Assembly (NCBI RefSeq): GCF_000172155.1
Contig: NZ_ABIZ01000001.1
Coordinates: forward strand, 2,139,105 to 2,203,104
Direction: 5' to 3'
Length of the DNA: 64,000 nucleotides
From: Verrucomicrobium spinosum DSM 4136 = JCM 18804
GTDB taxonomy: Bacteria; Verrucomicrobiota; Verrucomicrobiia; Verrucomicrobiales; Verrucomicrobiaceae
Of the stretch, positions 1 through 64,000 are shown in pieces (positions within the stretch are counted from its first letter, which is position 1; each line of letters starts with the position of its first letter). A model generated the notes under the pieces. That model did no database searches. It saw only the letters and a program-made list of their open reading frames with translations, and was not told where the DNA came from. A program made the translations under genes and the position numbers.

Positions 1-294
1 CGGTATTCACTGACGGATCAGGTAAGAAGAAGCTCACGGGCCGTTGGAGCCAACATTGCTGAAGCCTGGTCCAAGAGGCGGTATGAAGCCCACTTTTTGA
101 GCAAGCTCACAGATGCCGATGGCGAGTTGCAAGAGACCCTCCACTGGCTGCGCACCGCCTACTCCTGCAAATACCTTTCCAAAGAAACGTGTGAAACCCT
201 CGTCAACCAGGCTTCTGAATTGGGGCGCATCCTTGGTTCCATGATAACCAACCATCGCAGATTCTGCATCATGCCCCCGACGTCGGAACACTGA
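1..294 (+). CDS. Four-helix-bundle protein (23S rRNA intervening-sequence protein family, TIGR02436-like); 5' end lies outside the window
   Basis: Frame-1 translation from position 1 (…GANIAEAWSKRRYEAHFLSKLTDADGELQETLHWLRTAYSCKYLSKETCETLVNQASELGRILGSMITN…) matches the conserved C-terminal helices of the family. Stop at 292-294. Confidence 0.65.
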   Translation, partial: RYSLTDQVRRSSRAVGANIAEAWSKRRYEAHFLSKLTDADGELQETLHWLRTAYSCKYLSKETCETLVNQASELGRILGSMITNHRRFCIMPPTSEH

Positions 295-344
295 CGCACT
301 GGCAACTGCCCACTGCCCACTGAACTCCTCCCCCCTGACTCCCC

Positions 345-1850
345 ATGTCCTCACCTGCCACAACAGCCCCTCTGAATACCCTCCCGCCTCCAGACTTTTC
401 CGATTGGCTCAGTCCTATCTTGGTCAAAGAACTCCGGCAGGGGTTGAAGACGAAGGCGTTTATTGCCATCTTCATTCTGGTGCAGGTGGTCATGACGTTG
501 CTGGTGGGCATGCAGCTGCTGGCGCTGGCCAACGGGGCTTCGCGAGGCGCGATGGTGGGCTTCGACGGATTCTTCTGGGCCTTTGTCTGGATTCCTCTGC
601 TGGTGCTGATGCCGGCGCGGGGGCTGTTGGCGGTGAGTGATGAGGTGAAGGCGAACACGCTGGACCTTGTGCAGCTCACCCGGATGAGTGCCTTCCGCAT
701 TGTGCTGGGGAAGTGGGTGGCGCTGGTGGCGCAGTCGTTGTTGCTGGTGGCGGCGGTGCTGCCCTATGCGGTGCTGCGTTACTTCTTCGGCCAGGTGAAC
801 GTGGTGGATGATCTGACGGTCATCGCCGTCATGGTGGCGGTTTCTTTTGTGTTCACGGCCTTCGCCGTGGCGCTCTCCAGTGCGCCCATGGTGTTTCGCA
901 TCATCGCCCTGGTGGTGTTTCTGCCCTTTATGTTTTCCGTCGGCATCAGCAGCCTGTTTGCCAACCGCCTTGGATTCATGGGCATGTCAGGCAGTGCGCC
1001 TTCGGTCTGGTTGATCGTCACGGTGGTGGGGCTCTATGTGTACCTGCTGCTGGAGATTGCGGCCACCCGGATTGCCCCAGTTTCCGAGAACCATTCGGCG
1101 CGGAAGCGTCTGACGGCCCTGGGCATGGCGGTGGTGGCCAATGTGCTGGCCTACACGGCGGATGAAGATGTGTCTGGCTTGTGGTTTCTGCTGTGCACCC
1201 CCATCTGGGGATGGATTATCCTGGAGGCGCTGTGTGAGCACACGGTGCGCCTGCCCAGCCTGTATTCGTCGTGGGCACGGCGGGGGCTTATGGGCCGGAT
1301 TGCGGGCCGGGTGCTTTATCCGGGTTGGGCGACAGCCCTGCTCTTCACGGGCATCCTGTACATCGCCCAGTTCAATGCGGTGTATCAGATCTCGCAGCAG
1401 GCCGGGTCCGGCCTGACCGATCTGAAGCAGATGGAGCTGATCGTCACCTTTGTGCTGATCTATGCCTCGGCCATCGCCCCGTTGCCGGTGTTGCTCCTGT
1501 TCCCGCGCGTGCGCCAGCCGATCTGGTTGTATGTGCTGATTCAGGCGCTCTTTGGCCTGCTGTTTGCCATTGCCTCCATTGTGGCGGGCACTCCTGGGGT
1601 GACCAAGGAAGCGGCCTACCGTTGGCTGGCCCCGTTCCCCCCCAGTGCTCTGTTCGCGTTCATGGAGGGGGGCACAGATGGCACACCGCTGGACTTCTAT
1701 TTCAAGGTGACGCTGGCGGTGGTGGTCGTGTTGGTGGGTTATCTGGGCTTCCGCATGATCAAGGAGTTTCGCGCCATCTCAGGCCTGGAAGATCAATCAC
1801 GGCCTGATGGCGAGGACCGCGTCACCCCAGCCTCACAGTCATCCTCATGA
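345..1850 (+). CDS. Polytopic membrane protein, ABC-2 family permease-like (NosY/GldF-type)
   Basis: 501 aa, at least 12 hydrophobic segments. N-terminal PILVKELRQGLKTKAF and EVKANTLDLVQLTRMSAFRIVLGKW resemble ABC-2 permease signatures. Overlaps the next gene start by 4 bp (ATGA). Confidence 0.45.
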   Translation: MSSPATTAPLNTLPPPDFSDWLSPILVKELRQGLKTKAFIAIFILVQVVMTLLVGMQLLALANGASRGAMVGFDGFFWAFVWIPLLVLMPARGLLAVSDEVKANTLDLVQLTRMSAFRIVLGKWVALVAQSLLLVAAVLPYAVLRYFFGQVNVVDDLTVIAVMVAVSFVFTAFAVALSSAPMVFRIIALVVFLPFMFSVGISSLFANRLGFMGMSGSAPSVWLIVTVVGLYVYLLLEIAATRIAPVSENHSARKRLTALGMAVVANVLAYTADEDVSGLWFLLCTPIWGWIILEALCEHTVRLPSLYSSWARRGLMGRIAGRVLYPGWATALLFTGILYIAQFNAVYQISQQAGSGLTDLKQMELIVTFVLIYASAIAPLPVLLLFPRVRQPIWLYVLIQALFGLLFAIASIVAGTPGVTKEAAYRWLAPFPPSALFAFMEGGTDGTPLDFYFKVTLAVVVVLVGYLGFRMIKEFRAISGLEDQSRPDGEDRVTPASQSSS

Positions 1851-2767
1851 GCACGGCATCACCCCAGATGGATCTGATGGCGGCGGACTTTCGGTCCCCA
1901 GCACTCGCGTCTGTGCACCAGCGGATGAAGGGCGCGGCGGCTGTGGCCCGGCTCCCTTTGCGCAGTGGTCACTGGAGCGGGGTGGCGGGCAGCGTGCTGG
2001 GGCAGGGTACGGGGAGCTCCATCGACTTTCAGGACCAGCGTCCCTACATCCCTGGGGATGACCCGCGCCACATCAACTGGCAGGCCTATGCGCGCACGGG
2101 GAACTACACCATGAAGCTCTACCGTCAGGAGGTGACGCCCAAGGTGGACCTGCTGCTGGACTTGAGCGCCTCCATGTTCCTCACGCCTGCCAAGGCGATG
2201 CGTACCTGGGAACTGGTGTACTTCTGCCTGGAAAGCGCCCTGCGGCTGGGTGCGGCGGTGCGGATTCACGCACTGGGCCGGGATGCGGTGGACGTGCCGC
2301 TCGAGCGGGCGCTGGCGCATGACTGGCCCGGTGGCGAAGTTTCAACGAACCCCAATGTCAAAGCCGATGTCGCAGGGATGTTGGAGCGGTGCCCGCTCCG
2401 CGCAGGATCTCTGCGGGTGCTGGTGAGCGATCTGCTGAGCGAGACCCCGCCGGAGCGGATGATGAACGCCCTACTGCATGGGAAGGGGCGGGCGCTGGTG
2501 TTTGCCCCTTTCTGCATTGAGGAGGCTCATCCGGCCTGGGACGGCAACATCGAGTTCGAAGAGTGCGAGTCGGCCCTTCGCGACAAGCGGCGCGTGGACA
2601 AGGACATCCTCGTCCGCTACCTCCGGGCGTACCAGATGCACTTCTCCCTCTGGCGTGAGCAGGCCGTGCGCCGTGGGGCGGGCCTGGCCAGGGTGGCGGC
2701 AGAGCCTCCCTTCCTGGTTGCCCTCCGGGCGGAGGCACTGAGCGCGGGTGTGGTGGAAATGGGCTGA
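1847..2767 (+). CDS. DUF58 domain protein (MoxR/Bat-associated)
   Basis: IDFQDQRPYIPGDDPRHINWQAYARTGNYTMKLYRQE matches the DUF58 core motif. Translationally coupled to the upstream gene. Confidence 0.75.
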   Translation: MSTASPQMDLMAADFRSPALASVHQRMKGAAAVARLPLRSGHWSGVAGSVLGQGTGSSIDFQDQRPYIPGDDPRHINWQAYARTGNYTMKLYRQEVTPKVDLLLDLSASMFLTPAKAMRTWELVYFCLESALRLGAAVRIHALGRDAVDVPLERALAHDWPGGEVSTNPNVKADVAGMLERCPLRAGSLRVLVSDLLSETPPERMMNALLHGKGRALVFAPFCIEEAHPAWDGNIEFEECESALRDKRRVDKDILVRYLRAYQMHFSLWREQAVRRGAGLARVAAEPPFLVALRAEALSAGVVEMG

Positions 2768-2882
2768 CCCGGACGCGGAGTTGATGTTGAATGAAACTTG
2801 ATCGTCTCCGCCTCGGGTGCCGCCCGAATCGGCTCCATCGTAACCTTCTCTGAATCCTACTAATCCCACTTTTCTCATCCAC

Positions 2883-3290
2883 ATGAAACTGATCCACTTC
2901 ACCGCAGCCGTCCTCCTGACCGTTGCACTGTCCTCCTGCAACAAGAAAACGGGAACCCAAGGCGACAGCACCGGCGCTGTTGTGCCTGCTGAGGACGGCC
3001 CCAGTTGCACGACTGGCGCTGGCGCGGCCCGCAGCCGCATGATCACTGGTGAAGACACCAAGGAAGCGGGGAGCGAGAAGGAGAAGCCTGCGGAGGGCGG
3101 CAGCCGCCTGAAAGAAGCGGCCCCCAATGCGCCTGCCAAGCTGGGCAGCACCGGAACCGAAGACAGCTCCGGTCCTGTCCCGGGTGAAAGCAAGGAGGTG
3201 GAGTTCGAGGTGAAAACCAAGGGCAATGATGACGCCACCCGGGCTGCCCTGGACAAGATCCTGGACAAGACCCCGACTGTGAAGCCCTGA
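2883..3290 (+). CDS. Small secreted lipoprotein
   Basis: Signal peptide with lipobox LSSC (MKLIHFTAAVLLTVALSSC). Low-complexity acidic and Gly-rich mature part. Confidence 0.5.
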   Translation: MKLIHFTAAVLLTVALSSCNKKTGTQGDSTGAVVPAEDGPSCTTGAGAARSRMITGEDTKEAGSEKEKPAEGGSRLKEAAPNAPAKLGSTGTEDSSGPVPGESKEVEFEVKTKGNDDATRAALDKILDKTPTVKP

Positions 3291-3324
3291 TGTGACCCTG
3301 GTGACCGACCGTTGATCCGCCCCC

Positions 3325-5127
3325 ATGCGACTGCTCCTCGCCAATCCTGCCGGCCTCTGGGCCCTCCTGGCCATCCCGGCTGTGTTGGTCATCCACTTCC
3401 TTCAGGAGCGCTCCCGGCGGCTGCGCGTGAGCACGCTCTTCCTCCTGGAAAGAGTGAGGCCGGAGAGCACGGGCGGGGCCAAGTTTGAGCGGCTGCGGAA
3501 CTCGGTGCCTCTCTGGCTCCAGCTCCTGGCGGCGCTCATCTTGACCTGGCTGCTGGTGGAGCCCCGCTGGATCAAGGAAGACTCCCGCCAGACGGTGGTG
3601 GTGGTGCTGGACAGCTCCGTCTCCATGGAGGCGTTCAAGGAGCCAACGCGTGAGCTGCTGGCAGAAAAACTGCGGGGCTGGAGCCGGGCGGCAGCGCGGA
3701 CGGAATGGCACCTGCTGGAGACGGATGTGCGCAAGCCCACTCTCTACACCGGGGCGGAGCTGGCCGGAGTGCTGCGGGCGTATGATGGCTGGAAGCCTGT
3801 GCTGGGCACTCACCGGCCGGATGAAGCCCTGCAAGTGGGCTCGGGTTTGGTGAAAGAACATGGCATCGTCATCTTTGTGACGGATCGCAAAGTGGACGTG
3901 GCTGCCGGAGTGGCGGTGCTCTCTGCGGGAGAGGAGATTGAGAACGTTGGCTGGGCCGGGGTGGAGACGACTCTGGTCAAGCCGGGGGTTGCCGACTCAG
4001 GCGTGAAGTGGTCGGTGCTGGTACGCAACTATGGCAAAGCACCGCAGACCCGCCAGTGGTGGGTGGAGCAGGAGGGGGGCACGGAGCCGAAGCGCTCCAG
4101 TCTGACCTTGGCCCCAGGACAGACCGGAGAACTGGGCGGCGAGCTGCCGCCGGGCGTGGATCGGGCCACGCTGGTGCTGAGCGGAGACCAGTTCACCTGG
4201 GATGATCGCATGCCCTTGCAACGCCCCGTGGAACGGGTGGTGAATCTTGCGTTTGAGGCGGGTTCGGCCCCTGGGGCGGTGCTCAAGAAGATGATGCAGG
4301 CGTTGGATGGCGTGGCCGTGACGCCCGTCACCCAAGCACCTGACCTCACGGTGGCGGAACTGGGCAACCCGGTGAACACGGATGCGGTGCAGATTCTGGG
4401 GGGCGGAGGCGAGAATCTGCCGCTGGACGGCAGCTACACCGTGGCGGAGGACCATCCGCTCACCCGGGACCTCAACTGGATGAGCCTGTTGACTCCTCGT
4501 CCCATGGAGCTGGGCCTGACAGACCGGGACGAACCGTTGCTCTGGAAGGGCGGGCGCCCGCTGGCCCTGCTCCGGCATGACCTCACCGCCACCGGCACGC
4601 CAGTGCGTCGCCTGCTCCTGGCCTGGGACCTCTCCCAGTCGAATGCCGCCCGGCACCCGGCGTTGCTCGTGATGCTGCATCGTTATGTGGAGCAGTTGCG
4701 CCGGGCGAAGCGCGAGCCGTGGGCAGGCAACTTCGAAGCGGGTCAGAATCTGGATGTGCCTCCGCCGCTGGCCGCTTCTGGGGCAGCCCCGGCTGCGCTC
4801 ACGCTGCGTCGCGATGATGGCACTCGCGCAGAGTTCACGGGGCGCGTTCCGGATGGAGTCGGCTTCTTTGACCTGAAGGAAGGTGGTAAAACCATGATCC
4901 GTGGGGCCATTCATTTTGCCGACACTCGTGAAGCAGATTTCCGTGAGGCCGCTCCGCTGGATACAGTGGATGCGCGGCGCTGGGAGGCCGCCCTCAAACA
5001 AACGGAGGCCGATCCGCTGACGGGCCTGTGGGTGCTGCTGGTGCTCGGCTGTCTGCTGGGGGCCTGGGGCTGGCGGTCCGGCCCGGCGCGTGCGTCTGCC
5101 GGCTCCATCGTCGCCGCCCGAAGCTGA
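3325..5127 (+). CDS. BatA-N-terminal-domain (aerotolerance regulator N-terminal) membrane protein
   Basis: N-terminus MRLLLANPAGLWALLAIPAVLVIHFLQERSRRLRVSTLFLL…LQLLAALILTWLLVEPRW has the typical BatA_N architecture. C-terminal TM helix. Confidence 0.65.
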   Translation: MRLLLANPAGLWALLAIPAVLVIHFLQERSRRLRVSTLFLLERVRPESTGGAKFERLRNSVPLWLQLLAALILTWLLVEPRWIKEDSRQTVVVVLDSSVSMEAFKEPTRELLAEKLRGWSRAAARTEWHLLETDVRKPTLYTGAELAGVLRAYDGWKPVLGTHRPDEALQVGSGLVKEHGIVIFVTDRKVDVAAGVAVLSAGEEIENVGWAGVETTLVKPGVADSGVKWSVLVRNYGKAPQTRQWWVEQEGGTEPKRSSLTLAPGQTGELGGELPPGVDRATLVLSGDQFTWDDRMPLQRPVERVVNLAFEAGSAPGAVLKKMMQALDGVAVTPVTQAPDLTVAELGNPVNTDAVQILGGGGENLPLDGSYTVAEDHPLTRDLNWMSLLTPRPMELGLTDRDEPLLWKGGRPLALLRHDLTATGTPVRRLLLAWDLSQSNAARHPALLVMLHRYVEQLRRAKREPWAGNFEAGQNLDVPPPLAASGAAPAALTLRRDDGTRAEFTGRVPDGVGFFDLKEGGKTMIRGAIHFADTREADFREAAPLDTVDARRWEAALKQTEADPLTGLWVLLVLGCLLGAWGWRSGPARASAGSIVAARS

Positions 5128-5162
5128 GCGGCGTGTCTGTTTCCTGAAACTCTGAATTTCTC

Positions 5163-7727
5163 ATGCGTCTCCTTTCCCCTGAATGGTTGCTTCTCATCCC
5201 CGTGCTGGCGGTGGCGGGGTGGTTCTGGCGTGGACTGAAGCTGGCGCGGCCGTTGCGTGTGCTTTGTCTCCTGGTCGTGACCGCTCTGCTGGTGCAGCCG
5301 CAGGTGCGCAAGCAAAGTGATGCGCTGGACCTCTGGGTGCTGGTGGACCAGTCGGAGTCGGCGGGCGATCTGTTGGGCCCCAGAATCTCGGAGTGGGAGA
5401 CCATTCTGGAGAAGTCCCGTCGCCCGTCTGACCGGCTCCACTTTGTGGACTTTGCAGGGGAGGCGGTGACTCGTGGAGCGCAGATTCGCGCGGGCTCCGG
5501 CACCCAGTATGCGGGCCCTCGTGGGGCCACGCGGCTGAAGTCGGCAGCTTCCTATACCCTGGCGCAGATCCCAGAGAGCCGGGCCAGTCGCCTGCTGGTG
5601 CTGACTGACGGTTTCAGTACGGAGCCTCTGGACGGCCTGGCCGAGCGCCTGCGTGAGCAGAGGGTGCCGCTTGACTACCGCCTCGCGGCCCAGAGCACCG
5701 TGGGGGACTGGCGCATTGCCGCGCTGGCCCTGCCGCGTCGCGTCCAGTTGCGTGAGGCCTTCCTGGCTGAGGTGGTGGTGCTGGGGGATCGCGATGGCAA
5801 GATCCCGGTGGAACTGACCCGGAACAACCAGAGCATTGGCCGGCGGGAAGTGGAGGTCATCAATGGCGTGGGACGTCTCCGCTTCACTGATCGTCTCGGC
5901 GTGGCAGGGGCCTTTCACTATGAGGCCCGGCTCATGGCGGCGGATGATGCGGTGGCAGGAAACAATGCGGCCTCCCAGTGGGTGGAGGTGCAGGGCGGCC
6001 CGCGCGTGGTGCTGGCGACTGCGTATGAGAATGACCCCCTGGCCCAGGCGCTCCGGGCCCAGGGGTTCGAGGTTGAAGCCATCACCGATCTGGGCCTGCT
6101 CAATGTGGGCACGCTCACCGGGACCAAGGTGGTGGTGCTCAACAACGTGCCCGCCTACCGCCTGGATCCTCGGTTCACCAAGGCCCTGGATTTCTTTGTC
6201 AACCATCAGGGCGGCGGTCTGGCGATGGTCGGCGGCAAGCACAGCTTCGCCGCGGGTGGCTATTTTGGATCCCCGGTGGAGCCGCTGCTGCCGGTGAGCA
6301 TGGAGTTGAAACAGGAGCACCGGAAGCTGGCGGTGGCCATGGCCATTGTCATGGATCGTTCTGGCAGCATGTCGATGACGGCCCCCGGCACCTCCCTGGT
6401 GAAGATGCAACTGGCCAACGAAGGCGCGGCACGCGGCATCGAACTGCTGGGGGACAGTGACATGGCCTGTGTCTATGCCGTGGACAGTGAGCCGCATGAA
6501 GTGAGTCCGTTGGTGGCGGTGGGGAGCAATCGTGGCACACTCCAGAATGCCGTGCGTCGCGTGGAGAGCACGGGCGGGGGCATCTATGTTTACCAGGGAC
6601 TGAAGCGGGCCTGGGCTGAGCTGGAAAAGGCAAAGGTGGGACAGCGCCACATCATCCTGTTCGCGGATGCGGCAGATGCTGAGGAGCCCGGCGAATACAA
6701 GGCCCTGCTGGAGAAGATGAGCAAGGAGAAGGGGACGGTAAGCGTCATTGGTCTGGGCACGGAGAAAGACAGTGACGCGGATTTCCTGAAGGATGTGGCG
6801 CTGCGCGGCAATGGGCGCATCTTCTTTAACTCCGACCCGAAGGAACTGCCCGCCCTCTTTGCGCAGGAGACGGTGGCCGTGGCGCGTTCAGCCTTCATCG
6901 AGGAGCCCATTGATCTGAAGGGTACCCCGGGTTGGATGGAGATGGCCTCGGGCAATCTGGAATGGCTGTCCAAGGTGGACGGCTACAACCTGAGCTATCT
7001 GCGGCCGGGGGCGACCCAAGCCGCCGTGAGTGGGGATGAGTACGCCGCGCCGCTGGTGGCCTTCTGGCAGCGGGGGGCGGGGCGGGTGGCTACGGTATCG
7101 TTTCCCCTGGGGGGCGATTTCTCGGCCACGACGCGGAGCTGGCCGGGTTACGGTGGGTTTGCCCAGAGCCTGGCCCGTTGGCTGATGGGGGAGACCGTGC
7201 CGCCTGGGGTGGGGCTGCGCACGGCTCTGGAAGGCAGCAAGCTGAGGGCCGATCTGTTCTATGATGAGAGCTGGAATCAGCGCATCGCCGCGCATGCGCC
7301 GGAGCTGGTCCTGGTTCAAGGGGATGACATCCAGGCGGCCCCGGCAGAGTGGGAGCGTCTGGCCCCGGGACACTACCGGGCGACGGTGGAGTTGGTGCCT
7401 GGAACCTATCTGCGTGGGGCGGTGAAGATCGGCGATGCAGCGTTCGCCTTCGGTCCCGTGAATGCCGTCACGAATCCCGAATGGAGCTTTGATCGCAAGC
7501 GGCTTGATGAACTGAAGTCCGTGAGCGCCCGCAGTGGTGGGGCGGAGCGGGTGGACCTGAGCGATGTGTGGAATGCGCCGCGCCCCCCGGCATGGAAGGA
7601 TTTCCAGAGATGGCTGGCAGTGGCTCTCGTGCTGGTCCTGCTGCTGGAGGCCTGGCAGACGCGGACGGGGTGGGGAGTGGGATGGTTCAAGCGGGCAGAC
7701 AAGCAGGCGCCCGAAGCCGTGTCTTGA
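5163..7727 (+). CDS. BatA-like von Willebrand factor A domain membrane protein
   Basis: N-terminal BatA_N-like TM segment. vWA core VAMAIVMDRSGSM…GGGIYVYQGLKRA. GATase1-like block VVVLNNVPAYRLD…GGGLAMVGG. C-terminal TM helix. 854 aa. Confidence 0.7.
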   Translation: MRLLSPEWLLLIPVLAVAGWFWRGLKLARPLRVLCLLVVTALLVQPQVRKQSDALDLWVLVDQSESAGDLLGPRISEWETILEKSRRPSDRLHFVDFAGEAVTRGAQIRAGSGTQYAGPRGATRLKSAASYTLAQIPESRASRLLVLTDGFSTEPLDGLAERLREQRVPLDYRLAAQSTVGDWRIAALALPRRVQLREAFLAEVVVLGDRDGKIPVELTRNNQSIGRREVEVINGVGRLRFTDRLGVAGAFHYEARLMAADDAVAGNNAASQWVEVQGGPRVVLATAYENDPLAQALRAQGFEVEAITDLGLLNVGTLTGTKVVVLNNVPAYRLDPRFTKALDFFVNHQGGGLAMVGGKHSFAAGGYFGSPVEPLLPVSMELKQEHRKLAVAMAIVMDRSGSMSMTAPGTSLVKMQLANEGAARGIELLGDSDMACVYAVDSEPHEVSPLVAVGSNRGTLQNAVRRVESTGGGIYVYQGLKRAWAELEKAKVGQRHIILFADAADAEEPGEYKALLEKMSKEKGTVSVIGLGTEKDSDADFLKDVALRGNGRIFFNSDPKELPALFAQETVAVARSAFIEEPIDLKGTPGWMEMASGNLEWLSKVDGYNLSYLRPGATQAAVSGDEYAAPLVAFWQRGAGRVATVSFPLGGDFSATTRSWPGYGGFAQSLARWLMGETVPPGVGLRTALEGSKLRADLFYDESWNQRIAAHAPELVLVQGDDIQAAPAEWERLAPGHYRATVELVPGTYLRGAVKIGDAAFAFGPVNAVTNPEWSFDRKRLDELKSVSARSGGAERVDLSDVWNAPRPPAWKDFQRWLAVALVLVLLLEAWQTRTGWGVGWFKRADKQAPEAVS

Positions 7728-7783
7728 AGTGTCGATCGCAAGGAATTGTGTTTTACCACGCATGCCTGTAGGCTGCGATCTCC

Positions 7784-8404
7784 ATGAAGCGTTCTTTTTC
7801 CCCTTTGGTTTTCGCCGGTCTTGTTGCCGTGGCCTCGCTGGGCATGGTGGGCTGCAACAGCCGGTTTGAGGTGAATGACAATGTCAGCAACACGGTGCCG
7901 ACAGCAGAGGCGAAGGCCCGGCTGGAGACGTTCATGAAGGAGGAGCTGGAACGTCTCTCCAAAGGCCCCGGTGCCGATCTGTCAGTCATCAAGGCCTGGT
8001 GTACCGTGGAGCTGGCCCATCTGCTGGAGGTTGAGGAAGCCCGCGGCAAGGCCTATGGCGAAGGCTTCGCCGCCGCCAAGGGTGACCCCGCCCATGTGGA
8101 GAAGCCACCGTTTGCCGATTCAGGTTATTTCATCAGTGCCACGATGGAGGGTGAGATGAGCGCGGCGGTGACGGAGGCGGAGGTGGCCAGCAAGGGGGAG
8201 GACAGGAGTCGGGCGCGCTTTGAGGTGAAGTTTACGTCCAGGGCGGATGGCAAGAGTTATGACCAGGGCCAGGAAGTGGTGGTCATGGCTCAGGAGAACG
8301 GAGCTTGGAGGATTGCCGAGGTGGAGTTCTCGGATGGCATGACGCTGACGAAGATGCTGAAGCGGCCAACGTACATGGAGCTGCCGGCTGAGGGGGCGAA
8401 GTGA
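7784..8404 (+). CDS. Hypothetical lipoprotein
   Basis: Signal peptide plus lipobox (LGMVGC). C-terminal NTF2-like flavour (ENGAWRIAEVEF). Confidence 0.5.
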   Translation: MKRSFSPLVFAGLVAVASLGMVGCNSRFEVNDNVSNTVPTAEAKARLETFMKEELERLSKGPGADLSVIKAWCTVELAHLLEVEEARGKAYGEGFAAAKGDPAHVEKPPFADSGYFISATMEGEMSAAVTEAEVASKGEDRSRARFEVKFTSRADGKSYDQGQEVVVMAQENGAWRIAEVEFSDGMTLTKMLKRPTYMELPAEGAK

Positions 8405-8467
8405 CCCAAAGTAGTCACAGGCTTCAGCCTGTTCAGGTGCGTGGCGGATGTGGTGCGTCGCCCGACC

Positions 8468-8578
8468 GCCGCAACTCCTTCGGAGTAGGAGTCATCGTTT
8501 CATGCACCCAACGTAGACTCGGTGGAAGCTCGTCAACGTTGGGCTTGTAGCCGCATCCTCTTCGAGGAACAATGACAA
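8468..8578. repeat. Solo fragment of the 630-bp repeat family (matches 21476-21580 and 22106-22211)
   Basis: ccgcaactccttcggagta…acccaacgtagactcg.tggaagctcgtcaacgttgggcttgtagcc.catcctcttcgaggaa is shared at about 90% identity with the tandem units. Confidence 0.6.
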
Positions 8579-8615
8579 ATGCCAGCGAACGATCCTCTGG
8601 AGCGTCGCGATAGGT

Positions 8616-8742
8616 GTAGTCCGATGGTCCCCATCGGCTCAGTCGCTGCGGGGATGTACAATCAAATGCCGAAGGACGGCAGTGGACCTTATGGTGTTGG
8701 CCTATGCCATCCCTTCGCTCCCCAACCGACGGGGACCGTCGG
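8616..8742. repeat. REPIN-like inverted doublet (GTAG + 7-bp-stem/3-nt-loop hairpins)
   Basis: gtGTAGtCCGATGGtccCCATCGGctcag (8616-8642) and CCGACGGggaCCGTCGGactac (8726-8747) are reverse complements of each other. Located in the 3' UTR of the protease gene. Confidence 0.45.
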
Positions 8743-8743
8743 A

Positions 8744-10963
8744 CTACAACGACTGATACAACGCATCAATGCGCTGCAGATCCAGTCCTGCGGGTGCGGT
8801 TTCGAGCAGTCGTTTCAGGTCCTCTTTGGCTCCGGGGCTGTCGCCGGTCTTCATGCGGGTGAAGGCGCGGTTCAAACGTTCGCCGGGTGAATCGGGCTCC
8901 AGGGCGAGGATCAGATCCAGATAGGGCAGGGACAGCTCCGGTTTCTTGGCGAAACTGGTCAGGTTGTAGAGCAGTCGCAAAATCATGGCCCTCGGCGTGG
9001 CAGGCTCCCGCTGGGCTTCGCTGACCACCTGCCCTGTGGTCTGGATGATGAACCGCTCGGCTTCGGAAGGTTGGAGGAATTTACCCCCGTCAAACACGTC
9101 GATGTAGGTCACCACCTTCTCGCCGCCAAACTGCTCGCGGTAGGCGACCATGAAACGTCCCGGGAGGGAGACGCCATAGACATCCGTGAGGCCAAGCTGA
9201 CGGGAAAGTTCGAGGAATACAATGGACAGTGTGATGGGGATTCCTTCGCGGTCATCCAGCACCTGGTTGAGGTAGCTGTTGGAGAGGTCGTCGATGGCAT
9301 CGCTGCGGGACCCGTGAAAACCGTTTTCCTTGAAGAGGTATTGCGCGAGCCGGGCCGCGGCCTTGGAGGTGGAGCCGGAGGTGATCTCGGGATCCTTCTT
9401 CAGCTCATTGGCCATGCGCTCCACGGCACGCAAGTAGGCATCGGTGTCCAGCTCGGCGTTGTCATGTCGCGCGACCAGCAGGGCGGCTCGCATCAGCTCG
9501 GTCTGGTCAGCGGGGCGTTGCAGCACTTTCACCAGTTCCTCCGCGGTGTTGCGGCGATGCACCTCCCGCCCGAGCTTGCGCAGCGTGGCGGCCTGCTCCT
9601 CCAAGGTCTTGGCGCGCTGCTCCAGCAGACTGCGGGAAGCGGCAGGCTCGGCCAGGAGCTTTTCCATCGTCTTGTCCTTGGGCCCCTTGTGCGCGAGGTA
9701 GTCGGTGAGTTCAGCGTTGAGCTGCAAGGCGAGCTGGTCAGAGATCTGGTTGTGTGAGACCTTTTCCCCGACCTGGAAATGTTTGAAGCAGGCCTTCGTC
9801 TGGCGGAACTTGCAGAGGCCCACCCGGCCGCCACGCAGTCCGGTGTCCTGCTGCTCCGTCACCAGGGTGTCATTCACGAAGCACTGGATCTTGTTCTCAT
9901 CCACCCGCACCCGGAGCGTGTTCCAGTCCCCGGAACGGTAGGCAGGGCTGGCGGCATCGCTGAGGATGGACCACGAGAAGACATCGGGTCCATTGAACCT
10001 GGTGAGGCGCAGTTTTCCAGCGCTGGGGTAGAAGCCGTAGTGCACATCTTTGCCGTCTGCGCAGAAACTCAGTCCTGCTGCTCCGCTCTCTTCATCCAGC
10101 TTTACGGTGACGCTGGCTTCAAACGGCGTGGCAGGCGGATTTTCTTTGCTGAGGCACAGTGAGCGGCCCCCAAAACCTTCACCGGATCCGTCCACCTGGA
10201 TGACTCCTGCGTGCTGGGTCCAGCTGGCTCCTTGCAGTGGTTCCCAGAGCCGGTCGTCCAGGCGGCCGATGGTGAGCCAGCGCTGCATGGGGATGGGGTT
10301 GGGCTTTTCCAGAAGGAGCCGCAGGTCATTCACCGAGTGGGCAAAGCCCAGATTGTTCGTGACGGCGCTCTTGAGCGTGATCACGCCCTGTACTTCGCCC
10401 TTGAGGTTGAGCAGGGGCCCGCCGCTGTTGCCCTCTTCGATCGGGATGGCGATCTGGATCATGTTGGACCCTTCCACCTCCCGGAGGGCAGAGATCACGC
10501 CCTCCACCACGCTGAATTCCAGTCCTTGGGGATTGCCCAGAGCGACCACAGGTTGGCCCTGTTTGATCGAGTCGGAGTCGCCCAAGGGCAGCGCGGTGAG
10601 GTCTTTCTTGCCGATGCGGATGATGGCGAGGTCTAGGGTGGGGTCGGTGGCATGCACCTCCGTGACCTCGTGCATGGAGCCATCGGAGAGCTGTACCTTG
10701 ATGCGGCGGGCGTTCCCGATGACGTGCAGATTCGTGGCGATGAGGCCATCCGTACTGATGATGAACCCGGTGCCCAGCGCCTCCTGACTGCCTCCGCGGC
10801 CGATCTGGGTGACTGTGACCAACGAGGGGCGAGCCGCCACGGTGAGCTCCTCCACGGAGTGGGCGTGCGTGCCTGCGGCCGAGTCGGCCTTGGGCTTGGG
10901 TTTGGCCAAAACCAGGCCGCTGCCGAGGGCCAGCCACAGCGCAGTGAAAAGCAACGGGCGCAT
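8744..10963 (-). CDS. Secreted multidomain protein: trypsin-like S1C serine protease + DUF1080/laminin-G-like domain + coiled coil + transglutaminase-like (SirB1/Transglut_core2) domain
   Basis: Start reassigned to the ATG at 10963 (MRPLLFTALWLALGSGLVLA signal peptide). Protease block LGTGFIISTDGLIATNLHVI…DLAIIRI…GNSGGPLLN contains the His/Asp/Ser triad motifs. GDWNTLRVRVDENKIQCFVNDTLV…GRVGLCKFRQTKACFKHFQV is DUF1080-like. SIVFLELSRQLGLTDVYGVSLPGRFMVAYRE is SirB1-like. Confidence 0.7.
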   Translation of the reverse strand: MRPLLFTALWLALGSGLVLAKPKPKADSAAGTHAHSVEELTVAARPSLVTVTQIGRGGSQEALGTGFIISTDGLIATNLHVIGNARRIKVQLSDGSMHEVTEVHATDPTLDLAIIRIGKKDLTALPLGDSDSIKQGQPVVALGNPQGLEFSVVEGVISALREVEGSNMIQIAIPIEEGNSGGPLLNLKGEVQGVITLKSAVTNNLGFAHSVNDLRLLLEKPNPIPMQRWLTIGRLDDRLWEPLQGASWTQHAGVIQVDGSGEGFGGRSLCLSKENPPATPFEASVTVKLDEESGAAGLSFCADGKDVHYGFYPSAGKLRLTRFNGPDVFSWSILSDAASPAYRSGDWNTLRVRVDENKIQCFVNDTLVTEQQDTGLRGGRVGLCKFRQTKACFKHFQVGEKVSHNQISDQLALQLNAELTDYLAHKGPKDKTMEKLLAEPAASRSLLEQRAKTLEEQAATLRKLGREVHRRNTAEELVKVLQRPADQTELMRAALLVARHDNAELDTDAYLRAVERMANELKKDPEITSGSTSKAAARLAQYLFKENGFHGSRSDAIDDLSNSYLNQVLDDREGIPITLSIVFLELSRQLGLTDVYGVSLPGRFMVAYREQFGGEKVVTYIDVFDGGKFLQPSEAERFIIQTTGQVVSEAQREPATPRAMILRLLYNLTSFAKKPELSLPYLDLILALEPDSPGERLNRAFTRMKTGDSPGAKEDLKRLLETAPAGLDLQRIDALYQSL

Positions 10964-11090
10964 GATAAAGAAGATGTAGCAAGTTTCGCGCAGGGTGGAC
11001 AGGGAAATTTCCCCTTGCAGGAGACGGTTTGGAAGTAACCCCGGAAACTCGCCAGGGCAGCAGAATTCAACGTTCCGGCCGGGGGCATTC

Positions 11091-11630
11091 TTATGCCTGA
11101 CCTTGCCGGGCGTCAGCAATCTGGCGGAGCAGGCGGTCACGCTGGGCCTGGTATTCCGCTTTCGCGGACTCCATTCCTTGGGCTTTCTGGAAGTTGGAGA
11201 AGAGCTGATAGGCAATGAAACCTGCCACCACCAGCCCGAAGATGGGGAACACTGCCGGAGCCCCCATGGAGGTGGCGGTGCTGATCCAAAAAATCAGGAA
11301 CGGGATGCCGATCACCGCCCCGATCACCGCTCCCGCGGGGCTGGGTGGGCTCCGGTGGCCGTTTTTCCCTGAGACGTAAAAGGTCTCCCGGTGGTCTGTC
11401 CATTCGCGATCGAGGCGCTCCAACTCGTTTTGGAGTTCGATCACCTTCAGGTTTCCCGCCATCTGGCTCGTGGTGGCCGCGATCTGCTCAATGACCTCCG
11501 TGTAGGCGGCCGAGCCGGTCTGTTTCACCGCGAGCTGGCTGTGGCAGAACTGGCAGGTGACAAACCGGGTGGCGGGGCCGACTTCGAGAGGGGCTCCACA
11601 GTGATTGCAGCGCAGGGCGACCGTTTCCAC
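11091..11630 (-). CDS. Zinc-ribbon membrane protein, hypothetical
   Basis: N-terminal CxxC…CxxC (CNHCGAPLE…CQFCHSQL), coiled coil, two TM helices and a C-terminal coiled coil. Confidence 0.5.
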   Translation of the reverse strand: METVALRCNHCGAPLEVGPATRFVTCQFCHSQLAVKQTGSAAYTEVIEQIAATTSQMAGNLKVIELQNELERLDREWTDHRETFYVSGKNGHRSPPSPAGAVIGAVIGIPFLIFWISTATSMGAPAVFPIFGLVVAGFIAYQLFSNFQKAQGMESAKAEYQAQRDRLLRQIADARQGQA

Positions 11631-11679
11631 GGGGACAGGGTAGGTGGGGGGGCGGGGTGTGGAAAGGGGATTTTTGGGT

Positions 11680-11789
11680 GTCAGTGCGTCAGTGCGTCAG
11701 TGCGTCAGTGCGTCAGTGCGTCAGTGCGTCAGTGCGTCAGTGCGTCAGTGCGTCAGTGCGTCAGTGCGTCAGTGCGTCAGTGCGTCAGT
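11680..11789. repeat. Octamer microsatellite (GTCAGTGC)x13.6
   Basis: 13 perfect tandem units read directly from the sequence. Followed by gtttttgggttcgaggtaa, the same right flank as the locus at 29045. Confidence 0.95.
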
Positions 11790-11842
11790 TTTTGGGTTCG
11801 AGGTAAGTTGTAGACATGGAGGGGGGCGCTGGGTGGAGGTAT

Positions 11843-11920
11843 CCTGACCGCGTAAACGCGGAACTCCAACCCTGCTGGCGGGAGCGGAGAGGGTTGGAGT
11901 ACCGACTTTAGTCGGCTCAG
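11843..11920. repeat. Hairpin element family A, copy 1 (CGCGTAAACGCG + GGAACTCCAACCCT…AGGGTTGGAGT + CCGAC-TTTA-GTCGG-CTCAG)
   Basis: Three stacked palindromes. The same roughly 78-bp element recurs at 13403 and 29158. Confidence 0.75.
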
Positions 11921-11960
11921 TGGGGCTGTAGGTCGCCGCTCCTGTGGCGGAGACTTTTCA

Positions 11961-13346
11961 TCAATTCCCGTACCCCGTGGAGATCGTGATTTCCAGGGTG
12001 GCGTTCTTAACATCGGTCAGTACTTCGTTGATCAAGTGGACGCTTCCCAAGTGGGTGTCAACTTTGGGGCCTTCTTCGGAGTTGGCGATGACATTGCCAG
12101 AGGGATCCAGCAGCCGGGCAGAGTCAAAGTTTGCACCAATGACATGGAATCCAGTACCCTTGATATCGCCGCCGAGGAAGATCATCACATTCCACTGCGT
12201 GAGCACGGGATGGTCGATGGGCGTGTTCCATTGGCCAGAGCTCCAGGGGACCTGGATGGTTTCGTGCTGAGGTTCAGCGACGAACTGAAAATCTGCGACC
12301 AAGCTAACAATGCTGCCGTCAGCAGCGAGGCCCCAATAGCAAGGTGACTCGCCGGAAGTATCGCCAGCATTTACACAGATTGCGTCTGGATTCTCCGGCG
12401 GTGTTGACCTCAAATGCATGGTCCGGTGCGTCTCAGTGATGTTCTTTCTTATCGGTTCGAGGTACGAGAGATTGAAAAGACGTTCTTTCTCTCTTTTCTC
12501 CAGTGACATCATGGCCCCGGCATCCACAAAGGCGAGATTCATATAGGCTATCTGCGTGTGGTGAGCGCCTCCGTTCACAGTTGGGGCTGGCACCCATGTG
12601 GCGACTTCGCGGTCGGGTTGGAAAACGACACGCGCGGCAGCTCCGTACCCATGGGCGATGGCGAGCTCTACGGGATAATCACCTGGCACAACTGAGCGGC
12701 TCAAGGGAAGGAAGTCATCATTGTCTCTCCCTAGGTCACAAACTCCAATGATACCGGAGGGCAGATGAAGAAGGCCAGCGGATGCCACCTTCAATGGGGT
12801 TTCGAGACCCATGACTCTGATCACCCGGTTGTCTTCAAAAAGCCGACCGCAATTTGGGCTGATGCCGGGCGGCAAATCTGGCAGGGGAGCATCGGGTTTC
12901 ACCATCGCCAGGACTTGGTTCTTGAGCGAGTCCGAGAACAATCGCTCGCCTTCCGGCGCATAGAAGGGTGATACCTTGGTGATCCGCCAGTCGTTGCCCA
13001 CGTGTTTCAACTCATACTCATAGAAGGCAGGAAAATGTTCGGCGTTCTCCGTTTCTATGACCGCGGAATCGATTTCTGCGCTGACATTGATGATGCATTC
13101 GTGCGCTGAATGGTGGGGAGGCTGGCTCCAGGAGAAGCCGAAGCCGAATTCATCTTTTGGGGCATCAGGGGTGAAGTGACGTTGGTGCACCTCTTTGCAG
13201 GCCTCGTTCCATTTCTGGAACGCCACCGGGTCGTAGTCAAAGGGTCCGCTGCCCATGGAGTCCCTGGCTGCAAGCCATTGGAGATACAAGTCGGAAATGT
13301 AGGCGCGGACGCGGGCCTCGGGGCTTTCGAAAATAGGGTCTGCCAT
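11961..13346 (-). CDS. Hypothetical cytoplasmic protein, possibly DUF4241-like middle domain
   Basis: 461 aa with no signal peptide. LLHLPSGIIGVCDLGRD resembles the LPSGxxxxxDP motif of DUF4241 (from memory, low certainty). Flanked by two copies of hairpin element A. Confidence 0.45.
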   Translation of the reverse strand: MADPIFESPEARVRAYISDLYLQWLAARDSMGSGPFDYDPVAFQKWNEACKEVHQRHFTPDAPKDEFGFGFSWSQPPHHSAHECIINVSAEIDSAVIETENAEHFPAFYEYELKHVGNDWRITKVSPFYAPEGERLFSDSLKNQVLAMVKPDAPLPDLPPGISPNCGRLFEDNRVIRVMGLETPLKVASAGLLHLPSGIIGVCDLGRDNDDFLPLSRSVVPGDYPVELAIAHGYGAAARVVFQPDREVATWVPAPTVNGGAHHTQIAYMNLAFVDAGAMMSLEKREKERLFNLSYLEPIRKNITETHRTMHLRSTPPENPDAICVNAGDTSGESPCYWGLAADGSIVSLVADFQFVAEPQHETIQVPWSSGQWNTPIDHPVLTQWNVMIFLGGDIKGTGFHVIGANFDSARLLDPSGNVIANSEEGPKVDTHLGSVHLINEVLTDVKNATLEITISTGYGN

Positions 13347-13402
13347 AGCGAGGTGGGTGGTGAGTCAGTCGGGGGCGAGATGCTTGTGCTCGGGGCCAGG
13401 AG

Positions 13403-13480
13403 CCTGACCGCGTAAACGCGGAACTCCAACCCTACTGGCGGGAACGGAGAGGGTTGGAGTTCCGCCTTTAGGCGGCTCAG
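13403..13480. repeat. Hairpin element family A, copy 2
   Basis: cctgaccgcgtaaacgcggaactccaaccctactggcgggaacggagagggttggagttccgcctttaggcggctcag. About 92% identical to copy 1. Confidence 0.75.
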
Positions 13481-13518
13481 GGAGAGAGTGAGATTGTCCA
13501 GCGGGTGCTAGTGGCCGC

Positions 13519-14838
13519 TCACACCGGATACTCCCACGGCCCGCGATAGGCGCGGCTGAGGAGCTTGTTGGCCTCGGCGTCGCCGGGGATCACTTCTTTT
13601 TCACCGTCCCAGGCAATGCTGCGGCCGAGCTTGTAGGAGAGCATGCCCAGGAGGGGCAGGCAGGAGGAGCGGTGGGCGCTTTCGATGCCGGCGACGGGCT
13701 CGCGCTTCTGCTCGATGGAATCGAGGAAGTCGGCCCAGAGGAGGGCGATGTTGTGACCGTCGGGCTCCTGGAGCTGGTGATCGCCGTGGGCACCGGCGTC
13801 CTTGCTGTTGGCCGGGTAGAAGGTCCAGCCATCCCGCCAGCCGATGTGGAGCACGCCTTTCTCGCCGAAGAAGCGGGTGCCGATGGGGTGCTTCTCGTCG
13901 CCGCTGCCGGCGAATTTGCGGTGCTCCCAGGTGGCGGTGAACTGCTCGAACTGGAAGACGGCGACCTGGTGGTCAGGGGCGTCGCTGGTCTGCTGTTTGT
14001 CTGTCAGCACGATGGGGCCGGCCACAGGGCGGCCGCCGGTGCAATAGACGCTCTTGGGTGCCTTCTCATCGGTCCAGAGGAGCACTTGATCCAGCCAGTG
14101 CACGCCCCAGTCGGCCATGGTGCCGTTGGCAAAGTCGAGGAAATTACGCCAGCCGCCGGGGTGGATCTTGGTGTTGAAGGGCCGCAGCGGGGCAGGGCCG
14201 CAGTACATGTCCCAGTCCATGCCGTCGGGTGGCTCGCTGTTGGGCTTGGGCACCTCTGGCCCCCCCTTGCCTGCGACGAGGCATCGCACTTCGCCGATCT
14301 TGCCCAGGGCTCCGCTCTTGAGGAACTTTATGGCCTCCACATGATGGGGGCCGATGCGGCGGTGCAGGCCCACCTGCACCTTCACCCCGGCGTCCCGGGC
14401 GGCCCGCACCATGGCGGAGCTTTCCTTCACTGTGTGGCCAGTGGGCTTCTCCACATAGATGTGCGCGCCCGCCATTGCGGCGGCAATGCTCTGCAGGGCG
14501 TGCCAGTGGTCCGGGGTGGCGATGATGACCACCTCTGGCTTCTCCTTGTCCAGCAGTTCGCGGTAGTCCTTGTAGGTCTTGGGTTCCTTGCCGGAATCGA
14601 TGGCCACATCCCCTGCGGCGTTGGTGAGGACGTTCTCATCCACATCGCAAAGCGCGACCACATCAATGCGCTTGGAGGCCATGGCCTCCCGCAGGATATT
14701 CATGCCCCACCAGCCCGAGCCGATGAGCGCGGTGCGGTATCTCTTGTCCGACTTCTGCCCCAGCAGGGGAATGGCACCGAAGGCGGCCGAGGCTGCGGCG
14801 GCGGATTGGAGGAAATGACGGCGTTGCATGAGGGACAA
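13519..14838 (-). CDS. Gfo/Idh/MocA family oxidoreductase, Tat-secreted
   Basis: Twin-arginine signal MQRRHFLQSAAAASAAFG. Rossmann motif LIGSGWWGMN…EKPEVVIIATPDHWH…VYVEKP. Confidence 0.8.
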   Translation of the reverse strand: MSLMQRRHFLQSAAAASAAFGAIPLLGQKSDKRYRTALIGSGWWGMNILREAMASKRIDVVALCDVDENVLTNAAGDVAIDSGKEPKTYKDYRELLDKEKPEVVIIATPDHWHALQSIAAAMAGAHIYVEKPTGHTVKESSAMVRAARDAGVKVQVGLHRRIGPHHVEAIKFLKSGALGKIGEVRCLVAGKGGPEVPKPNSEPPDGMDWDMYCGPAPLRPFNTKIHPGGWRNFLDFANGTMADWGVHWLDQVLLWTDEKAPKSVYCTGGRPVAGPIVLTDKQQTSDAPDHQVAVFQFEQFTATWEHRKFAGSGDEKHPIGTRFFGEKGVLHIGWRDGWTFYPANSKDAGAHGDHQLQEPDGHNIALLWADFLDSIEQKREPVAGIESAHRSSCLPLLGMLSYKLGRSIAWDGEKEVIPGDAEANKLLSRAYRGPWEYPV

Positions 14839-14874
14839 ACCAGAGGAGGAAGGCGAATGCGAGAAACGAGGGGA

Positions 14875-15120
14875 TTAACCGGGGAACTTCATCTTCTTCC
14901 ACCAGGCTTCCAGCTCATCGGCACCGAAGTCGGCCAGGATATGGCCATCGACATCGATGCTGGGGGCTTTGCTTTGACCGGTGAGTTCATGCATCTCGGC
15001 ACGGGCTTCGCGATCACTGGTGACGTCGAGCACTTCGTATTTCACGTTGTGGTCTTCGAGCCAGTCGATGGCTTCGTCACACCAAGGGCAGCCGGGTTTG
15101 ATGAAAAGGCGGATACTCAT
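14875..15120 (-). CDS. Glutaredoxin-family small redox protein
   Basis: MSIRLFIKPGCPWCDEAIDWLEDHNVKYEVLDV… contains a CPWC active site. The ORF-track N-terminal extension is rejected and the start set at the ATG at 15120. Confidence 0.7.
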   Translation of the reverse strand: MSIRLFIKPGCPWCDEAIDWLEDHNVKYEVLDVTSDREARAEMHELTGQSKAPSIDVDGHILADFGADELEAWWKKMKFPG

Positions 15121-15158
15121 TTGAAGAAAGGATGCGGGAAATAAAGGGGGGATGGGGG

Positions 15159-16364
15159 TCAGCCTTTCACGTCCAGGCAGACCACGTCGCCGGCGGCGTT
15201 GCGGCAGTAGATGCGGCCGTTGGCCAGCACAGGCACGGTCCAGCAGCGTCCGCTCAGCACCTGGGCGCGGGAGAGGGGCTTGAAGGCGTCCTTGGAAGCC
15301 TCGGCGATGATGAGCTCGCCTTTTTCGCTGAGCACGATGAGCTTCCCGTCCGCCACGGTGACGGACCCGGCTCCCGCGCTCTTCTCTGACCACTTCTCCG
15401 TGCCGGTGCTGAACTCGATGCACTTCAGCGAGGCGTCCTTGCCTTCATTGCCATCGATGCCGTAGAGATGCCCGTCGATCAGTACGGAGGGGTTCATCTG
15501 ATTGCGCATCACGCGGCTCTGCCAGACGACGTCGGCATTGCTGCCGGCGGTCTCGAGGAGGGCAGCCCCCTTGTTGTAGCCCGAGGAAATAAACACCAGA
15601 TCCCCCTGCGCGACCGGGTCGGCGGCATTCACGCCATAGCTGGTGTTCCACGGGTGCTCCCAGAGCTTCTGCCCATTCGCCGGGTCCACGGCCACGTAGG
15701 AACGTCCAGAGCCAAGGATGACCTCAGTCTTGCCGTTGCGCTCAATGGGATAAGGGGTGGAGTAGCCCGCGTTCCGGTCATCCGATTCCCACACGATCTT
15801 GCCGGAGGTTTTCTCCAGAGCCAGCCCGCCCTGGCCAACATTGAGGATGAGCAGATTCTTCCACACGAGAGGCGAGCCGCCAAAACCCCAGTCAGGGATG
15901 CGGGCGTCGGTCTCCTTTTGCACATTCTTGGACCAGACGATCTTGCCGGTGGCGGCTTCGAAACAGAAGACGTCCCCCCAGCGGCTCAGTTGATAGAGCT
16001 TGTCGCCATCGACGGCAGGCGTGCCGGTGGTCCCGCCTTCGAAATACTTGTCACCCAGATCGGCGTCGTAGGCGTGCTTCCAGATCTCCTTGCCTGTCGT
16101 CGCGTCGAAGCAGAAGACGGTGTCTTTGTTGTCGGCATTTCCCGTGGTGTAAACTTTGCCATGGGCCACCGTGAAGGAGGCGAAACCGGTGCCGACGTTG
16201 GCTTTCCAGAGGACCTTGGGAGCGGTGCTCCACCGGGCGTTCCAACCGCTCTCGGCGGAGATGCCATTGCGATTCGGGCCACGCCATTGCGGCCAGTCGG
16301 CAGCAAGAGCAGCCTGGGCGCAGAGGGCGGTGGCGAGACAGAGGGAGGTAGAGAAGGGGTTCAT
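15159..16364 (-). CDS. PQQ-like beta-propeller repeat protein, secreted
   Basis: Signal peptide. Repeated W-x-motifs (DWPQWRGPNRNG, KVLWKANVG…, GKEIWKH, GKIVWSK, GKIVWES, QKLWEH) typical of the BamB/PQQ propeller fold. Confidence 0.7.
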   Translation of the reverse strand: MNPFSTSLCLATALCAQAALAADWPQWRGPNRNGISAESGWNARWSTAPKVLWKANVGTGFASFTVAHGKVYTTGNADNKDTVFCFDATTGKEIWKHAYDADLGDKYFEGGTTGTPAVDGDKLYQLSRWGDVFCFEAATGKIVWSKNVQKETDARIPDWGFGGSPLVWKNLLILNVGQGGLALEKTSGKIVWESDDRNAGYSTPYPIERNGKTEVILGSGRSYVAVDPANGQKLWEHPWNTSYGVNAADPVAQGDLVFISSGYNKGAALLETAGSNADVVWQSRVMRNQMNPSVLIDGHLYGIDGNEGKDASLKCIEFSTGTEKWSEKSAGAGSVTVADGKLIVLSEKGELIIAEASKDAFKPLSRAQVLSGRCWTVPVLANGRIYCRNAAGDVVCLDVKG

Positions 16365-16447
16365 GGGGGGATCGATAGGGGCCCCGCCGACGGCGGGCGG
16401 TTGATTACGCTACGTTCCAGACGGGACTCCCGCAGGCATCCATTGCC

Positions 16448-17776
16448 TCACGGTTTCACGACTTTCACCAGATGGGTCTTGGTGCGGAAGAAGAGGGCGC
16501 CATCGGCCACGGCGGGCGAGGCGGTGACGGGTTCATTGAACTTGTTGCGGGCCAATACCTTGAACTCGGGGCTCGGCGCGATGACCGTGGCGTCACCCGT
16601 ATCACTCACGAAGTAGATGCGCTCCTTGGTGGCGATGGGCGCGGCGACGAATTTGCCGGGAGAGATGCGCTCACTCCAGACATCGGCACCATCCTGCAGG
16701 TTCACGCAGACGCCCACGCCTGCGCCGGTGGCCTGGAAGATATGGCCATTCACGAGCACGGGTGTGGAGAGGGTGGCGTTGCGCTTCTCACGATCCCAGA
16801 GCACGTGACTCTCTGTAATGTCACCCTTGGCCGTATCATCCAGCTTCACCGCCATGAGGTGGGCGCGCTCCGAGCCGGTGTTGATGTAGGCGATGTTGCC
16901 CAAGGAGAGGGGGCGGGCGGAGGCGTTGAACTCCTTGTGTCGGATGGTCCAGAGTTCCTTGCCGGTGTTCAGGTCATAGCCAAAGGCGGCACGGGAGCCA
17001 ACGGAGAGCAGTTGGAGCGTGTTGCCCACTTTCATGACGGAGGGCGTGCCATAGGCCTTGCGCAGGTCACCGTCACGGGTGGGCTTGCCTTCTTTGTCGA
17101 GGTCGCCGTAGTCGGTGGTCCGGTTCGTGGTCCAGAGCGTCTTGCCGGTGGCCTTGTCCAGCGCGGTGACGAACTGTTTGTCGATCCCGTCGAAGGTCAG
17201 GATCAGCAGACTGTCATAGATGATGGGGGAGGAACCTGGGCCGCGGAAGTGGCGCACATTGATGTCCCGCCGCTGCCACACGACCGCGCCTGTTTTGGGG
17301 TCGAGCCGGGCTGTGCCATAGGTGCCGAAGTGGGCGTACAGGGCGTCCTCCTCCAAGACGCAGGAGGGGGCCGCGTAGTTGTTGATGGGGTTGCCCAGTT
17401 CCTCGGGGGCCTCGTTTTGGAAGAGGAGCTTGTGGTGCACGATCTTCCCATCATGCCGGTTGATGGCGTAGAGGAACATCTTGTGACCGTCCTTGGTGGC
17501 GGAGGTGAACCAGATCAGATCGCCACCGATCACGGGTGTGGAGTGGCCTTCATCTTCGATCGGGGTGGACCAGGCAATGCCCTTGCCAGAGGCCTCGTCC
17601 CACTCCAGCGGCAGTTTGGCGGCCTCGGATTCCGGGATCAGGCAATCCTTCGTGGGACCCTGCCGGTCTGGCCAGAACAGCGGTGTCACCGCCGGAGTGG
17701 CCGCGTGGCTGCTGCTGACACCTACGGCGAGCAGAAGGGCGGCGAGACGGGAGGAAAGGAGGGCGTTCACAGGCAT
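16448..17776 (-). CDS. PQQ-like beta-propeller repeat protein, secreted
   Basis: Signal peptide plus repeated propeller blades (GAVVWQRRD, GKTLWTT, GKELWTI, GADVWSE). Confidence 0.7.
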   Translation of the reverse strand: MPVNALLSSRLAALLLAVGVSSSHAATPAVTPLFWPDRQGPTKDCLIPESEAAKLPLEWDEASGKGIAWSTPIEDEGHSTPVIGGDLIWFTSATKDGHKMFLYAINRHDGKIVHHKLLFQNEAPEELGNPINNYAAPSCVLEEDALYAHFGTYGTARLDPKTGAVVWQRRDINVRHFRGPGSSPIIYDSLLILTFDGIDKQFVTALDKATGKTLWTTNRTTDYGDLDKEGKPTRDGDLRKAYGTPSVMKVGNTLQLLSVGSRAAFGYDLNTGKELWTIRHKEFNASARPLSLGNIAYINTGSERAHLMAVKLDDTAKGDITESHVLWDREKRNATLSTPVLVNGHIFQATGAGVGVCVNLQDGADVWSERISPGKFVAAPIATKERIYFVSDTGDATVIAPSPEFKVLARNKFNEPVTASPAVADGALFFRTKTHLVKVVKP

Positions 17777-17887
17777 GGTTCAAAGGCAGGGATAAAGGTG
17801 TGGGCGAACAAGAAAAACAAAACGCTGACAGAATGGCAATCTCTCGCTGGTTGAAGGGATGTTCCCACCACCGCACCCGTTTCTCTC

Positions 17888-18868
17888 ATGAGCCCACTTT
17901 TACCCCGCTTTTTTGTCCTTGCAGGTTGCACCGGACTCGCCCTCGTCATGGCCACCCCCGGACGGGCAGAGCTCACGGCTGAGCAGCACCAGGTGCCACT
18001 GGAGGAGGAGAGCCCTGACCCCAAGCTGACCAAGATCGTCCTCATCGCCGGGACGCCGAGCAACAAACCGCTGCAGCACGAGTACTTCGCCGGATGTGCG
18101 CTCATGCGCCAGTGGCTGAAAGAGGTGCCGGGCGTGTGGCCCGTGCTGGTGGCGGAAGGATGGCCCAGGAATGAAAAAGTGCTGGACGGGGCCAAGGCCG
18201 TGCTCTGCTACATGGATGGCGGGGACAAGCTGGCCCTGCTGGAGCCCGCCCGGTGGGCGAAGATCAAAGGGCTCATGAATCAGAAGGCGGGGCTGGTGAT
18301 GCTGCATCAGGCTGTGGAGGTGCCAGCGGCCCAGGCCCAGGAGTTCCAATCCTGGCTGGGGGCGGTGTGGCAGAAGGACATCGGCTCCCGCGGGCACTGG
18401 GACATGGCTTTCAAGAGCATCCCCTCCCATTCGACCACACGTGGGGTGCAGGTCTTTGCTGCGCCCAAGGATGGGTGGTTGTTTAATCTGCACTTTGCCG
18501 AGAAAGGTGTGACGCCTCTCTTGGTGGGGGCAGTGCCGGACTCAGGGCGATCCACGGCGGATGCCAAAAGCCACACCGGGCGGGCGGAAGTGATCGCGTG
18601 GGCTTATGAACGCCCCAACGGCGGACGCAGTGTGGGCTTCACCGGTTGCGACCTGCACATCGGTTGGGGGTGGGAGAGCCAGCGTCGGTTCCTGTTGAAC
18701 TCCCTGCTCTGGAGTGCCGGGCTGGAGGTGCCTGCCGATGGTGTCACGGTGAAGTGGGACGCGACCTCGCTGAACACGAACCTGGACCGGAAGGTCTTTG
18801 CTGCCAAAACGAAGAAGGCGGCAGCGCCAGCGGAAGCTGCCAGCGTGCCGCCTGCGGTAGTGAAGTAG
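17888..18868 (+). CDS. Secreted ThuA-like / class-I glutamine-amidotransferase-like protein (tentative)
   Basis: Signal peptide. KIVLIAGTPSNKPLQHEY…AVLCYMDGGD…GLVMLHQA pattern resembles the ThuA family. The assignment is by recall only. Confidence 0.4.
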   Translation: MSPLLPRFFVLAGCTGLALVMATPGRAELTAEQHQVPLEEESPDPKLTKIVLIAGTPSNKPLQHEYFAGCALMRQWLKEVPGVWPVLVAEGWPRNEKVLDGAKAVLCYMDGGDKLALLEPARWAKIKGLMNQKAGLVMLHQAVEVPAAQAQEFQSWLGAVWQKDIGSRGHWDMAFKSIPSHSTTRGVQVFAAPKDGWLFNLHFAEKGVTPLLVGAVPDSGRSTADAKSHTGRAEVIAWAYERPNGGRSVGFTGCDLHIGWGWESQRRFLLNSLLWSAGLEVPADGVTVKWDATSLNTNLDRKVFAAKTKKAAAPAEAASVPPAVVK

Positions 18869-18879
18869 GGCTCGGAGGG

Positions 18880-19848
18880 TTACTCAGCAAGGAGGCGCTC
18901 GACCTCGCTCTCGACCTTGCCCCGGGCATTGGTCTGGGCGAGCAGGCCCTGCTTGTTGATGAGCCACATCACGGGGATCATCTCGATGCCGAAGCGCTTG
19001 CAGAGTTCCCCGTCGCCCCCTTTGCCATCGAAATGCTGGGGCCACTTTAGGTTGTTCTGGCGGACGAAGGTCTCCAATGCGCCGCGATCCTGGTCGAGGG
19101 AGATGGCGACGACTTCGAAGCCTTTGTCGCGGTACTTTTCATAGGCTTTCGTGACATGCGGGAGTTCCTCGACACATGGGCCACACCAGGTGGCCCAGAA
19201 GTCGATGAGCACCACCTTGCCCCGCAGGGTTTCGAGATTCACTTCACGGCCGTCCAGGGCCGTGAATTTCAGATCCAGAGGCTTGGTGCGATACGGGGTG
19301 GTGAGCTGACTGCTGGCGAGCAGACGCTTGATTATCGCGTTGCGTGGGGAGAGCGGGTATTTCTCCAGGTGCTCGGCGGCCAGCTTTTCCCAGGCGGCAG
19401 CGCTGGCAGTGCTGCCGTCATTGGTCTCGTCCTGCATCACGCGCAGGGCACTGGCTTCAGACTTCGTGCGGTTGTCGGCATCGGGGGCGTTCAGAATCTG
19501 GGCGATGGCGTCCTTGGAGCCCTCGCGTACGGGCACGCCCAGCTCCTCGCGGGAACTGTTGGTCTGGCTTTCAAAGAGCAGCGCGCTCCAGCGGCGTGGG
19601 TCGGTGGGGAACTTCTCCACGAGCTCGCTGTAGGCGGCGTCATAGGCTGCGATGCTGGTCTTGTAGTACTCCTTGGCTTCCTCCTTGTTCTGGAACTGCT
19701 TGGTGGGGCTGGTGAGAGCCTGACGTGCGGCGCTGACTTTCTCCCAGAGGGCGTCCGCAGAGGAGGCGTCTGCCGCATGGAGAGAGGAGGTGAGTGAAAG
19801 CAGCAGGGCGGCAAAGAGAGGCAGGGCAGGTTTCATGGAAGCGTTCAC
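18880..19848 (-). CDS. TlpA-family thiol:disulfide oxidoreductase (thioredoxin fold), secreted
   Basis: KVVLIDFWATWCGPCVEELPHV…VVAISLD… contains the WCGPC active site. N-terminal signal peptide. Confidence 0.75.
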   Translation of the reverse strand: MNASMKPALPLFAALLLSLTSSLHAADASSADALWEKVSAARQALTSPTKQFQNKEEAKEYYKTSIAAYDAAYSELVEKFPTDPRRWSALLFESQTNSSREELGVPVREGSKDAIAQILNAPDADNRTKSEASALRVMQDETNDGSTASAAAWEKLAAEHLEKYPLSPRNAIIKRLLASSQLTTPYRTKPLDLKFTALDGREVNLETLRGKVVLIDFWATWCGPCVEELPHVTKAYEKYRDKGFEVVAISLDQDRGALETFVRQNNLKWPQHFDGKGGDGELCKRFGIEMIPVMWLINKQGLLAQTNARGKVESEVERLLAE

Positions 19849-20025
19849 AGCAGGGGAGGGAATGGGGAGGCTATCGAAAGGGTCAGACTAAAACGTACGA
19901 TGCCACCGATCTCCGAACGTGTTTTTTGCCGAAACACAGCTTCAATGGCGCTGGGCGTGGGCAATTCTCCTGCAATCCAGTCCAACCTTGCGCGTATCCG
20001 GGGTCTTTACTACGATCCCTCTCCA

Positions 20026-20915
20026 TGATGAAAAGTCTGCCTCTCCTCACTGCCTCTGCAATTGGGCTCCTGGCCGGAGCTGTCTTGCTGACCTCCCAAG
20101 CCGCGGATGCGCCTGCCGCTGCCGCCGCCTCTGAAAAGCCGACCACTGGCCTGCAGCTCTACAGTCTGCGGAGCCAGTTCAAGCTGCGCGGGGTGGCCTG
20201 GACGCTGGACCAGGTCAAGAGCTTTGGCATCACCGAGGTGGAGCTGGCGGGCACCTATGACCAGACGCCGGAACAGTTCAAAGGCGAGCTGGAAAAGCGC
20301 GGTCTCAAGGCGGTGAGCTCCCACTTCCCCTTTGGCCGTCTGAAAGGCGACATCGCCGGTGTGGTGAAGGACGCCAAGGCGCTTGGGCTCAAATACGCAG
20401 GGTGTGCCTGGATCGACCACAAGGATGGGTTCGATGAAGCAGAATGTCGCGAAGCCGCCTCCGTCTTCAACAAAGCTGGCGAAGCGCTGGCGAAGGAAGG
20501 CATCACCTTCTTCTACCACCCGCACGGGTATGAGTTCGTGCCTCATGGTGAGGGCACGCTGTTCGACGTGCTCTTTGCCGAGACGAAGCCGGAGTTTGTG
20601 AGCTACCAGATGGACGTGCTCTGGATCATCTTCCCCGGCCAGGATCCGGTGAAGCTGCTGGAGAAATACAGCAACCGCTGGAAGCTGATGCACTTGAAGG
20701 ACCTGAAGAAGGGCGTGGCCACGGGCTCCCTGTCCGGCAAGACAGACCTGGAAAATGATGTGGTGCTGGGCTCCGGCCAGACCAACTATCCCTCCGTGCT
20801 GGAAACGGCCAAGAAGGTGGGCGTGAAACATTATTTCATCGAAGACGAATCCCCCTCCGTCATGGAGCAGGTGCCCCAGAGCCTGAAGTACATGAAGTCT
20901 CAGGGATTTGAGTGA
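20026..20915 (+). CDS. Sugar phosphate isomerase/epimerase (xylose-isomerase-like TIM barrel), secreted
   Basis: Start moved to MMKSLPLLTASAIGLLAGAVLLTSQAADA (signal peptide). Family resemblance over LQLYSLRSQF…GITEVELAG…FFYHPHGYEF. Confidence 0.7.
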
Positions 20916-20950
20916 GATTGGGTTGCGCGCTGATTAGCGAGTGAATTTAG

Positions 20951-20990
20951 AGGCCGGGGGTGCGAACCTCCGGCCTTTTTGTTTGAGGAG
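20951..20990 (+). terminator. Rho-independent terminator of the isomerase gene
   Basis: aggccgggggtgcgaacctccggcc followed by tttttgttt. Confidence 0.5.
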
Positions 20991-21020
20991 GTGAGGACTA
21001 GACGCCTGAACCAGTGCGCT

Positions 21021-22470
21021 GCGACACCATCGACACCCTTTTTGGAGGTTCACTGAGAAAGAGAGGAGGTGTTTTTTGGGGTAAGTTGTAAAAAGGGTGT
21101 CGATGGTGTCGCAGAGAGCGAGGTTTTGGGGGTGCTGACTGGATGGCCTGCTCCCTATTGCGCGAGCGCACAGGCTGCCTGCCAAGAAACCGACTCCGGT
21201 TCAGTTCGCAGTTTATCCCTGAAGGGGATATCTAGCACAGCCCAGTGGTTGGACGAGCCTTAAGCGAGTCAACCCTGGGTACCCTCCGCAGAGGATGATC
21301 AGGTGGGAAGGCTGACAGCATTCGCTTTCTTGCCACCGCTTTCAACGCCTCCACGTCAGACGGATGCGATGTCATGTGCTGTCTGACGTTCGCGGCAAGA
21401 TGCCGTGAACAGCACGCAGGGATGCGTGCGCTCCCCGAGCTTCCCATGCACAGGTCATGTTGAGGAACTGCCAGACCGCTACAACTCCTTCGGAGTAAAA
21501 ACCTCCAACACCCGTACCCAACGTAGACTCGCTGGAAGCTCGTCAACGTTGGGCTTGTAGCCCCATCCTCTTCGAGGAAGAACTTCGACTGAGGGCGTGG
21601 ACGGTTGGTGTCTTGGTGGCCACCCCGAGCGTGGGGCTTGGGCAGTTTTTCTTAGGTAGTCAACCACAGGGGTGTCTGTGAACAGGTGTTTTGCGACACC
21701 ATCGACACCCTTTTTACAACTTACCCCAAAAAATACCCCCTCTCTTTTTTTGTGAACCTCCAAAAAGGGTGTCGATGGTGTCGCAGAGAGCGAGGTTCTG
21801 GGTGTGCTGACTGGATGGCCTGCTTCCTATTGCGCGAGCGCACCGGCTGCCTGCCAAGAAACCGACTCCGGTTCAGTTCGCAGTTTATCCCCGAAGGGGA
21901 TATCTAGCACAGCCCAGTGGTTGGACGAGCCTTAAGCGAGTCAACCCTGGGTATCTCCGCAGAGGATGATCAGGTGGGACGGCCGACAGCATTCGCTTCT
22001 TGCCACCGCCATCAACGCCTCCACGTCAGACGGATGCGATGTCATGTGCTGCGTGCGCTCCCCGAGCTTCCCATGCACAGGTCATTTTGAGGAAATGCCA
22101 GACCGCTACAACTCCTTCGGAGTAAAAACCTCCAACGCCCGTGCCCAACGTAGACTCGCTGGAAGCTCGTCAACGGTGGGCTTGTGGCCCCATCCTCTTT
22201 GAGGAAGAACTTCGACTGAGCGCATGGACGGTTGGTGTCTTGGTGGCCACCCCGAGCGTGGGGCTTGGGCGGTTTCCCTTAGGTCGTCAACCACAGCGGC
22301 GTCTGTGAACAGGTATTCTGCGACACCATCGACACCCTTTTTACAACTTACACCAAAAAAACACCCCTCTCTTTTTCTGTGAACCTCCAAAAAGGGTGTC
22401 GATGGTGTCGCAGAGGGCGAGGTCCCGGGGGTGCTGACTGGATGGCCCGCTTCCTATCGCACCAACGCGC
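21021..22470. repeat. Tandem array of a roughly 630-bp unit (2.3 copies; periods 671 and 627 bp, about 94% identity), each unit starting with a 24-bp perfect inverted repeat enclosing a 46-bp loop
   Basis: IR arms TGCGACACCATCGACACCCTTTTT / AAAAAGGGTGTCGATGGTGTCGCA at 21021-21114, 21692-21785 and 22319-22412. The loop in copy 1 is the reverse complement of the loop in copies 2 and 3. Copy 1 has a 44-bp indel. Confidence 0.85.
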
Positions 22471-22540
22471 AGGCGGTCGGCGTGTTGTAGGCCGGGAGAC
22501 TCTGACCGGAACGGTGTGCCCGCGCCTCCTCTCAACCAAC

Positions 22541-22568
22541 AAAAAACCCCGGAAGCTGCCTTCCGGGG
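22541..22568 (-). terminator. Rho-independent terminator downstream of the PVC heme-binding protein gene (hairpin with U-tracts on both strands)
   Basis: aaaaaaCCCCGGAAGctgcCTTCCGGGGtcctttgaatttt. On the minus strand the hairpin is followed by TTTTTTGTTGG. Confidence 0.6.
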
Positions 22569-22611
22569 TCCTTTGAATTTTGACGTTTGAATTTTGAAGT
22601 TTTATTTCCTC

Positions 22612-25600
22612 CTACTGCCCTGGCAGCGCCACTTGGGAGTCGCTCGTCAAATAGGCCATGAGGTTGCGCACCTGCTCGTCGGTCAGCGCCAGCAGCAGTC
22701 CCTCGGGCATCAAGGACACGGGCAGCTCCTGGATGCTGGTGATGTCTCCGCGCTCCACGACCTGCTCCTGGCCCACCATCTTGATGGTGAGGGTGCGGTC
22801 GGTCTTCGCAGCGATGTTGCCACTGAGGATGCGGCCATCCTTGAGGTTCACCACGGACATCTTGTAGTCGGCGGCCAGCGTGGCGCTGGGATCCGCGATG
22901 TTCTCGATGAGGTAGTTCACGTCCTTGCGGCCGCTGCCGGTGAGGTCGGGGCCGATGAGGTTGCCCTCACCGTAGAGCTTGTGGCAGGCGGCGCACACCT
23001 GGTTGAAGATCACCCGCCCGGCGCTGGCGTCTGCCTTGGACACGAGTTCCTTGGTCAGCTTGCCTTTGAGGGCGGCGATGAGTTGCTGCTTGTCGGCACT
23101 GGATTCGCGGATGTCGCCCCACACTTCGGTGAGTTGCTTGTCCAGCTCGGCGTCCTTGAAGCTGCGCATCTGCCGGGCCTGGTAGGGGGTGATGTCCTTC
23201 CGGGGGATCTGGTTGGGAGCCGTGCCCACCTGCTTGAGCATCGCCTTGGCGAAGTTTGCCCGGGAGGTGAGGGTGTCCATCACCGCCGGTTGCTCGTTGG
23301 GGTAGAAGCTGCGGTAGCTCTTGGCCAGGGACTCGCCGATCTTCAGGTCGTCATACAGCGCCAGCCCGCGCACGGCGGTCATGTTCAGATCGCGCGTCTT
23401 GAGCAGCTTCTCGCACACCTCGCGCAGGCCGTCGGCCTTGGCAGCAATGAGGGACTGCAAAGCGTTGCGCCGGGCGGCGAAGTCTGCCTTGTCATCCAGC
23501 ACCAGTTTCTTGATGTCGTCGAGCGCGCGGCCGTCGCCAAAGAGGGCGCTCAGGGCGCGGAGCTGTTCCTGCTGGGTGGCCTCTGACACCTTTGCGGCAA
23601 AAGCATCCCAGGCGGCGGGCTTCTTCGCCTTGGCCCAGCCCTTGAGGCCGTCAGTCATCCCTTGCAGGATGTCGGCGGAGTTCGAGGGGGCAACGTTGCC
23701 CAGCAGGGTGTTGAGCGGAGCCGGGTTAGTCTCGATGTCCTCCGTGCAGCGGCGGGCGATGAACTGGCGGACCAGCGGGATCTGGCACCCGGGCTCCAGC
23801 TTGGCGAGCTCTGCCGGGGGCATGTCCATGATGCCATACCAGTACATCAGCGGCAGGTAGGCGTCCTTGGCATCGTCAGCATGACTTAGGAGCTGGTTGG
23901 CCAGGGCGGGCTTTTCTGCATCGGCCAGTCGGCCAAGAGCGGAGGCCAGATGCAGGCGGACGAATGCGCTGTCCTCCTCCTTGGCGAGGCTCGCCAAGAT
24001 GCGCGCGGTGCGGGGCGTGGGGCCCTCAGCCGTGATGGATTGCAGCACCCAGCGGCGCAGGAATTCGCTATCGGACTTGATCATCTCCGCCACCATGGCG
24101 GCGATGGCATCCTGGGCGGCGGGGGAGTCTGCTCCCAGCAGCCCGGCGTATCCCATGGTCCACCAGGCGTTGAGCTTCTTGGCGGGGGTGGGGGCGGTCT
24201 TGAAGGTGTCGAGCACCTGCTTGGCCACTGCGGGTACTTTGCCGCGGTGGGCGCGCTCGCGCAGCTCCCAGCGGGCCATGCGCACGAGCCACTCGTTGTC
24301 GCTGAGCTGGAGTTTCACCAGCTCTTCATCGCTGAGCTTGGTGACGTCTGTCTCCTTGGGCTTCACCGCATCGCCGTAGGTCACTTTGAAGATGCGGCCG
24401 GAGTTGCGATGCACGCCGTCATTCTCATGGCACTCGCCGATGTCGCTCCAGTCCAGGATATACACGCCGCCGTCCGGCCCGTAGGTGAGCTCCACGCCGC
24501 GGAACCACGTGTCGTCGCTCTTCAGGATGTCGGGCTCATGCTTGCCGACGAAGGTGCTGCCCTGGCGCTCCAGACGTTCCACATTGATGCGGCGTCCGTG
24601 CAGGTTCAGGGTCATCACCTTGTCCCGGTATTCTTTGGGCCAGTTCGTGCCCTGGTAGAGGATCATGCCGACGTGGGCGTGGCCGCCGCCCAACTGGTCG
24701 TTCACACCCACTCCGCCACGGGAGTCCGTCCAGCTCTTGCCGGTATCCCAGTGGTAGTGGTCGGCGATCTGGTCCATGAGCTGGTAGGCCCGGGGATTGA
24801 GATCCTGCCCGTGCATGCGCTTGAGGTGGGCTCCGTCAATGCCGTGCCAGAGGTGGCCGATGACGGTGTTGATGAAAATGAGGTCGCCTGTGGCGGTCCA
24901 GTCATGGCCCCAGGGGTTCGTGGTGCCGTAGCACACGATCTCAAACTTTTTCTGCCCGGGCTGGTAGCGCCACAGGCCTCCAGCAATTCCCTGGCGTTTC
25001 TCCACCGGGGTTTCCGGCGTGCCCACGTAGGACGTGCTGCTGATGCCGCAACGTCCGTAGAGCCAGCCATCTGGACCCCACTTCAGGCCGTTGGCAAAGG
25101 TGTGCCGACTGGCGGCCTGGGTGCTGAAGCCGTCCAGCATGACCTGCGGAGGACCGTCAGGCTTGTCGTCGCCGTCCTTGTCCGGGATGAAGAGCAAATG
25201 AGGCGGGCACACGGCCCAGACGCCACCCAGGCCACGCTCGATGCTGGTGAGCATCTGCACCTCATCTGAGAACACGGTGCGTTTGTCGTATTTGCCGTCG
25301 TTGTCCGTGTCCTCGAAGATGAGGATCCGGTCACGAAGCTTCATGTCGTAGCGCTCTTTGGTGTCGGAGTAGGTGAAGTTCTCCGCGACCCAGAGGCGGC
25401 CTTTCTCGTCCCAGCAGCAGGCGATGGGATTGTTGACGTCTGGCTCTGCGGCGAAGAGCGTGGCTTTGAAGCCCTGAGGAAGGTTCAGCTTCTTGAGCGA
25501 CTCTTCTGCGGTCGGGAAGGGTATGGTAAGAGGCTGGTTGTCTGGTGGTACCGGGAAGTCTCCCGTCGCGAAAACGGGCAGGGCCATCGCGACCGTCAGG

Positions 25601-25650
25601 CAGGACGCCCCTAAGAGGGCGATTCGTGAGAGGGTGTTGCAGTAGGGCAT
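22612..25650 (-). CDS. PVC-type heme-binding CxxCH protein / membrane-bound dehydrogenase domain protein (GSDH-like beta-propeller + HEAT repeats + C-terminal cytochrome c)
   Basis: 1012 aa. Signal peptide. N-terminal FAAEPDVNNPIACCWDEKGRLWVAE. HEAT-like LHLASALGRLADAEK. C-terminal CAACHKLYGEG heme motif. Confidence 0.8.
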   Translation of the reverse strand: MPYCNTLSRIALLGASCLTVAMALPVFATGDFPVPPDNQPLTIPFPTAEESLKKLNLPQGFKATLFAAEPDVNNPIACCWDEKGRLWVAENFTYSDTKERYDMKLRDRILIFEDTDNDGKYDKRTVFSDEVQMLTSIERGLGGVWAVCPPHLLFIPDKDGDDKPDGPPQVMLDGFSTQAASRHTFANGLKWGPDGWLYGRCGISSTSYVGTPETPVEKRQGIAGGLWRYQPGQKKFEIVCYGTTNPWGHDWTATGDLIFINTVIGHLWHGIDGAHLKRMHGQDLNPRAYQLMDQIADHYHWDTGKSWTDSRGGVGVNDQLGGGHAHVGMILYQGTNWPKEYRDKVMTLNLHGRRINVERLERQGSTFVGKHEPDILKSDDTWFRGVELTYGPDGGVYILDWSDIGECHENDGVHRNSGRIFKVTYGDAVKPKETDVTKLSDEELVKLQLSDNEWLVRMARWELRERAHRGKVPAVAKQVLDTFKTAPTPAKKLNAWWTMGYAGLLGADSPAAQDAIAAMVAEMIKSDSEFLRRWVLQSITAEGPTPRTARILASLAKEEDSAFVRLHLASALGRLADAEKPALANQLLSHADDAKDAYLPLMYWYGIMDMPPAELAKLEPGCQIPLVRQFIARRCTEDIETNPAPLNTLLGNVAPSNSADILQGMTDGLKGWAKAKKPAAWDAFAAKVSEATQQEQLRALSALFGDGRALDDIKKLVLDDKADFAARRNALQSLIAAKADGLREVCEKLLKTRDLNMTAVRGLALYDDLKIGESLAKSYRSFYPNEQPAVMDTLTSRANFAKAMLKQVGTAPNQIPRKDITPYQARQMRSFKDAELDKQLTEVWGDIRESSADKQQLIAALKGKLTKELVSKADASAGRVIFNQVCAACHKLYGEGNLIGPDLTGSGRKDVNYLIENIADPSATLAADYKMSVVNLKDGRILSGNIAAKTDRTLTIKMVGQEQVVERGDITSIQELPVSLMPEGLLLALTDEQVRNLMAYLTSDSQVALPGQ

Positions 25651-25950
25651 GGGCAGGTCTGGGAGCTGAAAAGCAAGGCATCGCCCGCTGGCAGCGGTGA
25701 GGGCGCTTCCGGGCGGGCGGGAGATTTACAACGGTCCCAAAACTGAAACCCTGTCGTGCAACTTGCTCAGAAGGGTGAGCACATCGTTGCATTCGGCAAG
25801 AGGAGGACGCCCCAATAAGCTGGGGGATGCTCTGTGAAGTGCTCAGAATGAGTGAATTACATCGCTTCTGGAGGCGTGGCATATTCACCGCTGGAAAGGG
25901 GTGAGAATGGTTGCCCCACCGGGCCGCCGGATTCCAACCCCTGTACCCAT

Positions 25951-26164
25951 GAAACTCATTCTTTCGGCACTGACCCTGGGAACCGCCCTCGCACTGAGCA
26001 GTTGCGAATCTCCGCCTCCTCCGCCGACGGTGACGACCCAGACGACGACGGAAACTGTTCGTACAACCTTAAGCCCGGTCACGACCACGACAGGCAACGT
26101 GACGACCTATCATAGTCCGGCACGGCGTTCAGTGACGACCACGGAGACCACGACCTTGCGCTAA
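25951..26164 (+). CDS. Small Thr-rich lipoprotein
   Basis: MKLILSALTLGTALALSSC lipobox, then PPPPPTVTTQTTTETVRTT…. A hairpin plus TCTTTCTT follows at 26208-26246. Confidence 0.4.
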
Positions 26165-26322
26165 GAACCTGCGGTCTATGCAGGTCGGGCGGCAGATGTC
26201 CCCTCTGAACAACCCGGTGGCGGCAATGCGCCCCACCGGGTCTTTCTTATACAAATGTGACATTTCAGACGGTGGTCTGGCAGTTTTTCAACAACCGTCT
26301 GGCGGGGGAAACCCGCTTCGGT

Positions 26323-26700
26323 TTAAGAACCGTGCTGGATCAGCTCGATCTCGTAACCTTCAGGGGCATCGATGAACGCAAATTTGCCGCTGGAGCTCTG
26401 GGTGGGGCCATCGGAAAGCGGGTAGCCCTTCTCAGCGGCATGCTTGGCAAACGCCTCCAGATCATCCACCTGGAAGGCCAGGTGAGTGAGGTCTGGGCCC
26501 ACGACCACAGGGCCGCTGGCAGGATAGCAGCAGATCTCCAGCAGTTCCTCGCTGCCGGGTGTTTTCAGGAAGACGAGCTCGGAGCCCCGCGGAGACTTGT
26601 GACGTCTCACCTCTTCCAGCCCCAGAACGTCTTTGTAGAAGGAGATCGTCTTGTCCAGATCGGCGACGCGATAGCGGGTGTGAAGGAGTTTGGTGACCAT
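26323..26700 (-). CDS. VOC family protein (glyoxalase/bleomycin-resistance fold)
   Basis: HTRYRVADLDKTISFYKDVLGLEEV…THLAFQVDDLEAF…GYEIELIQ. Confidence 0.75.
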   Translation of the reverse strand: MVTKLLHTRYRVADLDKTISFYKDVLGLEEVRRHKSPRGSELVFLKTPGSEELLEICCYPASGPVVVGPDLTHLAFQVDDLEAFAKHAAEKGYPLSDGPTQSSSGKFAFIDAPEGYEIELIQHGS

Positions 26701-26859
26701 GATTGGGAGCGATAGGGTAGAACTGGAATACGGGCAAGGACCGTTTGGTGGACTGGACGAGATGAAACAATCGTATTAGATAAGATTTCATGGCGGGCGG
26801 TAAAAGACCCCGCTATAGGCACGATTCGTCTCTCTTCTTCATCTCCTCACCTCACTTCC

Positions 26860-28365
26860 ATGTCCACCTATTACCTCGGCATCGACAGCGGCACCCAGAG
26901 CTCCAAAGCGATCGTGCTGGAATTTGAAACCGGTCGGATTGTTGCCCACGCGAAGCGGGAGTATGACCTGATCCCCGGCCTGCCGTCGGGCCATCTGGAG
27001 CAACATCCGCAGGACTGGATCGATGCCATCAACGGCTGCATCACGGACTGTCTGGATCAACTGGGCACCGGGCGATCCCAGGTGGCGGGCATTGGCGTGA
27101 GCGGCCAGCAGCACGGTCTGGTGGTGCTGGATGGGGAGGATCAGGTGGTGCGCCCTGCGAAACTGTGGTGTGACACCTCCACCCAGGAGCAGTGCGCGGA
27201 GATTGCCCACGAGTTCGGTGGGCAGCCGGGCTGCATTTCCCTGGCCGGGAATGCCATGCTGCCGGGCTACACCCTGCCGAAAATCCTCTGGCTGAAGCAG
27301 AACGAGCCGCAGAATTTTGACAAGGTGAAGACCATCCTGCTGCCGCATGACTACATCAACTTCTGGCTCAGCGGGGTGAAGCGCATGGAATACGGTGATG
27401 CCAGCGGCACGGCCCTGCTGGATGTGCGGACGCGGGAGTGGTCCAAGGAACTGGCCGACTTCATCGATCCGCGCTTGATCGACATGCTTCCTCCAGTGGG
27501 CTCCTCCAATGAGGTGCACGGGACCCTCCGCCCGGATCTGGCCAAGCAGTGGGGATTGAGCGAGAGCGTCATCATCAGCGCCGGTGGCGGTGACAACATG
27601 ATGGGCGCAATCGGCACCGGCAACGTGAAGCCCGGTGTGATCACTGCCAGCTTTGGCACCAGTGGCACGCTTTACGGCGTGGCGGATTCGCCCGTGGTGG
27701 ATGGTCAGGGCGAAGTGGCGGCTTTCTGCGACAGCACCGACCAATGGCTGCCGCTGGTGTGCACCATGAACGTCACCGTGGTGACGGAGCAGATCCGCGA
27801 GATGTTCGGCTGGACGATTCCGCAACTGGAAGCCGCGGTGGCCAGCGCTCCGGTGGGAGCGGGCGGCGTCACCTTCCTGCCGTATCTGAATGGCGAGCGC
27901 ACGCCGAACCTGCCCAACGGAACGGGCGTGCTCCACGGACTGCGCACCACGAACATGAGCCCGGCCCATCTGGCCCGCGCCGCGGTGGAAGGGGCCACGC
28001 TGGGCCTCGCCTATGGCTTGAAGCGTTTCCGCGAACTCGGCCTGTCTCCCAGTGAGATCCGTCTCACTGGCGGGGGCAGCCAGAGCGCCGTGTGGCGTCA
28101 AATTGCGGCCAACGTCTTCAATGCGGAAGTGGTCACTCTGGCCACGGCCGAGGGTGCGGCGCTGGGCTCCGCCATCCAGGCGGCATTCGCACTGCTCAAG
28201 CAGCAGGGCAAGGTGAGCAAGTATGAGGAACTAACGGACCGCCTCGTCGCGCTGGACGAAAGCACCCGCTGCAAGCCGGAGCCGGAGGCGGTGGCTTTCT
28301 ACGATGCGCAACTGGAAAAGTTCACCGGGCTGACACGGCGCCTGCACGAGGTGGAATACCTCTAG
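26860..28365 (+). CDS. xylB: Xylulokinase (FGGY carbohydrate kinase)
   Basis: YLGIDSGTQSSKAIV…GVSGQQHGLVVLD…FGTSGT…GGGSQSAVWRQIAANVF are canonical XylB blocks. Confidence 0.85.
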   Translation: MSTYYLGIDSGTQSSKAIVLEFETGRIVAHAKREYDLIPGLPSGHLEQHPQDWIDAINGCITDCLDQLGTGRSQVAGIGVSGQQHGLVVLDGEDQVVRPAKLWCDTSTQEQCAEIAHEFGGQPGCISLAGNAMLPGYTLPKILWLKQNEPQNFDKVKTILLPHDYINFWLSGVKRMEYGDASGTALLDVRTREWSKELADFIDPRLIDMLPPVGSSNEVHGTLRPDLAKQWGLSESVIISAGGGDNMMGAIGTGNVKPGVITASFGTSGTLYGVADSPVVDGQGEVAAFCDSTDQWLPLVCTMNVTVVTEQIREMFGWTIPQLEAAVASAPVGAGGVTFLPYLNGERTPNLPNGTGVLHGLRTTNMSPAHLARAAVEGATLGLAYGLKRFRELGLSPSEIRLTGGGSQSAVWRQIAANVFNAEVVTLATAEGAALGSAIQAAFALLKQQGKVSKYEELTDRLVALDESTRCKPEPEAVAFYDAQLEKFTGLTRRLHEVEYL

Positions 28366-28396
28366 CCTTGGCCCGGTTTCACTCGTAGAGAATTGC

Positions 28397-29044
28397 GTGG
28401 CAAAGATAAGGCTCAAGAATCCCGGACGTCCGGTGGCATGGTTGATCCGTGCCATCGGCAACACCCTGAAGTACCGCATCATCAACCGGGCTGGCATGGC
28501 TTACCCGACGGATGAGCGGCACATCTGGGTGTTCTGGCACAACCGCATGTTCCTCATTCCCTGGCTGCGGCAGAACTTGATTCCCGGTCAGGAGGGGGCC
28601 TTCCTCACCAGCCCCAGCGGGGATGGGCAGATTATTGCCGAGGCCTGCTCGGACTTCGGGCTCAAGCCGGTGCGCGGCTCCAGTTCCAAGCGGGGTGCGC
28701 AGGCCATGGTGGAGCTGGCGCATTATGTGAAGACCGGCCATGACATCGGCATCACCCCAGACGGACCCCGCGGGCCGAAGTACCACATGAACATGGGCGT
28801 GATCAAGCTGGCCCAGCTCACCGGTGGCAAGCTCATGCCGGTGCACATCCGCTACGACAAGGCGTTCACCTTTAAGACCTGGGACGGATTCCAGCTGCCC
28901 CTGCCGTTCTCTGGCGTGGAGATTGAGTTCGCTGAGCCGTTCTCGGTTCCCCGGAGGATGACCGAGGAGGAATGCGAGGCGCAACGTGCGGAACTGGAGC
29001 GGATCCTGCGGGAGGGAACGAGGGAATTTCCGGTGGATCGGTAG
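28397..29044 (+). CDS. DUF374 / lysophospholipid-acyltransferase-family protein
   Basis: VFWHNRMFLIPW…SPSGDGQIIAEACSDFGLKPVRGSSSKRGAQAM…ITPDGPRGP matches the DUF374 conserved core. Confidence 0.7.
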   Translation: MAKIRLKNPGRPVAWLIRAIGNTLKYRIINRAGMAYPTDERHIWVFWHNRMFLIPWLRQNLIPGQEGAFLTSPSGDGQIIAEACSDFGLKPVRGSSSKRGAQAMVELAHYVKTGHDIGITPDGPRGPKYHMNMGVIKLAQLTGGKLMPVHIRYDKAFTFKTWDGFQLPLPFSGVEIEFAEPFSVPRRMTEEECEAQRAELERILREGTREFPVDR

Positions 29045-29107
29045 GTCAGTGCGTCAGTGCGTCAGTGCGTCAGTGCGTCAGTGCGTCAGTGCGTCAGTGC
29101 GTCAGTT
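29045..29107. repeat. Octamer microsatellite (GTCAGTGC)x7.8, starting at the base after the TAG stop
   Basis: Direct reading. Same unit and same right flank (gtt.gggttcgaggtaa) as the locus at 11680. Confidence 0.95.
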
Positions 29108-29157
29108 GGGGTTCGAGGTAACCTTTATTGAATGGTAAGTCGTGGGCCGGAGTGGGG

Positions 29158-29307
29158 TGACCGGGTAAACGCGGAACTCCAACCCTCTCCGTTCCGCCAG
29201 CAGGGTTGGAGTTCCGTCTCGCATGCGGGACGGTCAGGGTACAAATACCCAGTGCGTTGCATTGCAGAAAGAACTCAGTTTTGGAGTATCGCCTTTAGGC
29301 GGCTCAG
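29158..29307. repeat. Hairpin element family A, copy 3 (inverted loop, 70-bp internal insertion)
   Basis: gaccgggtaaacgcggaactccaaccctctccgttccgccagcagggttggagttccg…cgcctttaggcggctcag. The loop is the reverse complement of the copy-2 loop. Confidence 0.65.
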
Positions 29308-29408
29308 GGAATTCTGAGTGGTGCGGGGGCATTGTGCTGAAATCGACGGTCGTCCCCATTTCCCACCCCGGGACTTGCCGCCCAGCCTGGCGCGTGTTAG
29401 GGACATTC

Positions 29409-30290
29409 ATGCAGTTGATCAAAGGATCTGAAGTGGCCGCCAAGGTGCTGGCGGAGTGCCAGCAGGACATCGCCGCCCTGGCTGCCCAGGGGCACAAGCC
29501 CGGGCTGGCCGTCGTGCTGGTGGGGGATGATCCCGCGTCCCGCGCCTATGTGCGCAGCAAGGACAAGAAGTGCCGCGATCTGGGGCTGCACTCGGTGAAG
29601 CTGGAACTGCCGGCCGAGACGACCCAGGAGGAACTGCTGGCGCACATCGCCTCCCTCAACGCCGATCCTGCCATTCACGGCATTCTCGTGCAGAGCCCGC
29701 CTCCCAAGCATATCGATGAGAGCGCCGTCGTGCTGGCCATTGATCCCCGCAAGGATGTGGATGGATTTCACCCGGTGAACGTGGCGAAGCTGGCGCTGGA
29801 GGATTCCTCCGGATTTGTGCCCTGCACGCCGGCGGGCTGCCAGCGGTTGCTGCTGGATGCCGGTGTGGAAACCAGCGGGGCCAAGGTGGTGGTGCTGGGA
29901 CGCAGCATGATCGTGGGCAAGCCCATGGCGTTGCTCCTCATGGCCAAAGGCAAAGGGGGGGACGCGACCGTGACGGTGGCTCATTCCCGTACGAAGAATC
30001 TGGCTGAAGTCACCCGCGAGGCCGACATCATCATCGCCGCCATCGGTCGGCCGAACTTTGTCCGCGCCGAGCATGTCAAGGAAGGTGCGGTGATCATCGA
30101 CGTGGGCATCAACCGCGTGGAAGACCCGGGTTCAGAAAAAGGCTACAAGATCGTGGGTGATGTGGCCTTCGACGAAGTGGCCCCCAAGTGCCGCGCCATC
30201 ACCCCGGTGCCCGGCGGTGTGGGCCCGATGACCATTGCCATGCTCATGGCGAACACGATCAAGGCCTGCAAGCAGTTGGTTGGGGCTTAG
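29409..30290 (+). CDS. folD: Bifunctional methylenetetrahydrofolate dehydrogenase/cyclohydrolase
   Basis: Start at [35 protein letters not shown]…[16 protein letters not shown]…[18 protein letters not shown]…[14 protein letters not shown]. Confidence 0.9.
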
Positions 30291-30292
30291 TC

Positions 30293-30420
30293 GGTGCGTT
30301 GGTGCGTTGGTGCGTTGGTGCGTTGGTGCGTTGGTGCGTTGGTGCGTTGGTGCGTTGGTGCGTTGGTGCGTTGGTGCGTTGGTGCGTTGGTGCGTTGGTG
30401 CGTTGGTGCGTTGGTGCGTT
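30293..30420. repeat. Octamer microsatellite (GGTGCGTT)x16, starting 2 bp after the folD stop
   Basis: 16 perfect units read directly. Confidence 0.95.
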
Positions 30421-30439
30421 GATTTGCGTGTTATCTCAT

Positions 30440-30704
30440 GAACCCGGAGGGTTCGCCATGAGTAGCCATGGGTCGGCGGAGCGTAGCGAGGCCTACCCAT
30501 GGAAGTCTGGACGAAGGTTTCTACCGCGCAGGGGTAGGCCGATCGCGTTGCGAACCCCACACGAGATCCCGCCACACCACCCACTCAGACTTTGGTCGCC
30601 ATGGGCCTACCGCTCCGCGGTAGAAATCTCCATGTTGCTGTCCACGGGTAGCCATCGCTTCGTTCGGTCCACCCGTGGCTACTCATGGTGAACCCTCCGG
30701 GTTC
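30440..30704. repeat. MITE-like element with 34-bp terminal inverted repeats and nested internal palindromes (265 bp)
   Basis: Left end gaacccggagggttcgccatgagtagccatgggt, right end acccgtggctactcatggtgaaccctccgggttc (32/34 complementary). Internal tctaccgcg…cgcggtaga and ggcctacccatgg…ccatgggcctac. Confidence 0.55.
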
Positions 30705-30766
30705 GGCGTATGATGGAAGGTTCTAGGTGGTGACGACTTGGTCAGGGTGGGAGGTTGTTCGTAGTT

Positions 30767-30840
30767 CAAACTTTAGTTTGCTCAGTTTGCGGAATATCCC
30801 CTGAGGCAAACTAAAGTTTGAACTACGAACAGAGCCTCGC
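30767..30840. repeat. Perfect long hairpin (25-bp arms, extendable to about 30 bp)
   Basis: gttcgtagttcaaactttagtttgc…gcaaactaaagtttgaactacgaac, with ctcag…ctgag extending the stem. Confidence 0.8.
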
Positions 30841-31020
30841 AAGCCATGTCAGGGGGCGATGGAGCGGTCGCGAGGTGAGTTGCCTGAGCTATCGTGAAAG
30901 GGGGAGGAGATTGTTTTCATGAATCACCTTCTTCCTCAGCCCAATCCTTCTGATTCTAGTGAGCCCTCTGTGTTCTCTGTGCCTCTTTGGTTAATCTTCA
31001 GGAACACTCTGGCATATCAA

Positions 31021-31070
31021 AAGCGGGCGGATTCTCCTCCGCCCGCTCTGTTTGGTTTTTGTTTTCGGTT
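31021..31070. terminator. Bidirectional rho-independent terminator (serves the flotillin gene on the minus strand)
   Basis: GCGGGCGGAttctccTCCGCCCGC with A/T tracts on both sides (tctgtttggtttttgttttc on +, ttttgatat on -). Confidence 0.5.
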
Positions 31071-31102
31071 TGGTTTTGGGGTGGGAAATCCTGTCGGCCA
31101 AC

Positions 31103-32899
31103 TTAGTTTAACTCACTTGCCGGGCGCTGTGGCAAGGTGTCGCGCTTCACCATCATGGCCATGAGGGCATCCAGGAGGCCGCTGCCACCCTGGGCACCTG
31201 TGACGGCGACATCGGGCACGACGCGGACGTTGCGCTCGCCGATGATCTGCATGAGCTGGAGCATGGCGTAGTTCTGGTGGCCCAGTGACTCAACACCTGC
31301 CGTATAGGCTTCGGCCTTGGCGGTACCGGTGGCTCGAATGGCGTCGGCTTCACCATTGGCCCGCAGGCGGATGCTTTCGGCCTCACCCTCGCTCTTGCGC
31401 ACGCTGGCACGGGCTTGAAGTTCGGCGATCTGCACGCCCTGCTCTGCGCCCACCACCTGATGCTGAATGTCTGCGAGTGAGGTCTGGCGTACCAACTGCT
31501 GGCGTTGGGTCTCCGCCGCCTCCTGCATCTCATAGGTCTTGCGCTGCTCCTCCGCAATCTTGCGATCCGTCTGCGTCTTCATGAGTTGCTCGGGCGGGGT
31601 GATGTCGCCGATCAAAGTGTCGATGGCCTCCACATCGTACTCGCGCAGGGCGGCGGCAATGTGTTCCGCGGCCTCCGACTGGCGGTGACTGCGGGCACTG
31701 AGGAAGTCGAGCACGGTGTAGTCCTGGGCGGAGTTTCGGAAGTAGTTGCCCACGATGGGCTGCAGCACGTGGTCGATGAGGTTTTGGAGCGAGCCGGCGC
31801 GGCTGATCACTTTGGGAGCTTCGAGGGCGCCAATGTGAATGATCTGGGACACGTCGAGATTGAAAGCGAAACCGTCACGCGAGCGCACGGTGATGGAGCT
31901 GAGCTTGGCATCAAACTGGTGCGACTCCGTGCGGGTGGCCCAGTTCAGGACGATGTTGGTGGTGGGAACCAGCTCCACGCGCATGATGCGGGTGTTGAGC
32001 GGGTGTTTGCCCGGGTAGAGAGGGGAGATCCAGACGCCCTTGTGCCCGGGCAGGACGAGGTCGCCGTGCTTGAAGTCCACGCCGCTCACGTCCTCATGGG
32101 CTTGTCCAACGTAGGAAATAACAACGCCAACGTGGCCGATGGGGATCTCCACCATGGGCACCTGCTCGACCTGGGCAAACCAGGGGTTGAGGTTCCACAC
32201 GCCGCTCAGCAGAACCTGCTCCTGCAGGCCGCGGTGGCCTTCACTGTCGAGGAAGGATTGCGCGTTCTGGAAGTTGTCGTGCCCGGGGATGCTCGTGCCC
32301 GCGATCTCACCTTCTGCGATGGGGGCACCGTCCAGGGTGGTGACAATGCCCACGCGATCAGGCTCTACCTTGTAGAGTCGCAGCATCTCGGGGTTCAGGC
32401 CGTGATCCGTGGCGTTCCAGGAGGTGATCACGGTGAAGAGGGCGGAGTTAATCCGGTAGGTGCCGGCGGTAAGGATGGCGAGCTGGCGGCCTTTCTCCCC
32501 GCCTGCCGCCAGGAACGCCCGGGCGTTCTCAAAGTGGTTGCAGGGCACGGTGCGACCGAGGATTCGACCCGGAGGGATGGGGGCGCCGGCGGCGGCCACG
32601 ACGAGGGCAATCTCACCGGAGGGCACATAGGTGAGCGGCAAGTGAAGGATTCGGTACTGCCACTTCCAGTAGAAGAAGTGCAGGCCGGGCGGGAGCACAT
32701 CCGCCTGGTAGCCGGCCTCGCCTTTCAGCGCGATGATCTGCCCCGGGGGGAGGTTGCGCATGGCGAAGCGCTTGATGACAATGCCGACCTTCTGCTCCCC
32801 GATGTAAACAACACCAAGGAAGTACCAGAGGGCGATGAGGCTGAGGGGGATTTTCAGCCACCAGCTGTTCCAAATGAACTCTAAGATGTTCGTGATCAT
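31103..32899 (-). CDS. Flotillin-family (SPFH/band-7) protein
   Basis: Start set at the ATG at 32899 (MITNILEFIWNSWW…, N-terminal TM). Long SPFH domain, then a coiled-coil AEA-rich tail (EAAETQRQQLVRQTSLADIQHQVVGAEQGVQIAELQARA…) typical of YqiK/FloA-like flotillins. Confidence 0.8.
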   Translation of the reverse strand: MITNILEFIWNSWWLKIPLSLIALWYFLGVVYIGEQKVGIVIKRFAMRNLPPGQIIALKGEAGYQADVLPPGLHFFYWKWQYRILHLPLTYVPSGEIALVVAAAGAPIPPGRILGRTVPCNHFENARAFLAAGGEKGRQLAILTAGTYRINSALFTVITSWNATDHGLNPEMLRLYKVEPDRVGIVTTLDGAPIAEGEIAGTSIPGHDNFQNAQSFLDSEGHRGLQEQVLLSGVWNLNPWFAQVEQVPMVEIPIGHVGVVISYVGQAHEDVSGVDFKHGDLVLPGHKGVWISPLYPGKHPLNTRIMRVELVPTTNIVLNWATRTESHQFDAKLSSITVRSRDGFAFNLDVSQIIHIGALEAPKVISRAGSLQNLIDHVLQPIVGNYFRNSAQDYTVLDFLSARSHRQSEAAEHIAAALREYDVEAIDTLIGDITPPEQLMKTQTDRKIAEEQRKTYEMQEAAETQRQQLVRQTSLADIQHQVVGAEQGVQIAELQARASVRKSEGEAESIRLRANGEADAIRATGTAKAEAYTAGVESLGHQNYAMLQLMQIIGERNVRVVPDVAVTGAQGGSGLLDALMAMMVKRDTLPQRPASELN

Positions 32900-33608
32900 A
32901 AAATGCAGGGTAATGAGGTGCGAGGGGAATCTTGGATGACGATATGAGTGGTAGTTTCCTGGTGTCCCGTTTGCAGACGAGAGAGCGAGGCGTGGGCCTT
33001 GGGCGCACGTATTCCCTGTGCCGTTGACCCGGAGGCGGACCTCCGGCGGAGACACCAGATGGAATTGGGGGCGTATTACCGCGAACCGTGTCGCGGTGGC
33101 ACGGGAAGATTCAGAACCTGAACCCTAGGGCGCGATGGGGCGCAGGAAGGGCTGGTGGGATGACGGACTGCCGTGCAGCCGTCGGTGAATGGCGTGGCGC
33201 CGGTGCGTTGAGCAGTTGGCGCTGGCTGGGTATTTCATGTTCTCGTTGACCTTGCCGAACGAGACGGTCACCCGCCACGTGCAGCATGTTGCTGTTGGGG
33301 AGACCATGAAGCCTGCGAAGCAGACCCCAGAGAGATCGTCCCTCCCAAAATTGCCTGCGAGGTTAGCTGACGGGCTGGACCTTGGAAGTGGTCCCTGCAA
33401 GCGGTTGCCCGCTTCGTTCGCCCCGTCCTGATTCTCTTGCGAAAACCAGGAGTTCGGTTCCCCCGCGCCACTACTGAGGAAGCAGTAATGACTTCGGCTG
33501 ACAGTGGGATGTTATTCCATGGACCTTTTTTGTCAAATGGAACCGGTGACACCCCGGGCGGACCCTGCGCAAGTCCTTGTGATTCATGCTTGAAGTTGCG
33601 GGCGTTCG

Positions 33609-34439
33609 TTGTCTTTATCGGGTGTGAGCGAAAGCATTTCCAATGCGCCATTGGGCGTCTTTGATTCCGGAGTGGGCGGCCTGACGGTGGTGCGCGCCCT
33701 GCTGGATCTTCTGCCGAACGAATCGATCATTTATCTCGGCGATACCGCCCGGGTGCCCTATGGATCCAAGTCGCCCGACACAATCCGCAAGTTCTCGGTG
33801 GAGGACACCCAGTTCCTGCTGAGCAAAGGGGTGAAGGCGGTGGTGGTGGCCTGCAACACCGCGACGGCCCACGCGTTGCCGCAGTTGCGGCAGATGTTTC
33901 GTGTGCCGGTGGTGGGCGTGTTGGAACCTGGTGTGGAGGCTACGCTGGCCGATCCTGCCTGTCAGCGGGTGGGGATCATCGGCACAGCGGGAACCATCAA
34001 GAGTCATGCCTATCAGCATGAGCTGGCCATGCGTCGTCCAGACCTGCAGATCTATGCCGAGGCGACGCCTCTGCTGGTGCCGCTGGTGGAGGAGGACTGG
34101 ATCGACCATCCGGCGACCAAGATGGTGCTGCGGGAGTATCTCAAGCCCATGCTGGACAAGGGCATGGACACTCTGGTCCTAGGGTGCACTCACTACCCCC
34201 TGCTGAAGCCCTTGTTAAAGCGGATCTTGAACAACAAGGTGCGGATGGTGGACTCTGCTCTGACCTGTGCCGAGCACGTCAAACGCATGCTGGCGGAGCA
34301 GGGGCTGGAACGCACCGCCAAGGGCAAGCCCAAGCTGGAGGTGTATCTGACGGACTTGTCAGAGCACTCTGAGGAGTTGGCGAAGCGGTTCCTGCATACC
34401 GAATTCGGCAAGGTGCAGCGCGCCAGCCTGGCATCGTAG
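33609..34439 (+). CDS. murI: Glutamate racemase
   Basis: GVFDSGVGGLTV…VVACNTATA…LVLGCTHYPLL are canonical MurI motifs. The start codon is uncertain (TTG at 33609 or GTG at 33624). Confidence 0.85.
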   Translation: MSLSGVSESISNAPLGVFDSGVGGLTVVRALLDLLPNESIIYLGDTARVPYGSKSPDTIRKFSVEDTQFLLSKGVKAVVVACNTATAHALPQLRQMFRVPVVGVLEPGVEATLADPACQRVGIIGTAGTIKSHAYQHELAMRRPDLQIYAEATPLLVPLVEEDWIDHPATKMVLREYLKPMLDKGMDTLVLGCTHYPLLKPLLKRILNNKVRMVDSALTCAEHVKRMLAEQGLERTAKGKPKLEVYLTDLSEHSEELAKRFLHTEFGKVQRASLAS

Positions 34440-34461
34440 GCACGGTGAGAGAGCGGGCGGC

Positions 34462-35115
34462 TCAGCCGCTCACGGCAGGGCGGATATTCAGGATGCCCTT
34501 GGCGATCGCTTCCGCCAGCTTTTGACGGTGGGAGGGGGTGTTGCAGAGGATCGCCTCGGCGGGATTGCTCAAGAAGCCGCACTCCACCAGAACGGCGGGG
34601 CCTTTGGTACGGGTGAGGACGGCAAAGTCCTGGTACGTGATACCCCGATCTACGCCGGGCACGTTTTCCTTGAGGGAGGTCTGGATGCTTTGGGCAATCT
34701 CCTTGCTCATAGCTCCCCGATAGAACGTCTCATACCCGGAGATGCCGGAGACGCGGATCGCATTGAAGTGAATGCTGACCAGCAGGGAGTTGGGGAACCG
34801 GTTGGCCATGATGGCCCGATCGTCCAGCGAGACGGTTTTATCATAGCGCCGGGTCATGACGGTGGTGACGCCTTGGTCCCGGAGAATTGTTTCGAGGCGC
34901 TTCGCGACGTCCAGCGTGAGCGTCTTCTCCAGCAATCCGTGCCAAGAAGTGCCTCCATCGGCACCTCCATGCCCAGGGTCAACAACGACCAGTTGAAAGG
35001 CTCGGGCAGGGGGCGTGCTGGCGAAGAGCGTCAAAAATCCCCAAACGAGAATGGCAGCGAGAGTGAGAGGGGGCCGCTGGGGGCGGGGAGAGACGAGCTT
35101 GCCTGGGAGGGACAT
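34462..35115 (-). CDS. N-acetylmuramoyl-L-alanine amidase (Amidase_3)
   Basis: VVVDPGHGGADGG…VSIHFNA…VLVECGFLSNPAEA. Confidence 0.8.
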   Translation of the reverse strand: MSLPGKLVSPRPQRPPLTLAAILVWGFLTLFASTPPARAFQLVVVDPGHGGADGGTSWHGLLEKTLTLDVAKRLETILRDQGVTTVMTRRYDKTVSLDDRAIMANRFPNSLLVSIHFNAIRVSGISGYETFYRGAMSKEIAQSIQTSLKENVPGVDRGITYQDFAVLTRTKGPAVLVECGFLSNPAEAILCNTPSHRQKLAEAIAKGILNIRPAVSG

Positions 35116-35188
35116 AAAGCTGTCGAGGTGAAGGGTGCTTTCTCGATGCTCGCGTGCTCCGGTGGTCTCCCGGCCTCAGTTGGAATTG

Positions 35189-35740
35189 CTAACGGGGAAC
35201 CTTTAGGGATTTTCCGATGCTCAAGAAGTCGGAGCTCATACCGTTGGCGGCCTTGAGTTTTGCGACTGTGGTGCCATTGCGCCGGGCGATGGCTGAGAGG
35301 GTGTCGCCTTTCTTCACCACATAGCTGCCACCGCCGCCTCCGCTGCTGCCGGACTTGGAGTTCCCTGACTTGGATTTGGAAGAGGCGGTCTTGGAGCTGG
35401 AGCTCTTGGACTTGGGGGTGGTCTTGATGACAATGCGTCGTCCCGTGGCGGCACCTTCGTGTGAACCGGACCATTTTTCCTGGTCGGCAGAGGTGGCAGC
35501 GGCGGCACGACCGGAACGACGCTCGCCTTCGGCTGCCCAATCACTGACGTAGCGACCATCGGAGTCGAACGGATAGGCATGGCTGGGCATCGAGTGGGGA
35601 GGGGTCCGAACGGTTCCTGTCAACGTGATCGGCGGGAGTTTGTCAGGAATGCCTTTGATCTTGGACGTGGAGGAGCACGAGCTCAGTCCGAGCATGGGCA
35701 GCGCAGCCAGGGCGATGAGGGCGAGGGTGCGGAGATTCAT
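35189..35740 (-). CDS. LysM peptidoglycan-binding lipoprotein
   Basis: Start moved to [22 protein letters not shown] (lipobox). C-terminal Lys[44 protein letters not shown]. Confidence 0.65.
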
Positions 35741-35934
35741 CCTAGAGGCGAAGGCAGACATGTCGGGAAGGATGCTAGCACGGAGAAGGAATTGCGCCAG
35801 CAGGCGATTTGAATCGCCGGGGAAGAGGCTTGAACTGGGGGAGTTCGTATTGCGGTCGCAAGAATCGCAACACCCACGGTCCCTGGCTGGTGGGATGGCC
35901 ATCAGCCGGGAGCTCGACGTGGGGGCAGGGAGGT

Positions 35935-37032
35935 CTAGTTCAACTTGGCCAGCTCTTTGGGCAGGAATTTGCCGTTCTTGCGGATCAGCACGTTGTCGAA
36001 CCAGATCTCACCCCCGCCGTAGTCGGGGCGCTGGATATTGACGAGGTCCCAATGCACCTGACTGCGGTTGCCATTGTCTGCCACACCTTCATAAGCCTGG
36101 CCGGGCGTGAAGTGGAAGGAGCCGGCGATCTTCTCGTCGAACAAAATGTCGCGCATGGGCTCGCGAATCTCGCGATTGAAGCCAATGGCGAACTCGCCGA
36201 TGTAGCGGGCGCCTTCGTCGCTGTCGAGGATCTTGTTGATGGCCTTCGTGTTGTTGGCCGTGGCATTGACGATCTTGCCCTTGCTAAACTCGAGGCGGAC
36301 GTTGTCGAAAGCGATGCCCTGGTAAACGGTCGGGGCATTATAGGAGATGACGCCCTCCACGCTGTCGCGGACCGGAGCAGAGAAGACTTCGCCGTCGGGG
36401 ATGTTGTGGGTGCCGCCACAGGCGATGGCCTTGAGACCCTTGAGGCTGAATTTCAGATCGGTGCCGGGCCCCTTGATGTGGACCTGGTTGGCTTTGTCCA
36501 TGAGCTTCTTCAGGGAGTTCATGGCGGGGAGGAGGGCCTTGTAGTCCAGCAGGCAGACGCGGAAGTAGAAGTCCTCGAAGGCCTCGGTGCTCATGCTCGC
36601 CTGTTGGGCCATGGCGGAAGTGGGCCAGCGCAGGACGCACCACCGGGTGTTGTTGACGCGCTCGTTGATGACGGGGCGCATCTTCTCCATGACCAGCTTC
36701 ATCTTGTCCGCGGGAACGTCCGCCATCTCGGTGATGTTATGGCTGCCGCGGATGGCGATGTACACCTCGATCTCCTTCATGAGATCGAGGTTGTTCTTGG
36801 CGAGGAGATCATAGCCATTCGGGTCCGCGTGCTTCATGAGCTCGCGGGTGATGGTGGCGTCGTGGAGTTTGACAACAGGAATGGCTTTGGCAGCGACGAC
36901 GGCACGGATCAGGGCCAGGCAGATGGAGTTCGGCGCGTCGTAAATGTCGAGTAGGACGCGGTCGCCTTTTTTCACACTGGTCGAATAGCGGACGAGTTGA
37001 GTGGCGAGTTGATCTATGCGTGGGTCGTGCAT
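35935..37032 (-). CDS. Aminopeptidase, M29 family (AmpS/aminopeptidase T-like)
   Basis: Length and blocks ([15 protein letters not shown]…HWDLV) are consistent with thermophilic-type M29 aminopeptidases. 48-bp gap to the polymerase gene upstream. Confidence 0.7.
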
Positions 37033-37080
37033 GGCGATTTTGTAACGGCAGCCCCAGCAAAGCGCAAGCCCGATGCGGCG

Positions 37081-38298
37081 TCAGCTTTCGGTTTCAGGAT
37101 CAGGGATGCGCGTGAAGGCGATTCGCATGGGGGTGTACTCCAAAGCCCCCAGAGCGCCGCCAAAGCACACGGCGTTCTGGCCGTAACGTTTGTTGATGGC
37201 ATCCATCAGTCCGCAGAGTTGCTGTTGTCGTTTGTCAAATTCCAGCAGGCTCGGCGTGACCTTGGTGGCAGGGGCAAGGCCGGAGAGGTTGACGCCGGTG
37301 GCCTTGGGCTCCAGGCCCGCTCGACGGGGACGTCGATCCCAGAGCACTTCGAAGGCTTCCAACAGGCGGAAGGTGTCCTGCGTATCACAGAAGGAGATGT
37401 CGGAGGACCAGGAGGGGCTGTTGGTGTACTTGATGAACAATTCAAGGCGGCAGGTGAAGTGGTCCATTTTCCTCAGGCGCATCGCCGCTTTCTGAAGAAG
37501 GCGGCAGCTCACGGCGTGAGTGCCAAGATCGTTCCGCAGCCGGGTGGGAAGCACGTGGGAATGGCCGATGACGCGGCGTTGGGTGGGCGGCGGTTCGGTC
37601 ACCTCGCCCCGAAGCCAGTGCCAGAGGTGGACGCCGCCAATACCACCCCAGACGTGATGGAGGGTTTCGCGAGTCGCGGAGGTGAGCTGCGCCACGGTGC
37701 GTATGCCGTGGGCGACCAGGCGGGTTTCCATTTTCTGGCCGATCCCGCAGAAGTCCCTGAGCTTCAACTGGTGCAGGCAGTGGGGGAGATCCGCCTGCTC
37801 GATCATGAAGAGGCCATCGGGCTTGCCCATATCCGAGGCGAGCTTGGCGAGGAAGCGATTCGGAGCGATGCCGATCGAGTAGGTGAGCCAGTCGCCCACC
37901 TGGCTGGTGAGCGTGGCCTTGAGCGAGCGTGCAAACGCCTCCGCCTGCGTGCGATTCGTCACGGATTTCGGCAGTAGGCACCAAGCTTCATCAATGGACA
38001 TGACCTCCGCCACCTGGATGCGAGACTCCAGAGCGGTGACGAAGCGCTGATGAAACTCCGTGTACAGACGCGGCCGGGATTCTACAAAGACGATCTCCGG
38101 GCACAACTGCCGGGCATCCCGCACGCGAGTGCCCGTCTTCACCCCAAACCGGCGGGCCTCCTTGCTCGCGGCAATGCAAGACGTGGACTCCGACTTCACC
38201 GGCACCACTCCCACCGGCCTTCCCCTCAGGCGTGGATCGAGCTGCTGCTCCACCGAGGCAAAGAAGCTATCCAGATCAAGAATAAGGTCCGGTCCCAT
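37081..38298 (-). CDS. Y-family translesion DNA polymerase (DinB/UmuC/ImuB-like) with C-terminal extension
   Basis: LILDLDSFFASVEQ…RGRPVGVV…IAASKEARRFGVKTG…SIDEAW is the Y-family palm. A LexA-box candidate lies 13 bp upstream. Confidence 0.75.
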   Translation of the reverse strand: MGPDLILDLDSFFASVEQQLDPRLRGRPVGVVPVKSESTSCIAASKEARRFGVKTGTRVRDARQLCPEIVFVESRPRLYTEFHQRFVTALESRIQVAEVMSIDEAWCLLPKSVTNRTQAEAFARSLKATLTSQVGDWLTYSIGIAPNRFLAKLASDMGKPDGLFMIEQADLPHCLHQLKLRDFCGIGQKMETRLVAHGIRTVAQLTSATRETLHHVWGGIGGVHLWHWLRGEVTEPPPTQRRVIGHSHVLPTRLRNDLGTHAVSCRLLQKAAMRLRKMDHFTCRLELFIKYTNSPSWSSDISFCDTQDTFRLLEAFEVLWDRRPRRAGLEPKATGVNLSGLAPATKVTPSLLEFDKRQQQLCGLMDAINKRYGQNAVCFGGALGALEYTPMRIAFTRIPDPETES

Positions 38299-38310
38299 TC
38301 TAAATAATAC

Positions 38311-38324
38311 TGTTCACAAGAACA
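38311..38324. promoter_or_regulatory. Candidate LexA operator, Verrucomicrobia type (TGTTC-N4-GAACA)
   Basis: TGTTCACAAGAACA is a perfect palindrome in the 73-bp divergent intergenic region between the Y-family polymerase and the RAYT-like gene. The motif class was reported for Verrucomicrobia SOS regulons (established knowledge, recalled). Confidence 0.55.
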
Positions 38325-38371
38325 TTTAAAATTGCATTTGCATCAATAAAGTGTCTGTCCCTTTATAAGGT

Positions 38372-39436
38372 ATGCGGCAATCTCGTTTGAAGGCTCCGAA
38401 GGAATGGCCGGTGGCTTACTACCACTGTGTGTCGCGGGTGGTGGATCGCCGATTCGTGTTTGAGAAGGAGGAGAAGCGCCGGTTCGTGGAGTTGATGCGG
38501 TTTTATGAGCGGTTCTGTCAGGTGCAGGTGGTCACGTTCTGCGTCATGTCGAACCACTTTCATCTCTTGCTGGAGGTGCCGCAGCGCCCGCAGGTAATGC
38601 CGTCGGAGGAGTGGCTGATCGGGCACATCAAGGGGTGCTTTGGTGAGGCGATGGCGGGGGTGGTCGCGGAGCAGATCCGTCAGTTTCGTCAGGTCGGGGC
38701 AGACGGAGCGGCGGCAGAGGTGATCCAGGGCTGGTTTTCCCGCATGTGGGATGTGAGCCAGTTCATGAAGACGCTGAAGCAGCGCTTCACGCAGTGGTTC
38801 AACAAGCACCATGAGCGCCGGGGGACGCTGTGGGAGGACCGGTACAAGAGCACGATGGTGGAGGGAGGGCCAGCAGCACTGGGCATCATGGCCGCTTACA
38901 TAGACCTGAATCCGGTGCGTGCTGGTTTGGTGAAGGACCCGAAGGACTACCCATGGAGTGGGTACGGTGCCGCAGTGGCAGGGGCGAGCCGAGCAGGGAG
39001 GGGGCTGGCGATCGTGGCGAACTGCCTGGCCCAGCGCGAATTGCGACCCGCAGAGGTTTTGGCTCTCTACAGGCAGATGCTTTATGTCGCGGGAAATGCA
39101 GGTGATGATCTCAGCATTCAGCTTCGCAGGGAAGCCGGGACACAGAAAGCGGGCCTCCACAACGACGAAGTGACCAAGGTGCACGCCCAAGGTGGAAAAC
39201 TCACGCTACAGGAGATGCTGCGCTGTCGGGTGCGCTACTTCACGGCAGGAGCGGCGGTGGGCAGTCGGGAGTTTGTGAATGCCGTGTTTGATTCTGCCCG
39301 CGGTCGTTTTGGGGCGACACGGATCGAAGGAGCCCGCCCCATGCGAGGAGCGGATTTCATGGGGCTGTGCAGCCTGCGTGATCTGCAAAAGCGCGTGATC
39401 ACCCATCCCTCAGACGCGGGTGGAGGCGTCAACTGA
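38372..39436 (+). CDS. IS200-like HuH Y1 transposase homologue (RAYT-like, transposase_17 family)
   Basis: CVMSNHFHLLLEVP is the HuH motif. LWEDRYKSTMVE is the Tyr region. YIDLNPVRAGLVKDPKDYPWSGY. 354 aa, single copy, no terminal IRs, so probably domesticated. Confidence 0.7.
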   Translation: MRQSRLKAPKEWPVAYYHCVSRVVDRRFVFEKEEKRRFVELMRFYERFCQVQVVTFCVMSNHFHLLLEVPQRPQVMPSEEWLIGHIKGCFGEAMAGVVAEQIRQFRQVGADGAAAEVIQGWFSRMWDVSQFMKTLKQRFTQWFNKHHERRGTLWEDRYKSTMVEGGPAALGIMAAYIDLNPVRAGLVKDPKDYPWSGYGAAVAGASRAGRGLAIVANCLAQRELRPAEVLALYRQMLYVAGNAGDDLSIQLRREAGTQKAGLHNDEVTKVHAQGGKLTLQEMLRCRVRYFTAGAAVGSREFVNAVFDSARGRFGATRIEGARPMRGADFMGLCSLRDLQKRVITHPSDAGGGVN

Positions 39437-39489
39437 AGCCTGGGTGATGCACTCAAGCACCGAGGGGCGTTGAGCCCAGATCTCCTGGC

Positions 39490-40566
39490 TTACGCCAACC
39501 CTGCCTCGGCAAGTCGGTCGTGGATCTCACTGGCCTGCAGCTTGTCCACCAAATCCCCAATGCGACCGTCCACGAACATATCCAGGTTGTAGAGCGTCAC
39601 ATCGATCCGGTGATCGGTGATGCGGTTCTGCGGGTAGTTGTAGGTGCGGATCTTCTCTTCGCGACCACCTCCACCGATGAGTGCCTTGCGGTGGGCGGAG
39701 TATTTGGCGGCCTCTTCCTGCTGCTTTTTTTCCAGCAGGCGGGACCGCATGATCGTGATCGCCTTTTCCTTGTTCTTGAGCTGGCTGCGGCCGTCCTGGC
39801 AGCGCACAATCATGCCCGTGGGAAGGTGCATCACCTGCACAGCGGAGTCGGTCGTGTTCACCCCCTGGCCGCCGTGACCGCTGGCGCGGCATACTTCAAT
39901 GCGAAGCTCGTCCGGCTTGAGTTGCAGGTCCACCTCCTCGGCCTCGGGCAGCACGGCCACCGTGGCGGCAGAGGTGTGAATGCGACCCTGAGCCTCGGTG
40001 GCTGGCACCCGCTGCACGCGGTGCACGCCGCTCTCATACTTCAAGGTGCGAAAGACGTCCTCGCCACTGACCTTGAACACCACTTCCTTGTACCCACCTG
40101 CGTCTGAAGGGCTGGCTTCCATGGACTCGATCTTCCAGCCGCGCTCCTCCGCATAGCGGTTGTACATGCGGTAGAGATCGCCGGCGAAAATGGCGGCTTC
40201 GTCGCCGCCGGTACCAGCGCGGATTTCCATGATGACATCGCGACCTTCCAGCGGGTCAGGGGGCAGGATGTGCCGTTGGACTTCGCCTTCCAGTTCCAAC
40301 AGACGTGCCTGTAGCGTCGGCAGTTCTTCTTCGGCCAGGGCTGCCAGTTCGGCATCGCCAGACTTCGCCAGTTCCTGGTTGTCGGCAATCTGCTGCTCCG
40401 TGCGCTGATATTCGCTCCAAGCTTTGACGAGAGCTTCAAGCGAGCGGTGCTCCCGAAGCAGGTCGCCAGCTTTGCGGTTGTCGTCGTAGAAGTTTGGGTG
40501 GCCCATCATCTCTTCCAACTCAGAGAAGCGGTCCTTCTTCTTTTCGATGATCGAGGAATAGTCCAT
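39490..40566 (-). CDS. prfA: Peptide chain release factor 1
   Basis: Start at MDYSSIIEKKKDRF. PATEAQGRIHTSAATV (the RF1 PxT tripeptide) and GGQ in SGHGGQGVNTTDSAV. Confidence 0.9.
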   Translation of the reverse strand: MDYSSIIEKKKDRFSELEEMMGHPNFYDDNRKAGDLLREHRSLEALVKAWSEYQRTEQQIADNQELAKSGDAELAALAEEELPTLQARLLELEGEVQRHILPPDPLEGRDVIMEIRAGTGGDEAAIFAGDLYRMYNRYAEERGWKIESMEASPSDAGGYKEVVFKVSGEDVFRTLKYESGVHRVQRVPATEAQGRIHTSAATVAVLPEAEEVDLQLKPDELRIEVCRASGHGGQGVNTTDSAVQVMHLPTGMIVRCQDGRSQLKNKEKAITIMRSRLLEKKQQEEAAKYSAHRKALIGGGGREEKIRTYNYPQNRITDHRIDVTLYNLDMFVDGRIGDLVDKLQASEIHDRLAEAGLA

Positions 40567-40725
40567 GGCGGGGAAAGGAGAGAGCTGAGATTGGGGATCC
40601 GAGGGCAGAGTCGGGGGGGAACCGAATCCGTATCCGAATCTGGTAGCCGGGATGCAACCCAACAAGTTGACAAAAGAACTTACGGCAGCCGAAGCAGCGA
40701 AAACAATGGGACAGGCAGACGAGAA

Positions 40726-40770
40726 ACAAAAAACGGTGACGCGCCACCAAGGGCGCGATCACCGTTTTTC
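40726..40770. terminator. Bidirectional terminator downstream of rpmE
   Basis: aaaaaaACGGTGAcGCGCCaccaaGGGCGCgATCACCGTttttt. Confidence 0.55.
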
Positions 40771-40791
40771 TGAAAAGCAAAGATGCCGTCG

Positions 40792-41037
40792 CTAGGCCGT
40801 GGGGGCAGCAGCCTTGGGCTTGGTGCGGCGGGTGGCGGAGGTCGAACCGTAACGCTGGGCGAACTTGTCAACGCGACCAGCGGTGTCCACGAAGCGCTGC
40901 TCACCGGTGAAGAACGGGTGGCACTGGGCGCAAATACCGATACGGAGGTTTTTCACCGTGGAGAGCGTATGATAGACCGCTCCACAAGTACAGGTGATCG
41001 TGGTTTCGTGAGTTTCGGGATGAATTTCCTTTTTCAT
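40792..41037 (-). CDS. rpmE: 50S ribosomal protein L31
   Basis: MKKEIHPETHETTITCTCGAVYHTLST…GICAQCHPFFTGEQRFVDTAGRVDKFAQRYG is the canonical L31 with a Zn-ribbon. Confidence 0.9.
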   Translation of the reverse strand: MKKEIHPETHETTITCTCGAVYHTLSTVKNLRIGICAQCHPFFTGEQRFVDTAGRVDKFAQRYGSTSATRRTKPKAAAPTA

Positions 41038-41247
41038 GGCAGGGATCGAATGTTATGGGGCATTCGGGGCCGCGCGTTGGCGCGGAAAGGGAAGCGACTG
41101 TACACATCTTACCACCTGGGTCAAGTTTATTTCCCCGTCTGCGGAATGTGCCGGGAAACGGTGAGATTGTCATTCGGATGCAAAACGCCGCGTCTCAGGC
41201 CGTTGTACGCGTGATTGCTCCACGCGATCCTTTTCCAAAACGGTGTC

Positions 41248-44200
41248 ATGTCCAGACCCAGTTTGCCCCTGACCCACCTCACCCTGCTTGGGATTGGGGT
41301 GATTTCGCTTCCATTGATGGGGGCGGGCGCGGAGCGAACGCCTGATTTCGACCGCGATGTGCGCCCGATCCTCGCAGAGCATTGCCTGGAGTGCCACAGT
41401 CTGGACAAGGCCAAGGGCGGGCTGGCCCTTACCACAAAGGGCGGTGCCATGAAGGTGCTCAAGAGCGGGCATGCTGGCATTGTCCCGGGCGATGCCGGGG
41501 CCAGTGCGGTGATTGCCCGGGTGGAAACGCATCAGATCGACGAACGCATGCCTCCCGAGGACCGCAAGCCTCTCACACCCAGCCAAGTGGCCACCCTGCG
41601 GGCTTGGGTGGCGGCGGGTGCCGACTGGCCGGCGCACTGGGCCTATCGTCCTCTGGCCCAGCCCATCCTGCCTGAGGTGCGAAACACTCAGTGGCCTCGG
41701 GGAGAGATCGACCGATTCGTCCTGGCCAAACTGGAGGCCGCTGGCATTCAGCCCTCCCAGGAGGCGAGCCGTGCCACGCTCATTCGCCGGGTCTATTTGG
41801 ATCTTCTAGGCCTGCCTCCCACTCCCAGACAGGTGGAGGACTTCGTAGGAGATTCTTCTTCTGATGCCTATGAGAGGATCGTGGATGCCGCTCTGGCCTC
41901 CCAGCACTTTGGCGAACGTTGGGGCCGACACTGGCTGGACATGGCCCGCTATGCGGACAGTGACGGGTATGAGAAAGACCGGCCACGACCTGATGCTTGG
42001 CGTTATCGCGACTGGGTGATCCAGGCCTTCAATGACGATCTGCCGTTCGACCGCTTCACCATTGAGCAGCTGGCGGGGGACCTGCTTCCAGCGGCAGGAC
42101 CTGAGCAGGTGCTGGCCACCGCCTTTCATCGGCAGACGCTGACGAACACCGAAGGAGGGGCTGATCAGGAGCAGTTCCGAGTCGAAGCCGTGTTTGATCG
42201 GACTGAGACGACAGGCTCCGTTTGGCTGGGGCTGAGCGTTGGATGCGCCCGCTGCCATTCGCACAAGTACGACCAGATCTCCCACCAGGAGTACTTCCAG
42301 CTATACGCCTTCTTCAACAATAGCGATGAGGCGACCCGGCAGGTCGCCACCTCCCAGCGTGCCTGGCAGGAGTATGAGAAACAACACGGCGCTGACGCCG
42401 CCAAGCTCGGTGTCCTGCAGAAGCGGCTGGATGAGGCACGGGCCGATCTTCGCGGCCGTCTGGCCGAATGGGAGAGAGTTTTGCAGGAGCGGCTGGCGGC
42501 CGCCCGTCGAAATCCGGCCAAGGCCATTTATGAACCGCTGGTGGTTTCAGGCGTGCACTCGTCAGGCAGGCAGACCACCTTCACCCGCCAGGAGGATGGC
42601 TCCTGGCTGGCCGGCAGTGAGCAATCGAAACAAGAGATCTATGAAATCACGGTGGACTCCTGGCGCGAGCCGCTGGTGGCCCTGCAATTGGAAGTGTTGC
42701 CTGACTCTTCCCTACCCGGCGGTGGACCCGGACGGGCCGGGAAGGGAAACTTTGTGCTGAGCGAGCTCAAGGTTTCCCTGGGGCGGGATGCGGCCTCCGC
42801 CGTGCCGGTGGCATTGCACTCTCCAGCGGCGGATTTTGAACAAAAAAGCTTCACCGGCAAAGCTGCGGTGGACGGGGATCGCGAGACGGGATGGGCCGTG
42901 CAACCCCAGTTTGGCAAGGCTCACCAGCTTACGGTTCAGTTCGAGGAGCCCGCCAAACCAAGTCCGGGAATGAAGCTCTTCGTCAACCTGCACCAGGCCT
43001 ACAAAAGCGGGAACCACAACATCGGACGGTTCAGACTGCTGGGGAGTGCGGTGCTCACGGAGGAGTCGGTGGTGCCGGCAGAAGTGCTGCGGGTGTTGAA
43101 TGAGGAGCCGCTCCGCCGCAACGAGGTCGTGATCAAACCGCTGCTGGACTGGGTGGAGAAGCGCGACCCGCAGACCAAGGCTGCGACCGACGCCCTGGAG
43201 GCAGCCCGTGGACGACTGCCGAAGGCCCCGCTCATGGATGTCCGGGTCATCGCCCAGCGAACTCAGGACACCAGGGTCACGCATCGTCTGCACCGTGGTG
43301 ATTTCCTGAGCCCCGCGGAGACCGTTTCTCCGGGTGGGCTCGCGGTCCTGCCAGCGCTGGCCGGGCGGAGCGGGAATGGCAGGGCGGCAGACCGCCTGGA
43401 TCTGGCGCAGTGGTTGGTAAGTCAGGAGAACCCGCTGACTCCCCGTGTCGCCGTGAACCACATCTGGGCTCGTCTCTTTGGTGAAGGATTGGTTCGCACG
43501 GTGAATGACTTCGGGGTGCGGGGCGAGCGCCCGTCTCATCCTGAACTGCTCGACTGGCTGGCTGGGGATTTTGTGTCTCGAAAAGGCTGGAGCCGCAAGC
43601 GCTTCATCAAGACCATCCTGATGTCCGCCACCTACCGGCAGTCCAGCGGCCATCGGCCGGAGCTGGCCGATGTTGATCCCTTGAACCGCCTGCTGCATCG
43701 CCAGAACCGCCTGCGCGTGGAGGCGGAGATTGTGCGGGATCTTCATCTGTCCGCCAGCGGGCTGCTGTGCCCCAGGGTGGGCGGCCCCAGCGTCTATCCG
43801 CCCCTGCCGCCGAACATCGCGGAGTTGAGCTATGCCAACAACTTCAAGTGGGCCACCAGCAGCGGGGAAGATCGCTATCGGCGCGGGATGTACACGTTTT
43901 TCAAACGGACTGCGCCCCATCCCGACCTGACGACCTTTGACTGTCCAGACGCCAACACGACCAACGTGAAACGCACGGTGAGCAACACCCCGTTGCAGGC
44001 ACTCACAACACTCAATGCCGGCACCTTTGCGGATGCGGCGAAGGGGCTGGCTACGCGCGTGCTAAAGGAAGGGCCGACCGCCGATGCCCAGGGGTTGGAC
44101 CGGTTGCTGGTCATTTGTCTCTCCCGCCATGGCGCGGCTGGTGAACTGGCTTCACTCCAGGGGTTGCTGAACGATTCTCGCCGCTGGTATCTCGCGCACC

Positions 44201-44325
44201 CGGAGGAGGCGGCAAAGTTCGTGAAGGGGTTCGAGGTGTCATCCGTGGCTCCCGCCGAGCTCGCCGCCTGGGCGGCCACGGCGCGCATGGTGCTGAATCT
44301 GGACGAATTCATCACGCGAGAATAA
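41248..44325 (+). CDS. DUF1549/DUF1553 domain protein (PSCyt1 + PSCyt2 + PSD1; Planctomycete-type cytochrome domain protein)
   Basis: Start at MSRPSLPL (signal peptide). CLECHS heme-like motif. VYLDLLGLPPTPRQVEDF (DUF1549). C-terminal DUF1553 blocks (FDCPDANTTNVKRTVSNTPLQALTTLN). Confidence 0.85.
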   Translation: MSRPSLPLTHLTLLGIGVISLPLMGAGAERTPDFDRDVRPILAEHCLECHSLDKAKGGLALTTKGGAMKVLKSGHAGIVPGDAGASAVIARVETHQIDERMPPEDRKPLTPSQVATLRAWVAAGADWPAHWAYRPLAQPILPEVRNTQWPRGEIDRFVLAKLEAAGIQPSQEASRATLIRRVYLDLLGLPPTPRQVEDFVGDSSSDAYERIVDAALASQHFGERWGRHWLDMARYADSDGYEKDRPRPDAWRYRDWVIQAFNDDLPFDRFTIEQLAGDLLPAAGPEQVLATAFHRQTLTNTEGGADQEQFRVEAVFDRTETTGSVWLGLSVGCARCHSHKYDQISHQEYFQLYAFFNNSDEATRQVATSQRAWQEYEKQHGADAAKLGVLQKRLDEARADLRGRLAEWERVLQERLAAARRNPAKAIYEPLVVSGVHSSGRQTTFTRQEDGSWLAGSEQSKQEIYEITVDSWREPLVALQLEVLPDSSLPGGGPGRAGKGNFVLSELKVSLGRDAASAVPVALHSPAADFEQKSFTGKAAVDGDRETGWAVQPQFGKAHQLTVQFEEPAKPSPGMKLFVNLHQAYKSGNHNIGRFRLLGSAVLTEESVVPAEVLRVLNEEPLRRNEVVIKPLLDWVEKRDPQTKAATDALEAARGRLPKAPLMDVRVIAQRTQDTRVTHRLHRGDFLSPAETVSPGGLAVLPALAGRSGNGRAADRLDLAQWLVSQENPLTPRVAVNHIWARLFGEGLVRTVNDFGVRGERPSHPELLDWLAGDFVSRKGWSRKRFIKTILMSATYRQSSGHRPELADVDPLNRLLHRQNRLRVEAEIVRDLHLSASGLLCPRVGGPSVYPPLPPNIAELSYANNFKWATSSGEDRYRRGMYTFFKRTAPHPDLTTFDCPDANTTNVKRTVSNTPLQALTTLNAGTFADAAKGLATRVLKEGPTADAQGLDRLLVICLSRHGAAGELASLQGLLNDSRRWYLAHPEEAAKFVKGFEVSSVAPAELAAWAATARMVLNLDEFITRE

Positions 44326-44347
44326 CCCGCCACCTCACCCCATCCCG

Positions 44348-45850
44348 ATGACCGCCATGCACCCCCTTGCAGCCCAGACCCGCCGGGAATTTCTGACCAC
44401 CACCGCCAGCGGTCTGGGCATGATGGCGCTGGGATCCATGCTCACGCAGGAGGGGCTCTTGGTGCCTGCCAGCGCCGCGGCCGATGGGCAGGGAGGCGTG
44501 GTGTTGGATCCGCTGGCGCCACGCCTTCCGCACTTCCCGGCCCGGGCCAAGAATTGCATCTGCATTTTCATGGAGGGGGCTCCCAGCCAGATGGATCTCT
44601 TCGATCCCAAACCCAAGCTCAATGAACTGCATGGCCAGCCGTTGCCGGAGAGCATGACGAAGAACGTCCGGTTCGCCTTCATCAAGAAGGAGACCGCCCG
44701 CCTGTTGGGGAGTCCGCGCACTTTCAGCAAACACGGCGAGTGCGGCATGGATTTTAGCGACCTGCTGCCGCATCTGGCGACCTGTGCCGACGATCTGCTC
44801 ATGGTGCGGTCGATGCACACGGACCAGTTTAATCACCACCCAGGCCAGCTTCTTTTGCACAGTGGACGGGCCACGTTTGGCCTGCCAACGATGGGTTCGT
44901 GGTTAAACTACGGCCTGGGCAGCGAGTCCCAAAATTTGCCGGGCTATGTCGTGCTGACCGCCGGGCGGGGGACCAGCGGGGGGGCTTCCCTCTGGCAGAG
45001 CGGATTCCTGCCCAGCCACTATGCCGGAGTGCTGTTCCGCAATCAGGGTGAGCCGGTGCTCAATTTGCAAAATCCGGAAGGGCTTCCACCAGAGTTGCAA
45101 CGCCGCGGGTTGGACGCGCTGATGGAGCTGAACCAGGCCCGATTTGACCAGTTCAAGGATCCCGAGATTCGCAGCCGCATCTCAGCTTACGAACTGGCCT
45201 TCCGCATGCAGAGTGCCGCGCCGGAGCTTATCGATCTAAAAGGGGAGACGGCGCAGACGTTGGAGATGTACGGGGTGAACCGCAAAGACATGGACGTGAA
45301 GGCCTCCCGGGCCGGCGGTCCCGGCCAGTACAAGAGTTTTGCCTCGAACTGTCTGGTGGCCCGACGCCTTGTGGAGCGCGGGGTGCGCTTCGTCAGCATC
45401 ATGCATGCGTCCTGGGATCATCACTCCAACCTGAACCCGGAGCTGGCCTTTAACTCCGGCATGGCGGACCAGCCGATTGCCGCGCTCATCAAAGATCTGA
45501 AAGACCGCGGCCTGCTGGACTCCACCATGGTCATCTGGTGCAGCGAGTTTGGCAGGACTCCGCTCGGTGAGAACCGGGGTGGCAATCCCAATGTTACAGG
45601 GCGGGATCATCATCCCTTTGCCTTCACCATGCTCATGGCCGGCGGCGGCATCAAGGGCGGGCAGACCTATGGTGAGACGGATGAAATCGGCTGGAGCATC
45701 ACCAAGGATCCCGTGCATATCAATGACTTCCACGCCACGCTGTTGCACCTCTTTGGTCTGGATCACCTGAAACTCACGCATCGGTTCCAGGGCCGGGACT
45801 TCCGGCTGACCGATGTGGGGGGCAGGGTGATTCCGGAGTGGGTGGCGTGA
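44348..45850 (+). CDS. DUF1501 domain protein (sulfatase-like), Tat signal
   Basis: RREFLTTTASGLGMMALG is a twin-arginine signal. FMEGAPSQMDLFDPKP…WCSEFGRTP…GRDHHP are hallmarks of DUF1501. The canonical partner of DUF1553 proteins. Confidence 0.85.
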   Translation: MTAMHPLAAQTRREFLTTTASGLGMMALGSMLTQEGLLVPASAAADGQGGVVLDPLAPRLPHFPARAKNCICIFMEGAPSQMDLFDPKPKLNELHGQPLPESMTKNVRFAFIKKETARLLGSPRTFSKHGECGMDFSDLLPHLATCADDLLMVRSMHTDQFNHHPGQLLLHSGRATFGLPTMGSWLNYGLGSESQNLPGYVVLTAGRGTSGGASLWQSGFLPSHYAGVLFRNQGEPVLNLQNPEGLPPELQRRGLDALMELNQARFDQFKDPEIRSRISAYELAFRMQSAAPELIDLKGETAQTLEMYGVNRKDMDVKASRAGGPGQYKSFASNCLVARRLVERGVRFVSIMHASWDHHSNLNPELAFNSGMADQPIAALIKDLKDRGLLDSTMVIWCSEFGRTPLGENRGGNPNVTGRDHHPFAFTMLMAGGGIKGGQTYGETDEIGWSITKDPVHINDFHATLLHLFGLDHLKLTHRFQGRDFRLTDVGGRVIPEWVA

Positions 45851-45884
45851 TTGCCGGATCTTGTGAGAGTTGCGGAGCAGGGTT

Positions 45885-46550
45885 GTGGGGAAGAGCCGTC
45901 CCGGCTCTTGGGGGAGCTGGGTGGTGCGTGGACAAGAACCGAGACGGTTCTTCTACCATGGCGGTTGCCCGCGAGAGAGAAGGTAGAGGAGCCGTCCCGG
46001 CTCTTGGGTGCGCTGGATGGTGCGGGGACAAGAACCGGGACGGTTCTTCTACCCTGGCTGATGTCCGCGAGAGGGAATGTGGAAGAGCCGTCCCGGCTCT
46101 TGGGTGCGCTGGGTGACGCGTGGACAAGAACCGGGACGGTTCTTCTACCGTGGCGGTTGCCCGCGAGAGAGAAGGTAGAAGAGCCGTCCCGGCTCTTGGG
46201 TGCGCTGGATGGTGCGTGGACAAGAACCGGGACGGTTCTTCTACCGTGGCGGTTGCCTGCGAGAGAGAAGGTAGAGGAGCCGTCCCGGCTCTTGGGTGCG
46301 CTGGATGGTGCGGGGACAAGAACCGAGACGGTTCTTCTACCGTGGCGGTTGCCTGCGAGAGAGAATGTAGAAGAGCCGTCCCGGCTCTTGGGTGCGCTGG
46401 GTGACGCGTGGACAAGAACCGGGACGGTTCTTCTACCGTGGCGGTTGCCCGAGAGAGAGAATGTAGAAGAGCCGTCCCGGCTCTTGGGTGCGCTGGGTGA
46501 CGCGTGGACAAGAACCGGGACGGTTCTTCTACTATGGCGGATTTCCGCAC
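45885..46550. repeat. REPIN array: 7 tandem 96-bp units, each GTAG + AGAGCCG-TCC-CGGCTCT hairpin, 26-nt spacer and inverted AGAACCG-GGA-CGGTTCT hairpin
   Basis: Unit starts at 45890, 45986, 46082, 46178, 46274, 46370 and 46466 (exact 96-bp period). Fills the whole DUF1501-RAYT intergenic space. Confidence 0.9.
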
Positions 46551-46573
46551 GTAGCTTAGAGCTGTGAGGATAT

Positions 46574-47302
46574 TCAAGTGTTGGTTCCTTCGCTCAACTG
46601 CCTATTGCTCCCCACATATTCTGGATGTTCGCGAATGTAGTTCCGGATTCGCTCCAGACTGGCGCGGCTGCGCACGATGTGGTCGAAAGACTCGCGTTGC
46701 CATACCCTGCGATTCGGAAAATGAGATCGCAGCCCAGGCAGATGATCATCGATGATTTTGTTGAGTCGATGCGCTGAGTAGGACTTCCAAGAATGCAGAA
46801 TCTTGGAGAGATCATGTTCGGGATTTGGCGTCAAGATGGCGTGGACATGGTTTGACGCTACGACGTACTCGTCCAACTCGTAGCGAGCTCCAGCAAAATG
46901 ACGGATGGTTTGGGATGCGGAGTCCTTTGCGGGTTGATGGCTTAAAAGGCATGAACCACTGTTTGCATCCAACCAGCGCTGGAGACGCCTGGGAAATCGA
47001 TCATAGTACTCCTGACGGGTTAGCTTGTCATGAGGTTCGGGATGGCGCTTGAGCCAGTCTTCTCGATCCAGATGCCATTGATGTAGCTTGTCTTGAGGCA
47101 AAGCATCAGCCAGTCGAAAGGTGATGAAATAGGTCGTCGAGGCCTGCCTCCAATGTGGAAGATTCCCCGAAAGCACTTCTGTCGGAACGAGCTCTGAGTA
47201 GTAGACCCGGCTCTCATCTGGATTGGGAACGGGTTTATCCGGGGAATCCATGCGAAAACGAAGTGGCAGGTGTGCGGTAAAAGCCTGCCCATGTTGCGCC
47301 AT
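46574..47302 (-). CDS. REP-associated tyrosine transposase (RAYT; IS200-like HuH Y1 family)
   Basis: YYSELVPTEV… leads into the N-terminal TnpA_REP-like segment. HuH motif VVASNHVHAIL. WQRESFDHIVRS Tyr region. 242 aa, typical RAYT size. Flanked on both sides by REPIN arrays. Confidence 0.8.
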   Translation of the reverse strand: MAQHGQAFTAHLPLRFRMDSPDKPVPNPDESRVYYSELVPTEVLSGNLPHWRQASTTYFITFRLADALPQDKLHQWHLDREDWLKRHPEPHDKLTRQEYYDRFPRRLQRWLDANSGSCLLSHQPAKDSASQTIRHFAGARYELDEYVVASNHVHAILTPNPEHDLSKILHSWKSYSAHRLNKIIDDHLPGLRSHFPNRRVWQRESFDHIVRSRASLERIRNYIREHPEYVGSNRQLSEGTNT

Positions 47303-47319
47303 GGTTTGGTTGGGCGCAA

Positions 47320-47575
47320 CCGACTCTTGGGAGTGCTGAGCCGTGCGGGGGCAAGAACCGGGACGGTTCTTCTACCCTGGCTGATGTCCGCGAGGGGGAA
47401 AGTGGAAGAGCCGTCTCGGCTCTTGATGGCGCTGAGCCGTGCGGGGGCAAGAACCGGGACGGTTCTTCTACCCTGGCTGATGTCCGCGAGGGGGGAAAGT
47501 GGAAGAGCCGTCTCGGCTCTTGATGGCGCTGGGCCGTGCGGGGCCAAGAACCGGGACGGTTCTTCTACTGTCCGG
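47320..47575. repeat. REPIN array (2.5 units of the same 96/97-bp unit) on the other side of the RAYT gene
   Basis: caagaaccgggacggttcttctaccctggctgatgtccgcgagggggaaagtggaagagccgtctcggctcttgatggcgctg repeats at 47352, 47448 and 47545. Confidence 0.85.
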
Positions 47576-47582
47576 GATTCAC

Positions 47583-48296
47583 TCAGGCCGTACCCCGTGG
47601 TACCGTCAGGCGGGCAATCACATCTGCCTCATTGCGCCAGGCAGTGTAGGCATTCATCTGGCTCTGCATGTGTTTTTCAATCCAGTGGGCGATGTCCTGG
47701 GCGGCCATAACGAGTTCAGGACGTGACTGTGGAAATCTCTCGGAGGCGTCTCTCAGGAGGGAGAGGGCGGGCTCGGTGGCGAGGTTGGCTCCCAGAACTC
47801 GAAAGCGCAGCATGGCAGATGCTGCGGTGTCGGGCAGTTCGGGGCTGCGGTGCAGTTCATCCAGGGCCTGGGAGGGCATTCCGAGTTCGAGGTAACCTTC
47901 GATGACACCGGCGATGGCCAGGCTTTCGTCGAGGGGCTCAGGCTTGTCCTTGAGGATCACGCCTTGAAGTCGCTGGGTGATGGCCTTGGGGAGCTGCCCG
48001 TTCTGAACCGTGGTGGTGCTGCCTGCTTCGTCCTCGGTGGTGACCATGTAAACCCAGCCGTCGCCCTCTTTGTTCAGCCGCCACTGGTTGTAGGTCAGGA
48101 CGACGACGAGACCGATGATTGCCACGGTGGTCTCCAGGATGAAGGGCGTGGCGAAGATCGAAAACAGCATGGCCACCGCATCGCGAGTGACTTCGCGCGC
48201 GGAGGGGCTGTAGATCAGGAGGGCAGTGAACCCTGCCACGCTCAGGAACGTCCAGATCCAGGGCCAGAGATGTCGCATTGAGGTGGGGGATGACAT
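47583..48296 (-). CDS. Membrane protein, hypothetical
   Basis: Three predicted TM helices at the N-terminus. No recognisable family. Confidence 0.45.
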   Translation of the reverse strand: MSSPTSMRHLWPWIWTFLSVAGFTALLIYSPSAREVTRDAVAMLFSIFATPFILETTVAIIGLVVVLTYNQWRLNKEGDGWVYMVTTEDEAGSTTTVQNGQLPKAITQRLQGVILKDKPEPLDESLAIAGVIEGYLELGMPSQALDELHRSPELPDTAASAMLRFRVLGANLATEPALSLLRDASERFPQSRPELVMAAQDIAHWIEKHMQSQMNAYTAWRNEADVIARLTVPRGTA

Positions 48297-48351
48297 GGTG
48301 GTGCGGCGGAGCCCGTCTGCCCCGCATCCACTAATATATAAGCCTCTTGGG

Positions 48352-48999
48352 CTACTTGACCAGTTCGGCTTTTACCACCGGTGGGTCAGGGGCGACAGGG
48401 ATTGCCTTTGGGGGGCTCACTGATGGCGGGGGCACTTGGAAGGTCTGCGTCGCCGTCTGGCGGATTTCACCCGACCTGGCGGCGACGGAATCGGACGGCT
48501 CGAGGTGATCAGTCGTCGCTGGGGCAGGAGGGGGCGCTTCCCGGTTCTGCTGGAAGGCTTGGGCTACCAAATAGGAAGCACCTAAAAGAAGTGTGATGGC
48601 GCAGGCGATGGCCATGGCCTTGAGTTCGCGCCCGAGGGGGTCTCTGGCCCCAATGGCCTTGTTGAGGGGGCGACCTGGGGTGGAGGTTCGGCGGCGAGCA
48701 AACGCGGAGGGCAACACCCACTCCGGAGTCCGTCGCAACCCAGGCAGGTCCGACTTGGAGTCTGGAGGGTGTGGAGCGGCCAGCCGGGCCAATGCCTCGC
48801 CAGCATCGACCTCCAGCCGGGCCGCGTAGGCCTTGAGGGACATCCGGACGTAAGCGATGCCGCCAAAGGTCGTGTACTCGTCGTTTTCCAGATCCCTGAG
48901 ACGGGACACCGGGATACGGGTCTCATGGGCCAGATCGGCCAACGTGAGGTACTGGAGTTCCCGAGCCCTGCGAAGCTGCTGACCGAGAGTTGGGGACAT
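48352..48999 (-). CDS. Helix-turn-helix (XRE-type) domain protein with TM segment, RodZ-like architecture
   Basis: N-terminal LGQQLRRARELQYLTLADLAHETRIPVSRLRDLEND, then TM AIACAITLLLGASYLV, then a Pro-rich tail. Confidence 0.5.
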   Translation of the reverse strand: MSPTLGQQLRRARELQYLTLADLAHETRIPVSRLRDLENDEYTTFGGIAYVRMSLKAYAARLEVDAGEALARLAAPHPPDSKSDLPGLRRTPEWVLPSAFARRRTSTPGRPLNKAIGARDPLGRELKAMAIACAITLLLGASYLVAQAFQQNREAPPPAPATTDHLEPSDSVAARSGEIRQTATQTFQVPPPSVSPPKAIPVAPDPPVVKAELVK

Positions 49000-49047
49000 G
49001 GGAGGGGAGGTTCCCTTGGGTTACGCGCGACAAGGCGTACTTGGCGG

Positions 49048-51591
49048 TCAGAGTTCCACAAGAATTTCGCGGGGCTTGGCCCCTTCTCCTGGCCCGATGA
49101 TCCCACGCTCCTCCAAGATATCCATCATGCGGGCGGCCCGGGTGTAGCCGAGGCGCAGACGCCGCTGAATGAGGCTGGTGGAGGCCTTCTTTTCAGTGCT
49201 GATGACATCCAGTACTTTCTCCAGAATGGCTTCATCCTCAGGGGTGACTTCCTCCCCGCCTTCGCCGTCCATTTCGTCAAAGCTGTCCGCCAAGGTGGCC
49301 TCGAAGACTGGTTTGCCTTGGGCGCAGGCGTGATCTACAAGGTCGTGCAGCTCGTCGTCGGTCACCATGGTGCCCTGGGCACGGATGAGCTGGCTGGTCC
49401 CGGGAGGGAGGTAGAGCATATCCCCTTTGCCCACGAGGCGGTCGGCCCCTTTGCGGTCCAGAATGACGCGGCTGTCGAGCGCCGAAGCCACCTGGAAGGC
49501 AATTCGGGAGGGGACGTTGGCCTTGATGATGCCGGTGACCACGTCAGCGCGGGGCGTCTGGGTGGCGAGAATGAGGTGAATGCCGGCCGCACGGGCCTTC
49601 TGGGCGATACGGGCGATGGCCACCTCAATATCGGCGGGGGCCGTCTGCATGAGGTCTGCCAGCTCGTCCACAATCACCACGATGTAGGGCATGGAGTCTG
49701 GGATCTCGAGCTCGGGCTCCTTGCGCTTGGGCGGCTCCGAGCTGCCTGCCCAGACGGAGGCGTCCGTGGTGTCAGTGCGGAAATCTGGCTCCTCCTCCAT
49801 GGGATCGTAGTCGTCCGGCAGGACGGGCGCGGCAGCGGGAACGGGCACTGCTTTGGCCTTGTTGCCAGCACCCACCCGTGACGTGGTGCGGGGCGAGGAC
49901 TTGCGATTGTTGAAGGTCTCGAAGTTGCGGCACCCTTCCTGGGCGAAGATCTGGTACCGCTTTTCCATCTCATTCACCACCCAGCGCAGGGCCAGGAGGG
50001 CCTGCTTGGGATCGGTCACTACGGGCAGGGCGAGGTGGGGCAGGTCTTTGTAGCCCTGCATTTCCACGACCTTCGGGTCGATCATGATGAACCGGAGCTC
50101 ATCCGGCGCGAACCGGCAGAGGAGGCTGGTGATGATGCTGTTGATGCAGACGGACTTCCCTGAACCGGTGGCCCCAGCGACGAGGAGGTGCGGCATGGTC
50201 GCCAGATCGGCGATGATGGCCTTGCCGTACACGTCTTTGCCCAGTGCGAGCGGCAGTTTGGCCTTGCCCTTCTGAAACTCGTCGTCCTCCAGGAGTTCCC
50301 GGATGGGCACCACGATCTTGTCGCGGTTGGGGAGTTCGATGCCCACGGTGTCTTTGCCTGGGATGGGGGCCAGGATGTTGAGCCGCTCCGCTTTCGTGGC
50401 GCGGGCGATGTCGGCCTCCAGGTTGGCGATGCGGCTGACGCGGAGACCTTCGCTGGGATAGACCTCATAGCGCGTGATCGCAGGCCCCTTGGTGATGTCA
50501 CCCGGGGTGACATTGATCCCAAAGGTGGAAAGGGTCTTGATGATGTTGCTCTGGGTCTCGCGCAGGATGGCCTCGTCCGCAGGGGTGCGAGCCTTCACTT
50601 CCGGCCACTGCAGCAGGTCCAGCGGCGGCACCGAGTAGCCCTTGTAGCGGGCGGTGAGGCTGGCAGGCTTGGCAAAGAGCGCCCGTTCATCCTTCTGAGC
50701 CTGCCGCTTCTGCCACACCTCAGCGAGCTGTGGCTTGGCCTTGGGCTCTTTCGGGAAAGAGGAATCGATGATCTTCGGCAGAGGATGCACCTCCGGCAAT
50801 TCCAGCTGTGTGGCGGGGCCAGAGGGGAACTCCTTCTCTTCCTCATCGTCCAGCATCGCGGCGGCAGCAGCTTTCTTCCGCCCTCTGGTCTTGGCAGGCG
50901 GAGGGGCGCTAAGGGGCAGGATGGCTTCTTCTTCCGCTTCCAGACGACGGCGCTGGCGCTCGGTCCACCAGTTCACAAACGCGCGGCCCGCCATGTCCTT
51001 GCCCTGCACCAGGACCTGCACGGGGTGCATACCGGTGACAAAGATCATCCCAACAAGGTAAATCACCCCCATTACGAGAAGGGAGCCCACTTCGCCCAAA
51101 ATGCCGAGCAACAGAATGCCCGCCACCACGTGGCCGAGGCCGCCGCCCGCGCCATAGGGGGTGACACGGTGATTGTCCCACTCCCAGAAGTTCTGGAGGT
51201 ACAGGATGCCTGCTCCACAAACGATCATGAGGCAGAAGCCCACCCAGGAGCGGAGAGTGATCTTGGTATGGGAGGCCAGCTTGCAGACGCCGAACCAGGT
51301 GAGGCAGGCGGGGATGATGTAGTTCGCACCCCCGAACATCCAGAAAGTGTAGCCCGCCATCACGGCCCCCAGGCGACCGATGAGGTTGTGCGCCATGGGG
51401 GTGGCCGTATCACTCAGGGCCAGGTGACACCAAGTGGGAAGATCCGCTGGGTCATAAGAAACCAGCGCCAGAAAGTAAAAAAGGGCCGCAACGATGAACA
51501 GAAACCCGACCGACACATGCCACGTGGGGCTCTCAGCGGGCGGCTCGGTGGAGCGGCTGCGGGTCTGGCGCTGAGGGGTGCGGGCGGACAT
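49048..51591 (-). CDS. ftsK: DNA translocase FtsK
   Basis: N-terminal 4-5 TM helices, linker, motor domain with Walker A LLVAGATGSGKSV, and a C-terminal gamma winged helix. Confidence 0.9.
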   Translation of the reverse strand: MSARTPQRQTRSRSTEPPAESPTWHVSVGFLFIVAALFYFLALVSYDPADLPTWCHLALSDTATPMAHNLIGRLGAVMAGYTFWMFGGANYIIPACLTWFGVCKLASHTKITLRSWVGFCLMIVCGAGILYLQNFWEWDNHRVTPYGAGGGLGHVVAGILLLGILGEVGSLLVMGVIYLVGMIFVTGMHPVQVLVQGKDMAGRAFVNWWTERQRRRLEAEEEAILPLSAPPPAKTRGRKKAAAAAMLDDEEEKEFPSGPATQLELPEVHPLPKIIDSSFPKEPKAKPQLAEVWQKRQAQKDERALFAKPASLTARYKGYSVPPLDLLQWPEVKARTPADEAILRETQSNIIKTLSTFGINVTPGDITKGPAITRYEVYPSEGLRVSRIANLEADIARATKAERLNILAPIPGKDTVGIELPNRDKIVVPIRELLEDDEFQKGKAKLPLALGKDVYGKAIIADLATMPHLLVAGATGSGKSVCINSIITSLLCRFAPDELRFIMIDPKVVEMQGYKDLPHLALPVVTDPKQALLALRWVVNEMEKRYQIFAQEGCRNFETFNNRKSSPRTTSRVGAGNKAKAVPVPAAAPVLPDDYDPMEEEPDFRTDTTDASVWAGSSEPPKRKEPELEIPDSMPYIVVIVDELADLMQTAPADIEVAIARIAQKARAAGIHLILATQTPRADVVTGIIKANVPSRIAFQVASALDSRVILDRKGADRLVGKGDMLYLPPGTSQLIRAQGTMVTDDELHDLVDHACAQGKPVFEATLADSFDEMDGEGGEEVTPEDEAILEKVLDVISTEKKASTSLIQRRLRLGYTRAARMMDILEERGIIGPGEGAKPREILVEL

Positions 51592-51787
51592 GGGCGGGGC
51601 AGGGGACCAGGAAAGCAGCGGTTCCGGTGAAAATTAGCGGTGAATTCTAAACGATCAATCTTAGTAGAATTTCCGGAGTTATTCAAGGGGGGAGCTAAAA
51701 CGAGTCGAAACTAGCTGGCCACCGACAAATCCGAACGACGGCCGGGAAGGGGGTTGACCCCTCCCAAAGACCCGGTAACCGTATTGA

Positions 51788-52759
51788 ATGATCGCGTCCC
51801 ATGAACTTTCCGTTTTGCAGTTCGCGCCGATTTATCAGGAACGGGTGTGGGGGGGGCGGAATCTTGAGCGCCTCTATGGCCGCCACCTTCCTGAGGCGGG
51901 CCCTCCCTACGGAGAAAGCTGGGAAATTTGTGATCGGGAAGAGGCTCAGAGTGTGGTGACCGCAGGTCCTCTGCAAGGGTGGAGCCTGCATGATCTCTGG
52001 ACGCAAGCCCGGAATGAAGTCTTCGGCTTTGCCTATGCCGGGCATTCCTCGCCGCGGTTTCCGCTGCTGATCAAGATTCTGGATGCCCAGGAGGATCTCT
52101 CCATGCAGGTGCACCCAGATGATGCTTCCGCGGCCGGGGTGGGTGGGGAGGCCAAGAGCGAGGCATGGTACGTGACTCACACCCAGCCGGGTGCCACCCT
52201 GTATGCGGGCATGCGTCCCGGCACCACCTCAGAGATATTTAGGCAGGCCATGGTGGAGGGTTCGGTTGCTGAGCATGCGCTCTCGCTGAAGGTCGCCCCT
52301 GGGGATTGCCTGGCGGTCCCGGGCGGCACGCTGCACGCCATTGGAGCTGGGGTCGTTATTTTTGAGATTCAGCAGAACAGCGACACGACCTACCGGGTGT
52401 TTGACTGGAATCGCTTGGGGCTGGATGGCAAGCCCCGCGCCCTCCATCAAGAGGAGGCCATGAAGGTGCTCCATTTTGACGCTGAGCCGCCTGATCTTCA
52501 GAAACCGCAAGGGGGCCGCCTGCTGGACTGGCCCTACTTTAAGATCGACCGCTGGGAGATGACCAAGTTCGAAGGGCGCTCCGTGATCGGCCGTTCCCGT
52601 TTCAAGATCGGGGCGGTGGTGGATGGGGAGATTTCCTGGCGCAAGGGGAATACCATGAAGGCAGGGGACTTCTTCCTGGTGCCTGCCTGCCTCGGGGACG
52701 AACAACGACAATTCAAATGCACCAGTGCGCGGGCGACGTTGTTGTGGATCTCCCTCTGA
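51788..52759 (+). CDS. manA: Mannose-6-phosphate isomerase, class I (cupin)
   Basis: QFAPIYQERVWGG…FPLLIKILDAQEDLSMQVHPDD…EAWYV…GDCLAVPGGTLHAIGAG. Confidence 0.75.
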   Translation: MIASHELSVLQFAPIYQERVWGGRNLERLYGRHLPEAGPPYGESWEICDREEAQSVVTAGPLQGWSLHDLWTQARNEVFGFAYAGHSSPRFPLLIKILDAQEDLSMQVHPDDASAAGVGGEAKSEAWYVTHTQPGATLYAGMRPGTTSEIFRQAMVEGSVAEHALSLKVAPGDCLAVPGGTLHAIGAGVVIFEIQQNSDTTYRVFDWNRLGLDGKPRALHQEEAMKVLHFDAEPPDLQKPQGGRLLDWPYFKIDRWEMTKFEGRSVIGRSRFKIGAVVDGEISWRKGNTMKAGDFFLVPACLGDEQRQFKCTSARATLLWISL

Positions 52760-52985
52760 GTGGGATTGCCCATCGGAGAGTGGAACCGCGAAGCCAAACC
52801 CAGCAGCGCAAGGTGCTTTGTTCCGGCAGTCTTGATGATGCAGGGCAGGCTGCCCACTTGATCCCTGTGTTCCTGACCGGGTGCCACCCGCGAGGGGAAT
52901 TTGTCCGGGATTGTGGTTGAGTGGTCCTCTTTTGCTTGACCGGGTTGGTACTGCGTGATGAATTTCGGGGAACACTTGATTTTTC

Positions 52986-53432
52986 ATGAAGAAACCAGCC
53001 ATTATCTTGTTCGCCGCCAGTGCTTTTGGCGGGCTCGCCCTGCTTGCCCAAACTCCCGCTGCACCCGCCGGGGGGAAGGTGGACTTCGAAAAGGAGATCT
53101 ACCCGATCTTCAAGACGAAGTGCCTGAAGTGCCATGAGACTGAGCACACGGATGCCACGGGCAAGCTGAAGAAGCCCAAGGGTGGTCTGATTATGGACAC
53201 AGTGGAAGGCTTGAAAAAGGGTGGCAAGGAGTCCGGGGAGAAGACCCTTGTGGCAGGCAAGGCCGCCGAGAGCGAGCTCTACAAGGTGACGACGCTGCCC
53301 GTCAGCGACGAGATGGCCATGCCCCCAGAGGGCAAGGGCGACCCGCTCACCGATGCAGAAAAAGAACTGCTGAAGAAGTGGATCGACCAGGGTGCTGATT
53401 TTGGTGCCTGGAAGGGTGCTCCGGCCAAGTAA
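52986..53432 (+). CDS. Secreted c-type cytochrome domain protein (PSCyt1-like)
   Basis: Signal peptide. CLKCHETEH heme-binding motif. Lys/Glu-rich. Confidence 0.7.
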   Translation: MKKPAIILFAASAFGGLALLAQTPAAPAGGKVDFEKEIYPIFKTKCLKCHETEHTDATGKLKKPKGGLIMDTVEGLKKGGKESGEKTLVAGKAAESELYKVTTLPVSDEMAMPPEGKGDPLTDAEKELLKKWIDQGADFGAWKGAPAK

Positions 53433-53462
53433 TTTTTGGAACGACTCCAAGTATTTTAAGCT

Positions 53463-53500
53463 GCCCGGTCTCTGGAAACGGAGCCGGGCAGTTCTTTTTT
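53463..53500 (+). terminator. Rho-independent terminator
   Basis: GCCCGGtCTCtggaaacGGAGCCGGGC followed by agttcttttttgggtt. Confidence 0.6.
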
Positions 53501-53615
53501 GGGTTCCCGGGATACGTGAAAGAAAACCAGCATTCGTCTCACAAATGCCTTGCGCCTGCCCCGCACCAGGTTAACCTCCCGACCCTCTTTTTAACGGCAA
53601 ACCTTTTACTCAGCC

Positions 53616-53774
53616 ATGTCCCAGCATCGTAGTCTCAAGTCTTCCGGTGGTTCCGTCGGCACCAAGCGCAGCGTCCTCAAGCGTGGCGAACGTATCAAGC
53701 TGATGAAAGCCCGTGGCCAGTGGAATGAAGGCCGCAGCCTTTACAACCTGCCCAAGACCAAGCCGGAAGCTTAA
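53616..53774 (+). CDS. Small basic protein (52 aa), hypothetical; not in the ORF track because it is under 60 aa
   Basis: ATG…TAA ORF: MSQHRSLKSSGGSVGTKRSVLKRGERIKLMKARGQWNEGRSLYNLPKTKPEA. 9 bp upstream of the pseudouridine synthase gene, same strand, preceded by a 115-bp untranslated region. Confidence 0.4.
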   Translation: MSQHRSLKSSGGSVGTKRSVLKRGERIKLMKARGQWNEGRSLYNLPKTKPEA

Positions 53775-53783
53775 TCCCGCCGA

Positions 53784-54881
53784 GTGCGTCTTAATCGCTA
53801 TCTCAGTTCCTGCGGTCTTGGTTCTCGCCGAGGCTGCGAGCAGTTGGTTCGCGATGGCAGAGTCATCCTGAACGGGAAGATCTGCACCAATTTGTCCACC
53901 ACGGTCACGGACTCCGATGACGTCGTGGTGGATGGAAACAAGGTCCGCCCTCACAAAGGGGTCGTGATTGTGCTGCACAAGCCGAGAGGTCTGGTGTGCA
54001 GCCGCCGCGATGAACGAGACCGCGACACGATTTACAGCCTTCTCCCAGAGAAGTTTCATACCCTGCATCACGTAGGGCGTCTGGACAAGGAGAGCGAAGG
54101 CCTCCTGCTCATGACCAACCGCGGGGAAGTCTCCCAGCGGCTCCTGCACCCCAGCCAGGGCGTGGAGAAGGAGTACGAAGTGATCCTTGAGACTCGCTTC
54201 GACCCTGAGAACCTCACCCGGCTCACCAAGGGATTCCACACCGAAGACGGTTATGCCAAGGCGGAACGTGCCTGGATGATCGGCGACTACAAGATCGGCA
54301 TGGTGCTGAAGCAGGGGCTCAAGCGACAGATTCGCATGATGCTCTATTTCCTCGGCTACGAGGTGAAGCGCCTCGTGCGAGTGCGCATCGGCAATCTGGC
54401 CATCAAAGGCATCCTCGAAGGCAACTGGAAGGAGCTCAGTGACAAGGATGTGGACAAGATGCTCCTCAATCCGCTGGCCAAAGACCGGCCGAAGATGAGC
54501 AAGCCGAAAACGGCCTCCGTCCGCAAAAGCCTGGAGATTCACCGCCAGAAGGAAGCCAAGCGCAGCAGCCGAAAGACTGGTGCGCGGAAGCGGACTGGCG
54601 GCACGAGCCCGGCCTCTGGGGCGGGTGCGGGTAGCAGCTTCGGTGGTGATCGTGGCCAAAGTGCTGGCGAAGGCGCTGCGCGTGGCCCTCGTGGTGGGAG
54701 TATCCGTGGTCGTGAACGTGATGGAGGTTCCAAAGGTTCCAGGGGTCCCAAAAGTGAAAGCGGCCCAAGAAGTGGCAGCAGTCCCAGGGGCGGTCGTGAC
54801 GGTGACAGCAGCGGCCGTGGCGGCAAAAGCGGTGGCACCGGCCCGACCGGGCGTCGTCGTTCGCCCCGGCGTGAGGTCTGA
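53784..54881 (+). CDS. Pseudouridine synthase, RsuA/RluB family (S4 domain + catalytic domain) with Arg/Gly/Ser-rich C-terminal tail
   Basis: MRLNRYLSSCGLGSRRGCEQLVRDGRVILNGK (S4). HHVGRLDKESEGLLLMTN (catalytic Asp). GTG start. Confidence 0.85.
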   Translation: MRLNRYLSSCGLGSRRGCEQLVRDGRVILNGKICTNLSTTVTDSDDVVVDGNKVRPHKGVVIVLHKPRGLVCSRRDERDRDTIYSLLPEKFHTLHHVGRLDKESEGLLLMTNRGEVSQRLLHPSQGVEKEYEVILETRFDPENLTRLTKGFHTEDGYAKAERAWMIGDYKIGMVLKQGLKRQIRMMLYFLGYEVKRLVRVRIGNLAIKGILEGNWKELSDKDVDKMLLNPLAKDRPKMSKPKTASVRKSLEIHRQKEAKRSSRKTGARKRTGGTSPASGAGAGSSFGGDRGQSAGEGAARGPRGGSIRGRERDGGSKGSRGPKSESGPRSGSSPRGGRDGDSSGRGGKSGGTGPTGRRRSPRREV

Positions 54882-54923
54882 TTTTTTTTCCGGCAAAGTT
54901 GTCGGAAATGGAGAAGTTGATGC

Positions 54924-55424
54924 ATGAGTTCCCTCGTGCCCTTTGATGCCCTATGGAAGCGGGTGATTGCGGAATGCGCGCCCAAGTGGATGTCAGTCCA
55001 CGGGCCGGATCACTGGCGGCGGGTGGAGCGGAACGCGCTGATTCTTACCACCCAGACCGGGGCGGACGTTGATGTCGTGCGGCTGTTCGCCTTGTTCCAC
55101 GATTCCCAACGGCTGAATGATGGCTTTGATCTGGAGCATGGTCCCCGGGCGGCGGTGTATGTCCGCAGTCTGCGGGGGCCTGCGTTTGAGCTTCCGGACG
55201 AGGCTTTTGAGAAGCTGGTGTATGCCTGTGAATGGCATACGACGGGATTGCATCATGTGGATCCCACGATCGCGACCTGCTGGGACGCGGATCGCCTGGA
55301 CCTGGGCCGGGTGAGTATCATCCCCAATGAGAAATTCATGAGCACAGCATTCGGGAAGGAGATAGCCAGGTATGGCTCGTTGCAGCCTTGGGCGCATCTG
55401 GCACCTCCGATCTTTGGATCGTAG
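54924..55424 (+). CDS. HD-domain-like metal-dependent phosphohydrolase (tentative)
   Basis: HGPDHWRRVERNA … FALFHDSQR … WDADRLDLG fit the H…HD…D spacing. Confidence 0.45.
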   Translation: MSSLVPFDALWKRVIAECAPKWMSVHGPDHWRRVERNALILTTQTGADVDVVRLFALFHDSQRLNDGFDLEHGPRAAVYVRSLRGPAFELPDEAFEKLVYACEWHTTGLHHVDPTIATCWDADRLDLGRVSIIPNEKFMSTAFGKEIARYGSLQPWAHLAPPIFGS

Positions 55425-55485
55425 TCCCAAGTTCCTCTTTTCCCAATCTGGGGCTTTAGCTCGTCAGGATGACCGAGGCCCGCGA

Positions 55486-56523
55486 TCACTCTGCCTGGCG
55501 TAGTGTCGAGCCGTGTGTCTCTCTCTGGCCAGCAAGCCTTACCGCCAGCTTGACCGCGTGGCTCATGCTGCCCGCGTTGGCCTTACCCTGCCAGGCGATG
55601 TCCAGGGCGGTGCCGTGGTCCACGCTGGTGCGGATGACTGGCAGACCGAGGGTCGTGTTGACGGCGTTGTCAAAGGCCAGTGCCTTGACGGGGATGTGCC
55701 CCTGGTCGTGATACATGCAGACGAAGGCGTCGGTGCTGCGACGTTTCCACGGGAGGAAGGCGGTATCAGGAGGCAACGGCCCCTCGACATCCAGACCCTG
55801 GGCGCGGGCGGCTTCGATGGCGGGGATGATGATGCGCTCTTCCTCACGGTTGCCAAAGAGGCCGTGCTCCCCGGCGTGAGGGTTCAAGCCACAGACCACG
55901 ATCTTAGGGGCGCGACCCCGGATCTTCTGAAGCGCTTCCGCCGTGAGTTCGATCACCTCCAGAATACGCTTGAGGGTGAGCAGCGCGGGCACCTCCGCGT
56001 ACCCGCAATGCACGGTGACAAAGGTGCAGGTAATTTCCTCAGAGTACTGCATCATGCACCACCGGTCGGAGGATGTGCGGGAGGCGAAGATTTCCGTGTG
56101 ACCGGGGAAATGGATGCCGGCCATGTGCATGGCCTCCTTGTTCAGCGGGCCCGTGGCCACGGCAGCGACCTCACCAGCCAGGGCGGCATCGATGGCTAGG
56201 TTCACATACCCATAGGCGGCAGCTCCAGTGTGAGCACCGATGATGCCAGGTGTCACCGAGGATGGGTTCACTTCGCCGAGGTCCAGGATCGCGGGAGTAT
56301 CCAACGTGGTGTGCGCCTGTGACCACGCATCCCTTGGGATCAATCTGGCTGGGATGGGGAATCCTGTGGCCTTGGAAACTCTCTCCAAAATGGCAGCACT
56401 GCCGAAGATGACCGGGGAGCACTGGGAGGTGACTTCCTCATTGGCGAGCAGTTGCAGGCTGACCTCCGGACCGACGCCGGCGGGGTCGCCCATGGTGATG
56501 GCGATGATGGGTTTTCTGGACAT
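55486..56523 (-). CDS. pdxA: 4-hydroxythreonine-4-phosphate dehydrogenase
   Basis: Start at MSRKPIIAITMGDPAGVGPEV. GPLNKEAM…HTEIF…GLNPHAGEHG…MYHDQG. Confidence 0.85.
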   Translation of the reverse strand: MSRKPIIAITMGDPAGVGPEVSLQLLANEEVTSQCSPVIFGSAAILERVSKATGFPIPARLIPRDAWSQAHTTLDTPAILDLGEVNPSSVTPGIIGAHTGAAAYGYVNLAIDAALAGEVAAVATGPLNKEAMHMAGIHFPGHTEIFASRTSSDRWCMMQYSEEITCTFVTVHCGYAEVPALLTLKRILEVIELTAEALQKIRGRAPKIVVCGLNPHAGEHGLFGNREEERIIIPAIEAARAQGLDVEGPLPPDTAFLPWKRRSTDAFVCMYHDQGHIPVKALAFDNAVNTTLGLPVIRTSVDHGTALDIAWQGKANAGSMSHAVKLAVRLAGQRETHGSTLRQAE

Positions 56524-56636
56524 GAGCGGGGAGTGCGTCGGCACCAGTACACTCCATGGCAGGGGGCGCGCAAGGGAGGCCATGCTGCTCCTTGTCACAG
56601 GGGGGAATCTGCGTCAGGCTCAAGCAACCTTTTCCT

Positions 56637-57125
56637 ATGCCCACTCTGAGACTTGCCCGGCGCGACGACCTCGGTGCCATCAACGACATCTACAACCACT
56701 ACGTGCTGCACTCAACGTGCACCTATCAGACCGAGCCCTCCACGCTGGAAGAGCGGCAGGCCTGGTTTGAGGTGCACGGCGTTCGTCATCCGGTGACGGT
56801 GTTGGAGGAAGAGGGCCGGGTCATTGGCTGGGGTGCCTTGAATAAGTTTCACCCCCGGGCAGCGTATGGGCACACGGTGGAAAATTCCGTCTATCTGCAT
56901 CACGATCAGCAGGGGCGCGGGTTGGGGAGTGTATTGCTGGCGGACTTGATGGATCGGGCAGCGCAACTGGGGCACCACGTGGTCATTGCGGTCATTGATG
57001 CCAGCCAGGCTCCCAGCGTGGGACTGCATGCCAAGTTTGGCTTTGTGCAATGTGGCCATTTTCGTGAGGTCGGGTTCAAGTTCGGCCAGTGGCTGGATGT
57101 GGTCTATATGCAGAAGGTGATTTAG
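56637..57125 (+). CDS. GNAT family N-acetyltransferase
   Basis: MPTLRLARRDDLGAINDIYNHYV…QGRGLGSVLL… acetyl-CoA-binding motif. Confidence 0.75.
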   Translation: MPTLRLARRDDLGAINDIYNHYVLHSTCTYQTEPSTLEERQAWFEVHGVRHPVTVLEEEGRVIGWGALNKFHPRAAYGHTVENSVYLHHDQQGRGLGSVLLADLMDRAAQLGHHVVIAVIDASQAPSVGLHAKFGFVQCGHFREVGFKFGQWLDVVYMQKVI

Positions 57126-57146
57126 GTGGGGGGGGCGGGAGCGGGA

Positions 57147-57226
57147 GTGATGGAGTGATGGAGTGATGGAGTGATGGAGTGATGGAGTGATGGAGTGATG
57201 GAGTGATGGAGTGATGGAGTGATGGA
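57147..57226. repeat. Octamer microsatellite (GTGATGGA)x10, 22 bp after the GNAT stop
   Basis: 10 perfect units read directly. Confidence 0.95.
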
Positions 57227-57356
57227 GTGGGCTTCTGGGAAGCTTGGGGAGCGCACGCATCTTGCGTGCTGTTCTCGGCATCTTGCCGGGAACGTCAGTC
57301 AGGGCGTTGTCGCGAAATGCACGTCCATATGGGAATGTGTCGTCGCTGCTGGAAAT

Positions 57357-57385
57357 GGTAGAAGAGCCGTCCCGGCTCTTGGCTT
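57357..57385. repeat. Solo REP (same family as the RAYT-flanking arrays)
   Basis: gGTAGAAGAGCCGTCCCGGCTCTTGG is identical to the array consensus, including GTAG. Confidence 0.65.
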
Positions 57386-57957
57386 TGGAAGAGGGAGACG
57401 TCGATCAATGACTGATGGCCATGGAGATGCAGAAGGCACCGGGCTGGGCGCAAGTCTTGTCGCCCTCCCCACCTGATCACCTTCTCCGGAGATACCCAGG
57501 GTCTCCGTCCACTTCGTGGCCTTTGCTCCTGGGCTGGGCTCTGAGGGCCTTTCAGGCACCAAACCCGCTCCGGAGACTATCAACGGAGGACCGACCCGCC
57601 AAGGAACCGCCTCCAGGGCGTTCGAATGCGATGTTGCACGAATGTTTGGTTGCGCCTCACGAGGCCCCCCGCTGACTGACGTTCCCGGCAGGATGCCGGA
57701 AACAGCACGCAAGATGCGTGCGCTCCCCAGGCTGCTCCCCCGGCACCCCTTTTCGTGCATTACCCTGAGTCAGCCATCAGGTTTAAGGAATTGACGAAAA
57801 TGAGTTGATAGAAGGTTCTGTTTTACTGGGCATCTATTGTGGCTGGCAACCAACAGGCCGCATTCCAAAATTCTGGGATTAGATCCATCCGTGTGGAGTC
57901 AAGAGAGCGATCCCCCAGTGTTGTCGATGACGTCAACAACACCAAACAAACTGACCC

Positions 57958-58479
57958 ATGAAAATACTGACCCTACCCACCATCGCCGCAGCCCTGTTCG
58001 CCGGTTTTGCCATGCTTGCTACCGCCTCTGCTGAGGAAAAGAGCGCTTTGAGCGCTGCTGACCAAACGTTCGTGAAGACTGCCTCCCAGAGCGGAATGAG
58101 CGAAGTGAAGGTCGCAGAGCTTGGAGTGAAAAAGGCCGAAAACTCCGAGGTGAAGTCCTTCGCTGAGATGCTGGTCAAGCATCACACCGAGGCCAACACC
58201 GAACTTGGCAAGCTGGCCGAGGCCAAAGGAGTGCAACTCTCGGCCTCCGCACCGGCAGAAGCCGCTGACAAGGTCCAAGGCCTTGAGAAACAGAGTGGCA
58301 AGAACTTCGACAAAGAGTTCCTGCAAGGCTTGATTTCAAGCCACAAGAAGTCCATCAATAATTTTGAGAACGTCTCAGCTGAATCGAAGGATAGCGAGCT
58401 CAAGTCCTGGGTGGACAAAACCCTGCCGACTCTGAAGGCGCACCTTGAGCAGGCGCAGGCATTGGAAGCCAAGTACTAA
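57958..58479 (+). CDS. DUF4142 domain protein, secreted
   Basis: Signal peptide. DQTFVKTASQSGMSEVKVAELGVKKA…MLVKHHTEANTELGKLA is characteristic of DUF4142. Confidence 0.7.
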   Translation: MKILTLPTIAAALFAGFAMLATASAEEKSALSAADQTFVKTASQSGMSEVKVAELGVKKAENSEVKSFAEMLVKHHTEANTELGKLAEAKGVQLSASAPAEAADKVQGLEKQSGKNFDKEFLQGLISSHKKSINNFENVSAESKDSELKSWVDKTLPTLKAHLEQAQALEAKY

Positions 58480-58623
58480 CGGCTCCAACGAAGTCCCGCA
58501 GCGTCTGTGGGCTTTCGAGAATAAATCCCCGGCCCCCTTGCTGATCCCTATTTGTGATTGGTGAGGGGGTTTTTTTGAAGGGAAAGGGATCCTCCCCAAA
58601 CAAAAACACAACCCACTGAGATC

Positions 58624-59421
58624 ATGGTTATTCCTACAGACAGCTTGAAGGGAAAGGTAGCTGTGGTGACGGGTGCCGGTTCTGGACTGGGCAAAGCCAC
58701 TGCAAAGGTCCTGGCACATGCCGGGGCCAGGGTGCTGGTGTTGGGGCGTACCGCAGAGGAGATTCAGTGCACCGCAGAGGAGATCCATCACGGTGGCGGC
58801 GAGGCCATGGCTATCGAGGCAGATGTGGCCAAGGATGCAGATGTGAAGGCTGCCATGGCCCGGGCGGTAGGGACGGAGGGGCGAATTGACGTGGTATTTG
58901 CCAACGCCGGGATCAATGGCGTCTGGGCACCCATTGAGCTGATTGAGGAGAAAGAATGGGATGAGACCCTGGCCATCAATCTCAAGGGGACCTTCCTGAC
59001 GATCAAGCATGCCCTGCCTTTCATGAGGCAAGAGGGCGGTTCCGTGGTGGTGACCGCTTCGATCAATGGTACTCGCATTTTCAGCAACTCAGGAGCAACG
59101 GCCTATGCGTGCTCCAAGGCGGGGCAGGTGGCGCTGGTGAAGATGCTGGCGCTGGAACTGGCGCGCCATCGCATTCGGGTGAATGTCATTTGTCCTGGAG
59201 CGATTGAGAGCCGGATCGATGAGTCAACTGAGAAGCGGGAGCTGGAAGGGATTCACCTCCCGGTCGAGTTTCCGCAGGGGAATGTGCCCCTGACGGGAGG
59301 CGGGGCGGGGGCTGCAGGTCAGGTGGCAGAGCTGGTGTGGTTTCTGGCTTCTGACCTTTCATCGCACATTACGGGGACCGAGGTTTATATTGATGGGGCG
59401 CAGTCGTTGTTGCAGGGGTGA
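58624..59421 (+). CDS. SDR family oxidoreductase
   Basis: VTGAGSGLGKA (TGxxxGxG), NAG, and YxxxK (YACSKAGQVALVK). Confidence 0.85.
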   Translation: MVIPTDSLKGKVAVVTGAGSGLGKATAKVLAHAGARVLVLGRTAEEIQCTAEEIHHGGGEAMAIEADVAKDADVKAAMARAVGTEGRIDVVFANAGINGVWAPIELIEEKEWDETLAINLKGTFLTIKHALPFMRQEGGSVVVTASINGTRIFSNSGATAYACSKAGQVALVKMLALELARHRIRVNVICPGAIESRIDESTEKRELEGIHLPVEFPQGNVPLTGGGAGAAGQVAELVWFLASDLSSHITGTEVYIDGAQSLLQG

Positions 59422-59429
59422 GGGGGAAG

Positions 59430-59503
59430 GAATTAGAAATTAGAAATTAGAAATTAGGAATGATGAATTAGGAATGATGAATTAGGAATGATGAATTAGG
59501 AAT
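59430..59503. repeat. Compound microsatellite (GAAATTA)x4 + (GAATGATGAATTAG)x3, 9 bp after the SDR stop
   Basis: Direct reading. Confidence 0.9.
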
Positions 59504-59508
59504 GGGGG

Positions 59509-60125
59509 CACGAGCTTCAAGCTCCCTCCTGGTGCGGCCTTGCTCGTGACTCGTGGCTGCGTTTGTCAAAACGCGGTCAGAGGCGTTGCTTGCACCTCAA
59601 GGCAGCAAGCCATCCTTTACGGTCGCCTGCACCCACGCATTCTTACGAATGCGTCCACGAGCTTCAAGCTCCCTCCTGGTGCGGCCCTGTTCGTGACTCG
59701 TGGCTGCGTTTGTTAAAACGCGGTCAGCGGCGTTTCTTGGACCTTAGGGAAGCAAGCCATCCGTTACCGTCGCCCGCACCCACGCATTCTTACGAATGCA
59801 TCCACGAGCATCGAGTTGCCTCGTGGTGCGGCCCTGTTCGTGACTCGTGGCTGCGTTTGTTAAAACGCGGTCAGCGGCGTTTCTTGGACCTTAGGGAAGC
59901 AAGCCATCCGTTACCGTCGCCCGCACCCACGCATTCTTACGAATGCATCCACGAGCATCGAGTTGCCTCGTGGTGCGGCCCTGTTCGTGACTCGTGGCTG
60001 CGTTTGTCAAAACGCGGTCAGAGGCGTCGCTTGCACCTCAAGGCAGCAAGCCATCCCGCATGGTCGCCCGCACCTACGCATTCTTACGAATGCGTCCACG
60101 AGCTTCGAGTTCGCCCTCGTGATCG
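59509..60125. repeat. Tandem array of a 147-bp hairpin-rich unit, 4.2 copies, in an A-B-B-A variant order
   Basis: Unit starts (cacgagc…) at 59509, 59656, 59803, 59950 and 60097. Each unit carries CACGAGC…GCTCGTG, GCGTTTG-TYAA-AACGC and CGCATTC-TTAC-GAATGCG palindromes. Units 2 and 3 are identical. Confidence 0.9.
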
Positions 60126-60162
60126 GTGTCCACTTCAGGGATGAATTGCAGAAAAGCCCGCG

Positions 60163-60948
60163 TTACCGCTCATACAAATCCGTCGCATCTGCCGCAGCGA
60201 GTTCGACCAAATAACTCGCAAGACGGCTGGAGAGCAGGGCGGCGTATTGGGCGCCTTTTTCCGCGGTGGATGCCGCTGGCGTGCCGCTGCCGGTGTCTTG
60301 GGTGGCCTGGGTCCAGGCACGTTGTGCCCAGGCCCATTTCTCCTTCATGGCCTGGAGCTTCCAGGCGTTGGCTTTGCCGTCGCCCCAGGTCTCTTTGGGC
60401 AGCACCAGCTCGGGATGAAAGTGGAGCATGAGGCTGGTCTCGCGTTCGTCGGCGTGATCCCCGAGCACGTCGAAGATGCCGGCACCGCTGTCGATATTGG
60501 GCCAGAAGACGGTGCTGAGAAAGATCTGGGGCCACTTGGCCTGGAGCTCCCGGAGCATCTGCTTGAAGTCACTTCCTCCGTGCCCGTTAAAGACCACGAG
60601 CTTGGGGATGCCTACGCCGACCAGGGAGGCAATGACATCATTCAAAAGCGCCAGCTGGGTGCTGGGGTTCATGTTGATGCAGAAGGGGATGTCGAGCTGA
60701 CCCGTCTGCACGCCGAAGGGGATGTTGGGCAGGATGGCCACCTTGGCCCCTTGTTCCCAGGCCTGGCGACCGGCTTCAGAGCAGAGGGCGACGTTCTGAA
60801 AGCTGTCGGTTCCGTAGGGAAGGTGCCAGTTGTGGGCCTCGGTGGCGCCCATGGGGAGCACGGCCACCTCATACTTGGTGGACTGGACCTGCTTCCAGTT
60901 GGTCTCGGCAATGATCCAGGGGCGGGGGGCGGAGGATGAGGTGGACAT
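60163..60948 (-). CDS. Creatininase-family amidohydrolase
   Basis: VAVLPMGATEAHNWHLPYGTDS…VVFNGHGG…DHADERETS are creatininase family blocks. Confidence 0.75.
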   Translation of the reverse strand: MSTSSSAPRPWIIAETNWKQVQSTKYEVAVLPMGATEAHNWHLPYGTDSFQNVALCSEAGRQAWEQGAKVAILPNIPFGVQTGQLDIPFCINMNPSTQLALLNDVIASLVGVGIPKLVVFNGHGGSDFKQMLRELQAKWPQIFLSTVFWPNIDSGAGIFDVLGDHADERETSLMLHFHPELVLPKETWGDGKANAWKLQAMKEKWAWAQRAWTQATQDTGSGTPAASTAEKGAQYAALLSSRLASYLVELAAADATDLYER

Positions 60949-60986
60949 GGCAGGAAGAGATTGGCGGGCCGACAGGCTGTGGGTGC

Positions 60987-61724
60987 CTACCGGTAGCGAG
61001 TGAGGGATTCCAGGAAATGACGCGCCAGGTCGGTTCCGGGCTGCTCGAAGAACTGGCTGGCAGGTGCCGACTCGACGACAACACCGTGGTCAAGAAACAC
61101 CACCCAGTCTGCAACCTTGCGGGCAAAGGTGATCTCATGCGTGGAGAGCACGGTGCGCTGGCCGTCTTCCGCCAGACGGAGGATGAGGTCGAGCACCTCC
61201 TGTGTCATGACGGGATCGAGGGCTGAGGTGGGCTCATCCAGCAGGAGCAGGCCGGGCTTGGGAGCGATGGCGCGGGCCAGGGCGACGCGCTGCTGCTGAC
61301 CGCCGGACATTTCTGCGGGCCGCTTCTTCACATGCTCGGCCAGGCCAAACTTTTCGAGCGTCTCATGGGCCTGGTGAAGGGCCACCCGGGCGTTGATATC
61401 GTGAACCTCCCGCAGCGGCAGGGCGACATTTTCCTCGGCGCTGAGGTGGGGAAAGAGGTTGAAGCTCTGGAAGACGAACCCATTGCCGCGTCGCTGTTTG
61501 AGCATGGCCTCGTCTGTCCAACCCAAGGCAGTTCCGTTGATGTGGATGCTGCCTGAATCGGGAGTGAGCAGTGAGCCGAGAACTCGAAGCAGGGTGGACT
61601 TGCCGCTGCCCGATGCCCCCAACAGGACGAGGCAGTCCACATCAGCGGGCACCTCAAATGAGGCTCCGTCGAGAGCGACGTGGCTGCCGTAGCGTTTGAC
61701 GAGCTGGCTGACCTGAATATGCAT
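60987..61724 (-). CDS. Amino-acid ABC transporter ATP-binding protein
   Basis: Start at MHIQVSQLVKRYG. Walker A GASGSGKST. LSGGQQQRVALARA signature. Walker B LLLDEPTSALD. Confidence 0.85.
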   Translation of the reverse strand: MHIQVSQLVKRYGSHVALDGASFEVPADVDCLVLLGASGSGKSTLLRVLGSLLTPDSGSIHINGTALGWTDEAMLKQRRGNGFVFQSFNLFPHLSAEENVALPLREVHDINARVALHQAHETLEKFGLAEHVKKRPAEMSGGQQQRVALARAIAPKPGLLLLDEPTSALDPVMTQEVLDLILRLAEDGQRTVLSTHEITFARKVADWVVFLDHGVVVESAPASQFFEQPGTDLARHFLESLTRYR

Positions 61725-61761
61725 GCAGCGAAAGGTGGTGGGGCGGAAGCGGCAGCGTGAC

Positions 61762-62526
61762 CTAGGTTTCAAACTTGTAGCGTTCCTCGATCCGACGGGT
61801 CCACCAGGAAAGGGGGATGGTGAGCAGGATGTAAAGCACGGCCAGGGGGATGAACCCCTCCAGCGCCGTGTAGGCCTGGGCATTGGCGGCACGCACCATC
61901 TGCGTTAACTCCTCGACGCCAATCACGCTGAGGAGGGAGGAGTCCTTGATGAGCGAGACCATCTGGCCGGCGGTGCCCGGCAGGGCGCGGCGGAAGGCCT
62001 GGGGAAAGATGACAAAACGCCAGGTCTGCTGCTGATTGAAGCCCACCGCGCGAGCGGCCTCCAGCTGGGAGGCACCGATGGACTCCCAAGCACCGCGGAA
62101 GATCTCGGAGAGGTAGGAACTGTGGAACAGTGCCAGGAGGCAGACCCCGGGCAGCCAGGGCTTGGCGATGCCGAGGGCATTGGCCACGCCATAGTAGCCG
62201 ATGAGCAGCAGCACGAGCAGCGGGGTGCCCCGCACGAGCTCCACACATCCCCGGCAGGCCAGACGCACGGGGATCCACCGGCTGCGCTGGCCAAACATGA
62301 GAAGCAGCCCCAAGGGGACGCTGACCATGAGGGCCAGTGCGGAGACTACGACGGTAGCGCCCCAGCCACGGAGAATGAGCCACCGCCACTTCCACAGGGA
62401 TTCCCAGTGCCAGTTGTACTTGATGGCGTGGAAGACGAACCAGATTCCGAGAAGCATTCCCAAGCCCAGAAGGAGGTTCCAGACAACCTCTGCGAGAAGG
62501 GTTCGAGGTTTGGATTCTGGGGTCAT
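61762..62526 (-). CDS. Amino-acid ABC transporter permease (His/Gln/Glu/ectoine-type)
   Basis: Start at MTPESKPR. EAARAVGFNQQQTWRFVIFPQA EAA loop. Five TM helices. Confidence 0.8.
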   Translation of the reverse strand: MTPESKPRTLLAEVVWNLLLGLGMLLGIWFVFHAIKYNWHWESLWKWRWLILRGWGATVVVSALALMVSVPLGLLLMFGQRSRWIPVRLACRGCVELVRGTPLLVLLLIGYYGVANALGIAKPWLPGVCLLALFHSSYLSEIFRGAWESIGASQLEAARAVGFNQQQTWRFVIFPQAFRRALPGTAGQMVSLIKDSSLLSVIGVEELTQMVRAANAQAYTALEGFIPLAVLYILLTIPLSWWTRRIEERYKFET

Positions 62527-62575
62527 GAAGGAAGGCGGGGCACGGTGAAGTTGCCCCGGCGGATGGTCAAGCGAT

Positions 62576-63541
62576 TCAAGGGGGAGGGGGCTCTGGTGCC
62601 GGAGAGGCATCCGCTGCCACGGGGGGCGCGGCCCCTGGCGAAGGGGTTCCTTCAGCCGGGGTGACCGGCGCTTCCGGCGTAGCAGAGTTTTCCGGATCAG
62701 GTTTGGGCTCCGGTTCCATGGCGGGGTCCTGTTCGTCCACCAACACAGGTGGGGGCTCAAACCGCAGCCCCCGCCGGGGATTCATCTGGATGGCGCGCAG
62801 GTACTGCACGACGCCGTTGGCGACGGCTCCGATTACGCCGTCTTTGTACCCGTTGTCCGTGAAACAGAGCGACTCTGCCTGATGGGTGAGGTAGCCGCAC
62901 TCCACAAGGATGGCGGGGCATTCAGTCTGCATCACCACGATGAACTGGCAATCCCGCACATTCCGATCCGGTGCGCCGGTGGTACGGCAGACCCGGCTGT
63001 GAACCATTCCTGCGAGCCATTCACTGCGCACGTCTCGCACCGGGATGTCATGCCTCAAGCCCAGTAGCTCTCTGAGAGGGGCCATGCTGAACAGTTTTTT
63101 GCGAGAGCTGTAGTAGGTCTCGATCCCGTGAGTCTCAGCCGACTTGGCATCCGCATTGAGATGGAGGCTGATGAAGACTGCCGCCTTGGCCTGGTTTGCC
63201 ACCTCGCAACGCTCCTCCAGGGTCAGGTAGGTGTCGTCTTTTCGGGTCATGAGCACCTGACAGCCAGCCTCCTGCAGGCGTTTCTCCAGGCGGAGCGCCA
63301 GATCCAGGGAGATTTCTTTTTCCAATTGGCCAAAGCCCTGAGTACCCCCGTCGATCCCACCGTGGCCGGCGTCCACCACGACCAGAAATGGCAGCGGATC
63401 CGCTGCGGCCGCCTCGCTGAGCTGCTTTACGAGCCGTTCTTGCTCGTCGTCCCAGCTTTTTTCCACCATCCACAGGCAGACAACTGCCCCCAGCAGAGCG
63501 CTGGACGACAGGAACAGGCGGATGGCACCTCCGGGTGACAT
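62576..63541 (-). CDS. N-acetylmuramoyl-L-alanine amidase (Amidase_3) with Pro-rich C-terminal tail, membrane-anchored
   Basis: LVVVDAGHGGIDGG…VFISLHLNA…ILVECGYLTH. N-terminal TM. Confidence 0.75.
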   Translation of the reverse strand: MSPGGAIRLFLSSSALLGAVVCLWMVEKSWDDEQERLVKQLSEAAAADPLPFLVVVDAGHGGIDGGTQGFGQLEKEISLDLALRLEKRLQEAGCQVLMTRKDDTYLTLEERCEVANQAKAAVFISLHLNADAKSAETHGIETYYSSRKKLFSMAPLRELLGLRHDIPVRDVRSEWLAGMVHSRVCRTTGAPDRNVRDCQFIVVMQTECPAILVECGYLTHQAESLCFTDNGYKDGVIGAVANGVVQYLRAIQMNPRRGLRFEPPPVLVDEQDPAMEPEPKPDPENSATPEAPVTPAEGTPSPGAAPPVAADASPAPEPPPP

Positions 63542-63621
63542 GAAGGGGGGAAGACTTAAGCGCGATGGGAGCTTACAAAATTTCCGGTGGATTTGATGAT
63601 TAAATTTTATAAAATGGTCTC

Positions 63622-64000
63622 ATGCGTCCGCCTGGTCTCCACCTTTGCGGCATCGTGGCTCTGGCGTTCATGGCCAGCCCGATTCATGCCGCCAGCAAAA
63701 GCTCCTCTGCCAAACCCAAAACCCCGGCGAAGAGCAGTACGGTGAAGGCCGATACCGCGAAGTCGAAGTCTGGAAAGGACTCCGACGCGAAAGAACATGT
63801 CGTGAAAAAGGGGGAGACGCTCTGGAGCATCTCCCAGAAATACAGCACCAGCGTGGGCGAGGTGATGGAGCTCAACAAGCTGCCCAAGGAGTATGTGCGG
63901 GAGGGCATGAAGCTCAAGATACCGCCACGCGGCGGGTTGGTGGACCCCCGTACGGAGCGGCGCAAGGTCCACGTAGTGGATGATGAGGAGACGTTTTGGA
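63622..64000 (+). CDS. Secreted LysM domain protein (3' end lies outside the window)
   Basis: MRPPGLHLCGIVALAFMASPIHAA signal peptide. LysM HVVKKGETLWSISQKYSTSVGEVMELNKLPKEYVREGMKLKIP. Runs off the window end. Confidence 0.6.
   Translation, partial: MRPPGLHLCGIVALAFMASPIHAASKSSSAKPKTPAKSSTVKADTAKSKSGKDSDAKEHVVKKGETLWSISQKYSTSVGEVMELNKLPKEYVREGMKLKIPPRGGLVDPRTERRKVHVVDDEETFW

Follow-up and report, generated by a model that had tools for sequence, protein, structure and literature searches.

A probable REPtron in Verrucomicrobium spinosum: a RAYT gene between phased arrays of GTAG-tagged REP doublets

The window, the whole 64,000-nt stretch of Verrucomicrobium spinosum DNA that was analysed, holds one copy of a RAYT gene, with an array of REP hairpins on either side of it. 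The features of the locus are as follows.

46574..47302 (-): RAYT (TnpA_REP-type HUH/Y1) gene; longest ORF 242 aa
RAYT key residues: HUH motif H152-V-H154; GTAG-recognition residues W201, Q202, D207, H208 and R211; catalytic tyrosine Y222
REP sequence: GTAGAAGARCCGTCYCGGYTCTT
45887..46558 (no strand): 3'-flank array, 7 units of exactly 96 bp
45887, 45983, 46079, 46175, 46271, 46367, 46463 (+): G-type REPs of the 3' array, 23 nt each
45934, 46030, 46126, 46222, 46318, 46414, 46510 (-): A-type REPs of the 3' array, 23 nt each
46175..46244 (no strand): representative REPIN, a 70-nt inverted doublet of G- and A-type REPs with the GTAG tags outside
46551..46565 (+): possible relic (low confidence) of the 5' half of a G-type REP, GTAGCTTAGAGCTGT; distance to the RAYT stop codon 9 nt
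47320..47331 (no strand): truncated G-type REP, 3' arm CCGACTCTTGGG alone, separated by about 18 nt from the RAYT ORF's upstream ATG
47353..47568 (no strand): 5'-flank array, 5 REPs or 2.5 units
47353, 47449, 47546 (-): A-type REPs of the 5' array
47402, 47499 (+): G-type REPs of the 5' array, with GTGG tag and TCT loop

Each unit consists of a G-type REP on the plus strand, a 24-nt spacer, an A-type REP on the minus strand and a 26-nt linker. The REP itself is composed of a GT[AG]G tag, a perfect 8-bp stem and a TCC or TCT loop, and the two types differ at position 5 of the stem, which is a G-C pair in one and an A-T pair in the other. On both sides of the RAYT gene, all plus-strand copies present the stem AAGAGCCG/CGGCTCTT and all minus-strand copies the stem AAGAACCG/CGGTTCTT. 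The 5' array has the same polarity as the 3' array, and its linker is a variant that is also found in unit 2 of the 3' array. Tandem Repeats Finder reported a period of 96 with 6.8 copies, 92% matches and no indels at 45890-46540, and a period of 97 with 2.4 copies at 47335-47568. The original prediction described seven exact 96-bp units on the 3' flank and 2.5 on the 5' flank, all built from inverted GTAG hairpin doublets. These counts and the doublets were recovered, but the 5' spacing is 96 and then 97 bp, and several G-type copies carry GTGG or GGGG in place of GTAG.

The REP pattern GTAGAAGARCCGTCCCGGYTCTT, with up to three mismatches, was matched 20 times in the window as compared to none in all 100 shuffles. 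Nineteen of these 20 REPs are found at this one locus (14 in the 3' flank and five in the 5' flank) and the last is a solo copy. All of them are extragenic, between Pfam-supported or long ORFs, and the 3' array lies between convergent genes, starting right after the stop codon of a DUF1501 gene. The representative REPIN, folded as single-stranded DNA, forms one long hairpin with an energy of -25.7 kcal/mol on the plus strand (z -8.1) and -24.7 kcal/mol on the minus strand (z -9.1). The search of the array region against Rfam yielded no family at its gathering score. On the minus strand, each unit gave a full-length, sub-threshold match to Atu_C10 (23-33 bits vs 60) and matches to miRNA hairpin models, which we read as generic similarity between long hairpins. 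A scan for promoters and terminators returned one weak match of each kind, which is the level expected by chance. A CRISPR array was also considered and rejected: the sequences between the hairpins are themselves repeated and there are no cas-like ORFs nearby in the window.

Two partial REPs border the gene. The truncated REP next to the upstream ATG shows the junction AAGAG[T/C]CGGTTGC, which is also present in ortholog L121, and ACAGCTC is the sole part of the possible relic near the stop codon that is common to the ortholog. The idea of a RAYT gene located inside a REP loop draws on these two remnants, an arm of 12 nt and, across the gene, a weak relic of 15 nt; of the two, the ortholog conserves the arm alone.

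The 242-aa ORF had been assigned to the RAYT-type proteins, an assignment that was supported by the Pfam family Y1_Tnp (42.7 bits, above the cut-off of 23), by the Y1 fold of the structural model and by the HUH and tyrosine residues in profile alignments. In the public annotation, the gene starts at the second ATG (47251), yielding a protein of 225 aa. The NCBIfam model REP_Tyr_transpos scored 57.3 bits, below its equivalog cut-off of 80, and this RAYT model scored higher than transpos_IS200 (37.2 bits vs a cut-off of 55). Residues 134-227 are the only part aligned to the curated family models, because of an N-terminal insertion in the protein. The HUH motif (N151-H152-V153-H154, i.e., NHVH) was profile-aligned to PEHMH of the E. 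coli TnpA_REP structure (4ER8) and PDHVH of ISDra2 (2XM3). Y222, in the predicted helix 213-224, lies within YIREHP and was aligned with the tyrosines of YIYINP (4ER8) and YIESQH (2XM3), opposite which the profile of 32 homologs presents YIRxNP. The segment WQRESFDHIVRS, initially quoted as the Y1 region, contains no tyrosine and is in fact the GTAG-recognition motif; the spacing of W201, Q202, D207, H208 and R211 is identical to that of W94, Q95, E100, H101 and R104 in E. coli. H152, H154, W201, D207, H208, R211 and Y222 are invariant across the 32 homologs and Q202 is near-invariant.

A single-sequence phmmer search against the PDB yielded no match; the 32-homolog profile was needed, and its matches to the solved RAYT and IS200 structures were weak (E ~0.005). 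The AlphaFold model (pLDDT 83) was compared to the PDB with Foldseek, and the best 30 matches were all IS200/IS605 TnpA or TnpA_REP (4ER8), with E-values of 5e-5 to 3e-3. Relative to the 77%-identical ortholog L121, dN/dS is 0.12 at a dS of ~1.05, and the gene is under purifying selection. Judged by profiles and by the predicted structure, the protein family, fold and key residues are established, and catalytic activity is predicted.

The arrays were also considered as potential coding sequence. The period of 96 bp is a multiple of three (32 codons) and both strands are open through the 3' array, with ORFs of 238 aa (+) and 267 aa (-), such that the repeats could encode a repeat protein (predicted repeat peptide VEEPSRLLGALG...). 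In addition, an annotated V. spinosum protein, P0121, is made of the same peptides; it is the translation of a three-REPIN array located elsewhere in the genome. P0121 was, however, the only match of the array-spanning ORF in a search of 5.8 billion proteins. Variation does not follow codons either: there is no third-position bias (3, 8 and 7 variable sites at the three codon positions), and the hairpin stems are spared, with 1/32 variable positions in the stems, 6/24 in the spacers and 8/26 in the linkers of the 3' array. Moreover, the 5' array has a period of 97, and the same units are found singly in intergenic DNA. We consider it extremely unlikely that the repeats exist to encode a protein.

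Outside the RAYT locus, the window holds one copy of the RAYT-flanking REP and a doublet of a second REP family. Both were part of the original prediction and both are real:

57358..57380 (+): solo G-type REP, a perfect 23-mer, intergenic, with GNAT acetyltransferase and DUF4142 genes on its two sides
8616..8747 (no strand): doublet of the second REP family (GTAG-T-CCGAYGG-TCC-CCRTCGG), GTAG outside, between convergent genes
8616-8637 (+): second-family REP GTAG-T-CCGATGG-TCC-CCATCGG
8726-8747 (-): second-family REP GTAG-T-CCGACGG-TCC-CCGTCGG

We extended the search to congeners in blocks of 8 kb without requiring the GTAG tag; all counts are lower bounds and refer to the blocks listed. In Verrucomicrobium sp. 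BvORR106, 34 blocks yielded at least 69 REPs, 58 of these 69 with GTAG; in Verrucomicrobium BvORR034, 18 blocks yielded at least 39, 28 of these 39 with GTAG. Among these blocks, the REPs form 16 doublets, 25 singles and two arrays in BvORR106, and eight doublets, 11 singles and three clusters of three to six REPs in BvORR034. The doublets are inverted pairs of G and A types with GTAG outside, spaced by about 45 bp from start to start. Both genomes also possess arrays with their own linkers far from any RAYT gene. The RAYT gene was not found at the syntenic site in BvORR034. Since this genome nevertheless contains dispersed REPs, the maintenance of REPs need not depend on this locus.

The association of gene and hairpins extends across the protein family. 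Perfect GTAG hairpins were found within 400 bp of the gene in 48 of the 80 metagenomic loci with RAYT homologs, and their density was 1.22 per kb near the gene vs 0.16 per kb farther off. The stems vary from locus to locus but the form GTAG-N8-TCY-N8' is kept, and REPs are found in frame within genes at some of these loci. Together with the flanking doublets and the dispersal in congeners, this shared architecture upholds the initial reading of the locus as a RAYT gene with its REPINs.

Alternatively, gene and hairpins could together form an autonomous insertion sequence of the IS200/IS605 type, with the protein as its transposase and the hairpins as its left and right ends instead of a separate family of repeats. 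The matched Pfam family is indeed named 'Transposase IS200 like', IS608, ISDra2 and the Sulfolobus TnpA are among the best structural matches of the protein, and the ends of IS200/IS605 elements present subterminal hairpins with a 5' guide tetranucleotide (PMC8266576). However, many loci have single or doublet hairpins but no RAYT gene, and at this locus the same two REP types stand in tandem with the same polarity on both flanks, rather than forming distinct left and right ends. No tnpB was found near the gene among the ORFs of the window, and the WQ..DH..R motif is of the RAYT type (PMC6006769). Finally, the flanking REPs of ortholog L121 are collinear with those of the window; as this ortholog retains the same junctions at a dS of ~1, the gene has not moved. 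An autonomous insertion sequence is therefore very improbable, and we retain the reading of a RAYT gene with non-autonomous REPINs.

The original prediction further proposed that the arrays grew by duplication of units, and our comparisons agree with this proposal. Linkers are alike within an array and unlike between arrays, which supports tandem duplication of whole 96-bp units with the linker included, as far as can be read from sequence. The number of units also varies: orthologous arrays contain four vs three units (L028 and L022), and the array beside DUF1501 contains seven units in the window vs 1.5 in L002. The duplication may have been catalysed by RAYT or may have resulted from slippage or unequal recombination in the host.

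It is possible, although we think it rather unlikely, that host processes alone (replication slippage or unequal homologous recombination) changed the size of the arrays and that RAYT played no part in their growth, the hairpins being kept for uses of the host such as protection of mRNA 3' ends, termination between convergent genes or binding of nucleoid proteins. Duplication of whole units with their linkers is expected between direct repeats of 92% identity, the own-linker arrays of BvORR106 and BvORR034 are remote from any RAYT gene, and the position of the 3' array, directly past the DUF1501 stop codon and between convergent genes, would suit such uses. Published models of TnpA_REP activity likewise add whole BIME units with their linker (PMC3333891), however, so conserved linkers do not discriminate between enzymatic and host-driven growth. 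In addition, the largest array of the window surrounds the RAYT gene, and the family-wide linkage of the gene to GTAG hairpins argues that the protein acts on the hairpins.

A more specific scenario combines several of these observations: the flanking arrays would be the halves of one formerly continuous REPIN array that now hosts RAYT, the locus would be a fossil of RAYT-catalysed addition of units in place, and the protein would be a member of a large RAYT clade, centred on PVC bacteria and uncharacterised as such, with a three-helix insertion of ~55 residues and the fixed REP grammar GTAG-N8-TCY-N8'. A once-continuous array is suggested by the same polarity, the common linker variants and the truncated G-type arm by the start codon that is conserved in the ortholog (dS ~1). 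We regard this combined scenario as doubtful; if true, the locus-specific stems could serve to read the code of protein-DNA specificity.

We conclude that the locus is very probably a REPtron, i.e., a vertically inherited RAYT gene, the only one in the window, embedded in arrays of its cognate non-autonomous REPINs. The repeat anatomy, the dispersal of REPs in congeners and the family-wide linkage of gene and hairpins are directly observed, and we infer that this RAYT mobilises these REPs. Each REPIN pairs two REPs of 23 nt (GTAG, 8-bp stem, TCY loop) that are inverted relative to each other, with their GTAG tags outermost. If it works like E. coli TnpA_REP, RAYT would bind the folded single-stranded REP hairpin, read the GTAG foot through its WQ..DH..R motif, and cut and rejoin single-stranded DNA via Y222 with a metal held by H152 and H154. 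Cleavage is predicted, again from E. coli, at CT in the CTTCTCTCTC linker on the minus strand. Such activity could enable excision, reinsertion and amplification of REPINs, which would spread as units to other intergenic sites; the 96-bp unit of REPIN and linker would afterwards have been multiplied in tandem at a given site.

The locus is a clean case, though an ordinary one, of a system known in many bacteria, PVC relatives included. With it, the known RAYT/REPIN systems gain a well-resolved Verrucomicrobium REPtron, and existing knowledge of how they work is left unchanged. The clade of homologs, abundant among PVC bacteria and others from the environment, keeps GTAG, the 8-bp stem and the TCY loop with lineage-specific stem sequences, making it a handy natural data set for the co-evolution of RAYT and REP. 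Models of unit amplification can be tested on the arrays, which form a simple substrate: they are perfectly phased and vary in unit number among relatives.

In E. coli K-12, the REPtron consists of tnpA_REP/yafM flanked by REP/BIME sequences (Ton-Hoang 2012, PMC3333891; structure 4ER8). The V. spinosum locus shares with it an HUH/Y1 protein with the WQ..(E/D)H..R motif and a tyrosine in YIxxNP, GTAG-tagged hairpins on both sides of the gene, and presence or absence of the gene at the syntenic site between close relatives. As in the E. coli BIME-2 arrays, two REP types alternate in orientation and the linkers are conserved. Unlike the E. coli REP, that of V. spinosum has no bulge: its 8-bp stem is perfectly palindromic, and its loop is the 3-nt TCY. 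Similarity between the proteins is weak (E ~0.005, ~17% identity in the structural alignment). The V. spinosum RAYT exceeds that of E. coli by ~60 residues, three helices being predicted to be inserted (~residues 66-120) after beta1 and before the first core helix, and Glu100 of E. coli is replaced by Asp.

This change from Glu to Asp in the GTAG-recognition motif fits TnpA_REP subclasses 2.5 and 2.7 (PMC6006769). Subclass 2.7 is small and mainly cyanobacterial (Quentin et al. 2018, PMC6006769), and its signature [ND]HVH, WQ, YI[LR][NQ]NP resembles the family consensus found here (NHVH, WQ, YIRDNP). Its mean length of ~213 aa, variable N-terminus, E100-to-D change and canonical flanking GT[AG]G REPs fit as well. 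Judged by motifs alone rather than by profiles or a tree, the protein fits subclass 2.7; subclass 2.4 (NH[IFV]H, WQ, YIxNNP, REPs inserted in the gene; PMC6006769) is a possible alternative assignment. As in the REPIN/RAYT systems of Pseudomonas (Bertels and Rainey 2011, PMC3116915; Bertels 2017, PMC5581495), REPs disperse as inverted doublets, the RAYT behaves like a conserved gene of the host under purifying selection, and singlets resemble remnants left by decay. Unlike them, the V. spinosum RAYT clade falls outside groups 1-5 of Bertels, which were built from a Pseudomonas query.

Close parallels to the arrays were described in PVC bacteria, which tempers the notability first ascribed to a RAYT/GTAG-REP locus in such a genome: Di Nocera et al. 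2013 (PMC3733652) already reported GTAG REPs and REPtrons in Opitutus terrae (GTAG-17 to -20), Planctomyces and Rhodopirellula baltica. A search of the text and supplements of that study for V. spinosum or its REP sequence gave no match. The shared traits are a GTAG (often GTGG) tag, stems of 6-9 bp, head-to-head dimers with conserved spacers, dimers tandemly reiterated along with flanking DNA, RAYT genes flanked by their cognate REP, several REP families per genome and REPs in frame inside genes, here at the homolog loci. Compared to the PVC arrays of that study, the V. spinosum array is unusually regular, with a period of exactly 96 bp seven times.

Two tandem arrays flank the RAYT gene (REP-associated tyrosine transposase; ORF 46574-47302, minus strand, 242 aa). 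Tandem Repeats Finder located the first at 45890-46540 (period 96, 6.8 copies, 92% matches, no indels) and the second at 47335-47568 (period 97, 2.4 copies). With up to three mismatches allowed, the 64-kb window contains 20 matches to the 23-mer GTAGAAGARCCGTCCCGGYTCTT, and 100 dinucleotide-preserving shuffles contain none; 14 copies lie on the 3' side of the ORF, five on its 5' side and one is solo. These results bear out the original prediction of phased REP-doublet arrays on both flanks with a solo copy. A further predicted doublet with a different stem (8616-8747) proved real and represents a second REP family. Aligned in register, the 3' array comprises seven units, one per 96 bp, with the first at 45887.

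Parts of the repeat unit, in order, and REPs outside the arrays
Unit part 1, plus strand, G-type REP with stem AAGAGCCG/CGGCTCTT
Unit part 2, 24-nt spacer between the G-type and A-type REPs
Unit part 3, minus strand, A-type REP with stem AAGAACCG/CGGTTCTT
Unit part 4, 26-nt linker after the A-type REP
57358-57380, solo REP matching the 23-mer pattern
8616-8637, plus strand, second REP family (GTAG-T-CCGAYGG-TCC-CCRTCGG), between convergent genes
8726-8747, minus strand, second REP family, same pattern, between the same convergent genes

The 5' array presents identical parts and polarity, so that G-type REPs are always on the plus strand and A-type REPs always on the minus strand on either flank of the gene. 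The doublet, including the spacer, spans 70 nt with its GTAG tags facing outward. As single-stranded DNA, either strand folds into a single long hairpin (about -25 kcal/mol, z = -8 to -9); where the G and A stems differ, one strand forms a G-T pair and its complement has an A-C mismatch. Across units 1-6, variable positions numbered 1 of 32 in the stems, 1 of 6 in the loops, 6 of 24 in the spacer and 8 of 26 in the linker. Long ORFs traverse the 3' array on both strands; because the variable sites present no third-codon-position bias, we rejected these ORFs as genes and consider them by-products of the 3n period. Every 96-bp unit at 45888-46563 (minus strand) also matched the Rhizobiales sRNA Atu_C10 (RF02497) over its full length at sub-threshold scores (23-33 bits, gathering score 60). 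The similarity is probably of the kind shared by long hairpins in general; it may also hint that Atu_C10 is itself REPIN-like.

An annotated 225-aa "transposase" on the 8.22-Mb V. spinosum contig matches the ORF at 100% identity. The public annotation begins at the second ATG (47251); since the upstream ATG (47302) is in frame and conserved in the 77% ortholog, it may be the true start. The 17 codons before the annotated start (47252-47302, minus strand) encode MAQHGQAFTAHLPLRFR, with MAQHTQTAPSHYPSHLR as the ortholog counterpart. Pfam Y1_Tnp matched residues 139-225 with 42.7 bits (cut-off 23), and the NCBIfam RAYT model scored 57.3 bits, under its equivalog cut-off of 80, with the IS200 model lower at 37.2. 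In an alignment of 32 homologs (44-77% identity), invariant residues include H152 and H154 (NHVH), W201, D207, H208, R211 and Y222, and Q202 is nearly so. The profile of this alignment matched ISDra2 TnpA (2XM3) and E. coli TnpA_REP (4ER8), each with E = 0.0045, placing NHVH on the HUH motifs and Y222 (YIREHP) on the catalytic tyrosine, in agreement with the predicted HUH/Y1 identity of the protein. The prediction had, however, labeled WQRESFDHIVRS as the Y1 region, and this segment contains no tyrosine. It corresponds instead to the GTAG-contact residues of E. coli TnpA_REP: W94, Q95, E100, H101 and R104 are matched with identical spacing, with the Glu-to-Asp change that has been reported for TnpA_REP subclasses 2.5 and 2.7 (PMC6006769). 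The 30 best PDB matches of the AlphaFold model (pLDDT 83, pTM 0.74) were all IS200/IS605 transposases or 4ER8. The model places three extra helices (residues ~66-120) after the first strand and ahead of the first core helix, which explains why alignments to the family models begin only at residue 134.

The closest ortholog (locus L121, 77% amino acid identity) is collinear with the window across both flanks. Its upstream side has an A-type REP and, like the window, the truncated G-type arm AAGAG[T/C]CGGTTGC, and downstream lies a REPIN array whose linker is related to the window's; dN/dS between the two genes is 0.12 (dS about 1.05). We then considered 80 metagenomic loci encoding RAYT homologs of 38-57% identity. 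Perfect GTAG hairpins with 7-8-bp stems were found within 400 bp of the gene in 48 of them, and GTAG-hairpin density was 1.22 per kb near the gene versus 0.16 per kb further off. The usual layout is one (+)(-) doublet on either side of the gene. What these loci have in common is the tag, a stem of 8 bp and a TCY loop; the stem sequence is locus-specific. In the 32-homolog alignment, many called RAYTs (P0005, P0008, P0014, P0020, P0032, P0036, P0042, P0075 and others) contain peptides encoded by REPs (SGSGVPPL, VEAASRRL, RRDAAAT, QSRDGSAT), located in N-terminal extensions and in the loop that precedes the WQ motif, so the family's REPs often lie inside or overlap the RAYT ORF. RAYT homologs also sit in frame within type I restriction R-subunit (hsdR) genes (L061:1-3120, minus strand; P0049; P0050). 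The single open frame of L061 runs through the HsdR helicase core, part of EcoEI_R_C, a REP peptide, RAYT (itself containing two in-frame REPs), a REP peptide and the remaining EcoEI_R_C; P0049 and P0050 match Pfam Y1_Tnp and then EcoEI_R_C positions 63-160. Five further top homolog matches bear the JGI name "type I restriction enzyme R subunit".

Linkers between REPINs are conserved inside an array and differ from those of arrays at other loci; arrays in the congeners BvORR106 and BvORR034, for example, have a period of 98 and a linker unlike the window's. The linker variant CCTGGCTGATGTCCGCGAG... is common to unit 2 of the 3' array, the entire 5' array and the BvORR106 array (L112) adjoining the ortholog of orf237, the neighbor on the RAYT 5' side. 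Orthologous arrays differ in unit number: four versus three units in L028 and L022, and seven in V. spinosum versus 1.5 in BvORR034 for the array adjoining the DUF1501 gene (96% amino acid identity). Together, these sequence comparisons support the duplication of whole units in place rather than independent insertions, as originally proposed. The duplication may be the work of the RAYT, as in the unit-addition models of PMC3333891 (Ton-Hoang et al., section 25), or of host processes, either slippage or unequal recombination.

Species-representative genomes were scanned with the hairpin core AAGARCCGTCYCGGYTCTT only, without requiring GTAG (at least 120 8-kb blocks matched; those listed include blocks of two congeners and none of V. 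spinosum), and the blocks listed for the congeners were re-scanned with the full 23-mer (up to three mismatches).

REPs among the matches listed in two congeners
BvORR106, at least 69 REPs in 34 blocks: 25 singles, 16 doublets, arrays of 4 and 8 REPs; 58/69 GTAG-tagged
BvORR034, at least 39 REPs in 18 blocks: 11 singles, 8 doublets, two clusters of 3 REPs and one of 6; 28/39 GTAG-tagged

Among the matches listed, GTAG precedes nearly all core matches although the pattern did not demand it, and dispersed doublets consist of one G-type and one A-type REP with outward GTAG tags; the dispersing unit is thus the heterotypic REPIN. Querying an array ORF recovered the V. spinosum protein P0121, a translated three-REPIN array of 180-bp period that lies outside the window, so additional REP copies occur elsewhere in this genome. 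A Kiritimatiellae MAG (JAFGHX01... contigs) has at least 30 separate sites with GTAG-AAGAGCCG-TCY-CGGCTCTT, always G-type among the matches listed and followed by a conserved CCTCCCCGGCGGCA tail, and assembly OW818681.1 has at least nine sites with the identical GTAG-tagged core. This common core may reflect shared ancestry, transfer or convergence.

The window contains several other repeats and elements.

Other repeats and elements in the window
11680-11789, perfect (100% match) 8-bp-unit array, GTCAGTGC x13.8
29045-29106, perfect 8-bp-unit array, GTCAGTGC x7.8
30293-30421, perfect 8-bp-unit array, GGTGCGTT x16.1
57144-57229, perfect 8-bp-unit array, GGAGTGAT x10.8, beginning 19 nt past the stop codon of a GNAT acetyltransferase gene
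59428-59504, 7/14/28-bp repeat before the 147-bp repeat region
59509-60121, 147-bp tandem repeat, 4.2 copies, with GTGG-ACGCATTC-GTAA-GAATGCGT hairpins at 59635 and 60076
33337-33509, minus strand, c-di-AMP riboswitch (ydaO/yuaA type), 60.8 bits, gathering score 38

The period of the 8-bp arrays is not a multiple of 3.

The RAYT/REPIN reading of the locus is supported, as an orderly instance of a known system: RAYT and REPIN identity, the arrays and unit duplication stand, and the Y1-region label and the novelty in a PVC-type genome do not. GTAG REPs and REPtrons (a RAYT gene with flanking REPs) have been known in the PVC superphylum since 2013, in Opitutus terrae, Planctomyces and Rhodopirellula (PMC3733652). 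V. spinosum and its REP sequence are absent from the text and supplements of that study, and a full-text literature search returned no paper connecting this species with REPs. The interest of the locus lies mainly in its array regularity and the family-wide hairpin grammar rather than in a new principle. Each of its elements already has a published counterpart: REPtrons with RAYT genes flanked by GTAG REPs, REPINs as mobile REP doublets, BIME-like tandem arrays in which two REP types alternate and linkers are conserved, and genomes with several REP families each, as the window also has more than one. The motifs of the protein agree with those of TnpA_REP subclass 2.7 as defined by Quentin et al. 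2018 ([ND]HVH, WQ, YI[LR][NQ]NP, ~213 aa, GT[AG]G REPs; PMC6006769). Finally, in the syntenic DUF1501-orf237 interval of BvORR034 (L002:2287-4824) there are 1.5 REPIN units together with an ORF of 625 aa, which looks by eye like a Lon protease C-terminal domain, and RAYT was not found between the two orthologs there; in BvORR106, the orf237 side presents a REPIN array at the contig end. This parallels E. coli REPtrons, for which RAYT is present or absent at one chromosomal site among relatives (PMC3333891).

Follow-up and report, generated by a model that had tools for sequence, protein, structure and literature searches.

In REP systems that have been characterised, a RAYT-type Y1 (HUH) transposase acts on the REP hairpins as single-strand DNA substrates. 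The REPINs of Pseudomonas fluorescens, which Bertels and Rainey are said to have described in 2011, are reportedly inverted REP doublets regarded as the RAYT-mobilised unit, and the arms of a REPIN are near-identical, pairing with each other into one long hairpin. The E. coli BIME-2 clusters are made of two REP types (y and z2 in the Bachellier/Gilson nomenclature) in inverse orientation and in tandem, with variable linkers and a copy number that varies between strains (Ton-Hoang et al. 2012, PMC3333891), and TnpAREP binds single-stranded REPs only when both the GTAG and the stem mismatch are present (PMC3333891). The survey by Di Nocera et al. (2013, PMC3733652) places GTAG REPs also in the PVC superphylum, gives GTGG as the tag of most elements in Opitutus terrae, and describes REP dimers as often reiterated in tandem along with flanking DNA and REPs as enriched downstream of ORFs and between convergent ORFs. 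The same survey describes a family clustered at few loci, the GTAG-23 family of Thermomicrobium roseum (PMC3733652).

Here we analysed a stretch of 64 kb from Verrucomicrobium spinosum, referred to as the window, in which a conspicuous and unannotated tandem repeat is found at 59509..60125. We interpret this 147-bp array as probably being a BIME-2-like cluster of GTGG-tagged, REP-like palindromes that has been amplified locally. On this reading, the array belongs to a type of repeat already described in bacteria, and is neither a new RNA nor a new gene. A REP/BIME-type cluster would explain both the repeat and the spurious 193-aa ORF that runs across it, and Verrucomicrobium would join the few PVC bacteria in which GTAG/GTGG-tagged palindromes have been documented. 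The observations behind this interpretation are the architecture of the array, the covariation of its stems, the conservation of hairpins over linkers, the occurrence of the hairpin at non-syntenic loci and the local duplication of the unit. A preliminary description of this DNA had offered two readings, a REP-like satellite and a tandem non-coding RNA. The first of them is supported by oppositely oriented hairpins that carry the same 5' GTGG tag on their own strands, by covarying stems and by the likeness to arrays that flank a RAYT-like gene, and the second one is not supported.

Organisation of the 147-bp array

The array was detected by Tandem Repeats Finder in the 64-kb window at 59509-60121, with a period of 147, 4.2 copies, 92% matches and 0% indels, and a repeat search gave start-to-start spacings of 147, 147 and 147 within it. 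Pieces of the unit 25-29 nt long have 4 occurrences in the window, all of them inside the array, where shuffles expect 0. The array is flanked by two convergent genes, one coding for a short-chain dehydrogenase/reductase (SDR; 58624..59421, + strand; Pfam adh_short, E=2e-52) and the other for a creatininase-family amidohydrolase (60163..60948, - strand; Pfam Creatininase, E=6e-48), and takes up most of the spacer between them. The stop codon of the creatininase-family gene is at 37 nt from the array, and a 7/14-bp microsatellite, (AATTAGGAATGATG)n, is present at 59428..59504, after the SDR stop codon and before the array. The agreement between Tandem Repeats Finder, the repeat spacings and the gene calls supports that the period-147, 4.2-copy array between convergent genes noticed in the preliminary description is real.

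Each 147-bp unit contains two related 24-nt elements, REP-a on the + strand and REP-b on the - strand, separated by two linkers of around 58 nt (L1) and 35 nt (L2). The whole array (59509..60125) can be written as L2-[REP-a / linker L1 / REP-b / linker L2] x4, with 8 REP-like hairpins at a period of 147 bp, REP-a (+) and REP-b (-) alternating four times as head-to-tail dimers. REP-a reads CTCGTGG-CTGCGTTT-GTYA-AAACGCGG and REP-b reads CTCGTGG-AYGCATTC-GTAA-GAATGCGT, each on its own strand, and in both cases the 24-nt element starts at GTGG. The two share a common design, with an unpaired GTGG tag directly 5' of an 8-bp stem closed by a GTNA loop, and all the differences between their stems are compensatory (C-G to A-T, G-C to A-T and T-A to C-G).

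The four copies of REP-a, all on the + strand, are located at 59550..59580 (CTCGTGG-CTGCGTTT-GTCA-AAACGCGG-TCAG, with the GTGG tag at 59553-59556 and the hairpin at 59557-59576), 59697..59727 and 59844..59874, both with a GTTA loop, and 59991..60021, again with GTCA. Those of REP-b, all on the - strand, are located at 59631..59661 (CTCGTGG-ACGCATTC-GTAA-GAATGCGT-GGGT), 59778..59808 (ATGCATTC, with T.G at the second stem position), 59925..59955, found as a covariance-model match, and 60072..60102, which is the first REP downstream of the creatininase-family stop codon.

At least three stem-loops per unit had been proposed in the preliminary description, and two of them are robust and kept across species. 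Their exact forms are GCGTTT-GTYA-AAACGC for the stem given as GCGTTTG, which can be extended to the 8-bp stem CTGCGTTT/AAACGCGG, and ACGCATTC-TTAC-GAATGCGT for the one given as CGCATTC. The third (CACGAGC...GCTCGTG) is perfect in unit 1 only and sits in a linker lacking conservation in Verrucomicrobium sp. BvORR034; of its two arms, one is complementary to the tag region of REP-b and the other repeats part of the tag region of REP-a.

The units differ in their degree of identity depending on where the period is started, with unit-to-unit values of 77-100% in the register that begins at 59550 and of 86-97% in the one that begins at 59509. An exact direct duplicate of 184 bp spans 59677..60007 (59677-59860 equals 59824-60007) and represents the most recent unit duplication, which implies that the local amplification of the array is recent, as had been suggested. 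The identity of units 2 and 3 claimed in the preliminary description is complete from start 59550 (147/147) but not from the start used there, 59509 (142/147), so the A-B-B-A pattern is register-dependent and the underlying fact is the 184-bp duplicate. The variant that units 1 and 4 were said to share is confined to the loop of REP-a and a portion of linker 1, and does not extend to the rest of the unit.

Copies in other genomes and covariation of the stems

Genome collections and metagenomes were scanned with REP-a alone. Among species-representative genomes, the REP-a 21-mer returned Verrucomicrobium sp. BvORR034 alone, where a 144-bp tandem array interrupts two consecutive contigs. The flanks of this array are convergent genes for an APH-family kinase and DNA polymerase III delta, unrelated to those that flank the array in the window, and tblastx between the BvORR034 locus and the window matched the repeat itself and one unrelated palindromic element, with no other match. 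When the units of both species were compared, REP-a was 98% and REP-b 92% identical, in contrast to 55% for L1 and 38% for L2, and the REP-b loop was GTGA in BvORR034 and GTAA in V. spinosum.

In the metagenome scan, the REP-a 24-mer was found in two further contexts. In an uncultured Verrucomicrobiae lineage, a REP-a stands alone; its start coincides with a small gene's stop codon, and it is located upstream of a dksA-like gene. The second context is an inverted dimer, in which the partner GTGG-CTGCACTC-GTCA-GAGTGCGG keeps the tag, the stem base and the loop and has its inner stem swapped compensatorily. Both metagenomic loci place REP-a at a stop codon or a few nt after it, and over all four contexts the closest stop codon is directly adjacent or up to a few tens of nt off. 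All the contigs that belong to this species carry the lone copy, and there is no synteny at this position with the next relatives, at 93-95% HisS identity, which makes a presence/absence comparison at this locus uninformative. An origin from phages or viruses was rejected, as the scans of viral collections with the REP-a and REP-b patterns came out empty.

For the analysis of covariation, 9 elements from these 4 organisms were aligned. All the stem cells (100%) are paired, and both sides change in 4 of the 8 pairs; neither the observed pairing nor the covariation was reached by any of 500 shuffles, and pairing dropped to 24-53% when the registers were slid. The GTGG is invariant in 9/9 elements, whereas the positions that precede it and those that follow the stem vary, which to judge from the aligned sequences is the asymmetric layout of tag plus palindrome of the REPs. 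The second stem position is T.G in seven of the nine elements and C-G in the other two, as read from their sequences.

A covariance model, R1, was built from the aligned elements of REP-a and REP-b type. It gave 8 matches in the window, all in the array and with scores of 43.7-45.2 bits. No further copy was found in the rest of the 64-kb window, where the next best score was 13 bits, nor in around 10 kb beyond the window end, and nothing besides the known copy appeared over 79 kb of the uncultured Verrucomicrobiae lineage. In these ~74 kb of V. spinosum, the family is thus seen at a single locus.

Comparison with a RAYT-like locus and with described families

Outside the 147-bp array, the window holds a REPtron-like locus (45890..47568) composed of a gene for a RAYT-like Y1 transposase (46574..47302, - strand; Pfam Y1_Tnp, E=7e-11), 12 kb upstream of the 147-bp array, and of 96/97-bp tandem arrays detected by Tandem Repeats Finder on either side of it, at 45890-46540 and 47335-47568. 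The best NCBIfam match of the protein is REP-associated tyrosine transposase with 57 bits, against an equivalog cut-off of 80 bits (IS200 gave 37 bits), so that from its score it may be classified as a RAYT only weakly; its homologues carry the JGI name "REP element-mobilizing transposase RayT". The 96/97-bp arrays contain GT(A/G)G-AAGARCCG-TCC-CGGYTCTT hairpins in alternate orientation, the two forms being GT(A/G)G-AAGAGCCG-TCC-CGGCTCTT and, on the opposite strand, GTAG-AAGAACCG-TCC-CGGTTCTT.

These arrays resemble the 147-bp array in having a GT(A/G)G tag that abuts an 8-bp stem, in their tandem reiteration, and in the presence of two variants with a compensatory stem change and alternate orientation. 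In contrast, the stem sequences are unrelated (AAGARCCG at the RAYT locus versus CTGCGTTT and AYGCATTC), the loop is a 3-nt TCC and not a 4-nt GTNA, the period is 96 and not 147 bp, and the RAYT-locus arrays adjoin a transposase gene, whereas the 147-bp array does not. A tail GGGTGC(G) is common to REP-b and the first hairpin of the 96/97-bp arrays.

The flanks of the three closest homologues of this transposase also carry hairpins of the AAGA..CG-TCC-CG..TCTT type, with covarying inner stems, which supports that this type is the cognate one of this transposase clade. Neither REP-a nor REP-b was found at the flanks of the RAYT-like gene of the window or of its three closest homologues, and tblastn of the window's RAYT against the other loci collected gave no match. 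Within a single 64-kb stretch, one hairpin family, arranged in arrays around a RAYT-like gene, coexists with another of the same design that is an "orphan".

Among the described systems, BIME-2 is like the array in having two inverse REP types and two kinds of linkers (Ton-Hoang et al. 2012, PMC3333891), in its head-to-tail pairs, in the conservation of copies at a locus with linkers that differ between loci or species, in its extragenic position, and in a tetranucleotide placed 5' of an imperfect palindrome, in which the T.G at the second stem position may be a counterpart of the recurrent stem mismatch of BIME-2 (PMC3333891). The array matches this layout, as it is a tandem of two inverse REP types, with copies conserved at the locus and linkers variable between species. 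It differs in its tag, GTGG versus GTAG, in its shorter hairpins (8-bp stem and 4-nt loop) and longer linkers, with a period of 147 bp, and in being one locus in ~74 kb, with no cognate TnpAREP found at the RAYT loci examined. With the REPINs it shares the inverted REP doublets, but REP-a and the complement of REP-b are only ~73% complementary, so each of them folds alone, unlike the REPIN arms.

By its description, the GTAG-20 family of O. terrae is also similar, with a verrucomicrobium as host, a GTGG tag, 6-9-bp stems, dimers in which the tags are outermost and which are reiterated with flanking DNA, and sites downstream of ORFs or between convergent ones (Di Nocera et al. 2013, PMC3733652). 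The O. terrae repeats are described as highly abundant and also intragenic, whereas for the family studied here one cluster per genome was seen, and the T. roseum GTAG-23 family differs from the array in phylum and sequence (PMC3733652).

Regarding the REP super-family as a whole, architecture and location agree with it. The palindromes have 8-bp stems and 4-nt loops, in a class of 20-40 nt with stems of 6-9 bp; the tag, GTGG, is at one end of the palindrome only, the class having GTAG or the degenerate GTRG; and the position is extragenic, in convergent intergenic regions in V. spinosum and BvORR034 and at or after stop codons in the metagenomic copies. Genome-wide dispersal is what does not agree, as 8 copies in one array were seen over the ~74 kb covered.

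If the array is a cluster of this kind, the hairpins would be the selected or recognised parts of the unit, and a Y1 transposase would mobilise or maintain them, while unequal recombination at the locus, or slippage, would probably account for the growth and homogenisation of the array. Transcription from either of the convergent genes could turn the hairpins into stable stem-loops at the 3' end, which might protect the mRNA or damp read-through.

Other readings and copy number of the array

It could also be proposed that the GTGG-hairpin is a 3'-end element selected by the host, unrelated to a transposase and amplified by slippage, in the form of a candidate binding site for a Verrucomicrobiae protein or of an RNA 3'-end signal. 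We consider this unlikely. The identity of the 24-nt REP-a in V. spinosum, BvORR034 and an uncultured Verrucomicrobiae at unrelated loci fits such an element, as does the nearest stop codon, which lies from adjacent to a few tens of nt away in the four contexts, but the array shares its architecture with those that flank the RAYT-like gene in the window, it has no terminator-like U-tracts, and we know of no candidate binding protein. The apparent number of copies in each genome is very small, unlike what is typical of selfish REPs, and no cognate RAYT was found; however, REP families clustered at few loci have already been described (PMC3733652).

It is also unlikely that the hairpin, and not as a selfish RAYT substrate, is a conserved, low-copy signal of gene 3' ends in Verrucomicrobiae, which may work as a binding site for a host protein or as a determinant of RNA 3' ends or stability. 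Such a signal would explain the 24-nt identity across lineages at unrelated loci, the apparent single locus per genome and the absent cognate transposase, and if it exists, the Verrucomicrobium arrays would be amplified versions of it. Orphan hairpins that are near-unchanged between species, with linkers that have decayed, offer a natural test between upkeep of REPs by a transposase and by the host.

That each 147-nt unit, or the whole array, is a transcript of one strand that acts as an RNA, such as a sponge or a processed small RNA, was the other proposal of the preliminary description, and we give it little credit. The folding of both strands of the array is far more stable than that of shuffles (z = -3.6 and -6.1), which could speak for an RNA but is to be expected from the palindromic nature of the array DNA, and the covariation of the hairpin stems would also fit. 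On the - strand the REP-b loop corresponds to a GNRA tetraloop, which is GUAA in V. spinosum but GUGA in BvORR034, and in both organisms the array is found just 3' of a - strand gene. However, the GTGG is 5' of REP-a and of REP-b on opposite strands, so no single transcript carries both in the conserved sense, and such a tag orientation is a DNA-level feature. Furthermore, the linkers account for ~60% of the unit, and between species their identity is 38-55% and they share no structure, while lone hairpins are present in other genomes. Rfam gave nothing at the array, neither at the gathering threshold on the whole window nor at E<=10 on 59350-60250, and a promoter and terminator scan found no sigma-70-like or other promoter-like site and no intrinsic-terminator-like site inside the array. 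The ARAGORN scan for tRNA and tmRNA found none; the UUGACAA loop of REP-a on the - strand was considered as a mimic of a Val anticodon loop and rejected, as it is followed by neither a T-arm nor an acceptor stem and ARAGORN detected nothing.

A neutral local minisatellite whose palindromes are fortuitous is highly improbable. There is one locus in ~74 kb of the V. spinosum genome, and the 184-bp exact duplicate denotes ongoing slippage or unequal exchange, as a minisatellite would show, but between species the hairpin blocks are 92-98% identical and the linkers 38-55%, the stem changes are compensatory, and the same hairpin appears outside any array in other genomes. The preliminary description had linked this reading to a lack of other copies, and related copies were found in other genomes at non-syntenic loci.

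That the 193-aa ORF (59563-60144, + strand) encodes a repeat protein is scarcely conceivable, since, even with one of the six frames open through the array and periods (147 and 144) that are both multiples of 3, it has no Pfam match, three of the six frames are open in BvORR034, the conserved nucleotide blocks ('SWLRLSKRGQ' and 'APTHS.EC') share a frame in V. spinosum and are split over two different frames in BvORR034, and conservation tracks hairpins and not codons, in line with the earlier view of the ORF as an artefact. A CRISPR, already discounted in that description, was rejected because the whole 147-bp period is repeated (86-97% identity in the 59509 register), linkers included, without unique spacers.

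Returning to the BIME-2-like cluster as the preferred reading, its number of units was compared between assemblies. In the draft assembly GCA_001313125.1 the same locus has 3.1 units versus 4.2 in the window, and the missing unit is exactly the one within the 184-bp exact duplicate. This draft is 99.4-99.7% identical to the window, with many indels and the creatininase gene split, and with such an error rate a collapse during assembly is as likely as a real variation in copy number. Short-read (Logan) contigs 100% identical to the window stop at the edges of the array. As the array interrupts short-read assemblies and its number of units may vary, it might be used as a typing locus.

A transposase gene flanked by hairpin arrays

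A REPtron-like locus was located at 45890-47568 of the window, in which a RAYT-like Y1 transposase gene (46574-47302, minus strand) lies between two tandem arrays of 96/97-bp period, which hold 6.8 and 2.4 copies of their repeat. Hairpins of the form GT(A/G)G-AAGARCCG-TCC-CGGYTCTT make up these arrays in alternating orientation, and hairpins of the same type, with covarying stems, were found at the metagenome homologues of the RAYT-like gene (L011-L014). A shortened look-alike of REP-a, one of the two 24-nt GTGG-tagged elements of the 147-bp-period array, was detected in another uncultured Verrucomicrobiae contig (L026 604-627, minus strand, GTGG-CTGCG-TTT-CGCGG-TC; 15.8 bits, E=0.026), and may be either a decayed copy or a chance match.

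Array periods and gene calling

The period is divisible by three in three hairpin arrays, those of 147 bp (window 59509-60125), 96 bp (window 45890-46540) and 144 bp (L006 3897-4189, from the related species Verrucomicrobium sp. BvORR034), in such a way that spurious ORFs stay open through them; in the window's arrays these reach 193, 238 and 267 aa. Such periods are a trap for gene callers, and their recurrence in the three arrays may be a coincidence. Gene-splitting single-base indels are frequent in a V. spinosum draft assembly (GCA_001313125.1, BBFG01000062). Its creatininase-family gene is broken into calls of 131 and 60 aa, beside a further 61-aa ORF without Pfam match, and repeat copy numbers from this draft should not be trusted.

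Other elements of the window

Perfect microsatellites with periods of 7-8 bp are present at 11680-11789, 29045-29106, 30293-30421, 57144-57229 and 59428-59504, with the motifs (GTCAGTGC)n, found twice, (GGTGCGTT)16, (GGAGTGAT)11 and (AATTAGGAATGATG)n. All five are intergenic, and all except 11680-11789 start no more than about 20 nt past a stop codon. Five in 64 kb is an unusual density for a bacterium; similar ones occur in BvORR034 (L007 240-325 and 4028-4058).

A palindromic MITE-like element of about 280 bp was cross-matched by tblastx between the window (~30430-30720) and L007 (~4119-4370). Long inverted repeats form its termini (CATGAACCCGGAGGGTTCGCCATGAGTAGCCATGGGT... / ...ACCCGTGGCTACTCATGGTGAACCCTCCGGGTTCG), hairpins of the type CTACCGC-NNN-GCGGTAG lie in its interior, and it adjoins a microsatellite in both V. 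spinosum and BvORR034.

The sole Rfam match within the window was a c-di-AMP riboswitch (ydaO/yuaA leader, RF00379) at 33337-33509 on the minus strand, with a score of 60.8 bits where the family's gathering threshold is 38.
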